From Candidatus Zixiibacteriota bacterium (lineage in GTDB: Bacteria; Zixibacteria; MSB-5A5; GN15; FEB-12): DNA of 64,000 nucleotides. The position numbers were made by a program, and so were the translations under genes. This document shows, piece by piece, positions 1 through 64,000 of the stretch (positions within the stretch are counted from its first letter, which is position 1; each line of letters opens with the position of its first letter). The DNA is taken from assembly GCA_034439475.1 (NCBI GenBank), contig JAWXAN010000034.1, positions 14,340-78,339 of the forward strand, in the 5' to 3' direction. A model generated the notes under the pieces. It was not told the DNA's origin, searched no databases, and saw only the letters and a list, made by a program, of their open reading frames with translations.

Positions 1-1019
1 CATTTGGACATGACACTGTGTCTGCCATAGCTCTCAATCATGCCGTACACAAGGCATTTGATGAAAAACAGATATATCGCATTGATCATTACCTCGGCAA
101 GGAGACTGTTCAAAATATACTCGTCTTTCGTCTCGGTAACTCGATTTTCGAGCCGCTGTGGAATCGACGATATATAGACAATATTCAAATCTCTGTTTCT
201 GAATCTTTGGGTATAGGCTCTCGGGCAGGATATTTTGACAGTTCGGGCATAATTCGGGATATGATCCAGTCGCATATTATGCAGGTGTTCACCCTTATCG
301 CAATGGAACCCCCGGCATCATTTGAGACCAATGCCATTCGTGATGAAAAAGCCAAAGTGCTCAAAGCTGTCCGCTATCTCAAATCCGAAGAAATCAGCAC
401 CCATGTTGTCCGCGGTCAGTATGGCCCCGGTTCGGTCGGCGGAGAGAAGGTCAAAGGGTACCGTGAAGAAAAAGATGTCCCGTCCGTCTCCACGACCGAG
501 ACCTACGTAGCGACGAAAATAACAATCGACAACTGGCGCTGGTCGGGTGTACCGTTTTACATCCGCGCGGGTAAGCGACTTCCCAAACGGGTAACCGAGG
601 TCGCGATTACGTTCAAAGCCCCGCCGCATTTACTTTTTGATCTCTCGGGGTGCGAGAATCTGACGCCCAATGTTCTTCGCCTGCGAATTCAACCACAAGA
701 GGGCATTTCGCTTTCGCTTGGAGCAAAGGTACCCGGGCAGGCTCTGCAAATAGCTCCGGTACGCATGGATTTTATGTACTCTGAATCGTTCGGCGTGGCT
801 TCGCCCGAAGCCTATGAACGCCTCATTCTTGATGCCATCACCGGCGATTCGACATTGTTTGCCCGCGAAGACGAAGTGGATTTGTCATGGAAAATTATCG
901 ACCAAATTACCAAGCATTGGGATAATGCTCCGCTTCATATCTACCCCGCTGGTGAGTGGGGACCGACTGCGGCCGATGAACTTGTTGCCCGCGATGGACG
1001 GAGATGGTTGAGGCTATGA
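1..1019 (+). CDS. zwf: glucose-6-phosphate dehydrogenase, C-terminal ~339 aa (5' end outside window)
   Basis: Frame 3 is open from the window edge and the GTG at 18 is internal. The translation contains the G6PD signature block 'IYRIDHYLGKETVQNI' and the following conserved blocks. Confidence 0.93.
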   Translation, partial: FGHDTVSAIALNHAVHKAFDEKQIYRIDHYLGKETVQNILVFRLGNSIFEPLWNRRYIDNIQISVSESLGIGSRAGYFDSSGIIRDMIQSHIMQVFTLIAMEPPASFETNAIRDEKAKVLKAVRYLKSEEISTHVVRGQYGPGSVGGEKVKGYREEKDVPSVSTTETYVATKITIDNWRWSGVPFYIRAGKRLPKRVTEVAITFKAPPHLLFDLSGCENLTPNVLRLRIQPQEGISLSLGAKVPGQALQIAPVRMDFMYSESFGVASPEAYERLILDAITGDSTLFAREDEVDLSWKIIDQITKHWDNAPLHIYPAGEWGPTAADELVARDGRRWLRL

Positions 1020-2095
1020 ACTCAACACGAATATCCGATGATGATGAAATTCTCGATGGCGGGTATCTGCCAGTCAATGCCGAGCGTATTGAAGCGCGGC
1101 TCAATGAAATATGGCAGAAGACAAATCATCAGGATCGCGAGAACAGACCGATGGTCAAACTCTGTCTGTCCAATGTCATAATTGTTACCGATGCCTTAAA
1201 GCGTCCTGAGGCCGAGAACCTGGCCAATGACCTTGCAAAAATGCAGCCAGCGCGGATACTACTGATCGTTATCGATGAAGTATTGAAGACCTATTGTTCA
1301 TTTGTCCGCACTGCCTGTGCCTTTAACGAAGAGACAGATTCCGTTGTCTGCTGGGAGATTGTAGAAATTCTCTCTGATCCGGCTCGTTCAGACAATATCG
1401 CTGGTGCGGTCCGATCTCTGTTGGTTGATTCGGTTCCAGTGCTGACAGTGGATTGCCGTCTAAGTTCCTCTACACCGCACTTCGATAGCTCAATCGCGAA
1501 TCTCTCGAGTTGTTATTTTTTTGGTAACGACGATGAACGTAATGCTCGATCGACAATTCCTCGCTTGTCTCTCTTATGGTATAAACTGCTGCCAGTCCGT
1601 GAACTTATAAGTACGCTTTTTTCAGCGCGTATGGCGAAAAACCGCGCGACCACACTTTCCAACTGCCGAGTGCTATTTTCGAAGGAATGTAGAGATGAGG
1701 CTTTGCTGCTCTTCGGTTGGATTATTTCGCGGCTCGTTCAATCAGGGGGTGAGGTGCGGGCCTCAATGTCGGTAGAAGTCAGGACGCCTATGGGAGTTTC
1801 GCACATTGATTTCGTTCGCAAGCCCGAAACATCAAATGCCTGTATCGAATTTGATTTCATAGATAGAACATCCGCCAATATCGATCTGTCCAGCGGCGCG
1901 TGGGACAACGAAGACATGCCTCGTGAGTTCTCGTTTGAGATGGACGGCGTCACCTGTCGTCGAGCCTCCAACGAGACAACACTCGGTCGCTATATCATCA
2001 ATGCTTCAAAGCAAAGAGTCGAATTCGAAGAATACGAAACGGCTAACACGGTCATTCGTACCACACTTCATGATATTGATTCGTTTACAGCATAA
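1004..2095 (+). CDS. OpcA-like glucose-6-phosphate dehydrogenase assembly protein (putative)
   Basis: It overlaps the zwf stop; an alternative ATG at 1016 forms an ATGA overlap. The block order '[38 protein letters not shown]' parallels actinobacterial and cyanobacterial OpcA as I remember it. Its position after zwf is the classic one. Confidence 0.6.
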
Positions 2096-2108
2096 ACAAA
2101 ATAAACAA

Positions 2109-2441
2109 ATGGTGAGAGAAATGCTTATTGTTACGACATCGACGCTCGAAGGAAAAAAGATAACCCGCTACCTTGGAATTGTAAGTGGCGAAGCAATCCT
2201 TGGCGCTAATATATTCAAAGATATCTTCGCCGGTATCCGTGATATTGTCGGCGGACGCTCACAGGCATACGAGCAGGAGCTTGCCAAAGCAAAAACAATC
2301 GCAATTGATGAGATGACCACTCAGGCCAGACAACTCGGAGCCAACGCGATTCTTGCCGTGCATCTTGATTACGAGACGATAGGCGGCGGCAACATGCTGA
2401 TGGTTGCGGCTTCAGGTACGGCGGTCGTGATTGAAGGATGA
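2109..2441 (+). CDS. ybjQ: YbjQ/UPF0145 family (heavy-metal-binding-like) protein
   Basis: '[49 protein letters not shown]' is the typical YbjQ family sequence. The track ORF from 1923 is an N-terminal over-extension; the real start is the ATG at 2109 or 2121. Confidence 0.85.
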
Positions 2442-2442
2442 A

Positions 2443-3252
2443 ATGCCAAGGGAGACTGCACTTCAAACATCTTATCATGATTTTTGCCAGATGAACAATG
2501 TAGAGATTAGTATATTCCCGGACAAGCAATCTGTCGGAACCGCCGTGGCGCTCTTTATTATAGAGCGTTTGAAAACCCATGACACAAAAAGGCGTTTCTC
2601 CATTGCCCTATCAGGGGGAAGCACACCGATAGCCATGTATCAAGCGCTACAAAATATCTCCGATGTCGCCGAGCTTATTAGATCAAAAGCTGAATTCTAT
2701 TTCTCCGATGAGCGCGCGGTGGGGGGGAATGACTCGAATTCCAATTATAAAACGGCCAAGGATTATTTATTTAAACCTCTTGGGATTCCAGAGGGAATAA
2801 TCCATAGAGTCAAAGGAGACGCGGCAGATTTAGATTTAGAGGCAAAACGCTACGCGGCGCTTATAAGAGAAAACCATGCAATCGCTCCTGATTCCGTGCC
2901 ATCAGTCGATCTTACTCTTTTAGGCATGGGGGATGACGGACACACCGCTTCTCTGTTTCCGGACTATGATTTTGAATCACCCGAAAATGAAATTATCGTT
3001 GCGCCATGGGTTACATCAAAAAACAGCCAGCGAGTCTCATTCAGCCTGCCGCTTATCAATGCCTCGAAATGTGTATTGTTGCTTGTCACCGGAAAAGACA
3101 AGGCAAATATTGTCAAAGCGGTGTTCGACGAAAAAGATGATGCACGGCGGTTTCCTGTTTCGCGTGTAAATGCCAGACGAGTAGTGTGGATGCTCGATTC
3201 AGCAGCGGCATCTTTGCTTAACCAGTCACAGCGCGGGTCAACCGAATGTTAG
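2443..3252 (+). CDS. pgl: 6-phosphogluconolactonase
   Basis: Motifs 'ALSGGSTP', 'FSDERAV' and 'LLGMGDDGHTASLFP' are present. The track start at 2431 is TTG; the ATG at 2443 follows a GAAGGA RBS and lies just past the ybjQ stop. Confidence 0.9.
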   Translation: MPRETALQTSYHDFCQMNNVEISIFPDKQSVGTAVALFIIERLKTHDTKRRFSIALSGGSTPIAMYQALQNISDVAELIRSKAEFYFSDERAVGGNDSNSNYKTAKDYLFKPLGIPEGIIHRVKGDAADLDLEAKRYAALIRENHAIAPDSVPSVDLTLLGMGDDGHTASLFPDYDFESPENEIIVAPWVTSKNSQRVSFSLPLINASKCVLLLVTGKDKANIVKAVFDEKDDARRFPVSRVNARRVVWMLDSAAASLLNQSQRGSTEC

Positions 3253-4217
3253 AGCGGCTTGCAGGATTTATTGGCGGCGGAATGGTCGAACTTGCCCGGG
3301 TGCGCTCCGAAAACAATGAGATGGTCCTCTATGAGCAGTCCAGCTTCGTCAGCCGCGACTTTTCAAATTTAGAATCTATTCTCCAACTGTACCTCAAAAA
3401 AAGCACCACCAAAATTGATGTTGCATGTTTCGGAGTTGCAGGACCGGTTATCAATAACGAAGTCCGCACCACCGGACTTCGCTGGCTCATCGCTTCGCAA
3501 AACATAGAGTCAAAATTTTCATTTGCGAAAGTTGTGCTTGTGAACGATATCGTTGCTACTGTCCATGGATTATCCCATCTTGGAAGCGACAAATTCTTTC
3601 AGATTAACGCAGGAAAGCCAGTTTCGGGGGGTAATGTTGGCCTTATTGCAGCGGGAAATGGTTTGGGCGAAGCGCTCATATTTCACGAGAACGGTAAATC
3701 GTATCCCCATGCTTCCGAAGGCGGTCACACAGATTTCGCGCCTGCCAACCAGACGGAACATAAGCTGTGGGAATATTTATACGCGAATAACGGAACAGTC
3801 GAGGTCGAGGATGTGGTGAGTTTCAGGGGATTGATTTCAATTTACGAATTCATCCTCGATGACCGGGGAGCCACAAGCGCGGAGTGGTATGAGAATGCCG
3901 ATGACAAAGCCGCGGCAATTATTGAACATGCGATATCGTCAAAAGACCCTCATGCAGAGCGCGCTCTGAGTATTTTCATTGATTGCTACGCCTCCGAGGC
4001 CGCAAACCTTGCGTTGAAAGGAATGACATTGGGCGGCATTTATATCGGCGGCCTCATAGCCCCGCAGATTGTCACGGCCTTGGATACGGCTCAGTTCATG
4101 GAGCGCTTTCGCAAAAAAGGGAAAATGGAATCGCTGCTTGCCGATATTCCAATCGGAATTATCATCGAAGAAAAAACCCCTCTTCTCGGCGCGGCAAGGC
4201 TCGCCTTGTTCTCGTAG
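3246..4217 (+). CDS. glk: glucokinase
   Basis: ROK/glucokinase-like blocks 'LAGFIGGG', 'VACFGVAGPV' and 'LIAAGNGLGEA..ASEGGHTDFAP' are present. It overlaps the pgl stop. Confidence 0.85.
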   Translation: MLERLAGFIGGGMVELARVRSENNEMVLYEQSSFVSRDFSNLESILQLYLKKSTTKIDVACFGVAGPVINNEVRTTGLRWLIASQNIESKFSFAKVVLVNDIVATVHGLSHLGSDKFFQINAGKPVSGGNVGLIAAGNGLGEALIFHENGKSYPHASEGGHTDFAPANQTEHKLWEYLYANNGTVEVEDVVSFRGLISIYEFILDDRGATSAEWYENADDKAAAIIEHAISSKDPHAERALSIFIDCYASEAANLALKGMTLGGIYIGGLIAPQIVTALDTAQFMERFRKKGKMESLLADIPIGIIIEEKTPLLGAARLALFS

Positions 4218-4233
4218 CGCACTCGTTAATTGC

Positions 4234-4914
4234 ATGGCAAATATTAAAAATAGATCCACAAAGCTGAATAGTTGTGTGCTGTGCACTAACGGCGAGTATC
4301 CCGACGGAAACTTTCTATGGTACCGAAAGCTGTGCCGTGGGAAATATGTCGTTGCTGTGGATGGGGGGTATTGGTTTTGTAAAAAGTTGGGAGTTATTCC
4401 TGATCTTTTAATTGGCGATTTTGATTCGATTGTCCCTTTCCCCAAAAGTCTCCCCCAAAAAACGCAAATCTTTCCTCTTCCTCGAGAGAAAGATATGACC
4501 GACACCCATGCGGCTCTTGTTTACTGCCTCAAAAGCGGCACACAGCATATAGATATAATCATGCCCGGTGTGGGCGAGCCTGATCATTTTGTGGCAAATC
4601 TATTTCTTCTGGTTTTATCCGACTCGTTCGGGACAAAAAGAACGCGTCCTTGCATACGATTGGTAAATCCCGGGCATGAAATCGTGTATCTCCGTGATGA
4701 ATCGTATACCATACAGAACGCAATCGGCAATTCTGTCTCAGTTGTCCCGCTTTTGAACACAATTCGTTTGACCAGCACTGGCAGCGCCTATGATGTCAGT
4801 GATCTTCTCGTGAAGAGAGGCGAGACGCGGGCTGTCCGCAATGAGATTAGACGCAAAACGGCTGTGTTCACAGTAAAGGGTCAGGCATTGTTATTTTGTC
4901 ATAGATTCAAATAG
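4234..4914 (+). CDS. thiN: thiamine diphosphokinase
   Basis: Contains 'VVAVDGG..PDLLIGDFDSI' and 'KDMTDTHAAL' (the TPK catalytic motifs GDFDS and KDxTD). The track ORF from 4069 overlaps glk; the ATG at 4234 is the first start after the glk stop. Confidence 0.8.
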   Translation: MANIKNRSTKLNSCVLCTNGEYPDGNFLWYRKLCRGKYVVAVDGGYWFCKKLGVIPDLLIGDFDSIVPFPKSLPQKTQIFPLPREKDMTDTHAALVYCLKSGTQHIDIIMPGVGEPDHFVANLFLLVLSDSFGTKRTRPCIRLVNPGHEIVYLRDESYTIQNAIGNSVSVVPLLNTIRLTSTGSAYDVSDLLVKRGETRAVRNEIRRKTAVFTVKGQALLFCHRFK

Positions 4915-4974
4915 CTTTGGTTCGCGGCTTTGTGTTATTCGCCGTCATAGCGGCACACGCTTGGGCAATGAGGG

Positions 4975-5002
4975 TTGACTTTGGCCTTTGGTTCTTTATA
5001 TT
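4975..5002 (+). promoter_or_regulatory. sigma70-like promoter for tRNA-Gln
   Basis: TTGACT (4975-4980), a 16-nt spacer, then TATATT (4997-5002), about 19 nt upstream of the mature tRNA 5' end. Confidence 0.5.
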
Positions 5003-5020
5003 GGTCGACCCGTTTTTGAT

Positions 5021-5091
5021 TGGGAGATCGTTCAATGGTAGGACATGCGGCTCTGGACCGCAGAATCGGGGTTCGAGTCCCTGTCTCCCAG
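5021..5091 (+). tRNA. tRNA-Gln (anticodon CUG)
   Basis: I folded the cloverleaf by hand. The acceptor is TGGGAGA/TCTCCCA, the D stem GTTC/GGAC, the anticodon stem TGCGG/CCGCA with loop CTCTGGA, the variable loop 4 nt, and the T arm CGGGG-TTCGAGT-CCCTG. The discriminator is G and no CCA is encoded. Confidence 0.93.
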
Positions 5092-5298
5092 TAATAATTC
5101 TGATTTACTACTGTTTACCACCACATCGAATGCCGCATTATATGTGGGATAAGGAGTTAGGTCTTTAATCACATAGTTCGAAAGCACTAATCTCAGTATT
5201 CTCGCTTGTTCCATCGGTTTTTGGGTAACGTAAAGAGCGCAAGCACTTTGTGTAAGTTCTAAGAAGCTCATCGCCTTCGCGACCGAATGGATCAGAGG
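5092..5298 (-). pseudogene. gene fragment: C-terminal tail of a recombinase (large-serine-recombinase-like) running into the tRNA 3' end
   Basis: The minus-strand translation '..LELTQSACALYVTQKPMEQARILRLVLSNYVIKDLTPYPTYNAAFDVV' resembles the conserved C-terminal tail of large 'recombinase family' proteins as I recall it. No catalytic domain lies upstream and an in-frame stop occurs at about 5300. Confidence 0.35.
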
Positions 5299-5599
5299 TC
5301 AAGCGCGGACAGGTGCCGAGCGATTCTTTGAATTGTCTGCAGTGAAGCTTTAGTCAAGCCGCAGAATTAATGCGATACTCAGTGACACGATGGGCATGAT
5401 GCCTCTCACAAAAAGTTTGCGATGAGCTATCCGCCATACAAACAGGAGAAAGCCACTCAGACGGTCTTGGAGCAAGCCGAAATGCTAAGTGAGACGTGGG
5501 CCAATAGTTGTCCGACAGCCTGATTACAAATCAGGTCGACTGCAAGTCCAAAATTGATTTTTGTGACATCGTGTCTGAGCCAAGTTGTTCGAGGATTTT

Positions 5600-5861
5600 G
5601 TAGCGGAAGCCGCCAAAGACTCACACGCTCGCGGATGCGGTTGACGTTTTTTTTTCTTCGATTCGATCTTTAGTCCACTCGGTCTCAAATCAAGCTGACG
5701 TGCCTTCTTTTTTGAGCGTGCTATCGGTACAAAATATGAACTTACTCGCCCAGATTCGGCGATCTCGTTTGTGATCCCCTCATTATCGAACTTGAAATGT
5801 CCAGTTGGCTCCGAGAACGGAGAATTGAGGATAGGGTTGTCTATTGTAACGTCAACCGCAT
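5600..5861 (-). pseudogene. gene fragment: frameshifted N-terminus (~90 aa) of a type III restriction enzyme res-subunit/DEAD-box helicase-like protein
   Basis: The minus strand reads 'VDVTIDNPILNSPFSEPTGHFKFDNEGITNEIAESGRVSSYFVPIARSKKKARQL'. After a frame change near 5690 it reads 'FETEWTKDRIEEKKNVNRIRERVSLWR'. The ATG at 5861 is out of frame, and the remaining ~90% of the protein is absent. Confidence 0.6.
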
Positions 5862-5960
5862 CTTACTCCGCCAGTAAAGATAAGGTGGGCGATTGGACAT
5901 GGCGAGGAGTGTGATATTCGATGTGATAGGTGTGTCTTTGTTCCTGAAGTGTCTTTCCTA

Positions 5961-7076
5961 TTAGAAATAACGAGTTAAAAGAGGTCCAGGGTACAGCGTG
6001 TCGTGCCGGGCGAAAAGCATGAACGCCAAAACGTTTCGGTGCTCACCCTGCGAGAGGTCTTTGTTGCCCGTTTCGGAAAGAATCATTCCTTTTTTGGAAT
6101 CAAATGATTTCAACAAGACTTTCTTGCATCGCTCTACAATCGGGTGATTTTCCTGACCGGTCAAACAGAAGCAGAGGGCAACTTCCACGATAATGTCCGA
6201 AGAAGTCTCTTTCAAAATTTTATCGATACGCGCTTCTAAGCGGTCAGTTACCCATCCATACTCTGCAGAATCAACCGGTTGTTGATAGTATTGACTTGCG
6301 GCAAGAATAATGTGCGTTAATCCGTAAATCTTGTCTGAGTAACGATGCTCATCCAGACGATTGTCGGGCATTCGGTCAAAAACATCTCGAAACACCTCCA
6401 TGTATTCTTTCCTAATGTCGGCGATACCCAAATGTTCGAGGAAGTACACGAAATTCACGGCTTTGGCCGCATAAACACGTATCACGTCGGGATCAAGCAA
6501 GAATTTAGATAAATCGTGCTGACTGATTTTTGCGCGCGCACGGGCCATGAGGGGGCCAACCGTCGACGAATCCAAACCGTAATCGGCCAGCCAGTTCAGC
6601 TGACTTAGGAGTTCAAGGTAGACGAGTTCCTCGTCCCATTTTTTGAACATGGCACGTCGAAGACGGTTTTTTCGCGTATCTCTTTCAAAAGTTTCTGCCT
6701 CTTCAGCAATGCGTCGTGCGAAATAGTGCGGATTGTTCAAAGAATCGACATCTATTTGCACCTTTGCTATGGCGTATTTAGCATGATTGACCAACCATGG
6801 AACGTAAGCTGTGTCACCGGTAGCGCGGTACATGCGCATCGCATAGTGTCGCTGAACGTAAGAACTAAAAGTTGGCAAGGCTTTATCAAAAGTCGCTCTT
6901 ATCTGCTCTGCCATATGTCGATAACGGCTTGTCGCGTCCGGATCCGAAGCAAATGACGGTGCACATATGAAGACAATCAATAAGAATAGAAGAAAACTCA
7001 AACAAAAACGACGAAGCAATCGAGCAAGGCTGGCGTTAGCAGAGTTTACATACGAAACCGTTCTTACGGCGCTCAT
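5961..7076 (-). CDS. hypothetical secreted/membrane-anchored protein (last gene of envelope operon)
   Basis: A 371-aa ORF with an N-terminal hydrophobic anchor or signal ('FLLFLLIVFICAPSFASD'). It has a 4-nt overlap with the upstream gene. I recognised no family with confidence. Confidence 0.6.
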   Translation of the reverse strand: MSAVRTVSYVNSANASLARLLRRFCLSFLLFLLIVFICAPSFASDPDATSRYRHMAEQIRATFDKALPTFSSYVQRHYAMRMYRATGDTAYVPWLVNHAKYAIAKVQIDVDSLNNPHYFARRIAEEAETFERDTRKNRLRRAMFKKWDEELVYLELLSQLNWLADYGLDSSTVGPLMARARAKISQHDLSKFLLDPDVIRVYAAKAVNFVYFLEHLGIADIRKEYMEVFRDVFDRMPDNRLDEHRYSDKIYGLTHIILAASQYYQQPVDSAEYGWVTDRLEARIDKILKETSSDIIVEVALCFCLTGQENHPIVERCKKVLLKSFDSKKGMILSETGNKDLSQGEHRNVLAFMLFARHDTLYPGPLLTRYF

Positions 7077-8158
7077 ATCGTAACCTCAATTCCCATACCT
7101 CCAGTAACGTCATGATAATCGTATAGCCGATAATTGGATACCTTATTGTAGTTTCTGAAGCTTCCGAGCAAGACAATCTTATTCGTTAACGCATAACGGT
7201 GCTCGAATTGGAAATCTGTGTAATAAATATGTACACGTTTGGCACGCCCAATAGAATTGTTCCAGTAATTTGGATAATCCTTATTCTTAAATTCAAACAT
7301 GATTTTTGTTTCATGATACTCGCACAGGTAGAGTTTGAAGGTTGCTGAGTATTGGCGCTGGATATAGCCATAAAAATTTTCGAAATTGTCTTTCCGTAAG
7401 GCATACTCGGCAAAAAGAGATACCTCATTGCGCCCCCAAAAATTAATATACGCTCTTCCCTCAACCACATGTTCTCGAAAGTTCCGAATTTGAAATGGCT
7501 TACCCGCGTAGGGTCCAGAGCGTATAGAATATGTCTTTCGAGCTTGGTAATCTCGATGACCTGAACTGAATTCGGTCAACAGCTTAAGCCAATCGGCAGG
7601 CTGATATTGCGCACTGAGTTTTGCTGTCCAACCGTCGTAATCATATGAAGTTGAACCGCTCTGTTCATCATAATTCAGTCGCTCATAATCGACAGATTGT
7701 CCAAGTTCAAAACGACCCAAGTCCAGACGATGGGACAGTGCCGCTGCATGTTCCCATCTTTTCAATGTTCGTGTCTGAAGTGTGCCAGTGTCGTCTATCA
7801 AGTCCTTATTGCGCCGAGATAAGACAAAATCACCTGACAAACGACCTCTGGACCAATATCTAAACGCTGGCCGATATTGTAGTCCTATAGAACCATGATT
7901 GCGGTTACCGTAGTTGGTATACACATTGTATTCAGCAAACACGTTTGCTCTGTGCATGAATCGATACCCACCCATCTTCCAGCTCACCTTTGCCGATAAG
8001 GCATTCACGTACGCGGACTTCTCGATGGACTTGTCAAAGGCATGATATATGTTCGATTCGTAGAGGCCATTGTACGATCCAAATAGATCCCAGCGTGACC
8101 CTGCGAAAGCGGAATCAACAAGAAAAATCAGGAAGACGAGGAAGAGATAAGGACGCAT
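7073..8158 (-). CDS. putative outer-membrane beta-barrel protein
   Basis: It has a signal peptide ('MRPYLFLVFLIFLVDSAFAG'). It is rich in aromatic residues with an alternating amphipathic pattern and many Y/F/W/N/G residues, typical of OM barrels. Confidence 0.5.
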   Translation of the reverse strand: MRPYLFLVFLIFLVDSAFAGSRWDLFGSYNGLYESNIYHAFDKSIEKSAYVNALSAKVSWKMGGYRFMHRANVFAEYNVYTNYGNRNHGSIGLQYRPAFRYWSRGRLSGDFVLSRRNKDLIDDTGTLQTRTLKRWEHAAALSHRLDLGRFELGQSVDYERLNYDEQSGSTSYDYDGWTAKLSAQYQPADWLKLLTEFSSGHRDYQARKTYSIRSGPYAGKPFQIRNFREHVVEGRAYINFWGRNEVSLFAEYALRKDNFENFYGYIQRQYSATFKLYLCEYHETKIMFEFKNKDYPNYWNNSIGRAKRVHIYYTDFQFEHRYALTNKIVLLGSFRNYNKVSNYRLYDYHDVTGGMGIEVTI

Positions 8159-8170
8159 AATATGGTGTTG

Positions 8171-9889
8171 TTAGTTATTACTCATTAGGCTACGATATTC
8201 ACTGTTAAACTTTTCTGATTCGGGATTTGCTTCGGCTGCCTTTGCGTAAGCAGCCCGAGCCTTATCAAGCAGGTCCAGTTTCACGTAGACTTGGCCGAGC
8301 TTCCAATAAGACTTCCAGTTGTCATTGTCATATTCAATCGCCTTCAGCAAGAGTTGCACGGCTTCAGTCAAATTATTTGACTTCTCTTCTAATATAGCGA
8401 GGTTGTGGTATGCTTTGGCATAGGTGGGTTCTCGTTTAATGGCTTCACGATAATCTGCTTTTGCATCTTCATATTTGCGCAGTTCATTGAAGGCCTTGGC
8501 ACGATTATAGCAAGCTTCAGCCGAGTGAGTCAACACGATTAATCTCGTAAAATACGCAGCTGCAGAATCGAATTGTTCAATCTTCAAGCTCGCCGCGCCC
8601 AGGTTATTTAACCCTTTGGTATTAGCTGGATCCTGATTAACCAATTCAAGATAGACTTTCGCTGCGTCTTCATGTTTCTCCTGCTTAGTACACGCAAGGC
8701 CCAAATTGAAGAGGGCTTTGAGATTTTCTGGGTCGAGCTCAACTACTTTTCGGTAGGCAATTTCCGCCGAGTCATAACGACCCTGATCGTAGTAGAGCTG
8801 CCCAAGGCCAAAATAGGCCTTTGTGTAGTTAGGCTCCGCCACGGTAGCGGCACGATAGTGAGATTTCGCGCTGTCAATCTGATGGACACCCTCCAAGAGG
8901 ATGGCCAAATTGTAGTGCGCTTGCTGATAAACGGGGTCAAGGCTGAGAGCACGTCGATAAGCTTTGATCGCCCGGTCGGGATTTGCTGCTCTGTTACTTG
9001 CTATGGCATAATTGAAGTACGTGCCTGCATCAAGTGAATCGATTGAAAGCGCATTCTCGTACGCTTTCACTGCCTTTTCATACTGCTCCTGCTTGCTATA
9101 GCAGACCCCAAGATTGTTAAATACCTTCGCTTTTCGAAAGCCAAGGGCTATAACCTTCTCAAAGTCTTCGCCTGCCTCTTTGTACTCGCCCGCGTCCATT
9201 CGAATAAGCGCCAAATTGTAACGTGCTTCAATATGACCGGGCTTAAAACGCAATGTCTCCAGATAACTCTTTTCTGCCTCTTTGTCATTATTGAGTCGGT
9301 GATAGAGTACGCCTATATTGTAGTGGGCGGGCGCTGCTTCTCCAGAACCACGTGTTTCGGCAGCTTTCTTGAACCAGGTTAGAGCCTCCTCATTGGCATC
9401 GATTGACATATAGAGTGACGCTAAATTGTATTTCGGTTTATAGTAGTGAGGTCGAATGGCAATTGCCTTCTGGTACGCCTTGGTTGCATCGCCCATTTTT
9501 TTCAGTTTATGAAATGCAAGTCCCAAATTGTACCATGCGCGCGCGTACAGGGTATCTTTTGCTATAGCGCGCTCCAAGTATGAGACAGCCTTTTTGTACT
9601 GTTCTTTGCCTATTAACACAGAGGCAGAGTCGTTATAGGCTACTGCGAACGGGTCCCGACTGCCATCGATTTCCTGATCCGTTTCAGAGTCGGCAGCTGA
9701 GACAGAGTCACCGTCATTCCTTGCTGGTTCTGCTGCTGTTTGCAGTTTTGCAGCCTGTGTTGATGTTTTGCCGTCGACGTGAATTATTTCATGTCGCGAA
9801 TCATCGATTGATCCGCTTTTCGCTATCGCGAAAACTATAACCGCAGATGCAGTTATCCATGCAACCAAATTTGCAACATAGTATTTCAT
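8171..9889 (-). CDS. membrane-anchored tetratricopeptide (TPR) repeat protein
   Basis: It has an N-terminal TM helix followed by more than 12 tandem 34-aa TPR-like units (recurrent 'A..Y.kAl..dP....A.yNLg..y'). Confidence 0.85.
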   Translation of the reverse strand: MKYYVANLVAWITASAVIVFAIAKSGSIDDSRHEIIHVDGKTSTQAAKLQTAAEPARNDGDSVSAADSETDQEIDGSRDPFAVAYNDSASVLIGKEQYKKAVSYLERAIAKDTLYARAWYNLGLAFHKLKKMGDATKAYQKAIAIRPHYYKPKYNLASLYMSIDANEEALTWFKKAAETRGSGEAAPAHYNIGVLYHRLNNDKEAEKSYLETLRFKPGHIEARYNLALIRMDAGEYKEAGEDFEKVIALGFRKAKVFNNLGVCYSKQEQYEKAVKAYENALSIDSLDAGTYFNYAIASNRAANPDRAIKAYRRALSLDPVYQQAHYNLAILLEGVHQIDSAKSHYRAATVAEPNYTKAYFGLGQLYYDQGRYDSAEIAYRKVVELDPENLKALFNLGLACTKQEKHEDAAKVYLELVNQDPANTKGLNNLGAASLKIEQFDSAAAYFTRLIVLTHSAEACYNRAKAFNELRKYEDAKADYREAIKREPTYAKAYHNLAILEEKSNNLTEAVQLLLKAIEYDNDNWKSYWKLGQVYVKLDLLDKARAAYAKAAEANPESEKFNSEYRSLMSNN

Positions 9890-10761
9890 AATCTTGACCT
9901 TAATCCTGACCCATTTGCCAGTTGAATATTCAGCCCTGGACGAGCATTAACCTCCAGGACCAACGGACCCTGATGCGCGTCGCACACAAAATCGACGCCT
10001 ATGTAACCAAGACCTACAAGCTCACTTATTGCTGACCCTATTTCCAACATGTCAGCAAAAAAGGGAATGCGTTGGCCTGCCAGAGGCGCACTCGAATCCG
10101 GGTGTGCACGAATTACATTATTATGATGTACACCGTTGAGCGTGAGACCAGACAAAAGGTCTATACCGACTCCTATGCCGCCCTGGTGCAAATTTGCTTT
10201 TCCGTTCGATTCACGGGTGGGAAGACGAAGCATCGCCATGAGAGGACTCTCAAGTTTGTAAATAATTCGGATATCACCAACACCCTCCACTCCTGGCGGT
10301 ATCAAGGGTTCCAAGCCAATGTCGTTAACAACGGTCTGTTCGAAATAGCATGTATCTGTAGCGTTGTCCAGTGAAAAGGCACCGTTGAGAATCTGCATAA
10401 GATGGAAAGCAATGTCTTCAGCTGTCCATTCTTCGCCCGAGGTAAGATATTCGGATTCGGAACGGGTAATGAGTTTGATACCATTTCCACCGTAACCGCA
10501 GTTCGGCTTAATGACAAAACAATCCATGTCTTTTAATGCCGATTCCCATTGTAGGAGAGATTCGCGGCCACTCACAATATGATAGGTTGTCGGAGTGGGG
10601 ATGCCGGCGCTCTTGAGGAGTTCTTTGCAACGCAGTTTGTCGTCGACATTTGGAAAGCAGTTTCTTCTATTGTGTGTATAAATCAGGTCAAGATTCCGGG
10701 CGTTTATTCCCAATACTCCCTTGATTGAGGGCAAAAGATGCTTGAGCTCAGCCCGGTTCAT
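9886..10761 (-). CDS. alpha-L-glutamate ligase-like ATP-grasp protein (RimK-related, 'sugar-transfer-associated ATP-grasp' type)
   Basis: 'LGINARNLDLIY..NRRNCFPNVDDKL..KELLKSAGIPTP' and 'FVIKPNCGYGGNGI' are typical of the RimK-related ligase family that pairs with 7TM-transglutaminases. The ATG at 10761 lies 1 nt after the upstream stop; the track start at 10848 is an over-extension. Confidence 0.8.
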   Translation of the reverse strand: MNRAELKHLLPSIKGVLGINARNLDLIYTHNRRNCFPNVDDKLRCKELLKSAGIPTPTTYHIVSGRESLLQWESALKDMDCFVIKPNCGYGGNGIKLITRSESEYLTSGEEWTAEDIAFHLMQILNGAFSLDNATDTCYFEQTVVNDIGLEPLIPPGVEGVGDIRIIYKLESPLMAMLRLPTRESNGKANLHQGGIGVGIDLLSGLTLNGVHHNNVIRAHPDSSAPLAGQRIPFFADMLEIGSAISELVGLGYIGVDFVCDAHQGPLVLEVNARPGLNIQLANGSGLRSRL

Positions 10762-10762
10762 G

Positions 10763-12364
10763 TTAAGCTCGCACCAACAATTCTTTGAAACGGAAATACT
10801 CCATGATTCTAAATCCCGAATAGCGGCCGATGTATATGTGGACGGCAATCACGACCAAGAGTACCTCAGGAAAGCTAAGGACTATTGACTGCAGAAGTCG
10901 CCAGGACATAAGACCATAGCTGCATGATGCAACAAACAGCGTTAAGACCGACAGCCGAAGAGCGTGCTTTGCTCCAAACTCTTCCGTTATAAGGAAGAAG
11001 CGCTCAACTGTCAGCGCCAGAATAACTATTGGAAAGAGCGCCACTCGAGCGACATCCAGATAATTATACTTCACGCCCGCAATAGTCATGCCCAATATGA
11101 AAAGTACCACCGTAGTCAAGATAATGGCCAATCTTGGCATGTGTAACAACTGGAGTCTCGACAAAACGAGCCTGATTAACAGGCCGAACAGGATGATCGC
11201 TGCGAACATAACAGCACCGATGAGGAGACCTGTCTCTCGAAAGCCAACTGCCAGGAGGGCCGGCATGAAGGTACCGAACGTTTCAACGCCAATCAAATTT
11301 CGAAACATTACAACGACCAGGATGCCGATTGGAAGCATCAAAATAATCCGCAACAACTCTATCGATATAGCAGCTCGCTCAAAGGCTGCCCAAATATTTA
11401 ATATATCCAGCGGATTGTCTGCTCCGGAAATTGTTCCCGCCGTCTTCTGAATCAGGCGTTTTTTTAGATTGAAATAATACTTGAAGTTTATATCCTGGGT
11501 ATGGGTAATCGCCGGCTGATCACCATGATAAAGCACGAGATAGTTCGACGGAAGTTTCGCGAAGTAGTCGTTCGTAGGGCAAAACGGCACCCAATACCCG
11601 CTTACGTACAGCTCCACCCAGACGTGCGTTGCGCGTGACTGCCCCTGGTTCAGAATCTTGCCGCCGACAAGCCTTGCCGGAATGCCTATATGGCGTGCCA
11701 GCGCCACCATGAGTCGCGACTTTCCTCCACACGAGGCTTCCCTCAATCGGTAAGCAGTGAGGGCATCAGTTGTGCCTGCATACTGCACGTATTTTAGTCC
11801 GTGACTCGCGAATTGATACATGTGCTTGATATTCGTTAACAAATTGCCGTTGGCAGACAGCTTGAGACTGTCCGCCAGTCCAGAAATCTCAGGATGGTCG
11901 GATGGACTTAACGAATCTGGTAGGAGATTTTTTGCGACCGAGTCGGGGATTACCTGTACGGTTTGTAGAGTCGAATCAATTATAAATTCCAGATTCTTTG
12001 TCACGACCGTTGCCGTGTAGGCAACTCGCCTTCGGCCAGTTACTGACTCTCGTTTCCAGTGGCCTCGCCGGTCGCCTTCTCTCATAACAATGTCGAATTT
12101 CAGATCCGCCGAATGGAAGGCCTCGTCACTAACAGTTTGGTTGGGAAGATTCTCCGGCAATGCCATTGAGATTGCAACTCCCGTACCATGACCGTTGAAT
12201 TCCATCACAGTTTCCAGAAAGTAGCTTTCTGTAGGGGCGATCACATCAAGAGTATAGCCCAAGTACGCAATTTTGAAGAACGCCATAGCCGAGGCGGTCA
12301 GTACCAGAAATGCAGGCAGCATGCCGACAAGCCATCGTGAACTATAGCTAATTTTTATGGACAA
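10763..12364 (-). CDS. transglutaminase-like domain fused to a C-terminal 7TM module
   Basis: It has an N-terminal TM helix. The extracytoplasmic transglutaminase core is 'SCGGKSRLMVALARHIGIPARLVGG..THVWVELYVSGYWVPFCPTND': Cys and His are retained and the usual DPT Asp reads CPT. About seven hydrophobic helices follow. Confidence 0.8.
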   Translation of the reverse strand: MSIKISYSSRWLVGMLPAFLVLTASAMAFFKIAYLGYTLDVIAPTESYFLETVMEFNGHGTGVAISMALPENLPNQTVSDEAFHSADLKFDIVMREGDRRGHWKRESVTGRRRVAYTATVVTKNLEFIIDSTLQTVQVIPDSVAKNLLPDSLSPSDHPEISGLADSLKLSANGNLLTNIKHMYQFASHGLKYVQYAGTTDALTAYRLREASCGGKSRLMVALARHIGIPARLVGGKILNQGQSRATHVWVELYVSGYWVPFCPTNDYFAKLPSNYLVLYHGDQPAITHTQDINFKYYFNLKKRLIQKTAGTISGADNPLDILNIWAAFERAAISIELLRIILMLPIGILVVVMFRNLIGVETFGTFMPALLAVGFRETGLLIGAVMFAAIILFGLLIRLVLSRLQLLHMPRLAIILTTVVLFILGMTIAGVKYNYLDVARVALFPIVILALTVERFFLITEEFGAKHALRLSVLTLFVASCSYGLMSWRLLQSIVLSFPEVLLVVIAVHIYIGRYSGFRIMEYFRFKELLVRA

Positions 12365-13899
12365 GAGGCGTTTCCAACAGCATCTCGATGTACGATTGCA
12401 TTAGGAAGCTTCTCGCAATTGGGATACTGGGTTATTACCGTGCAGTACTCGCTATGCGCCTGGGAATTGGCTACAGTGCCAAATAGTTTTTCATAGCAGC
12501 GACCTGCCCAATAATGAGCGTCACCTGCTGCCTTAGTTCCGGGGTAAAGCGTATAGTAGTTGACATAGGCAGTAAGAGCGTTGTTGTAGTCTTGATCAGA
12601 GTAATAGGCCCCTGCAATACGGTCTCGGGCATTCGCCACCCAGTCCGTTGTCGGATCAGCGGCGATGAAGGCCTGGTAGGCGGCTATGGCACCCAGATAG
12701 TTGCCAAGATTGCTCTCGCAATTGCCTAGATAATAGCGAGCATGAGCGGTTTTATCAGAATTCGGAAAGTTGGTAATAATGCTCTGGTAATCAGCTTTGG
12801 CCTGGGCAAAAGTGTAACTCTCAAGATTGTATTTGCAGTGGGCACGGTAATACCATGCATCGACAAGGTACTGGCCAATGGGGTAAGAGCTGATTGAGGT
12901 ACTGAATTTTGTTAGGGCAGTGGCAAAATCTTCCTGATTGTAATAACACATCCCAATATAGAAACTGGACTTCGACGCTTCCTCACTTGTTGGGTAAGTG
13001 CTCAAAAGCTTGTTGAATTGGGTTATCGCCTGGGGGTATTGGTCAGAGGTATAATACAACCAGCCTGAATTGACAATTGCGGCTTTGATATCGGGCGAGC
13101 TTGGATAATTAGTTTCGACCGCTAAATATGCGTTTATCGCTGCCGAAACATTCCCGAGCTCTTCTTGTGAACGTCCCACACGGTATTGTGCGCGCCCAGC
13201 AACTGGATAAGACGAATATGAAGTAACTACTTGCTGAAAGTCCGCAAGAGCGCCACTGTAATTGAGCTTAGCATCCTTGTACGAGCCACGCCAATAGTAG
13301 GCATGGGGCACCAAACTGTCTGAAGAATAAGTTGTAATAAGTGATGCCAAAGCCGCAATCGCAGAATCATATTTGTCCTCAGAGCCGAACGCGAGGGCTA
13401 CACGATATTGGGAAGCAGCTGCATATTTGCCGGTCGGATTGGCCGCGATCAATCCTCTTAATGCTGCGATAGACTCGGAATATCGATCGTAACTATATAA
13501 TCGCAGGGCATCACCAAACAGTTTCGCCTCTGTTTCACTGTTAGGCACAAGGCTTACCCCGGAAACGTTAACCACCTGTCCAGCCGATGATATAATGAGT
13601 CCCGTGCGATTCTGATTCGTATACCCAGCCTTTGTGAAAGTCAAAGTATACGTCCCATAAGGGACACCAATTATGGTATAATTGCCACTCTGATTGGTCG
13701 TTCCAACGATACTCGTACCGCTTACATAAACGAAAATCCCGCCATGGCCGCCTCCTCCCATGAGAGTTGCAGTCCCGGTCAAGGTACCCGTTGGGATGAG
13801 TGATACATTTATAAAAGTCGTGTCTGCCGATACTGAGCCGACACCTGCAATGATAAACAGCATTGCAGAGACCAACACCTTCAGAGCTATCTTGATCAT
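12355..13899 (-). CDS. secreted CarboxypepD_reg-like domain + TPR/YbgF-like repeat protein
   Basis: It has a signal peptide and an N-terminal 'GTTNQSGNYTIIGVPYGTYTLTFTKAGY' beta-sandwich motif. Repeated 'A.Y..g.cyy....y..A...f..ii..yP.s' units follow. Confidence 0.7.
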   Translation of the reverse strand: MIKIALKVLVSAMLFIIAGVGSVSADTTFINVSLIPTGTLTGTATLMGGGGHGGIFVYVSGTSIVGTTNQSGNYTIIGVPYGTYTLTFTKAGYTNQNRTGLIISSAGQVVNVSGVSLVPNSETEAKLFGDALRLYSYDRYSESIAALRGLIAANPTGKYAAASQYRVALAFGSEDKYDSAIAALASLITTYSSDSLVPHAYYWRGSYKDAKLNYSGALADFQQVVTSYSSYPVAGRAQYRVGRSQEELGNVSAAINAYLAVETNYPSSPDIKAAIVNSGWLYYTSDQYPQAITQFNKLLSTYPTSEEASKSSFYIGMCYYNQEDFATALTKFSTSISSYPIGQYLVDAWYYRAHCKYNLESYTFAQAKADYQSIITNFPNSDKTAHARYYLGNCESNLGNYLGAIAAYQAFIAADPTTDWVANARDRIAGAYYSDQDYNNALTAYVNYYTLYPGTKAAGDAHYWAGRCYEKLFGTVANSQAHSEYCTVITQYPNCEKLPNAIVHRDAVGNASCP

Positions 13900-13942
13900 T
13901 TGGAATCTCCATGAGTTGATAAATTCATATGGCTAGTACAGG

Positions 13943-14440
13943 TCATCGGCACGCTGACGTGGGCTGAAGGTTGATGAATAAGTGATCTATAAGCGCAGTT
14001 AGATCGCTTATATCCACGGAATTCCCCGCATCTCCATCGATATTTCCTTCTTCAGGACACACGAGAGGGGCAAGGTTTACGAAAAGATGGCTAATGAGCA
14101 TTGTAAGGTCGGAAATATCAACTTGGTCAGCTGGGTCGTTGTCTGTGTTGCCGGTATTACCAATACAGCACACTCCAATTTGCGCATTCAATCGGATGAG
14201 TGGCTGATAGGTCTGAGCGCCGAAAAGCATCGTGTACATGCCATCGGCAACGTCGCTCAACAGATAATAGCCGGCAGAATTAGTTTGAGTGCTGTCATTT
14301 GTTTGCAGTATTTTGACGACAACGTTTGCAATTGGCGTTCCGGTCTGACTGTTTGTTACCACGCCAGATACGGGGGCGCCCAACAATTCTAAATTAGAAA
14401 CCATTATAACGACGAATATCCAAAGGATTGTCTTGATCAT
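13943..14440 (-). CDS. secreted CarboxypepD_reg-like protein with Cys-bracketed double dockerin-like C-terminal module
   Basis: The signal peptide begins at 'MIKTILWIFVVIMV' (ATG 14440). It contains 'VTNSQTGTPIANVVVKI..TNSAGYYLLSDVADGMYTM'. The C-terminus is 'CCIGNTGNTDNDPADQVDISDLTMLISHLF..CPEEGNIDGDAGNSVDISDLTALIDHLFI..C'. The track start at 14608 lies upstream of the predicted promoter. Confidence 0.7.
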   Translation of the reverse strand: MIKTILWIFVVIMVSNLELLGAPVSGVVTNSQTGTPIANVVVKILQTNDSTQTNSAGYYLLSDVADGMYTMLFGAQTYQPLIRLNAQIGVCCIGNTGNTDNDPADQVDISDLTMLISHLFVNLAPLVCPEEGNIDGDAGNSVDISDLTALIDHLFINLQPTSACR

Positions 14441-14606
14441 GGTACAACTCACTAATCTTCGCGCGGCCCAACTAATAAAATGTGGAGGCAATAATCGGTA
14501 ATGTCTGTTTAAGGTTAAAAATCTTAGATACCTACTATGAATATACTGCTCGGGTGGACTGCAATCAACTAAATCCTTCAGCGCCTGCATATCATTTTCC
14601 AGCGTC

Positions 14607-14635
14607 AAAATAGCTTTTTAAAGCTTCCTTGTCAA
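14607..14635 (-). promoter_or_regulatory. sigma70-like promoter of the 7-gene envelope operon
   Basis: On the minus strand: TTGACA (14635-14630), a 17-nt spacer, then TATTTT (14612-14607). Confidence 0.45.
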
Positions 14636-14991
14636 GGAGTTTGCGCGAAATCCTGTAACTTGTTTGTGCCGACGCAGGAAGGAATATGTGCCAAACGCGG
14701 CCTGTTAAAGCTCCTCTCAGACTGCAAACATTCAATCAATTGCGCGATAGAGCAATAAGTGGAGTCACTCCGTGTAAGCCCGACCCCAATATCACTATGG
14801 CGATCATGACTTCGCGCAAGATAGACCCGGTAAGAGCCAGGCGATTCTTTAGATTAGGCTTAACGGGTCTGACTCCTAAGTATTGATATCGGCATTGCTC
14901 CTGTTACCTTTACTCCACATATTCGGGAAGAAATGCTTCCTTTTCTATGGTCTATAAAAATTACATCTTCGCCGATCAAGCCAATCATAAT

Positions 14992-15026
14992 AAAAAAAGC
15001 CGGCCTATCGGAATTGATAGGCCGGC
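14992..15026 (-). terminator. rho-independent terminator of the Cys-repeat gene
   Basis: A perfect 11-bp GC-rich stem GCCGGCCTATC / GATAGGCCGGC (14999-15009 / 15016-15026) with a 6-nt loop. On the minus strand it is followed by a U7 run (A7 at 14992-14998 on plus). It lies 38 nt after the stop. Confidence 0.85.
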
Positions 15027-15063
15027 CGGTAAGGGTCAGTGAGTTCTGCTCAGAGCCAATCCG

Positions 15064-17034
15064 CTATTGACAAGGCGGCAGTGGCGCAAGCGTAATGAAC
15101 AGATGATCAATCATTCGCGTGAGATCACTTATGTCGACGTCACCATTTGGATCATCGTCGGCATTTCCTGCTTCGTCACAACAGAAGGGAACCAAACTGA
15201 TGAAGAGATTATCGATCATGTACGTCAAATCAGAAATGTCGATAACGTCTTCAGGGTCGCAGTCAACATTTCCGGCTGTGCCAACGCAACACTGGGTTCC
15301 GGTCAAGTGAGGCGCGCACAGAGTTCCGTCTCCCTGATAGGTTCCGTCTAAGGCGACGCACAGGAGACTCGATGTCATTATACAGCGGCCGTCCGGCAAC
15401 CAACAACTGCCATGAAGACTGTGTGGCATAGAGCGGCCATGCGGTATGGTCGGACAGCTAGTTGGTGTGCAAGGCACCCCATTGCCTAAATAGGATCCGC
15501 CACGCTCTTGACAGTCGGAAGGAGTTGTAACAACACATCCGAGTCCATTCGGCAGGCAGCATCCGCCCTGCTGGAAGAACGAGATGCACATTTTCTTCAA
15601 GCACGGAGTATTATCACCATAATAGACGCCATTCTGCGCCAAGCAATCCTTCTGCTTCATCTGGTAGCAGAAGCCGTTGATGCAGCAGGCTCCCTTAGGC
15701 TGGTTACAAGGATTGGGAGTGCAACTCACTCCGTTGCCCTGCCACGCGCCGTGACGGATTTCGCAGTCCAAGGCCGAAGTCTGGATACAAATTCCGGTCG
15801 GCAGACAGCAAGCGCCGATATCGGGCTGTACACAAGTTACCATTGAACAATTGGTTCCAAAACCGTACCAGACACCTTTATGGATCTTTTTACAGACTTT
15901 CCAAGTAGTCTGGATACAATTCCCGTTCGGCAGACAACAGGCGCCGGTATATATGGGCGGACAGGTGACGCCCGTACAAACTGTTCCTGTGCCTTGGAAT
16001 GTACCACCTTTGAGCTGACATGAAGTCGATGACATGACCAAGCATGTTCCGTCGGGGAGACAACAGGCTCCTTCGGTGGTTCCGCATAAATTCAGACTGC
16101 ATGGAACACCGGGACCGTAGAATATGCCGTTTGATACTTTACAACTGTCCTGCGATAACTGGACGCAGCCGGCTCCGGGGATACAACATGCTCCTTTCGG
16201 CGGCTGAGGGCATTGCACTCCAGCGCAAGTCGTGCCTGGTCCTTGGAATGTTCCACCTTGGGCTTGGCAGTCGACAGCCAACGTTATAATGCAAGTGCCG
16301 TTCGGCAGGCAACATGCGCCATCCTGAATAGGGGGCTGACATGTGGCAGGAGTACATGGGACATTTGCACCTAAGAATATGCCACCCTGCTGTTTGCATT
16401 CGTCCTGCGTCAACTGGACGCAACCAACCGTAGGCAAGCAACAGGCGCCACGTGGCGGCTGAGGACATAGACCGGCCACGCACGCTGATCCGTTGCCTTG
16501 ATATATGCCGTTTTGCAAATGGCAATCAGTCGCGCTTAGGATAACGCATTGCCCGTTCGGCAGACAGCAGGCTCCTTTGTTGACATTCGTACAAAGAATA
16601 GGGCTACATGGTGTTCCAACTCCAAAGAAGGTACCGCCCACAGCCTGGCAATCGGTCTGTGTTGCCTGAATACATCCTCCGCTCGGCAGACAGCAGGCGC
16701 CAGTCTGGCCAGCGGCCAAACATGGATCAGGCGTACAAGTGGAGTTGTTGCCTTGGTATGTGCCACCGGCCTGAGCGCAGTGAGCCGAATCCAATATTTG
16801 ACACAGAGCTCCTGGAATACAGCAAGCCCCGGTCGGGGTTGGCGGACATGGGCTTGGAATACAGCCCCCAGCGGTCCATACTCCCCCAGCAGAACCGCAA
16901 TTTTGTTGAGTTGTGGCAAAGCATGAGCCGTCTGGCAAGCAACAGGCACCGCTGGTTTGTGACCAGGCGGCCTGACTACAGATACAGATGAGGACCAGAG
17001 TCATAGCCGCAAGTGCGACTTTGGATTTTAACAT
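15064..17034 (-). CDS. secreted cysteine-rich tandem-repeat protein (13 x ~42-aa six-Cys 'GACC' repeats) with dockerin-like C-terminal module
   Basis: The ATG at 17034 is preceded by GGAGGG 5 nt upstream. The signal peptide is 'MLKSKVALAAMTLVLICICSQAAWSQ'. Thirteen repeats of 'GACCLP.G.C......C...GG.FQG.G..C....C' follow, then the tail 'CCVGTAGNVDCDPEDVIDISDLTYMIDNLF..CCDEAGNADDDPNGDVDISDLTRMIDHLFI..C'. Confidence 0.9.
   Translation of the reverse strand: MLKSKVALAAMTLVLICICSQAAWSQTSGACCLPDGSCFATTQQNCGSAGGVWTAGGCIPSPCPPTPTGACCIPGALCQILDSAHCAQAGGTYQGNNSTCTPDPCLAAGQTGACCLPSGGCIQATQTDCQAVGGTFFGVGTPCSPILCTNVNKGACCLPNGQCVILSATDCHLQNGIYQGNGSACVAGLCPQPPRGACCLPTVGCVQLTQDECKQQGGIFLGANVPCTPATCQPPIQDGACCLPNGTCIITLAVDCQAQGGTFQGPGTTCAGVQCPQPPKGACCIPGAGCVQLSQDSCKVSNGIFYGPGVPCSLNLCGTTEGACCLPDGTCLVMSSTSCQLKGGTFQGTGTVCTGVTCPPIYTGACCLPNGNCIQTTWKVCKKIHKGVWYGFGTNCSMVTCVQPDIGACCLPTGICIQTSALDCEIRHGAWQGNGVSCTPNPCNQPKGACCINGFCYQMKQKDCLAQNGVYYGDNTPCLKKMCISFFQQGGCCLPNGLGCVVTTPSDCQERGGSYLGNGVPCTPTSCPTIPHGRSMPHSLHGSCWLPDGRCIMTSSLLCVALDGTYQGDGTLCAPHLTGTQCCVGTAGNVDCDPEDVIDISDLTYMIDNLFISLVPFCCDEAGNADDDPNGDVDISDLTRMIDHLFITLAPLPPCQ
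15292..16950 (-). repeat. intragenic tandem repeat array (13 units, ~126 bp each) encoding the six-Cys repeats
   Basis: I delimited the repeat units by eye in the translation (aa 51-603 of the track ORF). Units 4-5 and 6-7 are more similar as pairs, indicating duplication of a two-unit block. Confidence 0.85.
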
Positions 17035-17242
17035 AATACCCTCCACCATTTCGGGAAATGAACTTAATACAGCCAAGATTATTCGACTGCGGTTTACCAT
17101 AATATCTAAAAAATCAACTCATTTTCTGAGGTGTCGGGAGCTTCGCGTTTCCACTCAGACAAGACAAGGATACCGGGCAAGCAAGACGCCTGAGCAAACA
17201 AGGCGATGCATCAACGGCAACTCTTAACGTTCGCATAGCATA

Positions 17243-17271
17243 TATATAAGTGTTCGTTAGCCTTATGTCAA
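17243..17271 (-). promoter_or_regulatory. near-consensus sigma70 promoter of the Cys-repeat gene
   Basis: On the minus strand: TTGACA (17271-17266), exactly a 17-nt spacer, then TATATA (17248-17243). An AT-rich stretch lies upstream. This implies a 5' UTR of about 200 nt. Confidence 0.6.
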
Positions 17272-17338
17272 GAAATATTATGGGTTGCTGCCAAGATTTC
17301 TTTCACACCCATCCCTCGCATGGTGGAATCGTGCGAAA

Positions 17339-19201
17339 TTAGCGTATGACAGGCTCCGAGATATGAGAAATGACCTTTTTGAGCAACCCCGGAGCGCGCC
17401 AATCAGGAAGCTGTTTGCCGTTGATGAAGATAGTGGGCGACATTTGAATTCCCATGGCCTTGGACAACCCCAGACACATCTGGAGGTGATTTGCAACTTG
17501 GGGGGATTTCATGGCTGCGAGTAGCGAAGGGCTGCTCAGGCCGCATTCGGCAGCCGCCTCTTCAATCTGAGATAGTGTAAAGCTTTCGCGATGGCCCACA
17601 ACCCATTGGTGCATCTTCCAATAGGCGTCAGTCCCTCCCACACGTCCCGCCGCCGATGCGAGCCGTGCGGCATCGCAGGCATAAGGATTGATCTGGGCTT
17701 TCACCAACTCATTGCAGCTCGAATCAAGAGGGAAATCGCGGAAAACATAGCAAATGTTCGACCGCCCCTTCATGGCATCCTGAAGAATGGACTCGCTTGC
17801 GGCATTATACGGACACGTTAAATCGCCAAATACCATGACTGTATCTGACAGAGCGGGTGTACCACGCATATTGTCATTTTCCCAGAGGGAGAAAATCACC
17901 GCAGGCTTTTTAAGCCACTCGGCAAAAAGCCTGTCGATCGCATTTTCGGGATTATCGTTTGGACGCGGAGAGCTTTGAGCCATTTCCGCCGCTCTGTCTA
18001 TGGCGGCAGGCAGGGCTCCGGCTGACTGCCATCCTTGTACTTCGTAGCCGTTTACAAAGACCATGGGAGTGAATTTCAATCCCAGCGCCATCCCTTCTTC
18101 AATGTCAGCCGAAATGAGGCTGTCAATGGCCGGGCTGGCTTTTACTCTGAAAAATGCCGTAGTGTCAATCCCGAGAAGCACTAACTTCCCGACAAGTTCT
18201 GCTTCAGAATATTGTCCTACATGATCTACCAGCCAGTGATGAATTTCCCAAAAGGCTTTTTCACCGCCAAGTATGCCCACCGCCTCGGCTGTGCGCGAAA
18301 CATCGCACGCACCCGGATGGGGGCTCTCGGTAAGAAGATATTTATTACACTCGGTATCAAATGGCCATTGCTTGACAGAAAGGGAAAAATCGGTGCGCTC
18401 CGACATCATTTTTCTTATTTCCAACTCGATGTCAAAGCAAAGCTGACATTGATAATCTTGAAAAACAACAAGTCTGACTGGTTTGTCCTCACCCGCGCTC
18501 CAATAACGCCCCCCAAAACGAGGTGGCGATTGTGCGGTCTGCTTCACGGGAGATGGCATCCCCGCAGACTCTGGCGGTGCAGAATCGATCGGCTGTTTCG
18601 GGGCGCCGATTTTAGCAATTGACTCAACAGCTTTCCGCTGGGCTTCATTCTGCGCCATGTTAGCTTCTCGTCCCTGCATAAGCTTCGTGGCGGTAAGGAC
18701 TAAAATAAATACTGCTACCGCTGGCGCAAGAGTCCGTAAAGTCGACGAAGCCAACCTTTTCTCTTTTCTTACGCGGAATTCAAGAACAGACCACCAGAGC
18801 ATATTGGCGAAGTGCGCAATTCCGCACCAAATGCAAAAATGTCCTTCAATGAGCATTACCATTAAGAAAAAGACTGAGGCGAGGACACCGACACGCCCGA
18901 TTACGGACATAGCGGAAAAGACACCTGTCCGGTTGGAACCAAGCCAGAGAATCAGCAATCCGCTAAAGTATGCAAGTCCGAGAAATGCGACCGGCAGACC
19001 GGCGATTTTGCTCCATTGGCTTTTCAGTATCCAATCACAACCCGCGCCTTCGCCGCAACCAACTAAATGCACAGCCCAGATATACTTTGTCGCAAGCAAT
19101 GCCGATGCAATGATAGCGATTGCAAGAAGTAGCGAACCGATGATAAAAAGAATCGAAGATCGATTGGACATTGGCTTGGATTTGGTTCGCTTCGAAGTCA
19201 T
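17339..19201 (-). CDS. VKOR-family membrane oxidoreductase fused to two DsbA-like thioredoxin-fold domains
   Basis: The N-terminal multi-TM region has the loop Cys pair 'CGEGAGC' and the membrane 'CIWC' motif, which are VKOR hallmarks. Thioredoxin-like domain 1 has 'FQDYQCQLC' (CxxC). Domain 2 has 'FGDLTCPYN', where the second Cys is replaced by Asn. Confidence 0.8.
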   Translation of the reverse strand: MTSKRTKSKPMSNRSSILFIIGSLLLAIAIIASALLATKYIWAVHLVGCGEGAGCDWILKSQWSKIAGLPVAFLGLAYFSGLLILWLGSNRTGVFSAMSVIGRVGVLASVFFLMVMLIEGHFCIWCGIAHFANMLWWSVLEFRVRKEKRLASSTLRTLAPAVAVFILVLTATKLMQGREANMAQNEAQRKAVESIAKIGAPKQPIDSAPPESAGMPSPVKQTAQSPPRFGGRYWSAGEDKPVRLVVFQDYQCQLCFDIELEIRKMMSERTDFSLSVKQWPFDTECNKYLLTESPHPGACDVSRTAEAVGILGGEKAFWEIHHWLVDHVGQYSEAELVGKLVLLGIDTTAFFRVKASPAIDSLISADIEEGMALGLKFTPMVFVNGYEVQGWQSAGALPAAIDRAAEMAQSSPRPNDNPENAIDRLFAEWLKKPAVIFSLWENDNMRGTPALSDTVMVFGDLTCPYNAASESILQDAMKGRSNICYVFRDFPLDSSCNELVKAQINPYACDAARLASAAGRVGGTDAYWKMHQWVVGHRESFTLSQIEEAAAECGLSSPSLLAAMKSPQVANHLQMCLGLSKAMGIQMSPTIFINGKQLPDWRAPGLLKKVISHISEPVIR

Positions 19202-19275
19202 TAATCAATAAATTACGAACTGATTGCGGAAGTCACAAGAACAATCTAATTTCCTCGGGAATTTGCGCGCCGCAA

Positions 19276-21267
19276 TTATAATTGCGGGCTTTGATCCGGT
19301 GGGTGAAGTTTACGATGAGAAAATAAATAATAGGCTCCTTGAAAATAAGCGACGGCATCAAGCACAAATGAAGAGTCTTCGGAAATCGGGAGCGGTGAAA
19401 AATCTCCGCTTGCGGAGTCATGTTTCCACAATTCTGTCCTTTGTTTTAGACCAAGAACAGCAAGCTTACCTTTCGAATAAAGAGCAATGTCTCGGTTATG
19501 ATTCATCAGAGCGCGCTCAGCAGATTTTGGGGCGGAAAGGAGATCATGGCCGAAAAATTGACTCATATATTGGAATTGTAGGAGCGCCATTATTGTAGGA
19601 GCCACATCCATCTGTGAACCAAGGGTATTATTTCGTTGACCAGCCTTGATGATCTTTGGCGCGTAAAAAAGCAGGGGTATCTCGTAGGAATCCATCGGTA
19701 TTTCTTGGGAGCCATAGATACGCGCGCCATGATCTGCTACGACAATAAATATTGTACTGTCAAAAAATTGGTGAGATTCAGCATCATGCAGAAATTTGGA
19801 AAGTGAATAGTCGGCATACCTCACAGCGTTCTCCCGAGTATGCTCTTTTGGATTGGTGGGAATTCGGCCGTCTGGAAATGTATAGGGGGAATGATTTGAG
19901 ACTGTCAATAATAACGAAAAGAAAGGCTTGTTCTCCCTGTGAAGGCTGTCAAGGATAATCAGTGAATTGTCAAAAAGGTCTTCATCGCACACTCCCCAAA
20001 TGGTAGTAAAAGTCTTTTTGGTGAAGTTGGTTCGGTCTAAAACCTGCTCGAATCCGTTCGACGAAGTAAAATCTCCCATATTATCAAAATAGGCCAGGCC
20101 TCCATATATAAACGCAGTGGAGTAACCAAATGACTTCAACAGAGCAGAAATTGTGAAAACATTACGCCCGCCCGGCCTTCGCACGATCGATTCGCCCGGA
20201 AGCGGCGGAAAGCTTGCGAGGATAGCTTCGATGCCTCTCACGGTACGATTGCCGGTTGCATAGATATGAGTAAAAAGAAGGCCGTTATCGGCAAGTTTCT
20301 CAAACTCAGTGGCAACTCCGGGGCCTGTGGAATCGAGCGATTTAATAAATTTGGAACCAAAGCTCTCCTCCAAAATAATAACCACATTTAAGGGACGCGG
20401 CGGCTTGCCGGTTACAATTAGTCTGTCAATCGATAATTGATCAGCAGAATCAATGAATCTGCTTCCATCAGCCGACAGGATTCTTCTTAGTCTGGAAAAT
20501 GCCTCGGTTGAATCGGGTAGCCGGGCGTAAAACTGATCATAATCGAGCTCCTTGGTTCTCGCTGCTGACCCGAACGAATACAGGCCGTTTAATGCGAGTT
20601 CATTTATTACCCGATTGTCGCTTATGCGGGCGTATCGAATGTCCCATCCGAAGCATACAATTGTAAGGAGTAGGAAATGCGCCCCGAAAAAAAGAAACCG
20701 CACCCGCATCGAAGTATTAAGAATGAGCAGACTAAGGAATCTTTTGCGTAACATCACAAATGCCGAGCCGGCAATGAGAAAGGTAGCGGCTAAGATTTTT
20801 GCAAGGGGCAAAGTTTCCCACATGTTAACAAATATTTCATGGGGATAGATAAGATAGTCGACCGCCACTGTGTTGAAACGCGCGCTGAACTCATCAAAGA
20901 AAAAGTATTCTGCTGCGCCGAGGTAGAGTAGGCTAAAAATGAAGACAAAGAGCAGTAATTGGCAAGTCCAAAGGACAGCTCTTCTGCTAAACCAACGGTC
21001 TGGCGCCGCAAGTAGGAAAAAGCTAAAAGGAAGTAGCAACCAAAGTCCAGCGATTAAATCAAAGCAAAAGCCAATCCCCAGAGCCGGAAACAATAAAAGC
21101 CAAGAATCACTCAATTGCGAAAAGTTCGCAATAACGAGAATAACTCTTGCAGCAGTCGAAGTAATCAAAAAGCAGGCAAGGAGAAGCTGCATCGCCCGGT
21201 AGCGATTACTGAATAGCTTAACAAAAATAGATTGATAAGCGGAGGCTTCAAAAGTTTCGTCAGTCAT
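19276..21267 (-). CDS. LTA synthase/phosphoglycerol-transferase family protein (membrane sulfatase-like)
   Basis: It has an N-terminal region of about 5 TM helices and an extracytoplasmic alkaline-phosphatase-superfamily domain ('NVVIILEESFG', 'TVRGIEA', 'LLTVSNHSPY', 'IFIVVADHG'). Confidence 0.8.
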   Translation of the reverse strand: MTDETFEASAYQSIFVKLFSNRYRAMQLLLACFLITSTAARVILVIANFSQLSDSWLLLFPALGIGFCFDLIAGLWLLLPFSFFLLAAPDRWFSRRAVLWTCQLLLFVFIFSLLYLGAAEYFFFDEFSARFNTVAVDYLIYPHEIFVNMWETLPLAKILAATFLIAGSAFVMLRKRFLSLLILNTSMRVRFLFFGAHFLLLTIVCFGWDIRYARISDNRVINELALNGLYSFGSAARTKELDYDQFYARLPDSTEAFSRLRRILSADGSRFIDSADQLSIDRLIVTGKPPRPLNVVIILEESFGSKFIKSLDSTGPGVATEFEKLADNGLLFTHIYATGNRTVRGIEAILASFPPLPGESIVRRPGGRNVFTISALLKSFGYSTAFIYGGLAYFDNMGDFTSSNGFEQVLDRTNFTKKTFTTIWGVCDEDLFDNSLIILDSLHRENKPFFSLLLTVSNHSPYTFPDGRIPTNPKEHTRENAVRYADYSLSKFLHDAESHQFFDSTIFIVVADHGARIYGSQEIPMDSYEIPLLFYAPKIIKAGQRNNTLGSQMDVAPTIMALLQFQYMSQFFGHDLLSAPKSAERALMNHNRDIALYSKGKLAVLGLKQRTELWKHDSASGDFSPLPISEDSSFVLDAVAYFQGAYYLFSHRKLHPPDQSPQL

Positions 21268-21334
21268 AAATACACATCAGTATACCATTTAAGCGGCAAT
21301 ACAACAATACATAAGAAATAAAAATTCGCTACTT

Positions 21335-22543
21335 TTAGACGATGAAGAATGTCATATCACCATTTCTCATCGCGTCGAGGATCTCTTGCATATGCCCACT
21401 CGATCTTGCCTGCAGGTCTAACATGCAGACCATTCTTTCGAGAGGCATACCAACCTTATTGCGCCTGAGATCAATACTGATGATTATTCCCTGTGCGTCA
21501 GCGAGGATTTTTGTTAATCCCGCCAGTGACGACATATTATCAGCCAGTTGAACTTCAATTGTAGTCAATCTCCCAGACAGACGCATAGCGTGTGCCATAA
21601 GCTTTTGCATCACCGAGAAATCCACATTTGCCCCTGTGAGAACAACCATTGTCTTTTTTCGCGCAAATCGTTCCGCACTGGCAAGCAGCGCCGCCACGCC
21701 CGTCGCTCCGGCAGGTTCGATAATCAGCTTGGGCTTTTCTTCGAGTAAAAGTAGAGCCTCGCATATTTGGTCATCGGAAACCTCTAAAACATCGTCAACA
21801 TACTTTGATATTATATCAAATGTCCGTTCCCCTATTTGCTGGACACGGATGCCATCGGCAATTGTATTTACGTTATCAAGCCGGATTCGTGACTGTTCCC
21901 TGAATGACCTCGCCGCTGAGGCTGCGCCTGAGGCGTTCACTCCTATAATAGATATCTTCCGATTAACCGCTTTTATCGCAACGCAAATTCCTGAGATAAG
22001 CCCGCCACCGCCTACGGGAACAATAATTGTTTCTACATCAGAATGGTGTCTGAGAATATGCAGCCCGACTGTACCCTGACCGGCAATAACATCGTCATTG
22101 TCGAAAGGATGGATATAGGTCGCGCCAGTTTTCCGCTGAAGTTGGGCGGCATGCTCCGCGGCTTCGTCATAATTCTCCCCGTAAAGGAGAATGGCTGGAC
22201 TGTTATACGATCGGGTTTGGTCGACTTTGACCAGCGGTGTTGTTAAGGGCATAACAATAGTAGCCTTACAGCCAATCCATTTTGCAGCCAACGCCACTCC
22301 TTGAGCGTGGTTGCCAGCTGAAGCAGTAATCACGCCGCGCCCTAACTCTGTGGGCGACAGTTTCCTCATGGCATTCCAAGCCCCGCGGATTTTGTACGAG
22401 CCGGTTCTTTGGGCGGCTTCGTTTAGCAGCCACACATCCGCGCCTGTTACTTGGCTGAAGTAACGCGAATCGAGAAAAGGAGTTTTGCGAATACCTGAAT
22501 GAAGATGCATCTCGGCATCGAGAATATCTGCTTGTTCGATCAC
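21335..22543 (-). CDS. ilvA: threonine ammonia-lyase (PLP-dependent, single C-terminal ACT-like domain)
   Basis: Contains 'QRTGSYKIRGAWN' (PLP lysine), 'SAGNHAQGVA' and 'VPVGGGGLISG', plus a regulatory C-terminus of about 80 aa. Confidence 0.85.
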   Translation of the reverse strand: MIEQADILDAEMHLHSGIRKTPFLDSRYFSQVTGADVWLLNEAAQRTGSYKIRGAWNAMRKLSPTELGRGVITASAGNHAQGVALAAKWIGCKATIVMPLTTPLVKVDQTRSYNSPAILLYGENYDEAAEHAAQLQRKTGATYIHPFDNDDVIAGQGTVGLHILRHHSDVETIIVPVGGGGLISGICVAIKAVNRKISIIGVNASGAASAARSFREQSRIRLDNVNTIADGIRVQQIGERTFDIISKYVDDVLEVSDDQICEALLLLEEKPKLIIEPAGATGVAALLASAERFARKKTMVVLTGANVDFSVMQKLMAHAMRLSGRLTTIEVQLADNMSSLAGLTKILADAQGIIISIDLRRNKVGMPLERMVCMLDLQARSSGHMQEILDAMRNGDMTFFIV

Positions 22544-22887
22544 CAGCGTTCCTTCTCTATGTTTAATGTGTCAAAAACCTCAAATATATAATTAGTTCGT
22601 TTCCCTTGATTCGTTAACATATAATACACACCAGTTCTCGGCTGGAATGCTAATAATATATCCTCTCAAATAATTAATCACTTTTGGCGCTCAGAGGTGC
22701 TAATACTCTTTTCAGCATTTTGGGTGAGCCTCAACTTTATGGTCTAAATGCTATAAGAAAGATGAGCAGCTATCTTTTTCTTGGAGATAGCAGTGCCGTG
22801 TCAGTCACACGAAAAAGTTACATATTCGTTTTGGCATGGCATGCGGAAAACTCGACAACCGTCATTAATACTTTGAAAGGAAAAAGT

Positions 22888-23571
22888 ATGACAAAAAACA
22901 AATTCAACCCACAATTGATAGTTGCCCTTTGCCTAGGCATTCTCGTCACCGCGGCTATAACCTATTCAATGGGGAAAAATGATGACGCCCCAGACGATGA
23001 TAACACCATGTCTGATAACGGCGCAATGAAGTCTGAACTGAGAGCTGAGCGTGTTATTACCGACTGGCCTGAAGCATCTCGCAATGCAGCAACCGAAATG
23101 ATTCAGAAGTATGGACAGCCTCAGGTTGTTGGCGCGAACTGTTTGATTTGGGAAGATAAAGGCCCCTGGGTCGGAATCAAGGTGGACAAAGAAGAAATTT
23201 CTCACCGGTTCCCTTTCCCACACACCGATATGCTTGCTCAAGAAGTAGCGTACAAAGTACCGACTGAAATGTACGACGACTTGGCAGAATTCGACGGCAG
23301 TCTTATTGTTGAAAGAACCAAAGGAACAATGACAGCCCGGTGCGACAAGGAAGAGAATAACTTTCTGGCCCTTAACTTGGCTCACGACATCATCACCGGA
23401 AATATGTCGGTTGATGAAGCCCGTCAAGCCTATACCGAAAAAGCGAACGCAGCAAAGTCTGGACAAAAAGATGAATACATGCAAAAGCTCCGCTTTAGAG
23501 AGTTCACTTTGAGCCAGACTGTCGACCCGGACGCACCGGTAACCCAGTCCTCTATGGATCAGGAACAGTAG
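22888..23571 (+). CDS. hypothetical membrane-anchored protein
   Basis: The ATG at 22888 follows an AAAGGA RBS. An N-terminal TM helix ('LIVALCLGILVTAAITY') is present. I recognised no family. The track start at 22684 is an over-extension. Confidence 0.55.
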   Translation: MTKNKFNPQLIVALCLGILVTAAITYSMGKNDDAPDDDNTMSDNGAMKSELRAERVITDWPEASRNAATEMIQKYGQPQVVGANCLIWEDKGPWVGIKVDKEEISHRFPFPHTDMLAQEVAYKVPTEMYDDLAEFDGSLIVERTKGTMTARCDKEENNFLALNLAHDIITGNMSVDEARQAYTEKANAAKSGQKDEYMQKLRFREFTLSQTVDPDAPVTQSSMDQEQ

Positions 23572-23582
23572 AGAAGCAGTAT

Positions 23583-23613
23583 CCCTTGGGTTAGGGAAAA
23601 ACTAACCCAGGGG
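23583..23613 (+). terminator. putative rho-independent terminator
   Basis: A 12-bp stem CCCTTGGGTTAG / CTAACCCAGGGG with one G.U pair and a 7-nt loop, followed by T-rich sequence. It lies 12 nt after the stop. Confidence 0.45.
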
Positions 23614-23761
23614 ACTACTCCTATTTTGGTCACTTTGGCCGATTTCGCTGAGAGGGGATGTAAGGTAGATTTATCATGAAAGATTGATGGTCGATTGTTC
23701 TAATCAATACCAGGAGTAGAATAATCGAAGCGTGATAATCGAGCGTGAAAGGGGAAACAAT

Positions 23762-23908
23762 ATGTTTTGGGATTTAAAATCACAACCTGAAGAGCGCATA
23801 GTGACATCGCAAGGGCGGCTGCTCAAAGCCTATAAATGCGAACCGTCGACAAAACGGACCCATGTCGAATATAATCCCCATCCGAGGGGCTCGGGAGTTA
23901 CGCTCTAA
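23762..23908 (+). CDS. possible small protein (48 aa), below ORF-track cutoff
   Basis: The ATG is preceded by AAAGGGGA. The translation is 'MFWDLKSQPEERIVTSQGRLLKAYKCEPSTKRTHVEYNPHPRGSGVTL'. I recognised no homology. Confidence 0.25.
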   Translation: MFWDLKSQPEERIVTSQGRLLKAYKCEPSTKRTHVEYNPHPRGSGVTL

Positions 23909-23952
23909 TGCGGCTTCGGCGTTAAACAATAACTGAAAGTGAGATGGAGAAT

Positions 23953-24204
23953 ATGTCGATTATTACAACAATTGTCATTGGCTTGGTAGCCAAGCTCCTT
24001 ATGCCTGGTAAAGACCCTGGTGGCTTTATCATGACCACACTGCTTGGTGTCGCTGGCGCGGTAATGGCAACATTTTTCGGCCAAATACTCGGTTTATATC
24101 CTGATGATCAATCAGCTGGCTTTATCGGCGCGGTTCTTCTTTTGTTGCTGTATCGTGCCATCGTTGGCAAGAAACATACAGTTTACACTGTGCGCAAAAG
24201 TTAA
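23953..24204 (+). CDS. GlsB/YeaQ/YmgE family stress-response membrane protein
   Basis: 'MSIITTIVIGLVAKLLMPGKDPGGFIMTTLLGVAGAVMATFFG' is the typical transglycosylase-associated/YeaQ family sequence. Confidence 0.85.
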   Translation: MSIITTIVIGLVAKLLMPGKDPGGFIMTTLLGVAGAVMATFFGQILGLYPDDQSAGFIGAVLLLLLYRAIVGKKHTVYTVRKS

Positions 24205-24315
24205 ATAAATCCAGATTTTTTATCAGGGCTTCTCGCCCGTTTATACATATGACCCAGCACAACCCTAATACGTGGATTGTGCTGTATATCAAAACAATTG
24301 AAAGGAATTGAAATT

Positions 24316-24843
24316 ATGTCTAAGCTTGAAACATTGCATGATCTTCTTGTTGATCAAACAAGAGACATATTCTACGCGGAAAAACTGTTGACCAAGGCAC
24401 TCCCCAAGATGATGAAGAAGACAGAGTCCAAAGAACTTCGACAAGCTTTGGAAAACCATCTTACAGAGACTGAAAATCAGGTTATCCGGCTGGAGAGCGT
24501 TTTTAAAGAATTGGGCATATCCGCCCAAGGGAAAAGATGTCCGGCAATGGAAGGATTGGTTGAAGAAGCAACCGAAATTATGAATATGGACGGCACTCCG
24601 GAAGTAATTGATGCCGGTATTATTTGCGCAGCTCAAAAAGTCGAACATTATGAGATTGCCACCTACGGTTCGCTTCGCACGTTCGCAGAAACTCTGGGCC
24701 TCACCAAGGTCGTTACCCTTTTTGATGAAACCCTCAGAGAGGAACATGCGGCCGACGAAAAGCTCTCATCCATTGCCGAAAGCTATATAAATCCTGAAGC
24801 CAAAGGGGCATGTGAGAGTGTAAAGCGACCGACTTCACGCTAA
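24316..24843 (+). CDS. ferritin-like DUF892 (YciE/YciF) family protein
   Basis: 'LHDLLVDQTRDIFYAEKLLTKALPKMMKKTESKELRQALENHLTETENQ' matches the DUF892 family pattern. The ATG at 24316 follows an AAAGGAA RBS. Confidence 0.85.
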   Translation: MSKLETLHDLLVDQTRDIFYAEKLLTKALPKMMKKTESKELRQALENHLTETENQVIRLESVFKELGISAQGKRCPAMEGLVEEATEIMNMDGTPEVIDAGIICAAQKVEHYEIATYGSLRTFAETLGLTKVVTLFDETLREEHAADEKLSSIAESYINPEAKGACESVKRPTSR

Positions 24844-24922
24844 ACTCGCGGCTCGATACTTGTATGGGCAGTTTATCCCATGCTTTAACCTTTAGGTTGG
24901 TTTACGATTTACATTAGTTGAA

Positions 24923-24963
24923 TATTTCGGTTCTGCTGCATAACCATGAACAGGACCGAAATA
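24923..24963 (+). terminator. putative terminator hairpin
   Basis: A 13-bp stem TATTTCGGTTCTG / CAGGACCGAAATA with one G.U pair and a 15-nt loop, followed by CTCTTTGTTG. Confidence 0.4.
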
Positions 24964-25208
24964 CTCTTTGTTGCTCAAGTTATCTGTTTCATGAGCGACT
25001 ACCGGAATTAGCGCAAGGGTGACCAGAGACCAGTAGTCGAGCATCTAAAATGGACCTATTTAACAAGCCCAGGGATGAGCCATTTTTATCCTTAGATGTA
25101 TTCTCTTCTGCAAATCGGTACATAACTGCCTGTCTGCTGTAAAAATAAGGAGGGAAAGAGGCTAGGATACAATCGTTTCGTAACTCTTAAGACAAGGAGA
25201 CAGCTGCA

Positions 25209-27329
25209 ATGTGGAGAAGAGAATGCAAGTCACTCTATGGAGCGTACACTGCGATTCTATTGGTTTCCGTCGCAGTCTCCTGTACGACGACAGGTTGCCG
25301 CGATATCAATCTCAATGATCCGCCACCTAACCCGGGAGTAGTTACTGGCCCCGCCTTCTCGGCAAATCCCACAACCGGGAATATACCTCTTAATGTCACC
25401 TTTACAAACCAAACTCAGGGGGATATTATTTCACGCTCGTGGTCGTTTGGCGACGGCGCGACATCAATTGAGAATAATCCGTCACATGTGTACGCACGAG
25501 AGGGAAGCTACAGTGTGACGCTGGTCTGTCGTGACTCGGCTGGAACAGACACCCTCACAAAGACAAATTTCATCACAGCGACAACTGGTCCCGCGCCTCT
25601 CAATGCTGAATTTACGGCATCGCCAACATCGGGAAACAGTCCCCTCGCGGTTCAATTTGCAAATCAATCCACAGGCAGTATAACATCGTATCAATGGTCT
25701 TTCGGCGACGGCGGGACATCTGATGCTCAAACACCAAGTCACACATATTCGAGCAACGGGCGCTTCACAGTTCGATTGATTGTTGTGGGAGCGACGGGAG
25801 CAGATACATCTATCAGAACAGACTATATCTCTGCTACAACCAATGTCCCTGTGGCAAATTTTTCGGCCACGCCTACCTCCGGACCCAAGCCACTCAAGGT
25901 ACAGTTCACGAGCACGTCATCAGGGACGATTTCAACGTATCGCTGGAGCTTTGGCAACGGGGCGACCTCGTCAAGCAAGAACCCGTCATATACGTACAAT
26001 CAAAAAGGGAAATATACAGTAAAGCTGAAAGTCACCGGGCCCGGTGGGTCGGACGAACTGGTACGCACCAACTTTATCGAAGTAAAAAATGTCCGGCCCA
26101 CGTCTGAATTCCTCGGGAGCCCGCTTTCCGGCGCACCCCCTTTGACTGTTCAATTCACAAACAGCTCAACTGGCGATATCAGCGCGAATGTCTGGTCTTT
26201 TGGAGATGGGGGGGTATCGACATCAACAAACCCCAGCCACCAGTACACGTCGGCTGGGGTTTACGATGTCTCGTTACTGGTACTGGGCCCCGATGGTTCA
26301 GACACGACAACCAAGAGCGGGTATATTGCCGTCGCCTCACCGGCGCCTCGAGCGGCTTTCAGCGCAGGTCCCAGGTCAGGTAATAGTCCGTTAAGTGTTA
26401 GTTTTAGTGACCAGTCAACAGGATCAATTTCATCTCGAGAATGGAGTTTTGGAGACGGGGTTACCTCGACTCAAAGAAATCCGTCTCACCAATATACATC
26501 GAATGGTTCCTATAATGTTTCCCTCAGTGTGCTGGGGTCGGGCGGATCCGACACAGAAGTTAAGAACAATTATATTACTGTTAGTTGTGCGTCCCCCATT
26601 GCCAATTTTACAGGAAATCCACGTTCAGGCATGCCAGGCTTAACAGTCAGTTTTACAAATACATCCACAGGACTTTATGACACATTCTCCTGGGAATTCG
26701 GTGATGGCGGAACTTCAACCGGGGCCAATCCGAGTTATACCTATACTGCAGAAGGCACATACACCGTCAAACTCACAGTAAACGGCTCATGCGGTTCGGA
26801 TACTAAGACGGAGTCTGGATACATAACGATCACAGCTCCTGTACCACAATGTCAGAACATCGGGCACACAGTTGGAGTGCACGGTCCATTTTGGCCAGTA
26901 TTGGTGCAAGGTGACTGCAGTCTTGCAGTAGGCAATGATGGTAGTCCAATCACCGGAGGAGGGAGTGGCCCCGAGGTCAAGATATTGATTGAGCTGGTTC
27001 TCAGGAATTCCGGTAAAGAGCTCTGGGCGGTAATTTCTATGGAAATTCAGGAGGATAGCGAAGATAATTCAAAGGCACAAACCTCACAGGAATTATACCT
27101 CGGCTTTACTGCTCCATCAGGATGGAAGATTGACCGAATTGAAGGTTCTCAAACGGAAGAGTGGAAATATAATGATGAAGATAATGACTATGACAGCAAG
27201 AGCTTTGATCTTTGCGTAATCAGGGCCATGGGACAGACCGAAGGCGACGATATTTGTGGTACTACGCGTGATGATTCGCATTTTATCGTTGAATTCAATC
27301 CCATTACTTTAAAGATTTGTGAAGAGTAA
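25209..27329 (+). CDS. lipoprotein with six tandem PKD domains and an unassigned ~163-aa C-terminal domain
   Basis: An AAGGAGA RBS is present and the signal peptide has a lipobox-like 'AVSC'. There are six repeats of 'P..G..PL.V.F...S.G.I....W.FGDG.TS...NPSH.Y' with a period of about 83 aa. Confidence 0.9.
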   Translation: MWRRECKSLYGAYTAILLVSVAVSCTTTGCRDINLNDPPPNPGVVTGPAFSANPTTGNIPLNVTFTNQTQGDIISRSWSFGDGATSIENNPSHVYAREGSYSVTLVCRDSAGTDTLTKTNFITATTGPAPLNAEFTASPTSGNSPLAVQFANQSTGSITSYQWSFGDGGTSDAQTPSHTYSSNGRFTVRLIVVGATGADTSIRTDYISATTNVPVANFSATPTSGPKPLKVQFTSTSSGTISTYRWSFGNGATSSSKNPSYTYNQKGKYTVKLKVTGPGGSDELVRTNFIEVKNVRPTSEFLGSPLSGAPPLTVQFTNSSTGDISANVWSFGDGGVSTSTNPSHQYTSAGVYDVSLLVLGPDGSDTTTKSGYIAVASPAPRAAFSAGPRSGNSPLSVSFSDQSTGSISSREWSFGDGVTSTQRNPSHQYTSNGSYNVSLSVLGSGGSDTEVKNNYITVSCASPIANFTGNPRSGMPGLTVSFTNTSTGLYDTFSWEFGDGGTSTGANPSYTYTAEGTYTVKLTVNGSCGSDTKTESGYITITAPVPQCQNIGHTVGVHGPFWPVLVQGDCSLAVGNDGSPITGGGSGPEVKILIELVLRNSGKELWAVISMEIQEDSEDNSKAQTSQELYLGFTAPSGWKIDRIEGSQTEEWKYNDEDNDYDSKSFDLCVIRAMGQTEGDDICGTTRDDSHFIVEFNPITLKICEE
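25350..26837 (+). repeat. intragenic tandem repeats (6 x ~249 bp) encoding PKD domains
   Basis: The repeat starts fall at aa 48, 130, 215, 298, 381 and 464 of the protein, by my count. Confidence 0.8.
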
Positions 27330-27377
27330 TTCGCTTTCCTTTGCGTGATTGACAATGACAGGAGGGGGGAACGGACT

Positions 27378-27500
27378 ATGAGGGGAATATTTCGCGCCTT
27401 GCTGGCCGGATACGGAGCTAAGAAGCTCGGCGGTGGATGCTTGTCAACTATCCTCATATTTGTCATCCTCTTCTGGATTTTTGGATACGTATCCTGCTAA
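27378..27500 (+). CDS. small hydrophobic protein (40 aa), below ORF-track cutoff
   Basis: The ATG lies 7 nt after an AGGAGGGGGGA SD. The translation is 'MRGIFRALLAGYGAKKLGGGCLSTILIFVILFWIFGYVSC', ending in TAA. It has one predicted TM helix. Confidence 0.55.
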   Translation: MRGIFRALLAGYGAKKLGGGCLSTILIFVILFWIFGYVSC

Positions 27501-27556
27501 AAAACAGAAGCAGAACTCTTTTGGGTTGTAAATAACTCGTTCTGTCTTCGAGAAGG

Positions 27557-28669
27557 TTGAGGAAAATGGGCATGAAAATAGCATTGTTAATCGTGGGAAT
27601 CCTCATGATTGTAGCAACAATCCTTCCAACGGTTCGGACCAATGCATGGTGGATACGAGTCTTTGACTTTCCTCGCGGCCAAATAGCTCTTATTACCCTT
27701 GCCTGCCTCGTGGTCTATTTGTGGCACTTCGATAATTTTTCACTTCTTGAAAACTTATTTATCGCCGGCCTTGGATTGACCGTCTTCTTTCAAAGCATGT
27801 CCATGTATCCATATACCCTCCTGTCGAAGGTGCAGGTTCAAAAGTGCGTCATTTCACCGGGACTCTCCACAATCAGTCTGCTTGTCGCCAACGTGCTGAT
27901 GAACAATCGCAATACTGAGCAATTGCTGTCAATTATTCAGGAGAAAAATCCCGATCTTGTTCTAACACTCGAAACCAACCAATGGTGGCAGGAGAGGCTA
28001 AAGTTTCTGGATGAATCTTATCCCTATTCAGTATCGCATTTACTGGACAACTTCTATGGCATGTTCTTACAGTCGCGCTTAGAACTAATCAATCCGACCG
28101 TGGAGTTTCTAATCGAAAAAAATGTCCCCTCGATCCATTCGATTGTCAGGTTGTCTTCAGGGGAGCACATTGAATTGCATTGTCTGCATCCTAAGCCCCC
28201 AAGTCCCACGGAAAACGATACGTCCACTGAGCGGGACGCCGAATTGCTGATTGTCGCTAAATCCGTAAAATCCTCACGTTTGCCAATAATTGTCGCCGGA
28301 GATCTCAATGATGTCGCATGGTCTCATTCGACGGCTCTCTTTCAAAAAATAAGCGGTCTGCTTGATCCGCGAATAGGACGCGGCTTTTTTAATACGTTCA
28401 GCGCCAACATACCTTTCTTCCGCTGGCCGCTCGACCATGTCTTTCATTCGGATCATTTCAAGCTTGTGGAGATTGAACGTCTTGCGAAATTAGGATCAGA
28501 CCACTTTCCCATGTTTATTAAACTCAATTATGAGCCTACAGCAATCCAGAAACATACGGCTCCAACTGCAGACCACGAAGACCATAAAGAGGCAAATGAG
28601 CAGATTGAGAAGGCTGCGAGGAAGACCGGACAGCCGGTCATTGTGTTACAGCCTATACGTCCGAAATAA
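27557..28669 (+). CDS. endonuclease/exonuclease/phosphatase (EEP) family protein with N-terminal TM region
   Basis: It has an N-terminal membrane region of about 3-4 TM helices. EEP blocks include 'LLVANVLMNN', 'DLVLTLETN', 'IVAGDLNDVAWS' and 'LGSDHFP'. Confidence 0.8.
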   Translation: MRKMGMKIALLIVGILMIVATILPTVRTNAWWIRVFDFPRGQIALITLACLVVYLWHFDNFSLLENLFIAGLGLTVFFQSMSMYPYTLLSKVQVQKCVISPGLSTISLLVANVLMNNRNTEQLLSIIQEKNPDLVLTLETNQWWQERLKFLDESYPYSVSHLLDNFYGMFLQSRLELINPTVEFLIEKNVPSIHSIVRLSSGEHIELHCLHPKPPSPTENDTSTERDAELLIVAKSVKSSRLPIIVAGDLNDVAWSHSTALFQKISGLLDPRIGRGFFNTFSANIPFFRWPLDHVFHSDHFKLVEIERLAKLGSDHFPMFIKLNYEPTAIQKHTAPTADHEDHKEANEQIEKAARKTGQPVIVLQPIRPK

Positions 28670-28715
28670 AATTATTAGGAAATAGAACGACCAGGAAGAA
28701 GGGGAGCATTCAGAC

Positions 28716-29816
28716 ATGGTAACAGACGTCCGCATTCAACGATCCACCCGGACTTTTATTACTGTGCTTGGAATTATTGGAATCTTTTTCATTCTCTATA
28801 TAAGCAAAAGCATTCTTATTCCATTTACCTTTGCCGTCCTGCTCGCTGCACTGCTCTATCCAATTAAGAGATTTCTCGATAAAAAAAAGGTGCCAGAGAC
28901 TTTATCCATATCGATGACGCTGCTCATTGCCATAGCCGTTGTCGCGGGAGTGTTGATTTTTATCATTTTTCTGGTAGCAAGGGTTACAGAAGACTTCCCC
29001 AGATTTCAAACACAATTCTCAGAGTTTATTGATGAGACGCAGTTGACAGTGGAGCAAAAATTCGGCATTCAGACCGAAAAACAGATAGCGTGGATTAGAG
29101 AGCGCGCTTCTACTGCTCTCGAAGGCAGCGCATCGCTTGTTGGGCAGACATTTCTCGTCATAACCGATATATTAGTCATAATCACTTTAGTGCCTCTCTA
29201 TGTCTTTCTTTTGCTTCTCTACAAGCCGCTTATTGTCGAGTCTATTGTTCAAATAATTGCGGGAACAAGCAGAACTGACAGCAAAGATGTGCGAACGGTA
29301 ATTGGTGATACTCGAGGCGTCATACAGAATTATCTGGTCGGATTGCTAATAGAAACGGCAGTTATCGCTGTTATTTCAATTGTGACATTGCTACTGCTTG
29401 GTATCGACTATGCCGTTCTGCTGGGAATAATAATAGCCATAATCAATCTTATTCCATATATAGGCGTGCTAATAGGCAGTGTACTCCCTGCGCTCGTGGC
29501 TCTCATAACCAAGGAATCTTCGTGGTACGCGCTGGCGGTAATAGGGATATTTGTAGTCATACAATTTGTCGACGGCAATATAATAATGCCCAGAATTGTC
29601 GGTTCGAAAGTAAGCTTGAACGCCTTGGCCTCGATCATGGGCGTATTGATTGGTGGTCTCATTTGGGGACTTCCAGGCCTCTTTCTCGCCCTGCCTATCG
29701 TAGCTATTCTAAAAGTTATTTTTGATAGAAGTGAGTCATTACAGCCTTGGGGAATGCTCTTAGGCCACGATGATCTTTCCAATGCCAAAACCGACACCGC
29801 CAATTTAAGCAACTAA
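28716..29816 (+). CDS. AI-2E family transporter (PerM/UPF0118)
   Basis: A polytopic membrane protein with the family-typical 'NLIPYIG' and 'DGNIIMPRIVG' blocks. Confidence 0.85.
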   Translation: MVTDVRIQRSTRTFITVLGIIGIFFILYISKSILIPFTFAVLLAALLYPIKRFLDKKKVPETLSISMTLLIAIAVVAGVLIFIIFLVARVTEDFPRFQTQFSEFIDETQLTVEQKFGIQTEKQIAWIRERASTALEGSASLVGQTFLVITDILVIITLVPLYVFLLLLYKPLIVESIVQIIAGTSRTDSKDVRTVIGDTRGVIQNYLVGLLIETAVIAVISIVTLLLLGIDYAVLLGIIIAIINLIPYIGVLIGSVLPALVALITKESSWYALAVIGIFVVIQFVDGNIIMPRIVGSKVSLNALASIMGVLIGGLIWGLPGLFLALPIVAILKVIFDRSESLQPWGMLLGHDDLSNAKTDTANLSN

Positions 29817-29890
29817 TTCTAAAGAATTAAGATTCCCTGTTCTCTTCTATTCCATCGTATAAAGAGAGAAGAGGAGCATACAGGGGAAAT

Positions 29891-30901
29891 ATGAAATCAC
29901 AGAGTGGAAAAGTGTTCGGGGAAGGTGAATTACACCACAAAGCACTTTCTGGCCCGGCCGCTGCTTCTTCAATCTCCCGGTCGCCTGCCTCAAAGGTGGC
30001 GGGCTTCTTTCCTAAACTGGTAGTGAATGTCAAAGATTTTGCTTCTCATTACTTGGGAGGCCTTTATCACAAGTTTGATGAACATCCAATCTTTCTTCTC
30101 TCAAGCGGGCTTGCCTTTTCATTATTTGTTACCATTGTCCCTATGGTGTTGTGCGCTTATGCGGTGTTGGGCATGGTCGTCGAGCAAGCCGCAATTGAAG
30201 GGGACTTAAGCGCTATGATTGATCAAGCAATTCCCTATCCGAAATATGCCGAAGCGACAAAAGAATTACTCATAGGTCGTGCACAAGCATACGGCGAAGA
30301 TAAAAAGACGCTGGGCCTGGTTGGCCTTGTATCACTCTTGTTTGCCGCCACAACACTCTTCTCCAGCATGAGGACTATCCTCAACGCCATTCATCATATT
30401 CGGTCTACAGAATCAATCATTTTGAGCAAACTCCGCGACTTCAAACTCATGTTTTACTTCCTTCTGCTGATTCTACTCTCAATCACCCTTCTGCCTCTCC
30501 TGAACTCAGTAATTGATAAAGCTGCTTGGTTAAATACCGGGAACTATACGGAATTCAAGATCGTTGACCAACTTGTTATGATTGTTAGCTCGGTCGTGAC
30601 ACTTTTTGCCGCTTTCTTTCTTTTATATTTTCTTCTTCCCTATAAGCGACTCGAAAAGAAAGCCATTGCGGTAAGCGCCCTTGCGGCGGCGGCGCTTCTT
30701 GTCATTGCGCAAAAGGCATTCGGATTTTATATCCAGAATGCGCTCTCACTTGAAGACATGTACGGTCCGTATGTGGTTGCGCTTATTATTGTGACCTGGA
30801 TATATTATACCGGGATTGTTTTTATTCTCGGCGCGGTCATCGGTCAGCTCTATCGTGAGCGATGCCACACCGGTTTGGTTCACACCGACTCAAAAGATTG
30901 A
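29891..30901 (+). CDS. YihY/virulence factor BrkB family membrane protein
   Basis: 'FLLSSGLAFSLFVTIVPMVL' and 'IWIYYTGIVFILGA' are typical of the YihY family. It has about 6 TM helices. Confidence 0.75.
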   Translation: MKSQSGKVFGEGELHHKALSGPAAASSISRSPASKVAGFFPKLVVNVKDFASHYLGGLYHKFDEHPIFLLSSGLAFSLFVTIVPMVLCAYAVLGMVVEQAAIEGDLSAMIDQAIPYPKYAEATKELLIGRAQAYGEDKKTLGLVGLVSLLFAATTLFSSMRTILNAIHHIRSTESIILSKLRDFKLMFYFLLLILLSITLLPLLNSVIDKAAWLNTGNYTEFKIVDQLVMIVSSVVTLFAAFFLLYFLLPYKRLEKKAIAVSALAAAALLVIAQKAFGFYIQNALSLEDMYGPYVVALIIVTWIYYTGIVFILGAVIGQLYRERCHTGLVHTDSKD

Positions 30902-31034
30902 CCTGCATTATCCATTTGACCCTCATTTGCTGTCAATGTATCTTCACCCCTTGAGTAGGCAATGCGCCATTCTGTTTATGAGTAAATCAAGAGTGGCTCA
31001 AAACCGAGTGGAAAAGATATGTGTATGAAAGGAA

Positions 31035-31664
31035 ATGATAATGAAGAAATCAGGAATCGTCCTGTTGGTAATCGTTGGATTGCTTGTATTGGCGGCTGTT
31101 ATGATTTGGGGAGGACGTTCTGCTCTTGTCAGCCGATCGCAGGCGGTTGATGAAAAATGGAGCCAAGTGCAGAATGTCTATCAACGACGATTTGATCTTG
31201 TGCCGAATTTGGTGGCATCGGTCGATAATTTTATGATGCGCCAACAAGAGACACTCACCGAAGTCATTGCCATGCGCCAGCGCGTCATTGACTTAAAAGC
31301 CTCGGGTGATTCGGCGCTGCTGACCCAGAACCCGCAATTGCTCGATTCAATCTCGACGCTACTCTCACGACAATTAAACTCGTTCATCAATGTGGTTTCT
31401 GAGAGATACCCTGAGATAAAGGGTGAGCAATTGTATTCTGATTTGCTTGTTCAGCTCGAAGGAACCGAAAATAGAATTGTGCAGGAGCGAAGAACCTACA
31501 ATGAAATCGTTCGCGATTACAACACCTATCGTCAAACGGGGATACGAGCACTCATCGCCGGAGCCATCTTTGGATTCCCATATCAGCGTGATTACTTTGC
31601 GGCGACTTCGGAGGCCCAAACCGCTCCAAGCGTTCGGGATGCTTTTGATCCGAATAAGAAATAG
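31035..31664 (+). CDS. lemA: LemA family protein
   Basis: It has an N-terminal TM helix and contains 'VDEKWSQVQNVYQRRFDLVPNLV' and 'RRTYNEIVRDYNTY', which are LemA hallmarks. Confidence 0.9.
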   Translation: MIMKKSGIVLLVIVGLLVLAAVMIWGGRSALVSRSQAVDEKWSQVQNVYQRRFDLVPNLVASVDNFMMRQQETLTEVIAMRQRVIDLKASGDSALLTQNPQLLDSISTLLSRQLNSFINVVSERYPEIKGEQLYSDLLVQLEGTENRIVQERRTYNEIVRDYNTYRQTGIRALIAGAIFGFPYQRDYFAATSEAQTAPSVRDAFDPNKK

Positions 31665-31676
31665 ATAAATAGATAG

Positions 31677-32453
31677 ATGAAAAACTTGCGGCGATATTTT
31701 AAATTCACACTTTTGGCTGTGTGCTGTTTTGCGATGTGGAAGACAGCAGCCGCCCTCGAAGTGCCATCCTATCGGGGACCGGTAACCGATCTCGCAGACA
31801 TTCTGGACAGTCAGGTCGAAGAAGAGCTAAGCGCACTCATTGAACAGTATCGCAGCCAATCTTCTCACCAACTCGGGATACTTACAATTAAGAGCCTTGA
31901 CAATGAGGGCCTTGAGGATTTTGCGGCCAATGTTTACAAGAAATGGGGAATCGGTAGGGGCAAGGAAGACGACGGCGTGCTTCTCCTGATAGCGGTCGAT
32001 GACCACAAAGCGCGTCTTGAAATTGGCTATGGACTTGAAGGGGAACTAACCGACCTCGAATCTGGTCGGCTGGTTGGCCGCAGTTCACTCATGGCCGAGC
32101 ATTTTCGTTCAGGTGATTATCCCTCGGGGATACTGTCGGTAATTGAAGGAGTAATTACGGCTATCGGCGGCGAGTACGTGATTCCGGAAGAGGCCAGAAA
32201 GAAGAAATCAAGGGGTTTATCCCCAGCAATTCTCTTCTCACTATTTGCCTTATTCTTTATTCTTCGTTCAAGAATGAGACGAAACCGATTGGGTCCTGGC
32301 GGCAGGCGTTTTGGATCATTCGGCGGGCCCTTTATCGGAGGATTAGGTGGTGGAATGCTGGGAGGCTTTGGTGGCGGCTCGAGAGGCGGTGGGGGTGGCT
32401 TTAGCTTTGGTGGCGGCTCTTCAGGCGGTGGCGGCGCGAGCGGAGGCTGGTAG
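31677..32453 (+). CDS. TPM domain-containing protein (YgcG-like) with Gly-rich tail
   Basis: It has a signal peptide and contains 'VTDLADILD', 'QLGILTIKSL' and 'DDGVLLLIAVDDHKARLEIGYGLEG'. A TM helix and a poly-Gly C-terminus follow. Confidence 0.85.
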   Translation: MKNLRRYFKFTLLAVCCFAMWKTAAALEVPSYRGPVTDLADILDSQVEEELSALIEQYRSQSSHQLGILTIKSLDNEGLEDFAANVYKKWGIGRGKEDDGVLLLIAVDDHKARLEIGYGLEGELTDLESGRLVGRSSLMAEHFRSGDYPSGILSVIEGVITAIGGEYVIPEEARKKKSRGLSPAILFSLFALFFILRSRMRRNRLGPGGRRFGSFGGPFIGGLGGGMLGGFGGGSRGGGGGFSFGGGSSGGGGASGGW

Positions 32454-32476
32454 GTTGAAACTACTGGGGATTATAT

Positions 32477-33109
32477 ATGAAAAGGCTCGTTGAGAAATAT
32501 TTTTCCGAATTTGACCTTGCGGCAATTGAGCAAGCGGTTAACCGCGCTGAACAAAAAACAGAAGGGGAGATCGCGGTCCAGATTGCGCCTTATTCCCGCA
32601 ACTGGACAATGTATAGGCTTTCTGTTTCAGCCGCCTTTGCGCTGGCAGGATTGTGGCTTGCTCTATTTATCACCCAAGAAAACAATTGGGGGATATCTTA
32701 CAATTTTGCACAGGGGGCTCTCGGTGCCATTTTAGGTTTTGTTGCGGGGTATCTGCTTTTTCCGCTTCTGTTTGGCCGCCGAGAAGAAAAGCGAAAACTG
32801 GTATGGAACCGCGGTCTTCTTTTATTCTCTCAACTCACACCCACTCGCGGCAAGACGGGTGTGCTGCTATTTATTTCGCTGGCCGAATCACAAGCGGCTG
32901 TTATCGCCGACAAGCGCATCGCGGAGAAAATTACACAACAGCGATGGGACGAGATTCATTCTTTCATTGTCAAGGGATTGAGCGATCATAAGCACAGCGA
33001 AGGCATGATCAAGGCAATCGATGAAGTCGGCAAGGACCTTGCGCTGCATTTTCCACGACTGGAAGGCGACAGCAATGAATTGCCGAATCGCCCTACCATT
33101 CTTAGCTGA
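32477..33109 (+). CDS. TPM domain-containing membrane protein (second member of LemA-TPM-TPM module)
   Basis: Contains 'AEQKTEGEIAVQI', two TM helices, and 'GVLLFISLAESQAAVIADKRI'. Confidence 0.75.
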   Translation: MKRLVEKYFSEFDLAAIEQAVNRAEQKTEGEIAVQIAPYSRNWTMYRLSVSAAFALAGLWLALFITQENNWGISYNFAQGALGAILGFVAGYLLFPLLFGRREEKRKLVWNRGLLLFSQLTPTRGKTGVLLFISLAESQAAVIADKRIAEKITQQRWDEIHSFIVKGLSDHKHSEGMIKAIDEVGKDLALHFPRLEGDSNELPNRPTILS

Positions 33110-33190
33110 TTATCAAGTTATTGAGTAGTGATAAAAGAAACAGTCGTGGAACGGTTTGAGTAACGCTCCACGATTGCTGAAATTCGAATA

Positions 33191-33457
33191 TTAGGCTGTT
33201 CGAATGTTGTCATCGCGTCGAACACGGACCGGTGTATTATCATCTGTGCGTGAGCCAACCAGAAGCATGATAATACCGCCAACGAGCGCCAAGCCTCCAA
33301 AGATGGCTGGGAGCGAGGTCCGATCTTCTTCGACAGCTATACTGCCACCCGGGACATCAGCGATTGTTTCGTTGTCAGAAAACAAGACACCCTGAAATGC
33401 CAGCAAAAGAGCTCCCACAATTATGAGAACTATCCCCGCACGTTTTTTCGTATTCAT
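33191..33457 (-). CDS. small two-TM membrane protein (hypothetical)
   Basis: An 88-aa ORF with hydrophobic helices at both ends ('GIVLIIVGALLLAF', 'IFGGLALVGGIIMLLVG'). Confidence 0.5.
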   Translation of the reverse strand: MNTKKRAGIVLIIVGALLLAFQGVLFSDNETIADVPGGSIAVEEDRTSLPAIFGGLALVGGIIMLLVGSRTDDNTPVRVRRDDNIRTA

Positions 33458-33506
33458 AGAATCCTCCTGTAGAGCGCGTCTTTTGCCGCGCCGACTTCAA
33501 GTACCG

Positions 33507-33593
33507 CTAAACCGGCCGACCGCCGCGAATGACGCGCACTAAAACGACGACAATTGCGACGACTAACAAAATAGTGATGAGAGTGCCAAGCAT
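33507..33593 (-). CDS. small membrane protein (28 aa), lmo0937-family-like, below ORF-track cutoff
   Basis: The ATG at 33593 lies 7 nt after an AAAGGAG SD. The translation is 'MLGTLITILLVVAIVVVLVRVIRGGRPV', ending in TAG. The tail resembles the '..LIRGRRPV' end of lmo0937-type miniproteins. Confidence 0.5.
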   Translation of the reverse strand: MLGTLITILLVVAIVVVLVRVIRGGRPV

Positions 33594-33927
33594 ATTCGAC
33601 TCCTTTACAGCTAACAACTGAGTTTAGAGTGTTTATCTAATCTTCGTATAGATTCTACAAGATCCATAATAGCGCCCTAACCAACAGGCTCAAGGCTGTC
33701 GTACCAGCATCTGCAATTAACACATCTTTATACGGCATAACGCCTATAATATTTCCGAATCATTTGATTCTATGGCATATCTTCACATTCGAGCATTCTG
33801 ATACGATGCATGTATAAAACCACAGTTCAATCTTAGGATTTAGAAGCATTAGAACTTATCAAAAAAGGATCGTGTACAACGGCTCAAGGTGACTGCACGC
33901 CTGTTTAGGGACCGAGAGTAAACAAAA

Positions 33928-33951
33928 AACCACCCGTTTTTGCGGCTGGTT
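33928..33951 (-). terminator. rho-independent terminator of RND operon
   Basis: On the minus strand: AACCAGCCG-CAAAAA-CGGGTGGTT (9-bp stem, one mismatch) followed by TTTTTGTTT. It lies about 40 nt after the permease stop. Confidence 0.65.
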
Positions 33952-33991
33952 TGGAATATTTTTGACAACTTAGATCAAAGACTCGGTAATT

Positions 33992-36900
33992 TCAATGCTC
34001 CATTTTAACAGGGACAGGTTCTTTGGTATCCTCGGACATAACAACGCGGTGTCCCTTTGTGAACCGAGCAAGGAGGGAGTAGACTACGGGTACAAGGACA
34101 AGCGTGAGGAAAGTAGAGAAGACCATCCCGCCCACGACGGCAATACCCAAAGGACGTCGGGCTTCCGCCCCTGCGCCGAGACCTATCGCAATCGGCAGGA
34201 CGCCGAAAATAGTCGCAAACGATGTCATCAGGATTGGACGCAAACGAATCCGCGAAGCCTCAGCGACGGCAGAGACGATATCGTGTCCTCTTTCCCGAAG
34301 CTGATTGGCATACTCGACAATCAGGATTGAGTTCTTGGTCACTAACCCGATAAGCATGATAAGCCCTATCTGAGAATAGATATTCAGGCTCTGGCCGAAA
34401 AGAAAAAGTGAAAGCAGCGCACCAAAAATGGCAAGGGGGACTGATAGCAAAATTGTCATCGGATGTACAAAGCTTTCAAACTGAGCGGCCAGCACAAGGA
34501 AAATAAAAATGACGGCCAGGAGAAACATATAATACAGCGCGCTCGAAGACTCGCGAAACTCCCGAGATTGGCCGGAGAGGGCGGTCTTAACATCGCTTGA
34601 CAATTCCTCCTGTGCAATACGATCAAGGTCATCAAGGGCCTGTCCGAGCGTGACTCCCGGAGCAAGGCCAGCAGAAATAGTCGCCGAACGAACGCGATTG
34701 AAGTGATTCAGTTCCTTTGGCGCGACCGTTTCGCGAACATTGACAACGCTTGCAAGCTGGACCATCCCGCCTCTTCCGCGAACATAGATTTCGTCGATTG
34801 CATCCGGTGTCGAACGGTCTATTGGTCTCGTTTGCGCAATGACATCATACTGTTTGGCGCCCCGTTTGAAAGTAGTCACAACGCGCCCACCGAGGAATGA
34901 TTCGAGGGTTGTGCCGATATCGGTCACCGATACACCAAGTCCTGCCGCGCGCTCACGATCAATGGTTATATCAAGTTGCGGCTTATTTAGCTTCAGGTCT
35001 GTGTCGAGATTTATGAGATAACCAAGTTGGGATGCCTTGGCGGACATGGTGTTGACAGCGACCTGAAGTTCATCATACGTCTGAGCCTGAAGTACATAGG
35101 AAACAGGATTGCTGAAATCACCGCCGAGGCTTGGCGGATTGATGACGAATGCAAATACGCCCGGAATCGAGAAGAGTTGGGGGAATAATTCACCCACAAT
35201 CTGTTGCTGTGATTTTCCCCGCTCGTCGCGTGGTTTGAGGGCAATAAATACAAAACCATTGGTGACACGCCCCGGCCCGGCGAAGGCGAGCCCTGTTGCT
35301 GTGAACACACCTTCAACTTCCGGTAAACGCATCACAACTGCTTCTATTTGACGCATGTAGCGGTCGGTGTATTCGAGCGTCGAACCTTCCGGCGCGATGA
35401 CAATGCCGAAAGCGTGACCTCTGTCTTCGGTCGGTACCAGTTCGCTGGGAAGCTTAATAAATAAATACGCGCTGATGGCAACGAGTCCAGCCGCGCCTGC
35501 TATAACGAGAGCGCGGTGACGAAGCGCGCCATCAACAACTCGACCATAGGTGCTATCGAGCTTGGCAAAGGCTGAGTCAAAGGCTTTAGAAGTGCGTCCG
35601 GTGCTAGCCCCATGCAACGGTTTGAGAATTCTTGAACTCATCATCGGCGTCAGTGTCAGCGCAACAAAGCCAGAAATAAGAACAGCCACTGCCACCGACG
35701 CGCCAAATTCGTTGAACAGCCGCCCGACATTCCCTTCAAGAAAGGCAAGCGGAACGAAGACTGCCACAAGTGTGATTGTTGTGGAAACCACCGCGAAACC
35801 AATCTCCTTCGCGCCATCCATTGCCGCTTGCATTCGAGGTTTTCCCATCTGCATGTGGCGATAAATATTTTCCAAGACAACAATAGCGTCATCGACAACC
35901 AATCCGATGGCCAGTACAAGCGCAAGCAGGGTCAGGATATTGATCGTGTAGCCGAGAAAATACGAGGCCGCGAATGCGCCGATTATCGATGTCGGGATAG
36001 CGATTGTTGGAATGATCGTCGCGCGGAAACTTTTGAGAAAGACCAAAATGACCAAAACCACCAAAATCAGGGCGAGAAAGAGCGTGTCGGTCACTTCATT
36101 TATCGATTCGTTGATAAAAGTTGCGGAATTATATGCAACGCTGATTGTCATTCCATCAGGAAGTAGCTTGCGCAAATCAGGCAAAGCGTTAATGACAACA
36201 TCGGCCACATCGAGCGTGCTTGCCCGGGATTGCTTGATGACTCCCAGTCCGACCGAAGGCAGACCGTCGTATCGCACTTCAGTCCGCTCGTCTTCAGCGC
36301 CGACCATAACATCGGCAATGTCTCTGAGGCGAACCGGTTCATCCCCTCTCTGAGCGACAATAAGCGCGCCAAATTCTTCGGCGGTAACTAAATCACCTCG
36401 AGTGCGAACGGAGAATTCACGCCCTGCTCCTTCGACACGCCCGCTTGGTATTTCGGCATTTTCACGGGCGATGGCCCGTTCGACATCGGCGGTGGTGAGA
36501 TTGCGCGATGCCATCCTCTGCGGATCAAGCCAGACGCGCATCGCGTAGCGGCGCTCGCCTCCCAGAAAAACTGAGCCGACACCAGTAAAACGCTGAATAC
36601 GCTCTTTTAAAATGAGGTCCGCGACCTCTGTCAATTCAAGACTTGTGTGTCTGGTACTTGAAAGTGCAAGCCAGACTATCGGTTGGGCGTTGGCGTCAAC
36701 TTTTTCGATAACGGGATCTTCGGCCTCTCGCGGTAACTGGCCGCGTATGCGCGACACCCGGTCACGGACATCGTTTGAAGCCTCGTCGACATTTCGTCCA
36801 AGCTCAAACTCAATGGTTATAACCGAGCCTTGCTCCAGGCTCGAGGAGGTGAGCGTTTTCACACCTTCAACAGTCGAGAGTTGCTCTTCAAGAATATCTG

Positions 36901-37045
36901 TGATTTCGGTCTCGACAACGCTCGGGCTGGCTCCGCGATAGAAGGTCGTGATGGTCACCACCGGCGGGTCGATATCGGGATACTCTCTTACTGGCAGACG
37001 TGTAAATGAAATTATCCCAAAAAGGAGAATAACCAGACTCATCAC
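33992..37045 (-). CDS. efflux RND transporter permease (HAE1/AcrB-like); annotated start probably too short
   Basis: A 1017-aa protein with the 12-TM AcrB architecture. The conserved N-terminal block 'LSEISINRPVLAIV' continues in frame upstream of the GTG at 37045 with no ATG, GTG or TTG available (see findings). Confidence 0.9.
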   Translation of the reverse strand: MMSLVILLFGIISFTRLPVREYPDIDPPVVTITTFYRGASPSVVETEITDILEEQLSTVEGVKTLTSSSLEQGSVITIEFELGRNVDEASNDVRDRVSRIRGQLPREAEDPVIEKVDANAQPIVWLALSSTRHTSLELTEVADLILKERIQRFTGVGSVFLGGERRYAMRVWLDPQRMASRNLTTADVERAIARENAEIPSGRVEGAGREFSVRTRGDLVTAEEFGALIVAQRGDEPVRLRDIADVMVGAEDERTEVRYDGLPSVGLGVIKQSRASTLDVADVVINALPDLRKLLPDGMTISVAYNSATFINESINEVTDTLFLALILVVLVILVFLKSFRATIIPTIAIPTSIIGAFAASYFLGYTINILTLLALVLAIGLVVDDAIVVLENIYRHMQMGKPRMQAAMDGAKEIGFAVVSTTITLVAVFVPLAFLEGNVGRLFNEFGASVAVAVLISGFVALTLTPMMSSRILKPLHGASTGRTSKAFDSAFAKLDSTYGRVVDGALRHRALVIAGAAGLVAISAYLFIKLPSELVPTEDRGHAFGIVIAPEGSTLEYTDRYMRQIEAVVMRLPEVEGVFTATGLAFAGPGRVTNGFVFIALKPRDERGKSQQQIVGELFPQLFSIPGVFAFVINPPSLGGDFSNPVSYVLQAQTYDELQVAVNTMSAKASQLGYLINLDTDLKLNKPQLDITIDRERAAGLGVSVTDIGTTLESFLGGRVVTTFKRGAKQYDVIAQTRPIDRSTPDAIDEIYVRGRGGMVQLASVVNVRETVAPKELNHFNRVRSATISAGLAPGVTLGQALDDLDRIAQEELSSDVKTALSGQSREFRESSSALYYMFLLAVIFIFLVLAAQFESFVHPMTILLSVPLAIFGALLSLFLFGQSLNIYSQIGLIMLIGLVTKNSILIVEYANQLRERGHDIVSAVAEASRIRLRPILMTSFATIFGVLPIAIGLGAGAEARRPLGIAVVGGMVFSTFLTLVLVPVVYSLLARFTKGHRVVMSEDTKEPVPVKMEH

Positions 37046-37086
37046 TATGGCTAATACAGGCCGATTGATCGAAATCTCGCTTAACT

Positions 37087-38229
37087 TCAGTGCCCACCTG
37101 CCGCCGCTGGAGTTTGCGAATCATTTGGCGCGCCGGTAGGCAAAGGCATCACCTTCGCCCCTGAAAAGAGCTTCTGATGTCCCGCGCTGACTATATTCAT
37201 ACCACTTTCGAGCCCCGATGTGACTTCGACAGAACCTCGCTGGCGCGAGCCGGTAGTAATCGGCGTTCGTGCAACCGAGCTATCGGGGCCGACTACAAAC
37301 ACCCATGACTGGTCGCCCTCTACAAAAACAGCCTGATCTGGAATGACAAGGGCGTTTTCACGAGTATTGAGAACTGCGGCCACATTGGCCGACATACCGG
37401 GACGAAATTTTCTGTCTGTATTTTTGACACGGGCGACGATACTTGTGCTTCGCGTTGACTGGTCGACAACTGGATCAATAATGTCGATAGTTCCGGTGAG
37501 TTCGTAATCAGGAAAGGCAGAAGTCGAGATTGTGACCTGTGCCCCTCGATTCAATAGGGGGTAGTAACGTTCCGGCGCCGAGAAGACAATTCGAAGTTCA
37601 TCAAGTTGCGCCAAATCAGTAATTGGATCTCCTGATCGTATAAACGCGCCGGGGCTGACCTGACGAGCGCCCACGACACCTGAGAACGGGGCGGTAATGC
37701 GTGTCTTATCAAGGCGGGCGCGAATAAGCGCAACATCCGCTTTTGCAACACTGAGCGCAGCGGTGGCATCGTCGTGTTCCTGCTGGGCGCTTAGCTGCTG
37801 CTCAACAAGCTTTTGAATACGATCAAATGCATTTTGCCGCTGAGTCAAAACAGCATTTGCGCGGGCTTCTTCGGCTCGGAGCTGGGCGTCATCAAGCTGT
37901 GCGATGACTGCTCCTTTGGCGATTGCTTGCCCTTCGCGAAAGGGAAGTTCCCTCACCAAGGCGTCGATCTGTGATACAATTGTGACGGCATCGTTTGCTT
38001 CGACAGTACCGACAGCTTCAAAACGATCAGTCACTGTTTCCTGGCTCACAGCCGCCATTTCAACAGGTATTGGCGGGAATCCACCGCCGCCTCCACCCGG
38101 TCCGCCTTCGGCGGATTGATCCTCCCCGCATCCAGTAAAGGAAAGAAGCGCTGACATCAAAAAAATACCAAACATCGCAAAATGTGATGATTGCGCCCGG
38201 TTATCCGATCTTCGACTTATCAAATTCAA
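37087..38229 (-). CDS. efflux RND transporter periplasmic adaptor subunit
   Basis: It has a lipoprotein-like N-terminus ('LSFTGCGED') and the coiled-coil/lipoyl/beta-barrel pattern of the MFP/HlyD_D23 family. Confidence 0.88.
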   Translation of the reverse strand: MNLISRRSDNRAQSSHFAMFGIFLMSALLSFTGCGEDQSAEGGPGGGGGGFPPIPVEMAAVSQETVTDRFEAVGTVEANDAVTIVSQIDALVRELPFREGQAIAKGAVIAQLDDAQLRAEEARANAVLTQRQNAFDRIQKLVEQQLSAQQEHDDATAALSVAKADVALIRARLDKTRITAPFSGVVGARQVSPGAFIRSGDPITDLAQLDELRIVFSAPERYYPLLNRGAQVTISTSAFPDYELTGTIDIIDPVVDQSTRSTSIVARVKNTDRKFRPGMSANVAAVLNTRENALVIPDQAVFVEGDQSWVFVVGPDSSVARTPITTGSRQRGSVEVTSGLESGMNIVSAGHQKLFSGAKVMPLPTGAPNDSQTPAAAGGH

Positions 38230-38495
38230 AACTTTCTCGCAATAGTATGGCCGTTCATACGCGGCTCATGGTTCGGCCCGATGCCGGGTGGTGTTATTTG
38301 TTAGCATACCGAAATAAGAATTATTCGACAATCTTCCAAGAGTTTTCCTTCTAAAATACTCGCCTCGCATTCAAACGACCCTTTCCCCATCCCAAAATAA
38401 GACCTGCAACTCTACTACGCTGTCACAAATCTGAAATAACAAGGCAGGCTTGAAAAGTATCAACACACGACGTATAATACAAGTTCCCGACGTGC

Positions 38496-39662
38496 TTATT
38501 TTGCGCGCAGGGCGTTTATGATGCGAAGTCTCGACGCGCTGACCGCAGGAAGGAAGCCACCGACAATTCCCATTACCACAGAAAAAATGAGCGCGTTTAC
38601 GGCTATTTGAGCCGACATTTCAAATGGGAAGGCTATCTCTGCGAATGTATCAAAGTTAGTCGTCGACACTTCCATCCATTGGAGAAAACTAGCCAACGCA
38701 ATTCCGATTAAACCGCCTATGGTGGCAATAGATAATGACTCTATTAAGAAGGCGAACAGGACCGAACCTTGGCTAAATCCAAGGGCGCGAAGTGTGCCGA
38801 TTTCAACTGTGCGATTTGCCACTGAGGCGTACATGGTAATCATCGCCCCAACAATTGCACCCAGAGAAAAGACGATTGAAATAACCATGCCGAGGATATT
38901 GATGAAATCGGTAAAGCTTTTGGATTGCTTTTTGTAATAATCAACTTCGCTCATCACATCGACTGTGAGTCTTCTGTCTGCCTCAAGCCGTTTCTTCAGC
39001 TCATCGATAGTTTCGCCTTGTGCTAATTGCAGGGTGAACGATGAAAACACCGGCCGCTCGAAAGCGGACATGAGCTGATCGTCGTCTCCCCACAACTCTG
39101 ATTCAAAACCCGAACCCCCGGCTTCAAAGATTCCAACTACTGTCCACTCACGTTGGCCAAAACGGACTTTTTCACCGATGCCGCACCCTTTGAAATTCTT
39201 CGAGACTTTTGCTCCGGCGATAATTTCTGATGTCCCCGGCTGCCACATACGTCCTTCGACTACTTTCACATTCGGCCGAATCGCTATCGAGATGTCACTC
39301 ACTCCGCGCACCGGTACATTGCTCGGCTCGTTGTTTGACCGTTTTATCAGATTGATGAGCACAAGGATCTCACCGGCGAATTTGGGCGTGCCGTCTTCGG
39401 TTCGGGCAATCCCCGGATCAGATTTTACAATATCAGCCATATCCCGGGGCAAAATAGAGACAATCTCAGTATTTGCAGACTTGCGTACGACAACGGCGTT
39501 GTTGTCACTCCCGGTATCAACTAATGTCTGTTGGAGACCGTTTGACAGCATGAGCACCGCACAAAAGACAAACACCACTAAAGCGATACCGAAAATGGTC
39601 AGCGTTGATGTGAGCTTTCGAGCAAAGGCATTCTTTATTGAATAACTAATGAGTAATGGCAT
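38496..39662 (-). CDS. ABC transporter permease (FtsX/MacB-type)
   Basis: It has an N-terminal TM helix, a large periplasmic domain and a C-terminal FtsX 3-TM bundle ('LRALGFSQGSVLFAFLIES'). Confidence 0.88.
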   Translation of the reverse strand: MPLLISYSIKNAFARKLTSTLTIFGIALVVFVFCAVLMLSNGLQQTLVDTGSDNNAVVVRKSANTEIVSILPRDMADIVKSDPGIARTEDGTPKFAGEILVLINLIKRSNNEPSNVPVRGVSDISIAIRPNVKVVEGRMWQPGTSEIIAGAKVSKNFKGCGIGEKVRFGQREWTVVGIFEAGGSGFESELWGDDDQLMSAFERPVFSSFTLQLAQGETIDELKKRLEADRRLTVDVMSEVDYYKKQSKSFTDFINILGMVISIVFSLGAIVGAMITMYASVANRTVEIGTLRALGFSQGSVLFAFLIESLSIATIGGLIGIALASFLQWMEVSTTNFDTFAEIAFPFEMSAQIAVNALIFSVVMGIVGGFLPAVSASRLRIINALRAK

Positions 39663-39663
39663 A

Positions 39664-40821
39664 TTAATCTATTGTCCGTAATCCGTTAACAATTGTTGTA
39701 TTGAGGGCCTTTATAGTCGGAAAGATTGCCGCCAGCACGCCGACAGCAAGAGCGGATAGGGATGCGAAAATAATCGTCAGGTCGGTAAGCGGAATTGTTG
39801 GCAGGAAATTGCTCATGGCGCTACGCATCAGAGGAATAATAAGGAACGTTAATCCCAATCCAGTCAGTCCACCTAAAAAGGCAATAAAAATTGACTCGCC
39901 AAATATCAGGCTGACCAGATGCTTTGTGCCAAATCCCAAAGTTTTTAACACGGCATATTCCTTCAGCCGTTCTCGCGCGGTCATCGCCATAGTATTACCC
40001 AAGACGAGCAAAATAATGCCAATGACCATAATTGAAACTATCCTCAGGCCAAGAATAATCGAGCCGGACATGGAGATAAAGCCCAATGTGAAAGCTTCTT
40101 CAGTTTCGGTTTTTGTTTCAGCGAGTGAATTTTTAAACATGGCATCTATTCTATCCGAAATCTGTGCGGCACGTGAAGGATCGGCTATGGTCACACCGAA
40201 TGTGCCTATTTTACCTGCTCTTCCCGGCATCTCCTCCCGCATGCGTTCATCAAGATAGGCAAAATGAAAAAACATGGTTGACTCATCGGTATTTTCTTTT
40301 GCTCCGGTATAAATACCTCGAATGACAAAATCCCATGTGCCGGGGTAAATATCACCTTGAACCTGTATTTGATCCCCAATTGACCATCCGAAGCGGTCGG
40401 CGAGTTTTCGTCCCACAACTATAGCGTTCCGTTCGGCAAGGAATGCCCGCCATTGGTCCGGCGGCACAAGGTATTCCGGATACATCGGGAAATACGTTTC
40501 GGCATCGACCGCAAATTTTGCGAAGAAGTTGCGCGAGTCGACATACACTCCGCCAAACCACGAGGCGTGAGAGACTGCCGTCACACCTTCAACTTGCTTA
40601 ACTTTCTCTACGTATGCGAGGGGGAGGTCAAAAATCAACGAGACGGCATTGCGAGCGATGAGTCGGTTCGGAGATGATGCTTCCGTCTGGCTGTACCATG
40701 CATCAACCGCGCTCCGAATGATGCAAAATGCCATCACCGCTATTGCCATTCCCAGAATCGTCAAAATAGTGCGGAGTTTATGGCGGGCGGCGTTTCTCGT
40801 GATGAGCTTCAGTATTTTCAT
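39664..40821 (-). CDS. ABC transporter permease (FtsX/MacB-type), second copy
   Basis: It has the same architecture as the first copy ('LKTLGFGTKHLVSLIFGES'). Confidence 0.88.
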   Translation of the reverse strand: MKILKLITRNAARHKLRTILTILGMAIAVMAFCIIRSAVDAWYSQTEASSPNRLIARNAVSLIFDLPLAYVEKVKQVEGVTAVSHASWFGGVYVDSRNFFAKFAVDAETYFPMYPEYLVPPDQWRAFLAERNAIVVGRKLADRFGWSIGDQIQVQGDIYPGTWDFVIRGIYTGAKENTDESTMFFHFAYLDERMREEMPGRAGKIGTFGVTIADPSRAAQISDRIDAMFKNSLAETKTETEEAFTLGFISMSGSIILGLRIVSIMVIGIILLVLGNTMAMTARERLKEYAVLKTLGFGTKHLVSLIFGESIFIAFLGGLTGLGLTFLIIPLMRSAMSNFLPTIPLTDLTIIFASLSALAVGVLAAIFPTIKALNTTIVNGLRTID

Positions 40822-41498
40822 GACTTGGCCAGTTCCCCCTTATCGAGATGCTTGACCACATGCGCGGCTTCAGCGGCACGAGGGTCGTGGGTGACCATGA
40901 CGATTGTCTTTTTAAATTCCCGATTGAGTTGCGAGAGCAGATTCATTATCGATTCGGCCGATTGTTTATCAAGATCGCCAGTTGGCTCATCGGCCAGTAT
41001 CAGATCAGGATCGGTGACAATGGCACGGGCAATGGCTACGCGTTGTTCCTGACCCCCTGACAACTGGTTGGGATAATGCTTCATACGATCCGCGAGCCCC
41101 ACCACCCCAAGGGCTGTTTCGACCTGCTTTTTACGTTCTACTTTATTAAGCTTAGTCAGCAGGAGAGGAAGCTCCACATTTTCAAAGGCATTCAGCACAG
41201 GCATGAGATTATAAAACTGGAAAATAAATCCAATATGTCTGCTGCGCCATTTAGCCATCTCAGAATCGGAGAGACTGGAAATATCGTCATCACCGACCCT
41301 GACCCGACCTTCGGAAACGCGGTCAATCCCGGCAATCAGATTTAACAACGTCGTTTTGCCGGAACCAGAGGGTCCCATGAGGGCGAGGAATTCCCCTTCA
41401 GGAATGCTAAGCGAAATATTTCGCAACACGGGGATTTCGAGCTTGTCACGGTAATACGATTTGTAAACTGAATCGACCTGTACGATAGCTTTTGACAT
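40818..41498 (-). CDS. ABC transporter ATP-binding protein (MacB/LolD-type)
   Basis: Walker A 'GPSGSGKTT', the signature 'LSGGQEQR' and Walker B 'LILADEPTGDLD' are all present. Confidence 0.93.
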   Translation of the reverse strand: MSKAIVQVDSVYKSYYRDKLEIPVLRNISLSIPEGEFLALMGPSGSGKTTLLNLIAGIDRVSEGRVRVGDDDISSLSDSEMAKWRSRHIGFIFQFYNLMPVLNAFENVELPLLLTKLNKVERKKQVETALGVVGLADRMKHYPNQLSGGQEQRVAIARAIVTDPDLILADEPTGDLDKQSAESIMNLLSQLNREFKKTIVMVTHDPRAAEAAHVVKHLDKGELAKS

Positions 41499-41519
41499 CA
41501 GAGAACCTTTACTATGCTA

Positions 41520-42710
41520 TTAAGATGATAATTCTATTTTTTGTCCGGTGGTCATTTTGCCCGGAGGGGAAAGAACAACTTGATCACCCTGTGATAGCCC
41601 GCTTATTATTTCGACAAGCCTTCCGAGTTCTCTGCCAGTTGTAACCGGAACCGCAGTTGCGCGGTCGCCGTCGATGCGAAAAACAATGCTTTGTCCATTA
41701 CGGCTTGTTATTGCCTCTTTATCGACGGCGATTGCATTGACCTCGGCGCTGGTTGTGTCTTCTTGTTTAGTAAAGAAATTGACCCGCGCCGACATTTCCG
41801 GAAGAACTTTCTTATCTATCTCATCAAATGCAATTTTGGTAAGTACTGTCGCGCGCGAGCGATCTGCCGTGGGCACAATTTTTTTCACGTGACCGGCATA
41901 GGTAACGCTGGGGTAAGCATCGAGAACAATCTCGCATCGCTGGCCGATCTGTACTTTTACAATGTTAGACTCGTTGACATCGGCTTCCACTTCGAGTGAG
42001 TTCATATCGGCAAGGGTGACCACTGAACCTTTCGATGAAGCCGATGATGCAAACGGAGCGACAATCTCGCCAACATCGGCATTTTTCATTAACACTGTGC
42101 CGTTAAACGGCGCCCTGATAAATGTATTTTCGAGATTAACCTCGGCTACTGTCACCGCTGCGGCCGAGCCCTGCACTCGTGCCAGAGCATTGTTATAGTT
42201 TGTCTCCGATAACTCAAGCTCCGCATTCGTTATAGCTCCTGATTGGAGCAATGCCTTCCGTCTGCGAAAATCCCGTCCTGCATTGAGTGTGTCAACTTCC
42301 GCCTGTCGGAGAGCCGCCGCTGCGACATTGAGATTTGCCTTCATATCATTATTATCAAGACGCGCGATTACCTCTCCCGCGGATACGGTATCCCCCTCCT
42401 CGAAGCCCAGATACTCAAGCCGGCCTGTTCCCTTTGACGCCACTTCGGCCATACGTTGAGCCACCACATACCCTGTCGCAACAAGGTCCGCGGTTGCATC
42501 CGAGCCGCCTAAGAGGATCACTGACGTCGATTGAACTTTGGTCGACGGAACGACTTTTTCACGAAACTGGAAGTAGACAAGTATCAGTACAACTATGCCG
42601 ACTGCGGCCAACAGATACCGCCAGACATTGCTTTTGGGACGATCGTCGAATTTGCGGCTTTTGTCGATGCGGAGCGACGATATCTCCGCTCTGTTCTCTT
42701 TAGGTTCCAT
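41520..42710 (-). CDS. HlyD-family efflux adaptor (periplasmic) subunit
   Basis: It has an N-terminal TM anchor and coiled-coil plus barrel-sandwich motifs. It is the first gene of the adaptor-ATPase-2xFtsX operon. Confidence 0.85.
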   Translation of the reverse strand: MEPKENRAEISSLRIDKSRKFDDRPKSNVWRYLLAAVGIVVLILVYFQFREKVVPSTKVQSTSVILLGGSDATADLVATGYVVAQRMAEVASKGTGRLEYLGFEEGDTVSAGEVIARLDNNDMKANLNVAAAALRQAEVDTLNAGRDFRRRKALLQSGAITNAELELSETNYNNALARVQGSAAAVTVAEVNLENTFIRAPFNGTVLMKNADVGEIVAPFASSASSKGSVVTLADMNSLEVEADVNESNIVKVQIGQRCEIVLDAYPSVTYAGHVKKIVPTADRSRATVLTKIAFDEIDKKVLPEMSARVNFFTKQEDTTSAEVNAIAVDKEAITSRNGQSIVFRIDGDRATAVPVTTGRELGRLVEIISGLSQGDQVVLSPPGKMTTGQKIELSS

Positions 42711-42902
42711 ACTCAGTTTCTAAGGGCATATCACTTGTCCAACTATGATAGGTCTTGAGTAATATTTATTGATTAGAGAGCCAAATCAAGTGAAATAATT
42801 TTCAAATGAGACAAGCGGGATATGAGGTTAGACCCTCATATTCAACTAACAATGACGATACAATGGCGCTTTGAAATAAGAGAAAAGGAAAGGCAGCATA
42901 TC

Positions 42903-43238
42903 CTACCAGATACCCAACTGGTCTTTGGCCAAATCTGAGGCCATCTCCTTCGGGTCCCAAACTGGTTCCCAGACAATAACGACATCGACTTTGGTAACAC
43001 CATCGAGCTCTTCTATGGCCCGGTGGCACATCGCGATGATCATCTCCCCGAACGGACAGGCCGGACTAGTGAGCGTCATTTTGACTTTGGCCTCACCGGC
43101 ATCGTTTATGTCAACATCGTATACGAGTCCAAGATCGACGATCCCAATCCGAATCTCCGGATCGGTAATAGGCCGAAGGGCTTCGATCATTTGCTCTTTT
43201 GTGATCGAGTGAACAGCTTTGGTAACATTATTCATCAT
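42903..43238 (-). CDS. sufT: DUF59/MIP18-family Fe-S assembly protein (SufT-like)
   Basis: 'ITDPEIRIGIVDLGLVYDV' and 'MTLTSPACP' are DUF59 hallmarks. It is the last gene of the suf operon. Confidence 0.85.
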   Translation of the reverse strand: MMNNVTKAVHSITKEQMIEALRPITDPEIRIGIVDLGLVYDVDINDAGEAKVKMTLTSPACPFGEMIIAMCHRAIEELDGVTKVDVVIVWEPVWDPKEMASDLAKDQLGIW

Positions 43239-43280
43239 CAGTTATCCTTTATTGTATTTGGGGTTGAACTCCGAAAAAGC

Positions 43281-43766
43281 TCAGGCAATTTCTTCCTCGG
43301 TTGATATATTCGCCGTCAAAGCGCCGTTTCCTGCGGAATAGTTTCTCATTCCTTCAAGCAGCGTCACCCAGGCCAACAAGGCGCATTTTATTCTAACTGG
43401 AAATTTCTGCACGCCGCTCAGAGAATTGAGATCCCCCAAATCCTGAATTTCGGGCGCGATCCCTTCCCCTTTGAGCATGCTTCTGACTGCTTCCACTATA
43501 CGCCGGGCATCTTCGAAGCTCTTACCTTTTACAGTCTCGACGAGCATCGATGCCGAAGCCACCGATATCGCGCAGCCTTTGCAATCAACATGGATATCCG
43601 CAAGATTGCCTTGGTTCATTTCAACGCGGAGCGCGATTTCATCGCCACATGACGGATTAATGCCATCGGAGCTGATATCGACACGGGCGACCTGTTTTTT
43701 CCCCCGGGGAGAGCGGTAGTGCTCGAGAATAATTTCGCGGTACATGTCATCGAGTGAAGCGTTCAT
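43281..43766 (-). CDS. sufU: SUF-system NifU/IscU-like scaffold/sulfur-transfer protein
   Basis: Contains 'ILEHYRSPRGKK', 'NPSCGDEI' and 'GCAISVASASM'. Confidence 0.88.
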   Translation of the reverse strand: MNASLDDMYREIILEHYRSPRGKKQVARVDISSDGINPSCGDEIALRVEMNQGNLADIHVDCKGCAISVASASMLVETVKGKSFEDARRIVEAVRSMLKGEGIAPEIQDLGDLNSLSGVQKFPVRIKCALLAWVTLLEGMRNYSAGNGALTANISTEEEIA

Positions 43767-45040
43767 ACACCAAAATACTTTCTCATCTCGATAATGGCGT
43801 CGGCTAGCGCATCGATATCGGTCTCGTCATTGTAAATATAGACCGAGGCGCGAGCGGTGGCGACTTTCCCCAATGCCTTCATGAGCGGCTGAGCGCAGTG
43901 ATGTCCGGCGCGGATGGCAATGCCGCGTGAGTCTAAAAATGTGCTGATATCATGGGGGTGCAGATCGGCATCGGTAAATGAAATCGCTCCGCCGCGATGA
44001 GCGGCATCGAGCGGACCCTGAATTTCAAGTTTCGGAATGGCAGATAATTTTTCGATAGCGTAACGGGTCAATTCGCGCTCATGCAGACGGACAGCGTCCA
44101 TGCCGAGATTTTCCAAATAGGTGAGGGCGGAGTCGAATGCGATAACATCGGCGATATTCGGCGTGCCAGCTTCAAATTTGTTCGGCAGGGTATTAAACGT
44201 AACTTTATCAAAACGAACTTCGCGAATCATTTCCCCGCCAAAATTAAACGGCGGCATCGCATCAAGGAGTTCTTTTTTGCCATAGAGAATGCCGACACCA
44301 GTCGGACCGAGCATTTTATGCGACGAAAAAGTATAGAAATCGGCATTCAGCTCTTTCACATTTACCGGCATATGCGGCACCGCCTGCGCTCCATCGACAA
44401 CGACAACGGCGCCATGTTTGTGGGCAGCTGCAATAATTTCATCGAGAGGATTTATCGTCCCCAGTACATTTGACATGTGGCTGACAGCCACAAGTTTGGT
44501 CTTGGATGTAATAATCTCGTCAATCGAACTCAGATCGAGATGGCCGCAGAGGGTTATCGGGATTTTCTTCAGGATTGCTTTCTTGCGTTGGGCAATCATA
44601 AACCAAGGCACAAAATTGGCATGGTGCTCCATTTCGGTGATGACAATCTCATCCCCTTCTGAAATATTGACCTCGCCCCATGAATAGGCAATAAGATTTA
44701 TAGCTTCGGTCGCGCCCCGGGTGAAGATTATTTCTTCGGGACGCGTGCCGCCTATAAATTTGGCTGTGTGCTTTCTGGTTCTCTCATATCCTTCGGTTGC
44801 CCGCTCGGCGAGAGTATGAAGCCCGCGATGGACATTGGCATTATTTTTCTTGTAGTAATCGATTAACGAGTGGATAACCACATTCGGCTTCTGCGAGGTT
44901 GCAGCGTTATCGAGATAGACCAATCTGTGACCATTTATCTGCTGAGGCAAAATGGGGAAATCGGCTTTGATCTTCTCGACGTCCAGACCGAGCGTCAGGT
45001 CGCCGACCTTAATACTTTTCTGCTGCACATGTGTTGACAT
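43763..45040 (-). CDS. sufS: cysteine desulfurase, SufS subfamily
   Basis: Contains 'YLDNAATSQKP', 'SSHKMLGPTGVGILYG' (PLP lysine) and 'RAGHHCAQP' (active-site Cys). Confidence 0.93.
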   Translation of the reverse strand: MSTHVQQKSIKVGDLTLGLDVEKIKADFPILPQQINGHRLVYLDNAATSQKPNVVIHSLIDYYKKNNANVHRGLHTLAERATEGYERTRKHTAKFIGGTRPEEIIFTRGATEAINLIAYSWGEVNISEGDEIVITEMEHHANFVPWFMIAQRKKAILKKIPITLCGHLDLSSIDEIITSKTKLVAVSHMSNVLGTINPLDEIIAAAHKHGAVVVVDGAQAVPHMPVNVKELNADFYTFSSHKMLGPTGVGILYGKKELLDAMPPFNFGGEMIREVRFDKVTFNTLPNKFEAGTPNIADVIAFDSALTYLENLGMDAVRLHERELTRYAIEKLSAIPKLEIQGPLDAAHRGGAISFTDADLHPHDISTFLDSRGIAIRAGHHCAQPLMKALGKVATARASVYIYNDETDIDALADAIIEMRKYFGV

Positions 45041-45069
45041 ATCTTCAAATATCCTGTTGCACGCGTGTA

Positions 45070-45378
45070 TTACACACGGACAAAAATCTCTTCTCCTTCA
45101 ATTTTCAACTCGTACGTATCAATCGGCACGACCGCCGGAGGCGCAGTCACCGCGCCAGTTTTCAGGTCAAAGCGCGCTCCATGCCTCGAACACATTATCT
45201 CGTTGCCGCGGATCCTGCCCGTGTGAATAGGTTCTGAGTCATGGGTACATTCATCCGCGACAGCGTAAAATCCATCGACAGTATGAGCGACCACGATTAG
45301 AACATGATTAACCTCGAAGGCTTTGAGTTTCCCCTGCGGGATATCTTCCGTCGAAGCAATTCGAACAAAAGTACTCAT
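45070..45378 (-). CDS. Rieske [2Fe-2S] ferredoxin-like protein
   Basis: The Rieske ligand motifs 'CTHD' and 'CSRHG' are separated by about 17 residues. The protein is 102 aa. Confidence 0.85.
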   Translation of the reverse strand: MSTFVRIASTEDIPQGKLKAFEVNHVLIVVAHTVDGFYAVADECTHDSEPIHTGRIRGNEIMCSRHGARFDLKTGAVTAPPAVVPIDTYELKIEGEEIFVRV

Positions 45379-45381
45379 AGC

Positions 45382-46674
45382 CTAAATCTCTTCAAGCCGT
45401 GCGGTCACATAGGCCGAAATCTGTTCACGCAAATCCTCGGGAAGCAACCCAAATGTCGATGCCACGTAGCCTGAGACAATCATCCGAACGGCATCTTTGT
45501 GCGCAATACCGCGGCATGAGAGATAGAACAATTGTAGTGGGTCAATCGGTCCCACAGTCGCGCCATGGGTACAGGAAACATCTTCGTTGAGAATCTCAAG
45601 CTCAGGAACAGTCTCAGCCTTAGTGCCTGGATTTAAAAGCAAGTTCCGGTTTTCCTGATAGGCCGCGCAGGTTTTCGCAGTCTTATCAATTCGGATAAGA
45701 CCGGTGTAGGCGGAATGCGCTTTGTCTTTCAGGACCACCTTAAAATTAATGTTCGATGTCGTCTGTCCGGCGGAATGATGATGCAAAGTATGATTATCAA
45801 AGTGTTGGTAATCGGTACCGAACAAAAGGCCGGCCATTTTACTGTCAGCCCCCTGACCATCGAGGATAACGCCGAAGTTTTGCTTGGTCGTCGATCCGCC
45901 AAAGGCGAGCGGAATGGTCAGCATAGTCGCGCTCTTCTCAATACGTGCGCGGTGGGTCAGATAGGCATTGACTCCTGATCCCTGACGTTGAAGCGAGACA
46001 TAGCGCGTCCGGCTATTTGCCAGACCGATAATTTCGACCGCGCCATTGCTTTGTGTCGGAGCTTTGTCGGAATCAAGCGAACCGCCCCGGTATTCGTCAA
46101 TAATTGTTGCTTCGGCATTCTCACCGATAACAATAAGCAGTCTCGGAAACTGAGAAGCGCCAGCCTCGGCGGACTCGCGAACTAAATGAATAGGCTTTTC
46201 GATAGTTATGTTTTTTGGGACATATACAAATATCCCATCGTTCCACATCGCGCCATTCATTGCTTCAAACTTCCCGAACTGATCATTGATGAGCGAGTAG
46301 AGATATTTTTCGACTATTTCCGGATGCGAGAGTACAGCCGCACTCAACGAAGAAACAACCACGCCTTTGGATCGGGCTTCGCTGCCCATCTCCACACCTA
46401 TCTCACGGCACGCAAAATCAACGGCGAGTGCAGCGAGATGGCCGTTGGCTAAATTCTTCTTCTCGTTTTCTGCCCCGGGGGGCTGCCTTCCGGTTTTAGC
46501 CTCGACACCTGCAGTATTTGGAACTGCAATAAATTTATTCGGGTCGGTGTAACGCCACAAATTCAGGCCGCGGCGGGGCAGAGGCTGTTCGTTGAATCGC
46601 TCCAGAGACAGCTTTCGTTTTTCGCTCAGCCATGTCTGTTTGTCCGATGTTTCTAATTCTGTATTCTTCATCAT
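45382..46674 (-). CDS. sufD: Fe-S cluster assembly protein SufD
   Basis: It shows the SufB/D beta-helix family pattern. Its position between sufB and the sufS side, and the ATGA-type coupling with sufB, support the call. Confidence 0.88.
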   Translation of the reverse strand: MMKNTELETSDKQTWLSEKRKLSLERFNEQPLPRRGLNLWRYTDPNKFIAVPNTAGVEAKTGRQPPGAENEKKNLANGHLAALAVDFACREIGVEMGSEARSKGVVVSSLSAAVLSHPEIVEKYLYSLINDQFGKFEAMNGAMWNDGIFVYVPKNITIEKPIHLVRESAEAGASQFPRLLIVIGENAEATIIDEYRGGSLDSDKAPTQSNGAVEIIGLANSRTRYVSLQRQGSGVNAYLTHRARIEKSATMLTIPLAFGGSTTKQNFGVILDGQGADSKMAGLLFGTDYQHFDNHTLHHHSAGQTTSNINFKVVLKDKAHSAYTGLIRIDKTAKTCAAYQENRNLLLNPGTKAETVPELEILNEDVSCTHGATVGPIDPLQLFYLSCRGIAHKDAVRMIVSGYVASTFGLLPEDLREQISAYVTARLEEI

Positions 46675-48113
46675 TATCCTATTGAACCTTCCATTTCGAG
46701 TTCTATGAGTCGGTTCAACTCCACTGCATACTCAAGCGGCAATTCCTTGGTGAAAGGTTCCATAAAGCCGTTCACAATCAACAGTCGCGCTCCATCTTCA
46801 GTCAAGCCGCGGCTAGTCAGATAGAAAAGTTGTTCTTCAGCTACTTTTGAAACTCGCGCTTCATGTTCGATTTTTACCTGGTCATTATCAATTTCCATCG
46901 TCGGATAGGTATCGCTTCGGGCGTCCCGGCCAATCAATAGCGCGTCGCATTCGACCGAGACTTTGGAGTTAGTCGCGCCTTTGTGGACTTTGACAAGCCC
47001 GCGATACGACGCCCGTCCGTTGTCTTTCGAAATAGATTTTGATGTAATCCGAGAGGATGTATTAGGCGCGACATGGATAACTTTTGCGCCAGCATCCTGA
47101 TGCTGATCGACTCCGGCAAATGCGACCGAGAGGATTTCCCCTTTGGCGCCTTCGCCGAGAAGTTGAATGCAGGGGAATTTCATCGTCAAACGCGAGCCGA
47201 GGTTTCCATCGACCCATTCGACAGTTGAATTTTTGTACGCATTAGCGCGTTTGGTCACCAAGTTATAAATATTGCGCGACCAGTTCTGAATGGTCGTGTA
47301 GCGAATATAAGATTCATCCATAGCCACCATCTCGACAACCGCGGAGTGCAACGATTCGGTCGAATAGACTGGCGCAGTGCATCCTTCAATATAGTGTACC
47401 CGTGCACCTTTATCGGCGATGATGAGTGTCCGTTCAAATTGTCCCATATTCTCAGCATTGATACGGAAATAGGCCTGCAATGGCGCAGTGACATTCACAC
47501 CCTGCGGGACATAAATAAACGACCCGCCCGACCAGACAGCCGTATTGAGCGCGGCAAATTTGTTATCAGATGCGGGAATTACAGTGCCGAAATATTGCCG
47601 CACGATCTCCGGGTATTCGCGAAGTCCGGTATCCATATCTAAAAAGACCACGCCGAGTTTTACCAAATCCTCGCGAAGCGAATGATAGACCACCTCGGAT
47701 TCATACTGCGCTGAAACACCGCCTAAAAAGTTCTTTTCGGCCTCGGGTATACCGAGCTTGTCAAAAGTTTTGCGGATATATTCGGGGACATCATCCCAGC
47801 TTTTCTGAGTGTTTTCGATAGGCTTCATGAAATAGTAGATGTTGTCAAATTTTATTTCATTCAAAAGCGCGCTGTCGCCCCAAGTCGGCATCGGTTTCTG
47901 CAAAAAGATTTCAAAGGCCTCGTGGCGGATTTCGTTCATCCACTTCGGCTCTTTTTTCATGCGCGAAATCATCTCAACGACTTCGTGATTTACGCCGCGC
48001 ACGCCTTTATGAAAATAATCGACTGGATCATGAAAACCATACTTGGCAGTATAATCCGCCCCGATTGTCGATAGATCTCTCTTTTGTTGTTCTACAACTC
48101 CTGCATTAGACAT
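46674..48113 (-). CDS. sufB: Fe-S cluster assembly protein SufB
   Basis: The sequence is highly conserved, with SufB blocks 'GGSFIYVP', 'HYIEGCTAP' and 'LFYLTSRGL'. Confidence 0.95.
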
Positions 48114-48886
48114 TAAAGTACTCCTACTTTCTGGCCGAGTGATTCCTCGATCCAGTTATATCCCTGATCTTCTAGTTTGAGGGCCAGTTCCGTGCCCCCG
48201 GATTTGACTAATTTTCCATCCATCATAACATGCACAAAGTCCGGTTTGACATAATCCAGCAAACGCTGATAGTGCGTCACCAGAAGGATCGCGTTATCTT
48301 TCGTGTGGAATCTGTTTATCCCCTGCGCGACAGTCTTGAGCGCGTCGATATCGAGGCCCGAATCGGTTTCATCCAGAATCGCCATTTTTGGATTGAGCAC
48401 CGCCATCTGAAGAATCTCAATTCGTTTCTTCTCACCACCTGAGAAACCATCATTTAAGTACCTCGCGGCAAACTGCTGGTCAATCTGCAAATCGGCCATG
48501 TGGCCCTTGAGCAGTTTGCGGTAATCAGACATATCGGCCTCTTTCCCTCGATGGGCAATCAATGCCGTGCGGAGAAAGTTTGCGACGGTAACTCCCGGTA
48601 TCGCCAAGGGATACTGAAAAGCGAGGAAAAGCCCGGCGCGTGAACGCTCATCGGCCTCAAGCTCATTTATCTCGGCTCCATCAAGCACGGCCTTTCCGAC
48701 TGTTATTTGGTAGGCCGGATGACCCATGAGAGCATTTGACAGTGATGATTTTCCACTGCCGTTGGGACCCATGATGGCATGAATTTCCCCTTTATTTATT
48801 CTAAGCGAAGCCCCTTTTACGACTTCCTTACCCTCAACTTCAACATGAATGTCCTTGAATTCAAACAAGACTTGTTTGTCTGACAT
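48113..48886 (-). CDS. sufC: Fe-S cluster assembly ATPase SufC
   Basis: Walker A 'GPNGSGKS', the signature 'FSGGEKKR' and Walker B '[11 protein letters not shown]' are present. Confidence 0.95.
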
Positions 48887-48950
48887 AAGTAATCCTCTTC
48901 AATCTATATTTAATCAAATATTTCTTTTTATCGCAACACAATGACTTCAA

Positions 48951-49430
48951 TTATTTTCTGGCCTCCAGTCCCAAGGTTGTCGCTGTCACTACTTTTCGCT
49001 TCAGCGAGGCAAGGGTATCGCGGTTTATCAAATCTTCGATTGTCGTTCCAATCAAAAAATCCTTAAGATATCCAGCCAAGCCGACAAGCACAGGATGGAT
49101 CGAGCAGTCGCCGATATGTACGCAGGTATAGCCAAGTCCCGAATAACGTGTGCAGTGGTTGGGGTCTAAGAGCGGCCCGCCGAGCGTGGTTAGAACTTCG
49201 AACAATGTAATTTCGCTGGGATGGCGGGCAATGGTGAACCCGCCTGTTCTGCCACGTACTGCTACCACCAAATTGGCCTTTCGTAAAAGCGAGAGAAGTT
49301 TCGATGCATAGGGCACTGAGATTCCTTCTCGCTCGGCTATATCAGCAATAGAAAGCTGCGAATATGCCCCCTCTTTTGCCAGACTTAGGAGGCATCGCAA
49401 TCCAAATTCTTCGACAGCTGTTATTCTCAT
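48951..49430 (-). CDS. Rrf2-family transcriptional regulator (IscR/SufR-like), first gene of suf operon
   Basis: It has an N-terminal wHTH ('AEREGISVPYASKLLSLLRKANLVVAVRGRTGGF') and C-terminal Cys residues (C..C.....C) compatible with cluster ligation. Confidence 0.88.
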   Translation of the reverse strand: MRITAVEEFGLRCLLSLAKEGAYSQLSIADIAEREGISVPYASKLLSLLRKANLVVAVRGRTGGFTIARHPSEITLFEVLTTLGGPLLDPNHCTRYSGLGYTCVHIGDCSIHPVLVGLAGYLKDFLIGTTIEDLINRDTLASLKRKVVTATTLGLEARK

Positions 49431-49449
49431 AAACTTATCTCGTCCAAAA

Positions 49450-49484
49450 AATTAGTACCCAAAAAAGTAATCAACGTGCTAATT
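49450..49484. promoter_or_regulatory. imperfect inverted repeat upstream of the Rrf2/suf operon (candidate operator)
   Basis: AATTAGTAC (49450-49458) and GTGCTAATT (49476-49484): 9-bp arms with one mismatch and a 17-nt spacer. It lies 20 nt upstream of the regulator's start codon. Confidence 0.3.
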
Positions 49485-49796
49485 ATTTAATAAACTATTA
49501 AATCTATACAGTTTTGTAAAGATTTAATTTAGCTTTTTTAACATTAATGGCTGTGATTCAGTTCCATGCAGTTGCTCCTAAATCAAAGATATGGCAAGAA
49601 TTGACCGTTGATATTCACCAAACACGCCGAAAACTACTGATTGTCAATGAGTTAAGCGGACAATATGGAGTTGAGAGTCTTTCCTTGACTCAGACCATTA
49701 AACAGGATTACTTTCAGTATCGAAGCAAGAGAACATGAAGGTGCGATCCTTCTTTAAGTGGCTTTGAGCATCAAAAGTTAGACGAGGTTAAAATCA

Positions 49797-50876
49797 GTGG
49801 TCTACGGTGTCATAATGGCAGGCGGAAAAGGGGAACGTTTTTGGCCTCTTTCGAGGGCTGAGCGTCCTAAACAATTTCTTGCCCTTACATCAGACAAAAC
49901 AATGCTTGTCGAGACTATCGAACGAGTTCGTCCACTCATCCCGGAAGACAATATCCGAATAGTCACCGGCCAATCGATGACCCGGCTGATTCTTGACAAC
50001 AATTCGAATCTTTCGAATAAACATATTTTAACCGAGCCAATCGGACGCAACACTTGTCTTGCGATCGGCTTGGCCGCTATTCATCTGATTCAAACCGACC
50101 CAAAAGCTGTTATGGTAGTGCTCTCAGCTGACCATTTGATCCGACCCGCAGAAAAGCTACTTGATATTCTTACTGATAGCGCAGCGCTGGCTCAGGCTGA
50201 AGACAAACTCATTACGATCGGAATTGTCCCGACACGACCCGAGACGGGTTACGGCTATATCAGGCTTGGCGAGCTCTATAAGAATCAGGGCGATTCGGTT
50301 ATCTATCAGGTTGCGGCTTTTGTAGAAAAACCCAAAGCCCCTCTGGCTCAGGAATACTATTTCAGCAGAAAGTACCTATGGAATAGCGGAATGTTCATCT
50401 GGTCAGCCAACTCGATCCTGAACGCAATCAACCAGTGCCAACCGGAGATAGGAAACCTTCTTTCAACATACGCCAAACATGTCGGAACTCCGAATGAAGA
50501 GCAGGCGCGAACTGAGCTATATGACAAGACGATGTCCATATCTATTGATTATGCAGTTTTGGAAAAGGCTAATAATGTGGTAGTTATGAAGGCCGATATT
50601 ATCTGGGATGATATCGGCTCATGGACTGCTCTTGAGCGCTACAAAGATCAGGATTCAGACAACAATGTCTTGATCGGCGAGACAGCAACTGTCGAAACGT
50701 ATGAGACAACGGTATATAATGACGAAGAAGGAATAGTGGCCACTCTTGGTGTTTCCGATTTGGTCGTCGTACGATCGGCAAACATAACCTTGGTGGCTCA
50801 CAAAACCAAAATTGGCCAAATCAAAGAGCTTCTGGCTAAGCTGAACGCCGATGAAAAAACACGATCTTATTTATAA
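49797..50876 (+). CDS. manC: mannose-1-phosphate guanylyltransferase
   Basis: GTG start. The nucleotidyltransferase motif 'IMAGGKGERFWPLSR' is present, along with 'EPIGRNT' and 'FVEKP'. Confidence 0.88.
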   Translation: MVYGVIMAGGKGERFWPLSRAERPKQFLALTSDKTMLVETIERVRPLIPEDNIRIVTGQSMTRLILDNNSNLSNKHILTEPIGRNTCLAIGLAAIHLIQTDPKAVMVVLSADHLIRPAEKLLDILTDSAALAQAEDKLITIGIVPTRPETGYGYIRLGELYKNQGDSVIYQVAAFVEKPKAPLAQEYYFSRKYLWNSGMFIWSANSILNAINQCQPEIGNLLSTYAKHVGTPNEEQARTELYDKTMSISIDYAVLEKANNVVVMKADIIWDDIGSWTALERYKDQDSDNNVLIGETATVETYETTVYNDEEGIVATLGVSDLVVVRSANITLVAHKTKIGQIKELLAKLNADEKTRSYL

Positions 50877-51468
50877 AGCGCGGCGTTCATTTGCCTTGTC
50901 TGCTTTGTGCTTTGCGCTCTGCGCTGCAACGCCACTTACGCTTTCTGCCGATGAAAATGCTTCCAGAAAAGACAAGCGCGGGTATGACCCATTGGAGCTT
51001 CCTCAAGACAAACGAATCGTCCCCGTGAAGCAGAAAATATCAAAGACAGATACTCCTCTATCTACTTTTATAGCAAAGCCTTCGACGCTTTCTACTGATA
51101 CCGCTGTTAAACCGGATGTCTCCACAAAGGGAGATAGTTTAAAAAGCCAAGTCTTTCGCGTACAGTTGCTGACGAGCGAATTGTTCAGCGAAGCCCGAAA
51201 GGCGGCCCTCGTTGCCGAAGAAATATTTGACCAGCCTGTTTATACTGATTACGAGGTCCCCAATTTCAAAGTCCGTGTTGGAAACTTTGAATCCCGTGCC
51301 CAAGCCGAGTCATATCAACAAAAAGCAAAAGGGGCAGGTTACGCGAATGCCTGGGTTGTCCCAGTAACTACCGGAGTTAAACAAGCGGCTCGTCTCTATC
51401 AAGATTCTATGAAACTCTACGATTCGCTTTCAGTTCGAGATTCGTCGGGAACGAATGATGGCCGCTGA
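50851..51468 (+). CDS. SPOR domain-containing protein
   Basis: It has a signal peptide, a low-complexity linker, and a C-terminal 'FRVQLLTS....A......Y..PNFKVRVGNFESRAQAE....K..GY..AWVV' SPOR fold pattern. Confidence 0.75.
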   Translation: MKKHDLIYKARRSFALSALCFALCAATPLTLSADENASRKDKRGYDPLELPQDKRIVPVKQKISKTDTPLSTFIAKPSTLSTDTAVKPDVSTKGDSLKSQVFRVQLLTSELFSEARKAALVAEEIFDQPVYTDYEVPNFKVRVGNFESRAQAESYQQKAKGAGYANAWVVPVTTGVKQAARLYQDSMKLYDSLSVRDSSGTNDGR

Positions 51469-52102
51469 CATTATAGAGGTGATAGGGAATAAAATTACGC
51501 CGGAGGTCATAAAGCAAATCTGCATGATATTGCAAAATCACGGCCTTGTTGTTGCGCCTACAGAAACACGTTACGGTCTTCTTATTCGAGCTGACCGAAA
51601 AGAGACATTGAAGAAACTGTTTGAATTAAAGAAACGCCCCATGACTTCTCCTACAGCCATTTTTGTTAAAAATAAAGCAGATCTTTTTGAATACGGCGAG
51701 CAGTCGGATTCGGCTTCTATTTTGGCGGAAAAATTCCTGCCGGGGCCACTGACTATGATTCTCAAAGCCAAGGCCCCAATTGAACCTGAAATCCTGAAAG
51801 ATGGAAAGATCGGACTTCGATTGTCTTCGTCTCCGATTATTCAGTCAATTATGGATGGTGTTAATTTTCCGGTGAGCGCGACATCGGCCAATAGAACCGG
51901 AAGCCCCGACCATAGCACAATCGTTGAAATTCGAGCCGAACTTGGAGACGAAGTCGATCTCTACCTTGATGGCGGCGCACTGACTGGTAAAACATCAACC
52001 GTGGTCGATTGCAGTGTCAACCCTCCGGTTGTTTTGCGCGAAGGAGCCATTGCATCATCGTTGATTTATTCCCATCTTAAATTGGGAAAGTATCATGGCT
52101 AA
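51455..52102 (+). CDS. tsaC: L-threonylcarbamoyladenylate synthase (TsaC/YrdC/Sua5 family)
   Basis: Contains 'VVAPTETRYGL', 'KKRPMTSP', 'PGPLTMIL' and 'SATSANRTGSP'. Confidence 0.88.
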   Translation: MMAADIIEVIGNKITPEVIKQICMILQNHGLVVAPTETRYGLLIRADRKETLKKLFELKKRPMTSPTAIFVKNKADLFEYGEQSDSASILAEKFLPGPLTMILKAKAPIEPEILKDGKIGLRLSSSPIIQSIMDGVNFPVSATSANRTGSPDHSTIVEIRAELGDEVDLYLDGGALTGKTSTVVDCSVNPPVVLREGAIASSLIYSHLKLGKYHG

Positions 52103-52589
52103 AAAGTATACGATTATGTTCGTCTGTACCGGTAACACCTGCCGCTCCCCTATGGCTGCAGGAGCGCTTCAGGTGCTGCTTAACAAAAAACGTCAGGGAA
52201 AATTCAGTGTTATCTCTTCCGGCATTTCTGCATCCTATAAATCTCCAGCTACGCGTTTCGCGAGCGAAGTGGTCAAAATGTGGGATGCTGATATTTCCGA
52301 CCATGAGTCGCAATTGCTAACAGCAGACCTGATCGAGAGATCCGATCTTATTTTAGCAATGGCGCCTGAGCATTACAAGGAAATTTTGCGTCTCGATCCG
52401 GAAGCTGTCGATAAGGTTTTTCTCTTCAAAAATTTCCCTGATCAAAGTCCTGTCGGCGACGGTGTCGATGACCCTGTAGGGCAATCCCTCGACCGCTATA
52501 ATGAAACCTTTCTTGAAATAGGCGAATATCTCGGCAAAAACTTGGATGAGATTATTCGGCGAATTGATGGAGCCGTGCATGCGGTTTAA
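52095..52589 (+). CDS. low-molecular-weight protein phosphatase (arginine/tyrosine)
   Basis: The P-loop 'FVCTGNTCRSPMA' is present, with a downstream Asp in 'DDPVG'. Confidence 0.88.
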   Translation: MAKKYTIMFVCTGNTCRSPMAAGALQVLLNKKRQGKFSVISSGISASYKSPATRFASEVVKMWDADISDHESQLLTADLIERSDLILAMAPEHYKEILRLDPEAVDKVFLFKNFPDQSPVGDGVDDPVGQSLDRYNETFLEIGEYLGKNLDEIIRRIDGAVHAV

Positions 52590-53418
52590 ATTCAGCCTAA
52601 AAAAATCCATATCGTGGGTTCTTTTAGTTATTGCAATCAGCCCAGTCGTCTATCTTTTCTCAAGTCAGCTTGGTATTGCCGATCCGTCATCTGAAAGTGC
52701 GCCTTCAACTGGTGGGATGACTCTCGATACAAGATTTGTGGAAAATGTCGCCTTCGGTGTAGGCGAAAAGTTTACTTTCGATGTCAACTATGGGTTCATA
52801 AACGCCGGGACGGCGACGATGGAAGTAGCTTCGCTTGTCGAATTTGAAGAGCGTCCGTCGTATCAAATTGTCACCCGCGCAAATTCAAATGATTTCTTCT
52901 CCGGCATGTTCAAAGTAGATGATCGCGTTGAGTCGATAATGGATGCCGCAGGTTTGTTCAGTTGGCGGTTCGAAAAACGATTGCGCGAAGGCGGCTATTC
53001 CAATGACCGCGTATATGTCTTTGACCAACGCAATTTTACTGTCGATTATGAGGATAGCCTTTACACGCTTGAACCGTTCAGTCAGGACGCGCTGACATCG
53101 CTTTATTATGTTCGTACCCAGCCGCTTCAGGTTGGTAAATCGGTCTTCATGGACAGTTTCGTCGACGGAAAAATCCTTAAATTGGAAGTAAAAGTTGTCA
53201 AAAAAGAAAAGATAACAGTCGACGCCGGGACATTTAACTGTTTTGTCGTCGAGCCGCTGACTGCCGCGGTGGGAGTGTTTAAGAATGAAGGTAAAATCAC
53301 AATCTGGCTAACTGATGATTACTTGCGTATGCCAGTATTGATGAAATCGAAAGTTCTCATCGGCTCCATTTCAGCCGAACTGACCAAATATTCCCTCGGC
53401 GAAATCAGCGAGTTTTAA
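52579..53418 (+). CDS. DUF3108 domain-containing protein
   Basis: It has a signal or anchor sequence starting at the ATG at 52579. 'GEKFTFDVNYGFINAGTATMEV' and later beta-rich blocks are typical of DUF3108. Confidence 0.7.
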   Translation: MRFKFSLKKSISWVLLVIAISPVVYLFSSQLGIADPSSESAPSTGGMTLDTRFVENVAFGVGEKFTFDVNYGFINAGTATMEVASLVEFEERPSYQIVTRANSNDFFSGMFKVDDRVESIMDAAGLFSWRFEKRLREGGYSNDRVYVFDQRNFTVDYEDSLYTLEPFSQDALTSLYYVRTQPLQVGKSVFMDSFVDGKILKLEVKVVKKEKITVDAGTFNCFVVEPLTAAVGVFKNEGKITIWLTDDYLRMPVLMKSKVLIGSISAELTKYSLGEISEF

Positions 53419-53423
53419 CTTCA

Positions 53424-54386
53424 ATGATTCGCTCACACCGACGAATTGTACCCGCCGATCTGAGCCGAGTCAATCGTTATTCAGTCAAAAAACGAGAGAA
53501 CAAAACCGAAGTGAAGGCTTTCGCCCGACCGATGAAAGCCTCGGCTTCCGCCATTACTCTCCTCGAATCCCTTCCTCGATTCCTTAAAGCCGCAGATTTA
53601 CGCGAGTTCATGAATTTGGTGCTTGCCGCACGAAAGCAGGACAAACCGTTCCATCTTCTTTTAGGCGCCCATACCATAAAAGTCGGCCTATCACCGTTGC
53701 TTATTGATCTTATGGAAGAGGAACTTGTCACCGGATTTTCTTTCAACGGAGCTGGGTTGATACATGACCTTGAACTGGCCTTTTTTGGCGGGACATCTGA
53801 AGACGTTCAATCGGGCCTGAGCGATGGCAGTTTTGGTATGGTCAGAGAAACAGGCGAACTCTATGCGGCAGTTGTGGAATTGGCTTTCGACCACAAAATA
53901 GGTCTTGGCGAGGCCTGCGGTCAGTATATTAATCAGAAGAAGGCTCCGCATCGCAAGCAATCCATATTTTCAGCCGCCGAGCGATTAGGCCTGCCAGCGA
54001 CGGTCCATGTCGGAATCGGTACAGATATTGTCTCTCAGCACCCGGATTTCGATGCCGCGAAGGTGGGCGAGGCTTCACACCTTGATTTTCGTATCCTCGC
54101 CGCAATTTGTGCTGATATTGACAAAGGAGGCGTCGCCGCTAATATTGGGTCTGCTGTAATTCTGCCTGAGGTCTTTCTAAAAGCGTTAACGGTGGCAAGA
54201 AATCTAAACGGGGGCAAAAGTCGTCTGACGACCGCTAACTTTGATATGCTGGAGCACTACCGACCGCACATGAATATTGTCACCCGACCCACTTTCAATG
54301 CCGGCAAGGGATTCACATTTGTCGGTCATCATGAACTTTTCATCCCATTATTGGCCTGGAGCCTCAAAAGCCTGGCTCGAAAATAA
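53424..54386 (+). CDS. deoxyhypusine synthase-like family protein (putative)
   Basis: The block order resembles DHS as I recall it: 'LLLGAHTIKVGLSPLLIDLMEEELVTGFSFNGAGLIHDLE', 'VHVGIGTDIVSQH' and 'ELFIPLL'. Similarity was judged by eye only. Confidence 0.4.
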   Translation: MIRSHRRIVPADLSRVNRYSVKKRENKTEVKAFARPMKASASAITLLESLPRFLKAADLREFMNLVLAARKQDKPFHLLLGAHTIKVGLSPLLIDLMEEELVTGFSFNGAGLIHDLELAFFGGTSEDVQSGLSDGSFGMVRETGELYAAVVELAFDHKIGLGEACGQYINQKKAPHRKQSIFSAAERLGLPATVHVGIGTDIVSQHPDFDAAKVGEASHLDFRILAAICADIDKGGVAANIGSAVILPEVFLKALTVARNLNGGKSRLTTANFDMLEHYRPHMNIVTRPTFNAGKGFTFVGHHELFIPLLAWSLKSLARK

Positions 54387-54424
54387 TTTCTCCCTTTTCA
54401 GTACCCAAGGCATATCTTCCGCTT

Positions 54425-55957
54425 ATGGCAAAACTAATTGAATGCGTTCCTAATTTTTCTGAAGGACGAAGACCCGAAGTTGTGCAGGCCATTTGCGATG
54501 CCATAACCTCAATATCCGGCGTATCCCTGCTTGATAAAGAAATGGATCGAGACCATAACCGTTCGGTTGTCACTTTCGTTTGCCATCCAACCCAGCTGGT
54601 CGAAGCCGCATTCAGAGGCTACCAAAAGGCCTCAGAACTCATCGATATGAAAACCCATACTGGCGAACATCCTCGGATGGGCGCCTGCGACGTCTGCCCA
54701 TTTATTCCGCTGACAGACGTATCAATCGAGGAAGCTGTTGAACTTGCGAATACGCTGGCTAATCGCGTAGCAACCGAGCTTGCGATACCGGTCTATCTTT
54801 ACGAAGACGCCGCGACTTCAACCAAGCGAAAAAATCTTGCCAATATTCGGGTCGGAGAATACGAAGGGATTCGTGACAGCATCGCGACCGATCCTGAGCG
54901 CAAGCCGGATTATGGGCCAGCTCATATGAATCTGAAGTCCGGAGCTACGGCGATCGGTGTTCGATTGCCGCTTGTTGCTTTCAACGTCTATCTTGGCTGC
55001 AATGATATAACGGTCGCATCCAAAATAGCCGATGCTGTGCGAAGTCTGACCGGCGGTTTTCGTTTTGTCAAAGCGCTTGGCTTTGAAATTCAAGAGCGGA
55101 ACCAAGTTCAGATTTCAATGAATCTTGTCAATTATTCCAAAACCCCTATTTTCAGGGTTTTCGAGACAATAAAGAGCGAGGCCGCGCGATACGGCGTTGC
55201 GGTCACCTCATCCGAAATTATTGGTCTGGTCCCTCAGGATGCGATTATTGATGTTGCCGATTTCTATCTCCGTCTCGAGAAATTTTCACGGAACCAAATC
55301 CTCGAAGTGAAGCTGAGCGAGGTCGGCCACAAAACCGAGGCCGCTGTCGAAACTTTCTACGATGAAGTTGCTTCGGCATCCCCGGCTCCGGGCGGAGGTT
55401 CGGTTGCGGCTTCGGCTGGAGCGCTTTCTGCGGCCCTTACCGCAATGGTATGCCGACTGACCGTAGGAAAGAAAAACTACGCAACTGTCAAAGATGAATT
55501 GAGCGAAATCCGCGACAAAGCCGACAATCTTCGCGCCGAGCTTACTCGCCTAATCGACACTGACAAAGAAGCCTTTAATGCCGTTATGGCCGCCTTCAAA
55601 CTATCCAAAGCAAGCGACGAACAGTCCACCCACCGGGATAAGATGATCCAGGAAACTACCGCCGAGGCCGCTCGTGTGCCGCTGACAGTTATGAAGACAA
55701 CACTTGAAGTTCTCCGACTTGCATTGGTGGTCGCTCAAAAAGGAAATGAAAATTCAATTTCGGATGCGGGTGTAGCCGGACTGATGGGAAGGGCGGCAAT
55801 TACTGGAGCGGGGTACAATGTCCGTATTAATCTTGCCTCGCTTAAAGACAAAAATCTGGTCGCTTCGCTTCGCAAGGAATGGAAAACCGCGCAAGACTAC
55901 GGCGAACAACTTGCTTCCCAAATCCAATCAGTAGTGGAAAGTAAGTTAAGTAGATGA
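54425..55957 (+). CDS. ftcD: bifunctional glutamate formimidoyltransferase / formimidoyltetrahydrofolate cyclodeaminase
   Basis: The N-terminus 'KLIECVPNFSEGRR' is the formiminotransferase hallmark. The C-terminal ~190 aa is a helical cyclodeaminase-like domain ('PAPGGGSVAA..GALSAAL..MV'). Confidence 0.85.
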   Translation: MAKLIECVPNFSEGRRPEVVQAICDAITSISGVSLLDKEMDRDHNRSVVTFVCHPTQLVEAAFRGYQKASELIDMKTHTGEHPRMGACDVCPFIPLTDVSIEEAVELANTLANRVATELAIPVYLYEDAATSTKRKNLANIRVGEYEGIRDSIATDPERKPDYGPAHMNLKSGATAIGVRLPLVAFNVYLGCNDITVASKIADAVRSLTGGFRFVKALGFEIQERNQVQISMNLVNYSKTPIFRVFETIKSEAARYGVAVTSSEIIGLVPQDAIIDVADFYLRLEKFSRNQILEVKLSEVGHKTEAAVETFYDEVASASPAPGGGSVAASAGALSAALTAMVCRLTVGKKNYATVKDELSEIRDKADNLRAELTRLIDTDKEAFNAVMAAFKLSKASDEQSTHRDKMIQETTAEAARVPLTVMKTTLEVLRLALVVAQKGNENSISDAGVAGLMGRAAITGAGYNVRINLASLKDKNLVASLRKEWKTAQDYGEQLASQIQSVVESKLSR

Positions 55958-56802
55958 CCAAATATGTCGATTTGCATATGCACACCAGTTGTTCCGATGG
56001 ATTGTACTCCGCACAAAAATTGCTCGACATAGTAAGAACAAAAAATCTTGATGCCTTTGCTGTGACCGACCATGACACAATTGAAGGGTATCGACAAATG
56101 AGTCCGCTGTTAACTGGAAGTGACCCGGAATTGGTGCCGGGCGTCGAACTGTCAGTAAATGTGGATGGTGATGATATGCATATGCTGGCCTACCTCTTTG
56201 ACCCTGAACACCCGAGGCTTACTGATGCTCTGGAAGAATTCAAAGAAAAGCGAAGTACGCGGGGTTTCAATATGGTGAAAAAACTTCAGAAGCTGGGCTT
56301 ACAGATTACTTTCGAGGACGTATTGCGTATTGCCGACGGAGCTGTTATCGGCAGACCGCATATTGCTGAAACGCTCCTGCAGATGAGACAAGTCTCAACG
56401 ATGGAAGAAGCCTTCAGGAAATATATCGGCTTCGACGGTCCAGGCTATGAAGCCAAAGCGTCGTGGATACCGCGCAAGGCGATTGACTTGGTTCACGAAG
56501 CCGGGGGTGTCGCTGTCATGGCCCATGCTGGAATTGCTGAAATGCACCGTCATATCCCGCACCTTGCGCCGCTTGGCCTTGATGGAATTGAAGTTTTTCA
56601 TTATGCTCATTCGACAGTGATGATTACGCAACTGCTGGGACTTGCTGAAACATATAGTATGATTATCACGGGAGGGTCGGACTTTCATGGTCGTTCGGGA
56701 CGAGAGGTACCAATTGGAGCCCTTAAAGTGCCGATAGACTGTCTTGAAAACCTTAAGCGGCGGGTGGAAAGTTTCGCCGGTGATCATGGGAGTGCCCATT
56801 GA
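55954..56802 (+). CDS. PHP domain-containing phosphoesterase (TrpH/YciV-like)
   Basis: Contains 'VDLHMHTSCSDG', 'AVTDHDT' and 'AHAGI..GLDGIEVFH..GGSDFHG'. Confidence 0.85.
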   Translation: MTKYVDLHMHTSCSDGLYSAQKLLDIVRTKNLDAFAVTDHDTIEGYRQMSPLLTGSDPELVPGVELSVNVDGDDMHMLAYLFDPEHPRLTDALEEFKEKRSTRGFNMVKKLQKLGLQITFEDVLRIADGAVIGRPHIAETLLQMRQVSTMEEAFRKYIGFDGPGYEAKASWIPRKAIDLVHEAGGVAVMAHAGIAEMHRHIPHLAPLGLDGIEVFHYAHSTVMITQLLGLAETYSMIITGGSDFHGRSGREVPIGALKVPIDCLENLKRRVESFAGDHGSAH

Positions 56803-58814
56803 AGCGATTTATTCTTCTCGTGTTGATACTTGCATATCTTCCTGTTCAGGCCAACGATCAAGATCTGTCGATAGAGCGCCAGCGTGAGATTATCGAAGAC
56901 TATCTGTTTGTCAAAGGAGGGCGGTCACTACCCTCTAAATCCGCGGCTGAGTTTATCGAAGAACACGAATATAATGGTCTGCCTATTAAGTGCGGCATGA
57001 CTGCCGCTGCCGACTTCAGCCTTAACAGAAGCAAACTGGACAAACAACTTCTGCTTTCTCTTGGAGGCGATGCGCTGCAGTCACGCCCGATATTGGATAC
57101 GAGTTATGTTTCCCCGAGCGGTCTCTTTCTGATTCATTATACGAAGACCGGGACCGATGCGGTCTTTCAGGCGAATGTGGACTCAGACGGTGATGGTCAT
57201 CCTAACTACGTAGAGATGGTAGGGGTCATTGCCGATTCAGTGTATAACTCAATTGTCAATGTTATGGGATATCCTGCTCCTCCTGCAGATTCATTTTATC
57301 TTTCGGGAGGAGATGAGAAGTATGACATTTATCTCACCGATCTTGGCACCGGAATTTTTGGCTTGGCATATATTGATTCCACCTACATTGGCAATCCGAT
57401 AACCCTGAGCGCGACTTCGTTTATCGAACTCGAAAATGATTTCCAGCAGATTGATAGATACAAAGATCGCCCGCTCGATGCCGTGCGGGTCACCCTCGCC
57501 CATGAATATTTCCATGCCATACAGTTCGGCATTGATCACACCGAGGCCGATGTTGTGAACCAGCAGGTCAAACGATATTGGATGGAGATGTCGGCGGTCT
57601 GGATGGAAGAACAATTATACGACCACATAAATGACTACTATTCATACCTGCCGTATTTCTTCGAAGATCCGCAGAGCTCCCTTCAACGATTTATCGGGTT
57701 CGCGGATTTTCATCCTTATGGCGCGGCTATCTTCCCCTTGTACTTGTCAGAAAAGTTCGACCCGGCTCTTATTCGGGAAATTTGGCTGCGCTGCGGCACA
57801 CTCGGCTTCGGCGGACAAGTATTCACTGCTATCAATCAGATATTGGCCAACCCGATGTATGGCAGTTCACTGTCAGGGGCCTTCAATGAATTCTGGCTGT
57901 GGAACTACTTTACCGGGCAATATACTGAGACTGCCCCAAATGGAATTGGTTACGAAGAAGCCGTCGCCTATCCTATTATTCCACTCACCGAAATGGCACG
58001 GCACACCAGTTATCCCTTCAATGTTGTTTTTGGCAATCCCTATCAGCCGCATCATAATGCGTCAACGTTTATCCGGCTGGAAGAACTTCAATCCCGCACA
58101 TATGACAGATTCCGCTGTGACAGCACAGACAGTGGCGTATGCGTGGACTCATCAGAAATTCAGATACTCGGTTTTGTGCTCAGCTCCCTTCCTCAACCTT
58201 GGGTGCTTTCAGTCGTATATCAACTCGAAGCATTGCCTGATTCACATTTTGTAGAGACGTCCCCCGTGCCTGGATTATCTGGTGTCCTCGAATTTCTGAA
58301 TCCCGATCTTTACCGCTCAATTAGCCTAATATTTACAACCGGAACAACAAACGCCTCGCTTTATTCGCAAGCTACCGAGCTTGGTATTTCCTATACAACA
58401 GGCGGCACCGATTCCAGCGAAGTTAACCCGGCGCTCATTAGTAGACCAGCCGCCGTGCTGACCCCGTATCCGAACCCTGCCGTTGTCTCAAAAATGGGTG
58501 GGGAGAATCTCAAATTCCGCTTTGCTGTTCCCACAGACTCAATAACAATTCCAGTTTTCAGCAGCCCCTTGCTATTGGTTGATCTCTTTACAGTTTCAGG
58601 CGAGTTTGTTCAGGCGCTTGAGGGAACATTTGCTGGCGAAGATCGTCTTGGGCTCTACCGCGCAGGATTATTTGAATCCGAATGGAATATGAAAAACCAG
58701 TCGGGATCGCCGGTCTCGTCGGGTGTCTATTTTGCCTACGCCCGGCTGTACAGTTCTCCGGACAAAAAGACTCTTTTGGCCGAAGACAAAGTCAAGGTGG
58801 CGATTATCCGATGA
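56799..58814 (+). CDS. secreted putative zinc metalloprotease (HExxH) with T9SS/FlgD-Ig-like C-terminal domain
   Basis: It has a signal peptide and 'VTLAHEYFHAIQF' (HExxH). The C-terminus 'WNMKNQSGSPVSSGVYFAYARL....KVKVAIIR' resembles T9SS type-A sorting domains. Confidence 0.55.
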   Translation: MKRFILLVLILAYLPVQANDQDLSIERQREIIEDYLFVKGGRSLPSKSAAEFIEEHEYNGLPIKCGMTAAADFSLNRSKLDKQLLLSLGGDALQSRPILDTSYVSPSGLFLIHYTKTGTDAVFQANVDSDGDGHPNYVEMVGVIADSVYNSIVNVMGYPAPPADSFYLSGGDEKYDIYLTDLGTGIFGLAYIDSTYIGNPITLSATSFIELENDFQQIDRYKDRPLDAVRVTLAHEYFHAIQFGIDHTEADVVNQQVKRYWMEMSAVWMEEQLYDHINDYYSYLPYFFEDPQSSLQRFIGFADFHPYGAAIFPLYLSEKFDPALIREIWLRCGTLGFGGQVFTAINQILANPMYGSSLSGAFNEFWLWNYFTGQYTETAPNGIGYEEAVAYPIIPLTEMARHTSYPFNVVFGNPYQPHHNASTFIRLEELQSRTYDRFRCDSTDSGVCVDSSEIQILGFVLSSLPQPWVLSVVYQLEALPDSHFVETSPVPGLSGVLEFLNPDLYRSISLIFTTGTTNASLYSQATELGISYTTGGTDSSEVNPALISRPAAVLTPYPNPAVVSKMGGENLKFRFAVPTDSITIPVFSSPLLLVDLFTVSGEFVQALEGTFAGEDRLGLYRAGLFESEWNMKNQSGSPVSSGVYFAYARLYSSPDKKTLLAEDKVKVAIIR

Positions 58815-59365
58815 CTTCCGCATCCGAGCGCGAATTGTCCCTCGGAAAAATTCATAGCTTGACGCGTATTGCTCTTTTTTCCGCGCTTGTCTATGTCCTC
58901 GCCTATGCGACTGCCTATGCGATAAATGTTAAACTGACCTTCTTCATTGTCTTCACCGCCGGATTTGTCTGGGGAGTTTTCTCAGGAATGCTTGTTGGCG
59001 TCATCGGAACCGGACTTTGGTCATTTTTAAATCCCTATGGCCCGGTGAACCTGCCTGTTATGCTGGCGCAGATGGGAGGCATGGCGTTAAGCGGAGCAAT
59101 CGGCGCCCTGTACCGCCAGACATCATTCTGGAAAATGTCCGCCGCGACAAAGATTCTCTCACTTGTAATTACCGCTCTGATCTCAACCCTTGCCTTTTAC
59201 ATCCCGGTAAACATTGTCGATGCCGCAATCAACCAGCCGTTCTGGCCGTGGTTCTATACTGGCATGCTCTGGTCAGGCCCGTCGCTTCTTTCAAACGCGC
59301 TTATATTTCCCCTCCTCTTTGGAGCGACACTTCATCTCTATAAACGGGAGACGTCTCGATCATGA
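58811..59365 (+). CDS. polytopic membrane protein (ECF-transporter S-component-like, putative)
   Basis: The ATG at 58811 forms an ATGA overlap with the upstream stop. It has about 5-6 TM helices. The family assignment is weak. Confidence 0.45.
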   Translation: MTSASERELSLGKIHSLTRIALFSALVYVLAYATAYAINVKLTFFIVFTAGFVWGVFSGMLVGVIGTGLWSFLNPYGPVNLPVMLAQMGGMALSGAIGALYRQTSFWKMSAATKILSLVITALISTLAFYIPVNIVDAAINQPFWPWFYTGMLWSGPSLLSNALIFPLLFGATLHLYKRETSRS

Positions 59366-61365
59366 AGAGAATTGCCGCGCTTGTTCTGCTCGGTGCGCTA
59401 ATGTTCTGCAATGCCACCAAGGCTGATTCTGTCGATTCCTCCCGCTCTCCGCTTCCTCCAGTTTATGATACAATCGATGTCGCCGACACCCTCGATGTGA
59501 AGGATAGTTTGGGAACCGAACGCGACCGGCTCAAAGATTTTGAAGCCCGCATTCGCGTTCGGCAACAACTTGAAAAAGAACGTGAGCCTCGTCCAAAACC
59601 TTTTTTTTACTTCGACTCGCTTTCGGCATATCTGTTATCTCCGCGGCTGGATAACGGCTCCGCGGTGCGTAGGTTTTTCACCCGCGATGCCGGTGATTAC
59701 TTTCGCACTCACCCCGGGTTTTTCTCTCTTGCCCATCAGACCACACCGATGAGGACAACCGTGCAGCCGTTCGGACTTCAGGGCGACCGCATGAACTATC
59801 TTATGGCTGGTCAACAGTACCGCCCCTTCGAACATATTATAGAACCGGACGGTTTGGTTGACCTCAATGATCTGCCGACCACGCTTGATGAGAGTATCTA
59901 TGTCCTGCCGGCCGGAGCAGGGGCTGTTTTTGGCGGCGACGGGAACGGTGTGGCGACCCTTTTGACTATACCGATAAAACGTGACACAGCATCCCCGCAC
60001 ACGGCATTCATTGTCGACAAGGGCTTTTATAGCTACTCGAATGTACGAGGCAGATACGCCAACAATTTTTCAAACGGACGAAAACTGACAGCATCGCTCG
60101 GCTATAAAACTGCCGATGGTCTTGTTGTTAATCGTCAGCATGACTCATACACCTACACCGCCGATCTCTATCAGCCTCTGACTGGCCGGTACGCGCTGAA
60201 AGTGGCGGGATCGCTCAATGATGCCGAGGGACCGCTTCCGTTGTATCCTGATATTGGCGGTTCGTCAATTCAGCGCAAGCGGTTTGATCGTTCCTTGCGC
60301 GTTGCCTTTCTCGCCCACACCAATAATTTTACTGCAACAAATTCATTCGGTTACAGTCATTTACGCCAAGGCTCCAATATTGATGGCCCGTACAAGGGGC
60401 GTTTTAATATCACAGGGCATTCTCTCGAGACTGGCCGCGAATGGCTCAAGGGGAATAAGGCTTTCTCCTCGGACGTCGAACTGCACTCAAATCAATATGA
60501 TGACGGCTTTGAGCGTTTCGACCGGTATCATGGTGAACTTTCATTTGGTTTTGTGACTCTTACAAAACCTTCGAATTACGCTGTGCGCTTCTCGGCGCGT
60601 GCGGTTGAAGGTGTCGGACTGCTTCCGTCGGTATCGGCAGTATGGCAGAAAGAATCCGAGAATCTATTTTTCATGTTCTCTGCGCTTTACCAGGAACGGG
60701 AACCGACTCTGCATGAACTTCATCTTCGTCATCAGCGATCGCTGGTCTATCCGTCGTCGTTCGGGATCTATTCCGATATCGGCAATCCGAATTTGGAGCA
60801 GGAGCGCCAGCTTGTCGGCTCAGCCGATGTCGGATGGGGGAATGTCGCGCGATCGCTGTGCCTGTCGGTTGCCGGCGGAAAGATATTTGACGGAATCGAT
60901 TGGCGATACCGCAACAGCATTGACGAGACAACATTCTTTCCAATGAACGGGAATGTGACATTTCTAAATGTAACCGCGCGCGGGAAGTTGCAGTGGAAGG
61001 ATGTCGTCACCGCCTCAGCTGGCGCGAGTCATTACACCGTGGATTACGATGCCTTTGCTGATAGGGCATACACACCCGATTTTCATTTTTTCTCAAACCT
61101 TGAACTTCATTGGTTCTGGAAAGCAAAACTGATTCATCTCTATGGGTACGGCGAGTTTATTTTCCTGGGGCCATACGAAGGATACCAAGGTCGATTCCTC
61201 GGCGAGATTCCGCTCCTGAATGTCTCTCTCTCATTCCAATTGAATACCTTTCGCTTTCATTATGTCATTCAGAATCTGCTTTCGAATAGCTATGAGCCGA
61301 GGGAATATTTTGAGGATGTGGGGCGATTCAATTCGTATGGTTTTATCTGGAATTTCTTCGATTGA
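59362..61365 (+). CDS. outer-membrane beta-barrel protein (TonB-dependent-receptor-like, putative)
   Basis: It has a signal peptide, is 667 aa, and has a Y/F/G/N-rich alternating pattern with an aromatic-rich C-terminus ('YGFIWNFFD'). It overlaps the upstream gene. Confidence 0.5.
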   Translation: MKRIAALVLLGALMFCNATKADSVDSSRSPLPPVYDTIDVADTLDVKDSLGTERDRLKDFEARIRVRQQLEKEREPRPKPFFYFDSLSAYLLSPRLDNGSAVRRFFTRDAGDYFRTHPGFFSLAHQTTPMRTTVQPFGLQGDRMNYLMAGQQYRPFEHIIEPDGLVDLNDLPTTLDESIYVLPAGAGAVFGGDGNGVATLLTIPIKRDTASPHTAFIVDKGFYSYSNVRGRYANNFSNGRKLTASLGYKTADGLVVNRQHDSYTYTADLYQPLTGRYALKVAGSLNDAEGPLPLYPDIGGSSIQRKRFDRSLRVAFLAHTNNFTATNSFGYSHLRQGSNIDGPYKGRFNITGHSLETGREWLKGNKAFSSDVELHSNQYDDGFERFDRYHGELSFGFVTLTKPSNYAVRFSARAVEGVGLLPSVSAVWQKESENLFFMFSALYQEREPTLHELHLRHQRSLVYPSSFGIYSDIGNPNLEQERQLVGSADVGWGNVARSLCLSVAGGKIFDGIDWRYRNSIDETTFFPMNGNVTFLNVTARGKLQWKDVVTASAGASHYTVDYDAFADRAYTPDFHFFSNLELHWFWKAKLIHLYGYGEFIFLGPYEGYQGRFLGEIPLLNVSLSFQLNTFRFHYVIQNLLSNSYEPREYFEDVGRFNSYGFIWNFFD

Positions 61366-61457
61366 AGGAAATTTTACTTCGATAACAAATATTGGGCGGT
61401 GTCCTAATTTGAAAATAGGGGCAATCTGATTGCAAGATGAAGTACGGGTTTAAATTC

Positions 61458-61486
61458 TTGACATTTTTAAGCCGATCCATTATATT
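61458..61486 (+). promoter_or_regulatory. near-consensus sigma70 promoter of the Panacea-domain gene
   Basis: TTGACA (61458-61463), a 17-nt spacer, then TATATT (61481-61486). It lies 38 nt upstream of the GTG start. Confidence 0.55.
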
Positions 61487-61524
61487 AAAATACACATAAC
61501 ACAGCGGTTTGGTGAGGGTAGTCG

Positions 61525-62058
61525 GTGCGATTTCAGAAGAGAAAATTTAAGGAGCTGGTTCTTTATATTTCAGCCAAGTGTCAGGAACATGAGTTCTTTG
61601 GCAAGGTCAAGCTGAATAAATTACTGTTCTTTTCTGATTTTACAGCCTTTAGACGTAGAGGGCTGTCAATTACGGGAGCCAATTACCAGAAATTGAAAAT
61701 GGGGCCATCCCCTCGTCTTATGCCGTCTATCCTTGACGAAATGATTGCCAATGCTGAATTGGCTATCATACGGAAGAAATGCTATGATCGTATCCAGCAC
61801 CGGCCAACTCCGCTTAGAGAGTCGAATCTTGAATTTTTTGAGGCATGGGAAATTGATATTGTAAATGATATGATCGTGAAGTACAAAGACCAAACTGCCG
61901 ACGAAATTAGTAATCGGTCACATAAGTTTATAGGTTACGAATTGGCGAGCCTTAAAGAGGACATTCCGTACAGCACCGTTTATTGCCGAGAACAAGAGCC
62001 GTCGGATATTACTCCTGAGATTATCAAAATAGCAGTCGCACTAGAGCGACAGGCTTAA
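61525..62058 (+). CDS. Panacea (DUF4065, SocA/PanA-like antitoxin) domain protein
   Basis: The GTG start follows a GGTGAGGG RBS. 'GKVKLNKLLFFSDFTAFRRRGLSITGANYQKLKMGPSP' matches the Panacea/DUF4065 core pattern (KL.KLLYF.D......G.pITG..Y....GPv). Confidence 0.7.
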   Translation: MRFQKRKFKELVLYISAKCQEHEFFGKVKLNKLLFFSDFTAFRRRGLSITGANYQKLKMGPSPRLMPSILDEMIANAELAIIRKKCYDRIQHRPTPLRESNLEFFEAWEIDIVNDMIVKYKDQTADEISNRSHKFIGYELASLKEDIPYSTVYCREQEPSDITPEIIKIAVALERQA

Positions 62059-62063
62059 TCGAC

Positions 62064-62363
62064 TTAGTTCTCCCCCAACTTTTTATGAAGAACTCTACAG
62101 ATTTCAACCTTTCTGTCATTGATGCGAAAGAGAACCGACACGGAAAAGCCTGAACGCATAGGCCGCGCTTTGTAGCAACGGACATTTGTCCCCTCTACCG
62201 TATCGCAAATGTCCGCATTCCGCTCCAAATGGTATCTTATGCCAAAGATGACCTCGTCAATCTCAGAACAATCACTGATTTTGTCTCGGTGGCACTTTAA
62301 TTCTTTGTAGGCTTCATTCGTCATGTCGACTCGTCTAAATCGTAGAGCACTCTGATCCATCAT
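62064..62363 (-). CDS. hypothetical small protein, RelE/ParE-toxin-like C-terminal pattern (tentative)
   Basis: A 99-aa ORF whose start overlaps the transposase stop by 4 nt. The C-terminus 'GFSVSVLFRINDRKVEICRVLHKK' resembles the '..y.iiYri.d..v.I.rvlH..' end of RelE/ParE toxins. An alternative start is M14 (62324). Confidence 0.35.
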   Translation of the reverse strand: MMDQSALRFRRVDMTNEAYKELKCHRDKISDCSEIDEVIFGIRYHLERNADICDTVEGTNVRCYKARPMRSGFSVSVLFRINDRKVEICRVLHKKLGEN

Positions 62364-63220
62364 TTACCCTCTGGCTTTGATCTGGCTCCATGGCTATCAC
62401 AAGCATCGACCAAATCGTTTATAGTCCACACGCTCTTAGTAACCCCAGCCTCCATTGCGGGCGTAACTCTCAAAGACCTGTGAATCCTGACAAAATTGTA
62501 GTAACCGAAGTGTAATGCAATAGAAGCCTCAAGATTTTCCAACTTTTTGGAGAAAGCGTCGGTTAGCCTCGTTAAGCGTCGAATACTCATCCTCATTAAA
62601 AGATTGCTCCTCTCAACATAGCTTGTCGAGATATGTCCTTCTTCTGGACGGCCAACCCTCACTGACCTTTTAATTGATGAAACTCGCGGCGGACTATACC
62701 TACCCGGCCCGACTGGTTCTGCTTCGTATGACTTTACAATCTGACCGTAATCGACGTTAGCACCGAACACACGATCAATCGCCTCTATATATGAGGGCAT
62801 AGCATCAGATGATATTTGGACTCTGTTAGCCAAACGACCGGATAACTCACTAAGGAATTGTGTCGTAGTTTCAAGATTGCGTTTGCCAACCCTATAAGCA
62901 GGGACAAGACGAGTGTCAGCGTCTATTGCAACGAATGTCCAGAAATCACCAGTTCTGTTTTGATCGTCAGCCTCGGTTAGTCTGCGTTGATGCCGACCTA
63001 CATACCCCCAAATCTCATCAAGCTGAACCCGACGGCATTGGAGATCATGGAATTCACTTGCCATGATATTCTTGCAACCATTACCAACCTTGACCATGAG
63101 TCTTAGAATTGTATCTCGGTGGACATTGGTAATCCGTTCAGTTGATCGAACTGAAGCACCCTCGACAAGACACCTGATAACAACTTCTTGCTTGTCTCGC
63201 TTCAAGTTATTCATTGACAA
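62360..63220 (-). mobile_element. IS1-family transposase gene (single-ORF type with N-terminal HTH); IS ends not identified
   Basis: 'VQLDEIWGYVG' and 'STSYVERSNLLMRMSIRRLTRLTDAFSKKLENL...YYNF' parallel IS1 InsB 'DEQWGYVG' and '[30 protein letters not shown]..HYLN'. I could not locate terminal inverted repeats. Confidence 0.75.
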
Positions 63221-63246
63221 ACTCCTGCCGATAAGGTATAATGAAG

Positions 63247-63315
63247 TGGAGTGCCGGGGGCTCGAACCCCGTGGCGTCAGATGTCAAGCCCGACCCAGAA
63301 ACCATTTCGCACCCC
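63247..63315 (-). other. 69-nt tRNA-like element (intact acceptor stem with G3:U70 and canonical T arm; no normal D arm)
   Basis: The minus strand reads GGGGTGC-GAAATGGTTTCTGG-GTCGGG-CTTGACA-TCTGAC-GCCA-CGGGG-TTCGAGC-CCCCG-GCACTCC-A. It has a 7-bp acceptor and a 5-bp T stem with a TTCGAGC loop. The 6-bp 'anticodon' stem has a loop with C at position 37. It is not a canonical tRNA. Confidence 0.35.
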
Positions 63316-63516
63316 AAATCCGGCCCTCGAACTTACCCTTCGGGGGCTTCTGTTTTCGATCTCCTCAACAATATATGTAATAGCATCGAGTAGTACAATA
63401 CTTATTTGAAAGTATTTCATATTTTTTTATCGTGAGCTTAACGCCAAAAACATCTTGACAATCTTTTCGCCTCCCATACATTGTCATTAGAAACTCAAAC
63501 CTTTGGAGGCCTGATT

Positions 63517-64000
63517 ATGGCTGAACAGTCTGGCGGTACGGCTCCTGATTTAAGGGGTAAAAAACAGCGGAGCCCAAACTTCCCCGTGATGGGTCTAAAA
63601 GAGGCTGTCGAAAAAATCAATGCCATCTATGCAAAAGACGGTAATGCGGGTAGTACCCGCGAGGCCGTCCTAAAGCACTTAGGGTATAAGGGAGAACATG
63701 GGGCCTCATTGACCGCAATTTCCGCCTTAAGAAAATTTGGATTGACAAGTGAGGAAAATGGGCGTATTGTCCTTACAAGAGACGCACTTTATATCGTCTT
63801 GAAGGGTGGTAGCGAGGCTGAGAAGTTAGCCGCTCTTAAGAGATGCGCCTTAAAGCCGGAAATCTACAAAGAGTTGTGGCGAGAGTTCGCCGAAAGGGGT
63901 GGACTTCCCGGCGATGATACTCTGCGAACCTTGTTGGTGATGGAACGGGGATTCAACCCAAAGGCGGTTGAGGGGTTTATTAGGGATTTTAGGCAGACGC
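63517..64000 (+). CDS. hypothetical protein, N-terminal 161 aa (3' end outside window; absent from ORF track)
   Basis: The ATG lies 7 nt after a TGGAGG SD, and the frame stays open to the window end. The translation is 'MAEQSGGTAPDLRGKKQRSPNFPVMGLKEAVEKINAIYAKDG...'. A TTGACA box sits at 63456-63461 upstream. Confidence 0.6.
   Translation, partial: MAEQSGGTAPDLRGKKQRSPNFPVMGLKEAVEKINAIYAKDGNAGSTREAVLKHLGYKGEHGASLTAISALRKFGLTSEENGRIVLTRDALYIVLKGGSEAEKLAALKRCALKPEIYKELWREFAERGGLPGDDTLRTLLVMERGFNPKAVEGFIRDFRQT

Follow-up and report, generated by a model that had tools for sequence, protein, structure and literature searches.

The locus analysed here probably constitutes a two-gene module of the toxin-antitoxin (TA) type, in which a Panacea-domain protein (PanA) and a small putative toxin of the ParE/RelE fold are encoded tail to tail with almost no spacer between their genes. 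It lies within a 64,000-nucleotide stretch of DNA from a Candidatus Zixiibacteriota bacterium, the whole of which we refer to as the window, where it is chromosomal and flanked by core genes. Comparison with homologous loci (numbered here with the prefix L) indicates that the conserved unit is the convergent pair itself, a non-operonic variant of the PanAT arrangement and not a disrupted operon.

A convergent Panacea and putative toxin gene pair

The two genes and the signals that accompany them are placed as follows:

61458..61486, + strand: sigma70-like promoter of the PanA gene, TTGACA-17-TATATT, 11 of 12 consensus matches
61525..62058, + strand: PanA, a 177-aa Panacea-domain protein and putative antitoxin (GTG start; PF13274)
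62035..62050, - strand: weak hairpin resembling a terminator, with a T-rich tail (pattern match only)
62064..62360, - strand: putative toxin (PanT), a 98-aa protein of predicted ParE/RelE fold (AF2 and Foldseek)

The 5' neighbour of PanA is a 667-aa outer-membrane-type gene that ends at 61365, and no further gene follows PanA on the + strand after 62058. Residues 30-135 of the protein match the SocA_Panacea model PF13274 (E 3e-15, 57.6 bits against a cut-off of 25.7), as do the PanA partners found at L099, L100 and L102, and the C-terminal tail of approximately 40 aa is itself conserved, with the motif IPYxxVxCR...DIT. A similar promoter also precedes the PanA gene of L099. The stop codons of PanA and the small ORF face each other across a spacer of 5 nt (62059-62063, read straight from the sequence), which leaves no space for a terminator between the two genes; the weak hairpin at 62035-62050 falls just beyond the toxin stop, antisense within the 3' end of the PanA ORF. 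A genuine ParD/ParE operon is found 1.5 kb further along the same island.

An earlier note on this DNA had described a Panacea gene with a near-consensus promoter and no toxin gene on its strand, facing a 99-aa ORF 5 bp away whose C-terminus appeared RelE/ParE-like, and had proposed a Panacea HMM check of 61525-62058 with attention to the C-terminal region. Each of these points is borne out by our analysis, with the likeness to RelE/ParE supported at the level of a structural model. The note's view of the Panacea gene as an orphan is not upheld, since the facing small gene appears to be its partner and the pairing is kept in six other loci; of the possibilities it listed, the comparative data favour a non-canonical convergent Panacea-toxin pair.

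Two start codons are available to the small ORF. An ATG at 62363 gives the 99-aa product (62064-62363, - strand), and a second ATG at 62360, preferred by gene callers and by the homologues, gives 98 aa; the GAGGG Shine-Dalgarno sequence falls within the last codons of the transposase ORF that precedes it. A word-indexed search with this sequence returned only the query itself, and exhaustive HMMER searching was needed to recover relatives, which revealed a family of just six members among billions of proteins. Given that the five homologues exist (98-102 aa, 33-41% identity), the small ORF is, on the comparative evidence, a real gene and not a chance ORF. None of the five family members scanned matched a Pfam or NCBIfam model, a PDB sequence profile search with the small ORF found neither ParE nor RelE nor any other meaningful match, and neither a scan of viral contigs for the toxin family nor a plasmid search for the toxin found any example.

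Structure prediction was more informative. An AF2 model from the single sequence was useless (pLDDT 46), but with the six-sequence alignment the pLDDT rose to 86.3 and the topology was b-a-a-b-b-b, in which an N-terminal strand is followed by a hairpin of two helices and an antiparallel sheet of three strands, as the ParE/RelE superfamily requires. Foldseek comparison of this model with the PDB placed ParE2 (5cw7) first, with an E of 9e-5 and a TM of 0.71, and the next matches were ParE 6xrw, 8c26, HigB2, PrpT, YafQ and RelE, so that the top fold matches are all toxins of this superfamily. The small ORF is therefore assigned, through a model that draws on only six sequences, to the ParE/RelE fold as a putative toxin of a previously unannotated family. 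The residues invariant in the family (R47, N48, C52, T58, N59, Y63 and K94) do not discriminate between gyrase poisoning of the ParE kind and ribosome-dependent mRNA cleavage of the RelE/HigB kind.

In six other loci a homologue of the small ORF faces a convergent Panacea gene that belongs to the subfamily of the window PanA, the small ORF at L121 being a probable distant relative. The stop codons are separated by a gap of 0 in both L099 and L103, overlap by 4 nt in L100/L101 and in L104 and by 14 nt in L102, and are 3 nt apart in L121; across these loci and the window the spacing runs from a 5-nt gap to a 14-nt overlap. All seven loci of the toxin family are convergent, and none has the same-strand bicistronic order of a PanAT operon. 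Flanking genes are unrelated wherever they are available, with those at L099 being a ribonucleotide reductase and an acetyltransferase. The window PanA shares 42-51% identity with the full-length or near-full-length partner PanAs, 29% with a 72-aa PanA fragment at L104 and 37% with the PanA of L121, and from these relationships we consider the partners to be one subfamily. The toxin family spans approximately seven loci, and given that some of these are on very short contigs and that L099 and L103 are close relatives, the number of independent contexts is nearer five. A search 5' of the toxin gene at L099 and at L102 found no convincing sigma70 promoter.

A metagenome scan with the PanA alignment added only L106/L107. 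Here, as in L157/L158, a PanA of the same subfamily has a small partner that is co-directional with it, and the PanA locus at L088 is likewise co-directional. Since relatives in the PanA subfamily are co-directional with their partners, we conclude that the convergent form is a derived variant of the normal PanAT operon. When the toxin family was compared with the small partners in L106 and L121 using hhalign, the alignments kept register without reaching significance (E 0.12 and 0.012, respectively), and MAFFT alignment of the heterogeneous small partners was unreliable; we claim no homology for them.

The IS1-like transposase gene and its tRNA-Ala-like element

The following features lie upstream of the small ORF:

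62360..63214, - strand: single-ORF IS1-family (DDE) transposase-like gene, 284 aa (ATG start; PF03400)
63214..63242, + strand: perfect sigma70 consensus promoter, TTGACA-17-TATAAT, directed away from the transposase gene
63222-63226, - strand: AGGAG Shine-Dalgarno sequence of the transposase gene
63247..63315, - strand: tRNA-Ala-like element (TLE), 69 nt, 32 nt 5' of the transposase ATG (covariance model)
63322..63348, + strand: GC-rich hairpin with a T-run, terminator-like (pattern match)

The earlier note had recognised an IS1-family transposase whose stop overlaps the start of the small ORF and a tRNA-like element beyond it, and both identifications stand. The transposase, for which a TTG at 63220 is an alternative start giving 286 aa, matches PF03400 (DDE_Tnp_IS1; E 4e-9, 37.3 bits against a cut-off of 24.1) and scores 64.7 bits with the NCBIfam equivalog model NF033558, which is under its cut-off of 100; thousands of its homologues are annotated as IS1 family transposases. 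D66, D137 and E201 are invariant across the family alignment and kept here, and we take them to be the DDE triad. Its C-terminus exceeds the family consensus by approximately 10 aa and reaches as far as the toxin start codon, with the TGA stop (62362-62360) lying within the ATGATG that forms both candidate starts of the small ORF.

No flanking inverted repeats were found around the window transposase. Across 77 related genome loci the best ungapped inverted-repeat matches in the 250 nt to either side had scores of 6-12, and most of these candidates are exact over 7-8 nt, which is chance level, although very degenerate repeats could escape such a search. There is one copy of the gene within the 64-kb window, the contigs that carry an identical protein have the same locus in 20 of 20 cases, and the multiple copies or target-site duplication that characterise IS1 elements were not seen in the window or in these 20 contigs. 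Many members of the transposase family do carry a translationally coupled orfB of approximately 100 aa in the slot occupied here by the small ORF, but the usual orfB belongs to a family unrelated to it. A tblastn search of 80 genome loci with the small ORF and a search of the ORFs of 160 related transposase loci with the six-member toxin profile gave no significant match, L121 alone among the 160 having a probable distant relative. We therefore reject the small ORF as standard IS cargo, and the profile search likewise tells against the earlier suggestion that it is untranslated IS sequence.

The TLE has an acceptor stem of 7 bp with G3.U70 and A73 and no encoded CCA, a T-arm of CGGGG-TTCGAGC-CCCCG, a long anticodon-like arm and a reduced D-arm. 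It scores 78.6 bits with the covariance model; 91% of cells in the alignment are paired, and covariation is higher than in every control. G3.U70 is present in 14 of the 16 aligned hits, with the other two being ordinary tRNA genes (the window tRNA-Gln and a tRNA-Leu at L061), and GGG...UCCA is retained while acceptor pairs 4-7 vary. ARAGORN reported no tRNA or tmRNA at 63247-63315, and Rfam gave no match there at E values up to 1. Many relatives of the transposase gene carry the conserved element upstream, and it accompanies the gene across phyla. We rejected the TLE as the attachment-site remnant of a tRNA-integrated island, both because no full tRNA is present in the 20-kb locus and because the element travels with the transposase gene in this way.

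On the opposite strand, the -35 box of the consensus promoter overlaps the transposase start codon, and equivalent antisense promoters occur at L202, L019, L118, L123, L027 and L109. Sequence conservation with the closest transposase loci extends outwards as far as the hairpin at 63322-63348, which has an equivalent position in L118 and in L202 (in the latter by alignment). In the literature that we searched we found no description of a TLE linked to a large and widespread IS1-like transposase family, and it represents a separate subject deserving attention in itself.

Proposed mode of action and competing explanations

PanA proteins neutralise many unrelated toxins, ParE-like ones included, by binding them directly, with either the Panacea core or terminal extensions making the contact (PMC8832971, PMC10440598). 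By analogy with these validated PanAT systems, the 98-aa protein would poison a core process, either gyrase if it is ParE-like or translation if it is RelE/HigB-like, and PanA would neutralise it by direct binding, probably through a surface on the Panacea core, on the C-terminal tail specific to the family, or on the two together. Since the two genes need promoters of their own and are too close together for a terminator to fit between them, their transcripts must run into each other's 3' ends, and from this geometry strong transcription of PanA would be expected to damp the toxin through transcriptional interference or antisense pairing. The TGATG overlap makes it probable that the toxin is co-transcribed and co-translated with the transposase, whose expression is normally very low.

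The earlier note had also raised the possibility that an IS replaced the antitoxin gene of a canonical TA operon, which would leave the toxin solitary and the Panacea gene an unrelated orphan. The extension of the transposase into the toxin ribosome-binding site would be expected if an insertion adjoins the toxin gene, and the nearby ParD/ParE operon is in keeping with this, but we find the explanation highly improbable: no antitoxin-like gene lies 5' of the toxin in any homologous locus and all have a convergent PanA, five of those loci lack the transposase, the identical junction is found again in L121, and an intact solitary toxin would be lethal without neutralisation. Nor is it likely that the triad forms a single mobile addiction unit, in which an IS1-like element carries the coupled toxin and convergent PanA and so stabilises itself or its host island. 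What speaks for such a unit is that L121, a phage-like contig with a terminase gene, has a transposase 69% identical to that of the window and repeats the gene order, the 1-nt stop/start overlap and the convergent PanA; that the coupled orfB of other family members fills the same slot; and that PanAT or MazF genes adjoin the 3' end of related transposase genes at L088, L157, L158, L042 and L025. However, five pair loci (L099-L104, with L100/L101 counted together) have closer TA homologues and no transposase, the two closest transposase relatives examined (L118 at 71% and L202 at 68%) have the tRNA-like leader and neither PanA nor toxin, no inverted or direct repeats bound a unit that includes the TA genes, and the window has just one copy of the transposase. 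Given that five pair loci lack the transposase, the TA pair and the transposase unit are separable modules, which have been joined in the present lineage and in L121, if not elsewhere; the earlier idea of a transposase-linked module is supported in part, by L121 and by the other abutting PanAT and MazF genes.

A further explanation, which we hold to be possible if rather doubtful, is that the pair is a non-classical module in which PanA would be the sensor and the ParE/RelE-fold protein the effector of phage defence by abortive infection, or in which the small protein is a non-toxic regulator. A sensor role is the one favoured for the Panacea domain by Ernits et al. (2023, PMC10440598), and the phage-like or defence-rich setting of relatives such as L121, a 510-aa upstream neighbour at L157 in which a P-loop NTPase motif can be recognised by eye and a weak PADLOC match to the candidate system PDC-S31 (E 3e-5) are consistent with it. 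The window locus, on the other hand, is chromosomal and among core genes, and this explanation is compatible with the TA reading and so not exclusive of it. More speculative, and in our estimation quite unlikely, is a joint reading of the whole locus as an undescribed mobile or semi-mobile unit made up of a transposase, a tRNA mimic, an antisense sRNA gene and a 3' cargo slot. Here an IS1-like DDE transposase without terminal inverted repeats would have a conserved alanine-identity tRNA mimic as its 5' edge, and opposite the mimic the consensus promoter, anti-TLE sequence and terminator would form a discrete antisense sRNA gene. The tRNA-like RNA would help to control, process or target the element, and the 3' slot would accept translationally coupled cargo, in this case a ParE-fold toxin that the convergent PanA keeps in check, the TA pair being held together by 3'-overlap antisense regulation and not by operon autoregulation.

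Under the preferred reading of a convergent two-gene TA module, a protein-protein pair of this kind would be missed by operon-based searches, because type II TA systems, PanAT included, are sought as operons. If the pair is a TA system, its PanA would in such searches fall among the Panacea proteins, approximately half of the total, for which no conserved two-gene locus was detected (Kurata et al. 2022, PMC8832971). It would also provide a natural test case for control of the toxin/antitoxin ratio without shared transcription or autoregulation, and the small family may represent a further toxin fold variant in the PanA repertoire.

Comparison with known systems

The window locus resembles PanAT systems in having an antitoxin candidate with a Panacea domain, a compact two-gene arrangement kept across species and a small partner of known (predicted) toxin fold, ParE-like PanTs having been reported; relatives of its PanA subfamily also occur in ordinary operons in which PanA precedes the toxin (L106, L157 and L158). 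It differs in that the two genes converge and their stop codons abut or overlap, whereas published descriptions include only antitoxin-first or toxin-first operons, and in that the toxin family, with six detectable members only, lacks a Pfam model. With the ParE/RelE superfamily (ParDE, PaaA2-ParE2, HigBA, YafQ-DinJ and RelBE) the small protein shares a predicted b1-a1-a2-b2-b3-b4 fold and a length of approximately 95 aa, but it is only 14-20% identical to its best structural matches, has no HMM match and is paired with a PanA and not with an antitoxin of the ParD, RelB or HigA type. Type I TA systems and convergent restriction-modification pairs offer a parallel for convergent units that overlap at their 3' ends, where antisense overlap can control the toxin; unlike type I systems, both partners here are proteins and neutralisation would be expected to occur between them.

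The IS1 subgroups defined in ISfinder include a single-ORF type with passenger genes. The window transposase is similar to this type in its DDE_Tnp_IS1 domain, N-terminal HTH and single ORF of approximately 275 aa, and in that extra genes often follow the transposase gene, but it departs from the IS1 family in being single copy, in the lack of inverted repeats in the window and the 77 loci, and in the tRNA-Ala-like element and divergent antisense promoter at its 5' edge. The TLE has the alanine identity set (G3.U70 and A73) and T-arm of tRNA-Ala and of the tRNA-like domain of tmRNA, and is set apart from both by its reduced D-arm, variable anticodon-like loop, lack of a tag ORF and escape from ARAGORN and Rfam. 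Finally, whilst the antisense RNA predicted here would not cover the transposase start codon, which distinguishes it from RNA-OUT of IS10, the two share a strong outward promoter at the 5' end of the transposase gene and an RNA, predicted in our case, that is complementary to the transposase leader.

The three-gene block

Three ORFs, part of a small, variable island between core genes, are found between an outer-membrane-type gene and the window end. The features of this block are as follows, with the Panacea-domain protein (PanA) as the putative antitoxin.

59362-61365, forward strand: outer-membrane-type gene (667 aa), left neighbour of the block
61458-61486, forward strand: sigma70-type promoter of the PanA gene (11/12 consensus positions)
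61525-62058, forward strand: PanA ORF (177 aa; Pfam SocA_Panacea, E 3e-15)
62050-62035, reverse strand: weak hairpin resembling a terminator of the toxin transcript, within the 3' end of PanA
62064-62363, reverse strand: small ORF (putative toxin, 99 aa), convergent on PanA, without family match
62360-63220, reverse strand: transposase ORF (286 aa; Pfam DDE_Tnp_IS1, E 4e-9, above the gathering score)

The earlier note had described this arrangement accurately, including the ORFs, the Panacea and IS1-transposase assignments, the near-consensus PanA promoter and the 5-nt spacing between the PanA and small-ORF stops. The transposase ORF runs into the 99-aa ORF, ending inside the latter's start codon, and its last codons include GAGGG, the toxin gene's ribosome-binding site. 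Identical proteins occur in public gene calls on approximately 20 metagenome or MAG contigs (SRR64482xx runs, JGI 3300020180, GCA_964602185.1), which start the transposase at ATG 63214 (284 aa) and the small ORF at ATG 62360 (98 aa), the latter form agreeing with the N-termini of homologues.

On these contigs the island continues beyond the window end (L013 9754-10586; L011 11993-13921) with a 267-aa gene without a family match, whose start occupies 63517-64000 of the window, and a ParD (87 aa)/ParE (119 aa) operon. This ParD/ParE pair is complete, partial or missing by strain within one population, with some contigs lacking ParE and others a 66-aa ORF.

The small protein and its tail-to-tail partner

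The small ORF matched no family in Pfam or NCBIfam, and a word-indexed search for relatives recovered the query protein alone. An exhaustive HMMER search of 1.8 billion representatives gave four relatives and a profile search of a 5.8-billion-protein collection added a fifth, all of 98-102 aa with 33-41% identity and with conserved columns that include LxRNA..C, TNV..Y and a C-terminal K. The earlier suggestion that this protein is RelE/ParE-like was not borne out at the level of sequence family, as neither the family members nor their profile matched ParE/RelE-type Pfam families or PDB sequences, but it was supported by fold. AlphaFold2 gave a pLDDT of 46 from the single sequence and of 86.3 (pTM 0.76) with the six-sequence alignment, the modelled order being strand, helix, long helix and three strands. 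When this model was compared with the PDB using Foldseek, the top 24 matches were all ParE/RelE-superfamily toxins, the best being ParE2 of the PaaA2-ParE2 complex (E 9e-5, TM 0.71-0.73), with others including P. aeruginosa ParE, M. tuberculosis ParE2, HigB2, HP0894, PrpT, YafQ and RelE. The small ORF is a genuine gene whose product has a predicted ParE/RelE fold. Separately, PADLOC reports a weak match of the window toxin (62064-62360, reverse strand) to the C-terminal part of the phage-defence candidate PDC-S31 (E 3e-5, residues 31-76).

Genomic context was checked for every other family member, and in each locus an opposite-strand Panacea gene lies across the toxin 3' end.

L099 (119-kb MAG contig): toxin 6001-6297, Panacea 6298-6849 (reverse strand), stops abutting
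L100/L101: toxin 351-650 and Panacea 647-1186 (reverse strand), both in L100 coordinates, 4-nt overlap
L102: toxin 237-545, Panacea 532-1089 (reverse strand), 14-nt overlap
L103: toxin 212-508, Panacea 509-982 (reverse strand), stops abutting
L104: toxin 45-350, Panacea 347-565 (reverse strand), 4-nt overlap

Pfam confirms the Panacea domain for the L099, L100 and L102 partners, and the partial genes of L103 and L104 can be aligned with the same PanA subfamily. Full-length or near-full-length partners are 42-51% identical to the window PanA and have in common with it a tail, IPYxxVxCR...DIT, C-terminal to the Pfam domain. The flanks are unrelated between loci (in L099 a ribonucleotide reductase and an acetyltransferase, one to each side; in L100 an unrelated lysine-rich ORF upstream), and no transposase traces were found in the L099-L104 pair loci. 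Because the Panacea gene is always across the 3' end, the flanks are unrelated and the transposase is absent, these comparisons indicate that the conserved unit is exactly two genes, arranged tail to tail. The Panacea gene is not, then, the orphan it had been taken for, its partner being the convergent small gene, and of the three alternatives raised at the outset it is the non-canonical convergent Panacea-toxin pair that is supported. The comparative loci contradict the idea that an IS had replaced an antitoxin gene.

The IS1-like transposase and its tRNA-like leader

The window transposase is one of a very large family of IS1-like proteins, each encoded by a single ORF and about 273-280 aa long, with at least 7,998 matching database proteins; among the matches listed, the nearest relative is 71% identical and others are about 60-70% identical, from many phyla. 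It scores below the cut-off of the NCBIfam IS1 equivalog, keeps the family-invariant acidic residues D66, D137 and E201, taken to be the DDE triad, and has a C-terminus about 10 residues longer than the consensus. The gene is single-copy within the 64-kb window, we noticed no sign that any genome has several identical copies, and no terminal inverted repeats were found within 250 nt either side in the window (62360-63500) or in the L019-L098 genome loci. Either these genes do not form a classical IS, or they do so with unconventional ends.

We examined 160 loci of transposase relatives (80 genome and 80 viral contigs). The toxin-family profile had no significant match among their ORFs, and tblastn with the toxin found nothing in the 80 genome loci. 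About 17/80 genome loci (L031, L032, L034-L036, L038, L041, L042, L045, L046, L049, L058, L060, L070, L072, L081, L094) carry a different conserved ORF, orfB, of about 100 aa, with the pattern ...VPV.E.F.G.TVW.G.VEVF.L.GHPKA...VLE.PPV.SP..AV. It starts 3-43 nt ahead of the stop of the transposase (in L045, right at that stop) and is unannotated, translationally coupled to the transposase, found in Acidobacteriota and Verrucomicrobiota and without a Pfam match. As side observations, an insertion of ~3.8 kb splits the transposase CDS of L109 (6114-10851; IMGVR_UViG_3300027902_000033) at residue 89, leaving its tRNA-like leader intact, and a 1.1-kb repeat, 99.7% identical between L020 (1-1112) and L088 (2776-3887) of the same MAG (CAWHBU01), encodes a different DDE transposase (~403 aa) upstream of two different IS1-like transposase genes.

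The earlier note had also considered a transposase-linked module, and here the association was found to recur without being obligatory. Transposase and toxin-antitoxin (TA) pair are separable, given five TA loci without the transposase and the two nearest transposase relatives whose context is available (L118, 71%; L202, 68%) without TA. The association is not, however, random. A contig with a phage terminase gene, L121, has in order a 69% identical transposase, a 105-aa ORF whose start overlaps the transposase stop by the same 1 nt, and a convergent PanA 37% identical to that of the window. Elsewhere TA genes abut transposase 3' ends: PanA and then a 123-aa ORF in L088, a PanA-toxin operon ends 2 nt from, or overlaps, the transposase stop in L157/L158, PanA follows orfB at a related transposase gene in L042, and a PemK/MazF toxin starts right at the transposase stop in L025. 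These arrangements keep alive the rival reading, that pair and transposase form one composite mobile addiction unit, against which stand the loci with either part alone. The pair is most likely an independent module adjoining the IS1-like unit, and the transposase is an adjacent, recurrently associated, separable element.

The leader of the transposase gene has its own features.

63315-63247, reverse strand: tRNA-Ala-like element (69 nt), same strand as the transposase gene and 32 nt ahead of its ATG
63214-63242, forward strand: perfect sigma70 promoter (TTGACA-17-TATAAT), -35 box over the transposase start codon, pointing away
63322-63348, forward strand: terminator-like hairpin with T-run, after the promoter and the element's complement

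The element combines a 7-bp acceptor stem (G3.U70, A73) and a T-arm with a long anticodon-like arm; its D-arm is minimal, CCA is not encoded, and neither ARAGORN nor Rfam called it. When the window element and five relatives were used to build a covariance model, the model picked up the same element in 13 further loci of several phyla (L118 and L123, the closest relatives, included), each time ahead of the transposase gene and on its strand; an extra copy was seen by eye in L202. Loci besides the window are L019, L020, L021, L025, L027, L042, L053, L059, L060, L074, L098, L109, L118, L123, L125, L132, L160, L173 and L202, with 30-315 nt between element and ATG; G3.U70, A73 and the T-arm are retained. 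The structure is supported because its covariation (91% of cells paired) exceeds the shuffle and slid controls, none of which came close; the alanine identity set GGG...UCCA is invariant while acceptor pairs 4-7 vary and covary. Where viral contigs match its 3' half exactly, the match is mostly to true phage tRNA-Ala(UGC) genes. On the opposite strand, 63214-63356 has the look of a discrete gene for an antisense sRNA of about 105 nt, a design shared with L202, L118 and L019. The promoter part recurs in L202, L019, L118, L123, L027 and L109, and the hairpin, where sequence conservation also ends, recurs in L118 and L202. We found no description of such a tRNA-like element in the searchable literature, and this leader represents a separate, more unusual lead, outside the verdict on the TA pair.

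Relation to known PanAT systems

By analogy with validated TA systems that have a Panacea antitoxin (PanAT), in which the Panacea core or terminal extensions neutralise the toxin (PMC10440598), PanA is expected to neutralise the toxin through direct binding. That paper does not regard the Panacea domain as a transcriptional autoregulator; the 177-aa PanA itself lacks a DNA-binding domain, and convergent genes cannot share a promoter. Since the stop codons are at most 5 nt apart there is no space for a terminator, and each transcript must extend into the other gene. Our working model is a type II (protein-protein) system in which separate promoters, together with interference across the 3' overlap, would set the expression ratio of toxin and PanA; the geometry is the part of it that the sequence shows.

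Published PanAT pairs were defined by guilt-by-association, on the criteria of a spacing of no more than 100 nt and conservation in two or more species (PMC8832971), and the same argument supports the window pair. Those pairs are described as operons, antitoxin-first or toxin-first, whereas the pair described here is convergent; we found no mention of convergent pairs in the two PanA papers (PMC8832971, PMC10440598), and the searchable wider literature links convergent transcription to type I systems, in which the antitoxin is an RNA. Members of the PanA subfamily that are more distant do have the usual co-directional small partner: in L106/L107 a PanA 34% identical and with the same IPYFTVFCR tail is followed 3 nt on by an 88-aa ORF, and in L157/L158 a 95-aa ORF overlaps the 3' end of a PanA of 222/217 aa. 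When profiles of these partners were compared with that of the 98-aa family, the alignments were in register but not significant. From these sequences the convergent form looks to be derived from an ordinary PanAT operon, and we regard the finding as a PanAT variant in a convergent arrangement.
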